A stretch of 9,392 nt of DNA, from NCBI RefSeq assembly GCF_006345805.1, contig NW_021827931.1, forward strand, positions 1-9,392. The letters are read 5' to 3'. Origin of the DNA: Octopus sinensis. Taxonomy: Eukaryota. Made by a program: the position numbers and the translations under genes. Under the pieces are notes generated by a model, which saw only the letters and a program-made list of their open reading frames with translations, did not search any database and was not told the DNA's origin. The number at the start of each line of letters is the position of its first letter. The first letter of the stretch is position 1. Below are positions 1 to 9,392 of the stretch, one piece after another.

Positions 1-169
1 TTTTCTTGTATTTTTATATCGATTTTCACAATATATATATATTTGTTGTTTTTTTTTGTTTTCGTTTTTCTTTGTCAAGAATTGTGTAAAAGAATTGGCA
101 ATTATCATCGTTCGGAGTTTAGAAATCAGAGCCTGATTTCTTTATGTATTTATGTTTTATTTCTGAGCT

Positions 170-333
170 GTCTCAGTCACTGGACTGCGGCCATGCTAGA
201 GTAACGCCTTGAAAGATATTAGTCCAAGGGGTTTTTTTTTTTTTTTTAAACGTGTTACTTATTGCATCGGTCACTTTTTTTCCAAATGATTAATTTACGG
301 GGACATAAACACACCAACACAGGTACAAACCAG

Positions 334-364
<31 letters not shown>

Positions 365-498
365 CGACAGGCTGCATTCGGTCTATTTCTACGAAATCCT
401 GACTATGGTAGAAGACACTTGACCAAAGTTCTCCGTAGTTGGACTGAACCTGCAACAGAGATGGTGGGAAGCATACCTCTTACCACGTAGCCATGCCT
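170..498 (-). mobile_element. Diverged tRNA-derived SINE, family A (same family as 2088-2481)
   Basis: Reverse complement aligns by eye with the family A copies: head AGGCATGGCTACGTGGTAAG, B-box-like GGTTCAGTCC, CTTTGGTCAAGTGTCTTCTAC, internal (TA)/(TG) tract, and 3' block CTCTAGCATGGCCGCAGTCCAGTGACTGA. Boundaries approximate. Confidence 0.8.
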
Positions 499-518
499 AT
501 AAATTAAGAAATATATGT

Positions 519-555
<37 letters not shown>

Positions 556-559
556 GTGT

Positions 560-688
560 GTTCAGTTCCACCGCATAACACCTTGGGCAAAAGTTTTCTG
601 CTATAGCCTTCGGCCAACCAGATGTTCTTGCGTAGATTTGGTAGACGGAAACTGAAAGAAATACGTCGTTTATATATGTATATATCTT
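560..688 (+). mobile_element. 5'-truncated older family A SINE, 5' part (continues at 1297-1376)
   Basis: GTTCAGTTCCAC...CCTTGGGCAA...CTATAGCC...GATTTGGTAGACGGAAACTGAAAGAA followed by a TA tract matches the family A body. Confidence 0.75.
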
Positions 689-1038
689 GGCATAGGAGTG
701 GCTCTGTGGTACGTAGCTTGCTTACGAACCACATGGTTCGGTTTCTGGGTTCAGTCCTACTGCATGACAACTTGGGCAAGTGTCTTCCACTATAGCCTCG
801 GGCCGACCAAAGACCGGTGAGTGGATTTTGTAGACGGAAACTGAAAGAAATACGTCGTTTATATATGTATATATCTTGGCATAGGAGTGGCTCTGTGGTA
901 CGTAGCTTGCTTACGAACCACATGGTTCGGTTTCTGGGTTCAGTCCTACTGCATGACAACTTGGGCAAGTGTCTTCCACTATAGCCTCGGGCCGACCAAA
1001 GACCGGTGAGTGGATTTTGTAGACGGAAACTGAAAGAA
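641..1038 (+). repeat. Perfect 189-bp tandem duplication containing a SINE head
   Basis: GTAGACGGAAACTGAAAGAA recurs at 641, 830 and 1019; units 641-829 and 830-1018 are identical by eye. Confidence 0.95.
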
Positions 1039-1296
1039 GCCCGTCGTATAAATGTATAACTATGTGTGTGTATACGTTTGTGTGTCTGTGTGTTTGTGTG
1101 TGTGTTTGTCCCTCTAACATCGCTTGAAAACCGATGTTGGTGTGTTTACGTTCCCGTAACTTAGCAGTTCGGCAGAAGAGACCAATAGAATAAGTACTAT
1201 GCCTACAAAGAATAAGAACTGGGGTAGATTTTCTCGACAAAAAACAGCGCTCCAGCATGGCCACATCAAATGACTGAAACAAGTAAAAGAGTAAAA
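878..1296 (+). mobile_element. Full-length family A tRNA-derived SINE (its head is duplicated at 689-877)
   Basis: A-box-like TGGCTCTGTGG, B-box-like GGTTCAGTCC, central CTTGGGCAAGTGTCTT, internal (TA)/(TG) microsatellite, and 3' CTCCAGCATGGCC...TGACTGAAACAAGTAAAAGAGTAAAA tail. Confidence 0.9.
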
Positions 1297-1376
1297 TACT
1301 ATATGTGCCTTTGTGTCTGTGGTTGTCTGCCCATTATTGCTGGACAACCGGTGTTTGTGTACTTACATCCCCGTAC
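1297..1376 (+). mobile_element. Continuation of the older family A SINE interrupted by the younger copy
   Basis: TTTGTGTCTGTGGTTGTCTGCCC...GACAACCGGTGTTTGTGTACTTACATCCCCGTA matches the post-microsatellite segment of the other copies (e.g. ~4039-4100). Confidence 0.65.
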
Positions 1377-1894
1377 TAAATAGATTCTCAGATATAATTT
1401 TATCTTGTGAACACAGGTAATACACATCATTTGCACATTTTATAAAATCTATGTAATCCCATAATTATAAGTATCCACACCTTAAAAACCTGACGTTACT
1501 AAGACAAGGTCAGCCTAGCAACCATCCACCTCAACAAAAACGACCGCTATTCAGGTTTCTCCGTCCTTGCCATGCCAAATTCTTCTGAAATTACTATTAT
1601 TCTGAGTGCGTGTGTGATTATATATACATACACGAGCAAAACGCCCCCCACCTCCAATGGACGATGCTGAGTTGTAAAACATTTAAACCAAATATTCTCA
1701 GCAACTTGTCCGACCTCCCATAGGCCTCCCCTTTGAGAAACATTGATTTAACCTAAATTTAAGACACCAGCACAAGACGGATTTAGACTGATGTACCTGC
1801 GCGTACAAATATACGTTCCTACGGCTTTATCGATCGCATGCTCACCTGGAATCGATTTACGTAATTTTTTCAAGACTTATACACGCCCTGATAC

Positions 1895-2012
1895 CGTCAG
1901 TATCCACATATCAAATTTGAGCGCAATCGAATGGCGGATGCCCGACATCCTAGAAGTCACACGTACAGACAGTCAGAACAGATTTTATATAATATATATA
2001 TATATATATATA
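1895..2012 (-). mobile_element. Possible 5' end of a non-autonomous Helitron-like element
   Basis: Plus-strand ATCAAATTTGAGCGCAATCGAATG...ACAGACAGTCAGA...TTTTATATAATATA resembles, from memory, the reverse complement of Lep1/DINE-type Helitron 5' ends. No clear 3' hairpin plus CTAG end was found. Confidence 0.3.
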
Positions 2013-2035
2013 TCCGCGTATCATACAGCCACACC

Positions 2036-2070
<35 letters not shown>

Positions 2071-2087
2071 TTATATATATATATATA

Positions 2088-2481
2088 GGCGCAGGAGTTG
2101 CTGTGTGGTAAGTAGCTTGTTTACCAACCACATGGTTTCGGGTTCAGTCCCACAGCGTGGCACCTTGGGCGAGTGTCTTCTACTATAGCCTCGGGCCGAC
2201 CAAAGCCTTGTGAGTGGATTTGGTAGACGGAAACTGAAAGAAGTCCCTCGTATATATGTATATATGTGTGTGTGTGTTTGTGTGTCTGTGTTTATCCCCC
2301 CCAACATCGCTTGACAAATGATGCTGGTGTGTTTACTTCTCCGTAACTTAGCGGTTCGGCAGAAGAGACCCATAGAATAAATGATTTTTTTTCTTACAAA
2401 GAATAAGTCCTGGAGTCGATTTGATCGACTAAAGGCGGTGCTCCAGCATGGCCGCAGTCAAGTAAAAGACTAAAGAGAGAG
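2088..2481 (+). mobile_element. Full-length family A tRNA-derived SINE inserted in (TA)n
   Basis: GGCGCAGGAGTTGCTGTGTGGTAAG...GGGTTCAGTCCCAC head, same body as 878-1296, AGTAAAAGACTAAAGAG tail, (TA)n on both flanks. Confidence 0.92.
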
Positions 2482-2594
2482 TATATATATATATATATAT
2501 ATATATAAGTGTGTATGATCTTCCAACAGCTAAATGCTTGTTGAAAAGAACTTTGAAATTCCACAGTTCATATATAGGTGAATGTACTTCTACT

Positions 2595-2726
2595 GAAGTT
2601 AAGCCGGAGTGAAGCTGGATTGAAGGCGGAGTGAAACTGGAGTGTAGTCGAAACGGAGCTGGAGTGAAGCTGGTGTGAATTTGCAGTGTAGGTGGAATGA
2701 AATCGGAGTAGACCTGGAGTGAATCC
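2595..2726 (+). repeat. Degenerate 11-bp minisatellite, 12 units, consensus GGAGTGAAGCT
   Basis: Parses without indels: gaagttaagcc/ggagtgaagct/ggattgaaggc/ggagtgaaact/ggagtgtagtc/gaaacggagct/ggagtgaagct/ggtgtgaattt/gcagtgtaggt/ggaatgaaatc/ggagtagacct/ggagtgaatcc. Confidence 0.85.
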
Positions 2727-3060
2727 AGCCCGACATATTAGTTTGTAAATAAAGAAAGCGGAATTATTTTCGTTGTGATCTATTTTAGTCACGTAAACCG
2801 TGGACTGTTAATTTGATGATCAGCGCTCAATGGGAGACGAATGGTTGATAATTGTTTGGCTTCTGATCAGTTGAATGTGTGTCAAGGATAGACATGAACA
2901 GAGAAGCATATTGCAGGAAACACACACATACATAAGCAAAGATGTATATATACGGACAAAATGTTGTAAACGGAAGCATAGCATGCACAGGCACACAAAT
3001 ATACAAATATATACGTATATTTGTACGTGTATATACCGATGGATAGGTAAGATTATGTCC

Positions 3061-3119
3061 CTTTCTCTCTCTCTCTCTCTCTCTCTCCTCTCTCTTTATA
3101 TATATATATTCACATCTAT

Positions 3120-3151
<32 letters not shown>

Positions 3152-3202
3152 ATATATGCATGTCTATACCCCGTGCATACACCATATATGTACAAGTATA
3201 TA

Positions 3203-3234
<32 letters not shown>

Positions 3235-3570
3235 GGTATGTTATATATGTATATATGTATATATGTATATATATATATTTATATATGTATATATACACGT
3301 ACAAACATGCACAGATACACATATGTCTGTATAAATTCATATACATGCACACACTCGCTTCTCCATATATATGTTAACAGGCTTGCATAAACGCATATAT
3401 ATATATATTCTCATACACATATATACACACACACATATGTATATGTATATATCTATATATATATATATGTTTACAAACATGTATAGAGATATGTCTATAT
3501 CTATATCTATATATATATATGTCGACTGTGTGTACGTGTACGCTTTTATGCACGTATTTGTGTGTATGCG
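3061..3570. repeat. Compound microsatellite (CT)n/(TA)n/(CA)n/(TATG)n
   Basis: Directly visible low-complexity dinucleotide tracts. Confidence 0.9.
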
Positions 3571-3736
3571 TGTATGGAGGGGTGCCTGGGAATATATCTA
3601 CACCCATATGCAATCAATTAGTGCACCGTAAAGCAAATATGACAGGCTAAACAAGAAAGCGCAGAAGCACAAAACTACGCTATCAAGTACGTTAATTCAC
3701 AGTTATACGAAGGTGTTAGTAAGTGTATGAATGCGC

Positions 3737-3739
<3 letters not shown>

Positions 3740-3791
<52 letters not shown>
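3740..3791. repeat. Pure (TA)n microsatellite
   Basis: About 26 uninterrupted TA units. Confidence 0.95.
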
Positions 3792-3797
<6 letters not shown>

Positions 3798-3818
3798 AAT
3801 TATACAAAATGTATAATA

Positions 3819-4009
3819 GGCGAAGGAGTGGCTGTGTGGTTCCGGGTTCCGGGTTCCGGGTTCAGTCCCACTACATGGCTTCTTGGGCAAGTATCTTCTA
3901 CTATAGCCTCGGTCCGATCAATGCCTTGTGAGTGGATTTGGTAGACGGAAGCTAAAAGAAGCACGTCGTATATATGGATATATATCCCCTGTGTGTGGTG
4001 TGTGTGTGT

Positions 4010-4041
<32 letters not shown>

Positions 4042-4232
4042 TGTGTTTGTCCCCATAGCGTTGCTTGACAACCAATGCTGGTGTGTTTGCATCCCCGTAA
4101 CCTTGCGGTTCGGCAAAAGTGACCGATAGAATAAGTACTGGGCTTACAAAGAAGTTGCTCGATTAAAGGCGGTGCTCCAGCATGGCCACAGTCAAATGAC
4201 TGAAACAAGTAAAAGAGAAAAGAGTAAAAGAG
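3819..4232 (+). mobile_element. Family A tRNA-derived SINE with rearranged head and long flanking duplication
   Basis: GGCGAAGGAGTGGCTGTGTGG head, same body, (AAAAGAG)n tail. Flanks share GAGAAATTATACAAA(A/G)TGTATAA at 3794-3816 and 4293-4315. Confidence 0.9.
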
Positions 4233-4290
4233 TATATATATATATATATTATATATATTATATTATATGTATATATATATATATATATAA

Positions 4291-4737
4291 TGGAGAAATT
4301 ATACAAAGTGTATAAATAGATGATGAGTAAAGCACCGGCACAGTTTCGATTTCCTTCTGTTATCCGAGATTTATTGCAGGAAGTTCGTATGTGGCGGTTG
4401 GGGTAACTGTATTAAAAAAATAGATGGAGTGAGTTAAAGATTTTATTGGGTATGACACATGTTTCGACTCGTTCTGGATTTCTTCGGGTACATCAATTAA
4501 AAAGTCTCTCTGGAAATTCTAGGTGTTGGCTTACGTACCACCATATGTCTATCAAATTCGGGAATGAGTAAAAACACAGAGAAAATTCATTGAAGCAAAA
4601 AATTCAAATATGAAGGTGGAAAGTATATATTCTTGTTTAAAGAAAATGACGTAATCAGCTTTTACCGTTGTAACTGTGAGGAGAAAGAAAAGGAAGTAGA
4701 GGTGGAAGGATTTTTTTTGTGATCCTACTTAGACGCT
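4291..4737 (-). mobile_element. Probable degenerate Penelope-like terminal-repeat fragment between TA tracts
   Basis: Minus strand has a hammerhead 3' half GAAAC-ATGT-GTC (4465-4454) followed closely by AATAAA (4447-4442). It is embedded in (TA)n like the 5042-6387 element. The family assignment is inference. Confidence 0.45.
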
Positions 4738-4800
4738 CATATACATAAACATATGCATATACATACATACATACATATATATATATAAGGGTATACATAC

Positions 4801-4847
<47 letters not shown>

Positions 4848-4874
4848 CGTGTATACATGCCCACATATATATGG

Positions 4875-4920
<46 letters not shown>

Positions 4921-5041
4921 ACATACCCATATATATATATATATATATATATATGTATACGCGTATACATGCCCACATATATATATATATATGAATATAT
5001 ATATAAGCGTATACATACCTATATATATATGTATATATATA
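4738..5041. repeat. Compound (TA)n satellite with recurring GTATACAT(A/G)CC spacers
   Basis: GTATACATRCC occurs five times (~4791, 4851, 4917, 4963, 5009), separated by TA runs of varying length. Confidence 0.85.
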
Positions 5042-5333
5042 TATCAGTAGTAAAATAGGGTAAAATTAATTAATTTGGAATAATCATTAATTTCACCAAG
5101 TAGATTTCGGCATGTAAAAGCCTCGTTCGAGGAAATTTAAGTAATACTAAGTAATTAACGGTTTAGCAACGATTTGCCTCACCACACACCGAATTTAGAA
5201 ATAGCAGTCAAAGAGTTATAGCTATTCTTTCTACTAAAAGGGAGATCTCAGTAAAACCACAGCACTTGAAAGGCAAACACAAACAGGCAAGAGAGAAAGA
5301 AATGATAGCAATCTATCATACAATTTTAAGTCA

Positions 5334-5424
5334 CCTACGGACGTACGTTTCGAAATTAAGTTTTAGGAAAGCATAAGAATTAGATAATTATGTCTTACCC
5401 AACTTCTTCTCTCATCAGCGTAGG
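5334..5424 (-). ncRNA. Type I hammerhead ribozyme, canonical core
   Basis: Minus strand: CCUACG (stem I 5') - CUGAUGA - 60-nt stem-loop II (GAGA...UUUC) - GAAA - C GUAC G - UC^ - CGUAGG (stem I 3'). All core nucleotides present with a GUC triplet; predicted cleavage between 5340 and 5339. Confidence 0.88.
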
Positions 5425-5916
5425 ACACTACAATTATGAATAATTGTATATTAAATTTCGAGATACTAGAAGGCATCATCTCAACTCAGTATCAGAGCGA
5501 GCTAAAACCGTTACCAGTATCACTAAATTCAAAGTGTGAATGAAAGTTTGTGTCAGCAACCCCTTCCCACCCGCGTGTAGCCAAGACAAGATGTTGCGGT
5601 CATTTACTGGGATGAAATATGGTTATCAGTAGTAAAATAGGGTAACATTAATTAATTTGAAATAATCATTAATTTCACCAAGTAGATTTCGGCATGTAAA
5701 AGCCTCGTTCGAGGAAAGTTTAAGTAATACTATGTAATTAAGGGTTTAGCAACGATTTGTCTCACCACACACCGAATTTAGAAATAGCAGTCAAAGAGTT
5801 ATAGCTATTCTTTCTACTAAAAGGGAAATCTCAGTAAAACCACAGCACTTGAAAGGCAAATACAAACAGGCAAGAGAGAAAGAAATGACAGCAATCTATC
5901 ATACAATTTTAAGTCA

Positions 5917-6007
5917 CCTACGGATGTACGTTTCGAAATTAAGTTTTAGGAAAGCATAAGAATTAGATAATTATGTCTTACCCAACTTCTTCTCTCATCA
6001 GCGTAGG
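5917..6007 (-). ncRNA. Type I hammerhead ribozyme, second copy with stem III variant
   Basis: Identical to 5334-5424 except plus-strand 5925 C>T, giving GAAAC-GUAC-AUC^ (AUC triplet, C.A mismatch in stem III). Predicted cleavage between 5923 and 5922. Confidence 0.8.
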
Positions 6008-6412
6008 ACACTACAATTATGAATAATTGTATATTAATTTCGAGATACTAGAAGGCATCATCTCAACTCAGTATCAGAGCGAGCTAAAACCGTTACCAGT
6101 ATCACTAAATTCAAAGTGAATGAAAGTTTGTGTCAGCAACCCCTTCCCACCCGCGTGTAGCCAAGACAAGATGTTGCGGTCATTTACTGGGATGAAATAT
6201 GGTTATCAGTAGTAAAATAGGGTAAAATTAATTAATTTGGAATAATCATTAATTTCACCAAGTAGATTTCGGCATGTAAAAGCCTCGTTCGAGGAAAGTT
6301 TAAGTAATACTAAGTAATTAAGGGTTTAGCAACTCTTTGACTGCTATTTCTAAATTAGGCAAATCGTTGCTAAACCCTTAATTACTTTGTATATATATAT
6401 ATATATATATAT

Positions 6413-6627
6413 ACTAGGTGAATGAATTATCCTATGTTTATCGTCAGCAGGAAATTCGTTTAACCGAAACCTGGGTAGCAAATTCACGCCAGAAAAAACA
6501 CGGTTGAAGCGACCTGTCAAGGGTAGAAACTCCGGGTTCATGTGTAGAAATTTGTGTGTTGTATATGAATAAATGAAAGAATGGAGTCGAACGAAGATGT
6601 TAACAAAATTCCTTTACTCTCGACACA
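6413..6627 (-). mobile_element. Possible further Penelope-like terminal fragment truncated at the palindrome
   Basis: Abuts (TA)n on the left. Its right end ATGGAGT...GTTAA...TTTA...GACACA parallels 4423-4459 (ATGGAGT.GTTAA..TTTA..GACACA-TGTTTC). Confidence 0.3.
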
Positions 6628-7332
6628 AGTACTTAGGACGAATCAATCAATTTATTATTGTTGAATAATAAAAATTAATGCGTGGGCGCCGGTTGAGAAG
6701 ATTATGTATGTAAATATGTGTACATGCATGTATATATACATATGTGCGTGTGAGAAAGTGCATATATACACACGCATATATATGTGTATATGTAACCGTT
6801 CTAATAATTGAGCACTCCAAATGATAGACGATCTAACTCCCTTTTCGAGGAACCTAAAATGTATGTATGTCAGTAGGGACATACATATAGACACATACAC
6901 ATATACACATGTAAACCTATGTATGCATTATATATATAATATAATATATATCTATATATTATATATATATATACATAGGTTTACATGGTATATTTGTATG
7001 TGTCTATAGTATGTCCCTACTGGTGTATATAATATATATATATATATATACACACATAGGTTTACATGTGTATATGTGTATGTGTCTATATGTATGTCCC
7101 TACTGACATACATAAAGGGAGTTAGATAGTCTATCATTTGGAGTGCTCAATTATTAGAACGGTTACCTATACACATATATATGCGTGTGTATATATGCAC
7201 TTTCTCACACGCACATATGTATATATACATACATGTACACATATTTACATACATAATCTTCTCAACCGGCGCCCACACATTAATTTTTATTATTCAACAA
7301 TAATAAATTGATTGATTCGTCCTAAGTACTTG
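6626..7332. repeat. Long inverted repeat (foldback/MITE-like): arms 6626-6922 and 7054-7332
   Basis: Arms are reverse complements with 4 substitutions and one 18-bp indel. The AT-rich spacer holds an extra partial copy of the inner right arm (6973-7022). Confidence 0.95.
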
Positions 7333-7536
7333 GAAAAATAAGTATTAGTAAAATAATGACAATAAAAGCAAAATATATTTTAATTAAGTTGATAATTAAC
7401 ATAAAACTTATCCCTGATTACCCTCCTAACACCTCAACTAAATATCCTATTTTCAGTTTAACTATTTTAACACCAATTAATCGCTTTAAATATCTTGCTG
7501 GCCTCAGCAATAATTCTGTATCTACTACTGCAACGT

Positions 7537-7856
7537 GTGGAGGCGAAATGGCCCAGTTGTTAGGACAGCGGACTCGCGGTCGGAGGATCGCGGTTTCGGT
7601 TCCCAGACCAGGCGTTGTGTGTGGTTATTGAGCGAAAACACCTAAAGTTCCACGACACTCCGGAAGGGGGTGGGGGTGGCGACCCCTGTTGTACTCTTTC
7701 GCCCCAACTTTCTCTCACTCTCTCTTGCTGTTTCTTGAGTAACGCAACGATGGACTGGCGTCCAGTCCAGGTGGGGCGAACACATACGCCATAGGAACCG
7801 GGAAACCGGGCCTATGAGCCTGGCTGGGCTTGAAAAGGGCTTATGAAAAAAAAAAA
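7537..7856 (+). mobile_element. Full-length tRNA-derived SINE, family B, with poly(A) tail and perfect 13-bp TSD
   Basis: A-box TGGCCCAGTTG and B-box-like GTTTCGGTTCC; body motif CGATGGACTGGCGTCCAGTCCAGG resembles conserved V/Meta-type SINE domains; A12 tail; TSD ACTACTGCAACGT at 7524-7536 and 7857-7869. Confidence 0.93.
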
Positions 7857-8008
7857 ACTACTGCAACGTTATGAATTTAGAAGTTCTCTCATTCATCGAT
7901 TCATCCATTTTCTCTTCCTCCTATTCGTAGGTTTTCAGAGTAGACCCTTCGAGTATCTTCTCCATAGACACCATCGGAAAGCACCCTCTCTCCTCCATGC
8001 TATCCGTC

Positions 8009-8741
8009 CTATAGGAGCACACTTAGAGAAGGCCCATTTACTCTGGCCATTCTTGTCACATTTAACCGCCCTTCAACGAAATTACTGGGTGCCAGTAGCT
8101 CCCTCTCTAGCCTCACTTCCCTTTTCAATTGGAACCTGAAAAGTCTATGAGGCCTTGGCCAAAGACGAAGGTACCCGTCTTCAACTCTTTTAATCATGTT
8201 CATCACACAACCTCTTTTGCCATAGCCACAAGACAGAAAAATTACCCCCCCCCCATCGCGGCCATAGGAAGGAGATGGAGCGATCTTCACAAGGGACTGG
8301 GACGATAGCCTGATTCGTCCTATACGTAACAATAACTGTTCGACAAATCTCCATAAGGAGTCTGGTGAAGGCGCGTGGCTTAGTGGTTAGGGCATTCGGC
8401 TCACGATTGTAAGGTCGTGATTTGATTCCCGGCGACGCGTTGTGTCCTTGAGCAAGACACTTTATTTCACGTTGCTCCAGTCCACTCAGCTGGCAAAAAT
8501 GAGTGGTACCTGTATTTCAAAGGGCCAGCCTTGTCACACTTTGTGTCACGCTGAATCTCCCTGAGAACTACGTTAGTGGTACGCGTGTCTGGGGATTGCT
8601 CAACCACTTGTACGTTAATTTCACGAGCAAGCTGTTCCGTTGATCGTTGTCAGCTGGGACCCTCGTCGTCGTAACCGACGGAGTGCTCCCCCCATAAGGA
8701 GACTGTACGAGAGCATGCAGAACGATTTCATTGCTTTGCGG
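8009..8741 (-). pseudogene. Decayed C-terminus of an L1/Tx1-type non-LTR retrotransposon ORF2, interrupted by a SINE
   Basis: Minus-strand translation PQSNEIVLHALVQ (remnant of a zinc-knuckle ETxxHxxxxC motif, 8741-8703), then after SINE removal and a frame change LWRFVEQLLLRIGRIRLS...FRFQLKREVRLERELLAPSNFVEGRLNVTRMARVNGPSLSVLL*. The middle appears frameshifted. Confidence 0.65.
8365..8691 (+). mobile_element. Full-length tRNA-derived SINE, family C, with 14-bp TSD
   Basis: A-box TGGCTTAGTGG, degenerate B-box GATTTGATTCC, GTTGTGTCCTTGAGCAAGACACTTT...TCCACTCAGCTG..AAATGAGT central domain; TSD CCATAAGGAG(T/A)CTG at 8351-8364 and 8692-8705. Confidence 0.92.
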
Positions 8742-8760
8742 TAATTAGTCCTTCTTTATA

Positions 8761-8910
8761 TTCAGATTTCAAATTCAGTCGAGATAGATATTGCTTTCCT
8801 TCCTTAAGGACGATAAATAAGTACCAGTCAAGCACTGGGGTTTATAATATTGATTTAAACCCCTCCCTATCAAAGCGCTGGGCCTTGTACCAAAATTTTG
8901 AAACCAATAT
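8761..8910 (+). mobile_element. Diverged 5'-truncated SINE, family D (Nin/Deu-domain-like)
   Basis: TTCAAATTC..CGAG...TTGCTTTCCTTCCTT..GGACGATAAATAAGTACCAG resembles the GCCTTTCATCCTT..GGTCGATAAAAT.AGTACC core recalled for Nin/Deu SINEs. Confidence 0.6.
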
Positions 8911-9392
8911 TTTATATCGATTTTTTCCAAGCTTCGTAAATCAATCAATTAATCAACAAATAATAAATATACTGATAGAGGGGTGGGAGCAAGGAGCTTT
9001 TTGATATAATAATTTTTTTATAAAATGATAAAATTATATGATAAAATTTTCATTTATTAACCTGATTTTGAGGTTTAGCCCTAGGTAACCCAAACCTGCT
9101 TGACCAAGTGCTTAACAGCAGATCAGTAATTAAGATGAACGTCTATAATAATAAAATTGTTACTGTTGTTACGTTTGTTTTTTACATCCGGAGCACAGAT
9201 CAGCTCTAATCGTATATACCTGCTGTTTTTTTCGCATTGTTTAACCACAGGCCGTCGTTTAAGTAGAAAACCTATTGTTGGCGTTTATATTTTCAGTATC
9301 AAGTCAAAGGTCAAATCTGATCGACCGTAGCTAACATCGTTGCTGCTATTGTTTCGTGGTTGATGTTGTTTACGCTCAGGCCAAAGATCACG

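Follow-up and report, generated by a model that had tools for sequence, protein, structure and literature searches.

A tandem, hammerhead-bearing element of putative retrozyme type inserted in (TA)n-rich sequence of Octopus sinensis

The closest described systems are the animal non-LTR retrozymes, whose units measure 51 to 972 bp across families (bioRxiv 10.64898/2026.07.22.740005) and for which a circular template is the published model (PMC7229834, PMC7761336, as far as their accessible text goes), and the Penelope-like elements (PLEs), from whose pseudo-LTRs (pLTRs) animal retrozymes are argued to derive in the available part of the same preprint. That origin is argued there mainly from vertebrate phylogeny, with other organisms lying outside the preprint's tests. 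Two hammerhead architectures are described in the available portion of PMC4209133: the canonical metazoan hammerhead has helices of 6 bp and 4 bp and a short palindromic helix III and folds as a dimer, and the minimal PLE hammerhead has a helix II of 7–8 bp, an extra nucleotide after A9 and no helix III loop. For cephalopods, a giant squid paper gives 235 Rfam hammerhead-1 loci without detail, the word "hammerhead" does not occur in the O. vulgaris repeat paper, and a literature search found neither a cephalopod retrozyme case nor hammerhead ribozyme literature on Octopus bimaculoides. The family described below was not found in print; Repbase, Dfam and the O. vulgaris library lay outside this search and may list it.

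The sequence analysed here, hereafter the window, is a stretch of 9,392 nucleotides from O. sinensis (assembly GCF_006345805.1, contig NW_021827931.1, positions 1 to 9,392). A preliminary description, made without database searches, had proposed that it contains tandem non-coding units with a hammerhead ribozyme in each, belonging to a non-autonomous retroelement.

Tandem units and their hammerhead motifs

The repeat comprises 2.22 units in total, beginning at positions 5043, 5625 and 6205 (Table 1). The two full units are identical at 570 of 583 alignment columns (97.8%), with private changes present in each, and the GC content of the unit is 35.5%. The 2.2 direct repeats of about 98% identity given in the preliminary description are therefore confirmed, as is the lack of an ORF within them: the longest ATG-started frame on the minus, ribozyme-bearing strand of the repeat encodes 38 aa, no long ORF is found at the locus, and a Pfam scan of 20 of the 62 stop-to-stop frames of the window identifies no RT or GIY-YIG family, with a single chance-level match (E 0.04). 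The tandem units end at 6333, as in the extent initially given (5042..6333), however the element continues to approximately 6389 by way of an inverted piece.

Table 1. Coordinates of the features of the element and its flanks within the window.
Feature	Position	Strand	Details
(TA)n-rich microsatellite, flank at the 3′ end of the element	4739..5044		TRF array, period 2
Unit 1, 3′-terminal	5043..5624	-	582 bp; 3′ end at about 5043-5045, TAT common to unit and flank
Intact type I hammerhead motif	5334..5424	-	Core CUGAUGA 5418-5412, GAAA 5351-5348, GUC, predicted cleavage after 5340
20-nt perfect palindrome, just 5′ of helix I	5429..5448	-	Unit 2 copy at 6012-6031
Unit 2	5625..6204	-	580 bp
Second hammerhead motif	5917..6007	-	Core CUGAUGA 6001-5995, predicted cleavage after 5923, G16.2-to-A at 5925
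Part unit, 5′-truncated	6205..6333	-	129 bp
Inverted piece	6332..6392	+	Reverse complement of unit positions 5144-5217, 12-nt deletion
(TA)12 flank at the 5′ end of the element	6390..6413		From the sequence

Scanned on both strands for hammerhead motifs, the window yields two type I hammerheads and no more, each of them on the minus strand, in agreement with the earlier account of one such motif at the same place in each full unit. The predicted cut sites lie 583 nt apart, corresponding to a 583-nt monomer from 5922 to 5340. Among 5000 dinucleotide shuffles of unit 1, the strict motif is found in none and a loose motif in three. The copy at 5424-5334 is complete for the core CUGANGA, GAAA and NUH elements and for helices I–III. 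Helix I consists of six Watson-Crick pairs with a short extension, and helix II of 4 bp directly after A9 followed by an interrupted arm, leaving 60 nt between CUGAUGA and GAAA; helix III is minimal and lies within a palindromic octamer.

The motif is thus present in 2/2 full units, however the two are unequal, as the copy at 6007-5917 has an A at position 16.2. The triplet at 5925 reads GUC in unit 1 and AUC in unit 2, where it stands opposite an unchanged C15.2 and creates a C·A mismatch (15.2-16.2) in helix III. Natural AUH hammerheads carry a U at 15.2, according to the available part of PMC1636495. The helix III octamer duplex is estimated at -11.2 kcal/mol when the intact octamer pairs with itself, compared with -7.9 for the intact/mutant pairing. 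Since the mismatch would adjoin the 5923 site in a double hammerhead, established hammerhead geometry predicts cleavage after 5340 but weak cleavage after 5923. With its upstream hammerhead mutated, the locus is predicted to release monomers poorly, and the 583-nt circle initially expected from it is doubtful.

An Rfam scan of the whole window, with E-values up to 5, lists no hammerhead. When Hammerhead_1 is applied to a chosen 181-base stretch, it matches 5334-5424 on the minus strand at 23.2 bits, under the gathering score of 34 and with an E-value of 0.0012 that is flattered by the choice of stretch; the Rfam check proposed in the preliminary description therefore recovers the motif on that stretch but nothing window-wide. 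In the alignment, a 56-nt stretch replaces 10 model positions, and the 60-nt helix II arm accounts for a hammerhead score below the Rfam threshold. Exact patterns for the window hammerhead have no matches in metagenome contigs or in viral contigs. In the unconstrained minimum free energy fold the hammerhead core is sequestered. The circular monomer folds with z-scores of -3.9 and -3.2 on the minus strand and 0.0 on the plus strand relative to shuffles, other stretches of the window reach -3.8, and none of the 120-nt windows is significant; the monomer z-score is indistinguishable from these window controls and was discarded as evidence.

Insertion structure and surroundings

Both ends of the element adjoin TA repeats, and the TA-rich microsatellite at 4739..5044 is likely the insertion target. 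As the insertion lies within a microsatellite, a target-site duplication is unreadable. At the opposite end the element is 5′-truncated, with the part unit breaking off at 6333, and the inverted piece, identical to the unit at 59 of 61 aligned letters (blastn E 3e-17), overlaps the truncation point to form a long hairpin (fold z -9.1 and -9.5, 0/200 shuffles) before its last letters merge into the microsatellite. This overlap with the break, together with the few letters shared with the microsatellite, gives the inverted piece the geometry of twin priming, known from the 5′ inversions of L1 elements (PMC2837659, accessible portion). The available part of PMC8557442 attributes to PLE insertions a truncated 5′ end, partial tandem copies, inversion of a copy at the 5′ end and (TA)n targets; three insertion traits of this type, namely the 5′ truncation, the inverted 5′ piece and the (TA)n target, are found at the locus. 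Neither end of the element is a ribozyme cut site. The 3′ end lies approximately 297 nt downstream of the cut site, which fits internal RT initiation; according to the accessible text of PMC11167929, an anole PLE has been shown in vitro to start reverse transcription at internal sites, which set its 3′ end.

Several other repeats surround the element. Lying between TA tracts, the stretch 4290-4740 contains an apparent decayed further hammerhead, with a motif at 4447-4500 on the minus strand comprising a core with a U4-to-C change, GAAAC, a palindromic loop and GUC. This motif scores 14.1 bits against Hammerhead_1 (E 0.93 on a chosen stretch) and is absent from the relaxed motif scan; the stretch is possibly the remnant of another PLE family. 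Rfam microRNA matches over the hairpin at 6308-6391 and over TA tracts fall far under their gathering scores and were rejected. Downstream, a 707-bp near-palindromic structure (6626-7332) has 219-bp arms that are 98% complementary and inner arms at 6862-6928 and 7048-7114 around a TA-rich centre, and may have arisen as an inverted duplication or by an inverted insertion of MITE-like or PLE type. Several copies of a SINE-like repeat that contains a (TG)n tract, presumably an octopus SINE, are found at 552-1290, 2087-2470 and 3818-4230 and inverted at about 320-500, with a 189-bp internal tandem duplication in the copy at 560-1038; a literature search with a 20-letter word of this SINE found no match. 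Two further tRNA-like, SINE-type stretches with A/B-box-like heads are recognisable by eye at about 7521-7860 and 8367-8700, and ARAGORN calls no tRNA in the window. An 11-bp purine-rich minisatellite of about 12 degenerate copies occupies 2593-2723.

Related copies in public sequencing runs

Part of the stretch is contained in 20 of the 24 public runs listed, with a maximum of 0.42 of its words, and the runs may for this reason represent other species or subfamilies. No run containing it is recorded as RNA; one of them, X1, may be an RNA run but does not serve as evidence of expression here, because contigs do not reveal transcript ends, strand or level. Four runs were mapped onto one circularly permuted unit with the inversion (5754-6400), and contigs mapped in all four (2265, 1031, 454 and 122; these are contig counts and not copy numbers). 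The contigs come from at least three organisms and fall into identity bands from below 90% to above 99%, and such wide bands across runs show a diverged multi-copy family. Within 5917-6009, seven substitutions are found among the 40 rows listed (20 further rows exist): one restores a C-G pair, two swap G·U and A-U pairs in helices I and II, and the remaining four are in loops. A single-locus unit with an unconserved core, one part of the outcome that the preliminary description had named as its refutation, is not what is observed, as the family is multi-copy and 0/7 listed ribozyme variants are in the core. Positions 5943 and 5984, in the helix II arm, have small insertions listed. The intact letter at 5925 (C on the plus strand) makes up 103886 of the 104111 depth in X17 and 16501 of the 16507 in X20, and in X18 and X1 it makes up the whole depth; because it holds nearly all depth in 4/4 runs, the AUC triplet is private to the window copy.

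The head-to-tail junction at 6204/6205 is bridged by two of the 32 pieces listed (3898 further pieces exist), one from X20 (record 32, depth 356, 8 other letters in 80) and one from X1 (record 7, 17 other letters). With this much divergence neither piece can originate from the window locus, indicating that the ORF-less tandem form is not unique to the window. In X1, three contigs terminate in loose (TA)n ends, one at the unit boundary 6204 and the other two nearby at 6219; all three come from this one run and belong to the 24 loose ends listed (207 further). Another copy carries an inversion of a different kind, seen in an X17 contig that connects 6037 with 6254 on the opposite strand. In each of the four runs, contig depth falls at 5974-5995 and 6084-6127 (unit 2), where loose ends carry other letters; subfamilies appear to differ in the tip of the helix II arm and in a region upstream of the ribozyme. 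The contigs are short and cannot resolve whether some copies adjoin an ORF.

In the family, the palindrome immediately 5′ of helix I also occurs in a variant form, which on comparison by eye departs from the window sequence at two compensatory pairs and at a single letter of the loop; the variant is the loose-end consensus at 6036 from 20 contigs of run X17, and DNA-level palindrome repair could be an alternative source of its compensatory pairs. A candidate short intron downstream of the cut site (GT at the 3′ strand of helix I, a pyrimidine tract and AAG) resembles an intron that the Drosophila Penelope element reportedly contains. It was dropped as a mere look-alike, and no splice-like joint downstream of the cut site is present among the seven joints listed.

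Origin, proposed cycle and comparison with known systems

With a probability of roughly two in three, we read the locus as one insertion of a non-autonomous, PLE-derived element of retrozyme type, probably copied in by a Penelope-like RT/endonuclease. This retains the core of the preliminary description, a non-autonomous ribozyme retroelement moved by a Penelope RT, with the insertion structure and the multi-copy family in its favour, but not with confidence its 583-nt circle. In the proposed cycle, a tandem source copy would be transcribed on the minus strand and neighbouring hammerheads would pair through their palindromic helix III into a double hammerhead, predicted from its anatomy to cut at GUC. 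Cleavage would yield monomers of approximately 581 nt, which a host ligase may circularise. A PLE enzyme would nick (TA)n sequence and prime at a constant position within the unit, some 297 nt downstream of where the ribozyme cuts, more than two units would be copied from a circle or an uncut multimer before an early stop, and a second priming or template switch would add the inverted 5′ piece. As one private change damages the upstream ribozyme, the resulting copy is itself predicted to be a weak monomer source.

The locus is accounted for just as well by an uncut multimeric transcript as by a circular template. In the available part of PMC11167929, the ribozyme of an anole PLE is dispensable for insertion and unprocessed RNA is the main substrate, and RNA-seq ends at the cut site were not found; as this element inserts without its ribozyme, a circle is not required for tandem copies. 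For frog retrozymes, one of nine predicted dimers was cleaved in vitro (bioRxiv 10.64898/2026.07.22.740005, accessible portion). It also weighs against the favoured reading that no autonomous partner was seen in the material analysed. The fuller proposition, an abundant and unannotated cephalopod family with an active dimeric hammerhead whose 60-nt helix II arm escapes standard models, a circular RNA of approximately 581 nt and rolling-circle copying by a PLE RT into (TA)n, is put forward as a tentative one. If true, the locus, with its 2.2 units, both cut sites read through and a 5′ end formed by twin priming, would directly record the cycle, and the thousands of family insertion ends would make the model of retrozyme mobilisation by PLEs testable in an invertebrate.

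The strongest alternative is that the units are the pLTRs of an autonomous PLE and that the locus is a 5′-truncated insertion in which only the multi-pLTR end was copied. Autonomous PLEs do form partial tandems and inverted copies at the 5′ end and do target (TA)n sequence (PMC8557442, available part), their hammerheads reside in pLTRs (PMC4209133, available part), and the 190 PLE families of the O. vulgaris assembly together cover 6.83% of it. However, it is the whole unit and not a part of it that is repeated, the copies are not separated by an ORF, and the same ORF-less junction is found in copies elsewhere; among the 24 loose ends listed, none looks like an exit into unrelated coding sequence. 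The window hammerhead is also canonical rather than of the minimal pattern that the accessible text of PMC4209133 gives for PLEs, and it differs from the catalogued hammerhead of Hydra-1_Obim. Four unit words and the core box, in RNA letters, have no matches in the part of the PMC8557442 supplement that was available, and the ends of Naiad_Obim, Naiad_Ovul and Naiad_Omin are unlike the unit by eye. The preliminary description had cautioned that the novelty would drop if the unit were the terminal repeat of a catalogued PLE, and neither words nor eye reveal a match of that kind in the available supplement. On balance this alternative is unlikely. The "HHR_half_core" of Naiad_Ovul, considered separately as a source, shows no likeness by eye.

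Considerably less probable is that a single copy was inserted and afterwards duplicated by unequal crossing-over or slippage, leaving the hammerhead as a passenger in a small satellite. The two units are nearly identical (about 98%) and depart together from the family majority at some letters, for instance at 6212 and 6287, a SINE in the same window has its own local 189-bp tandem duplication, and local amplification is allowed in the available text of bioRxiv 10.64898/2026.07.22.740005. A solo insertion, however, would not supply the identical head-to-tail junction found in diverged copies elsewhere, and the inverted 5′ piece points to retrotransposition. The least probable explanation is a retrozyme mobilised by a LINE rather than a PLE, or a non-functional hammerhead motif due to chance: twin priming in L1 also yields 5′ inversions (PMC2837659, accessible portion) and the motif is under the Rfam gathering score, however the element lacks a poly(A) or simple-repeat tail that belongs to it, the combination of (TA)n targeting with tandem copies fits PLEs (PMC8557442, available part), the motif arises in 0/5000 shuffles and its variants respect the helices.

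Judged by its sequence, the retrozyme-type element favoured here qualifies as an animal non-LTR retrozyme. It shares with these elements the tandem non-coding units, each with a single type I hammerhead in an equivalent position, a GC content under 45%, many genomic copies and a unit within the range of 51-972 bp. Differences are that the tested invertebrate circles, at approximately 170-400 nt, are shorter than the window unit, and that the window element has a 60-nt helix II arm and one of its two ribozymes mutated. The monomer was initially described as longer than known animal retrozymes, which is correct relative to the 170-400 nt in the available part of PMC7229834 but not relative to the 51-972 bp of the preprint. 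Since the class, the size range and the PLE link are all published, none of these three is new, and the locus opens no new class.

With the pLTRs of EN+ PLEs (Neptune, Hydra and Poseidon, as described in the accessible parts of PMC4209133, PMC8557442 and PMC11167929), the element shares a hammerhead located a few hundred nt from the 3′ end, the 5′ truncation, the inverted 5′ piece, the (TA)n target and a 3′ end away from the cut site. It differs from them in having no ORF and a canonical hammerhead that is not of the Hydra-1_Obim type, and its inverted piece stops short of the 3′ end of the element, more like twin priming. Compared with the minimal PLE hammerhead, the window motif has a 4-bp helix II directly after A9 and a palindromic helix III loop. 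Long helix II or loop 2 hammerheads are represented by sCYDV-RPV(+) (PMC1636495) and PLE-X1 of Selaginella (PMC8557442 supplement), both known here from part of the source, and the likeness lies in an extended helix II of short segments and internal loops or in a loop 2 of about 30-35 nt; the window hammerhead differs in its 60 nt between core boxes, its animal type I motif and its dimer-type helix III.

What is distinctive in the sequence is the 60-nt helix II arm, together with the clear traces of a PLE-type insertion on a unit of canonical retrozyme type. An arm of this length implies that score thresholds and short-loop descriptors can miss whole families of hammerheads, and the combination of a canonical retrozyme-type hammerhead with a PLE-type insertion structure supports mobilisation by PLE enzymes from a template longer than one unit.
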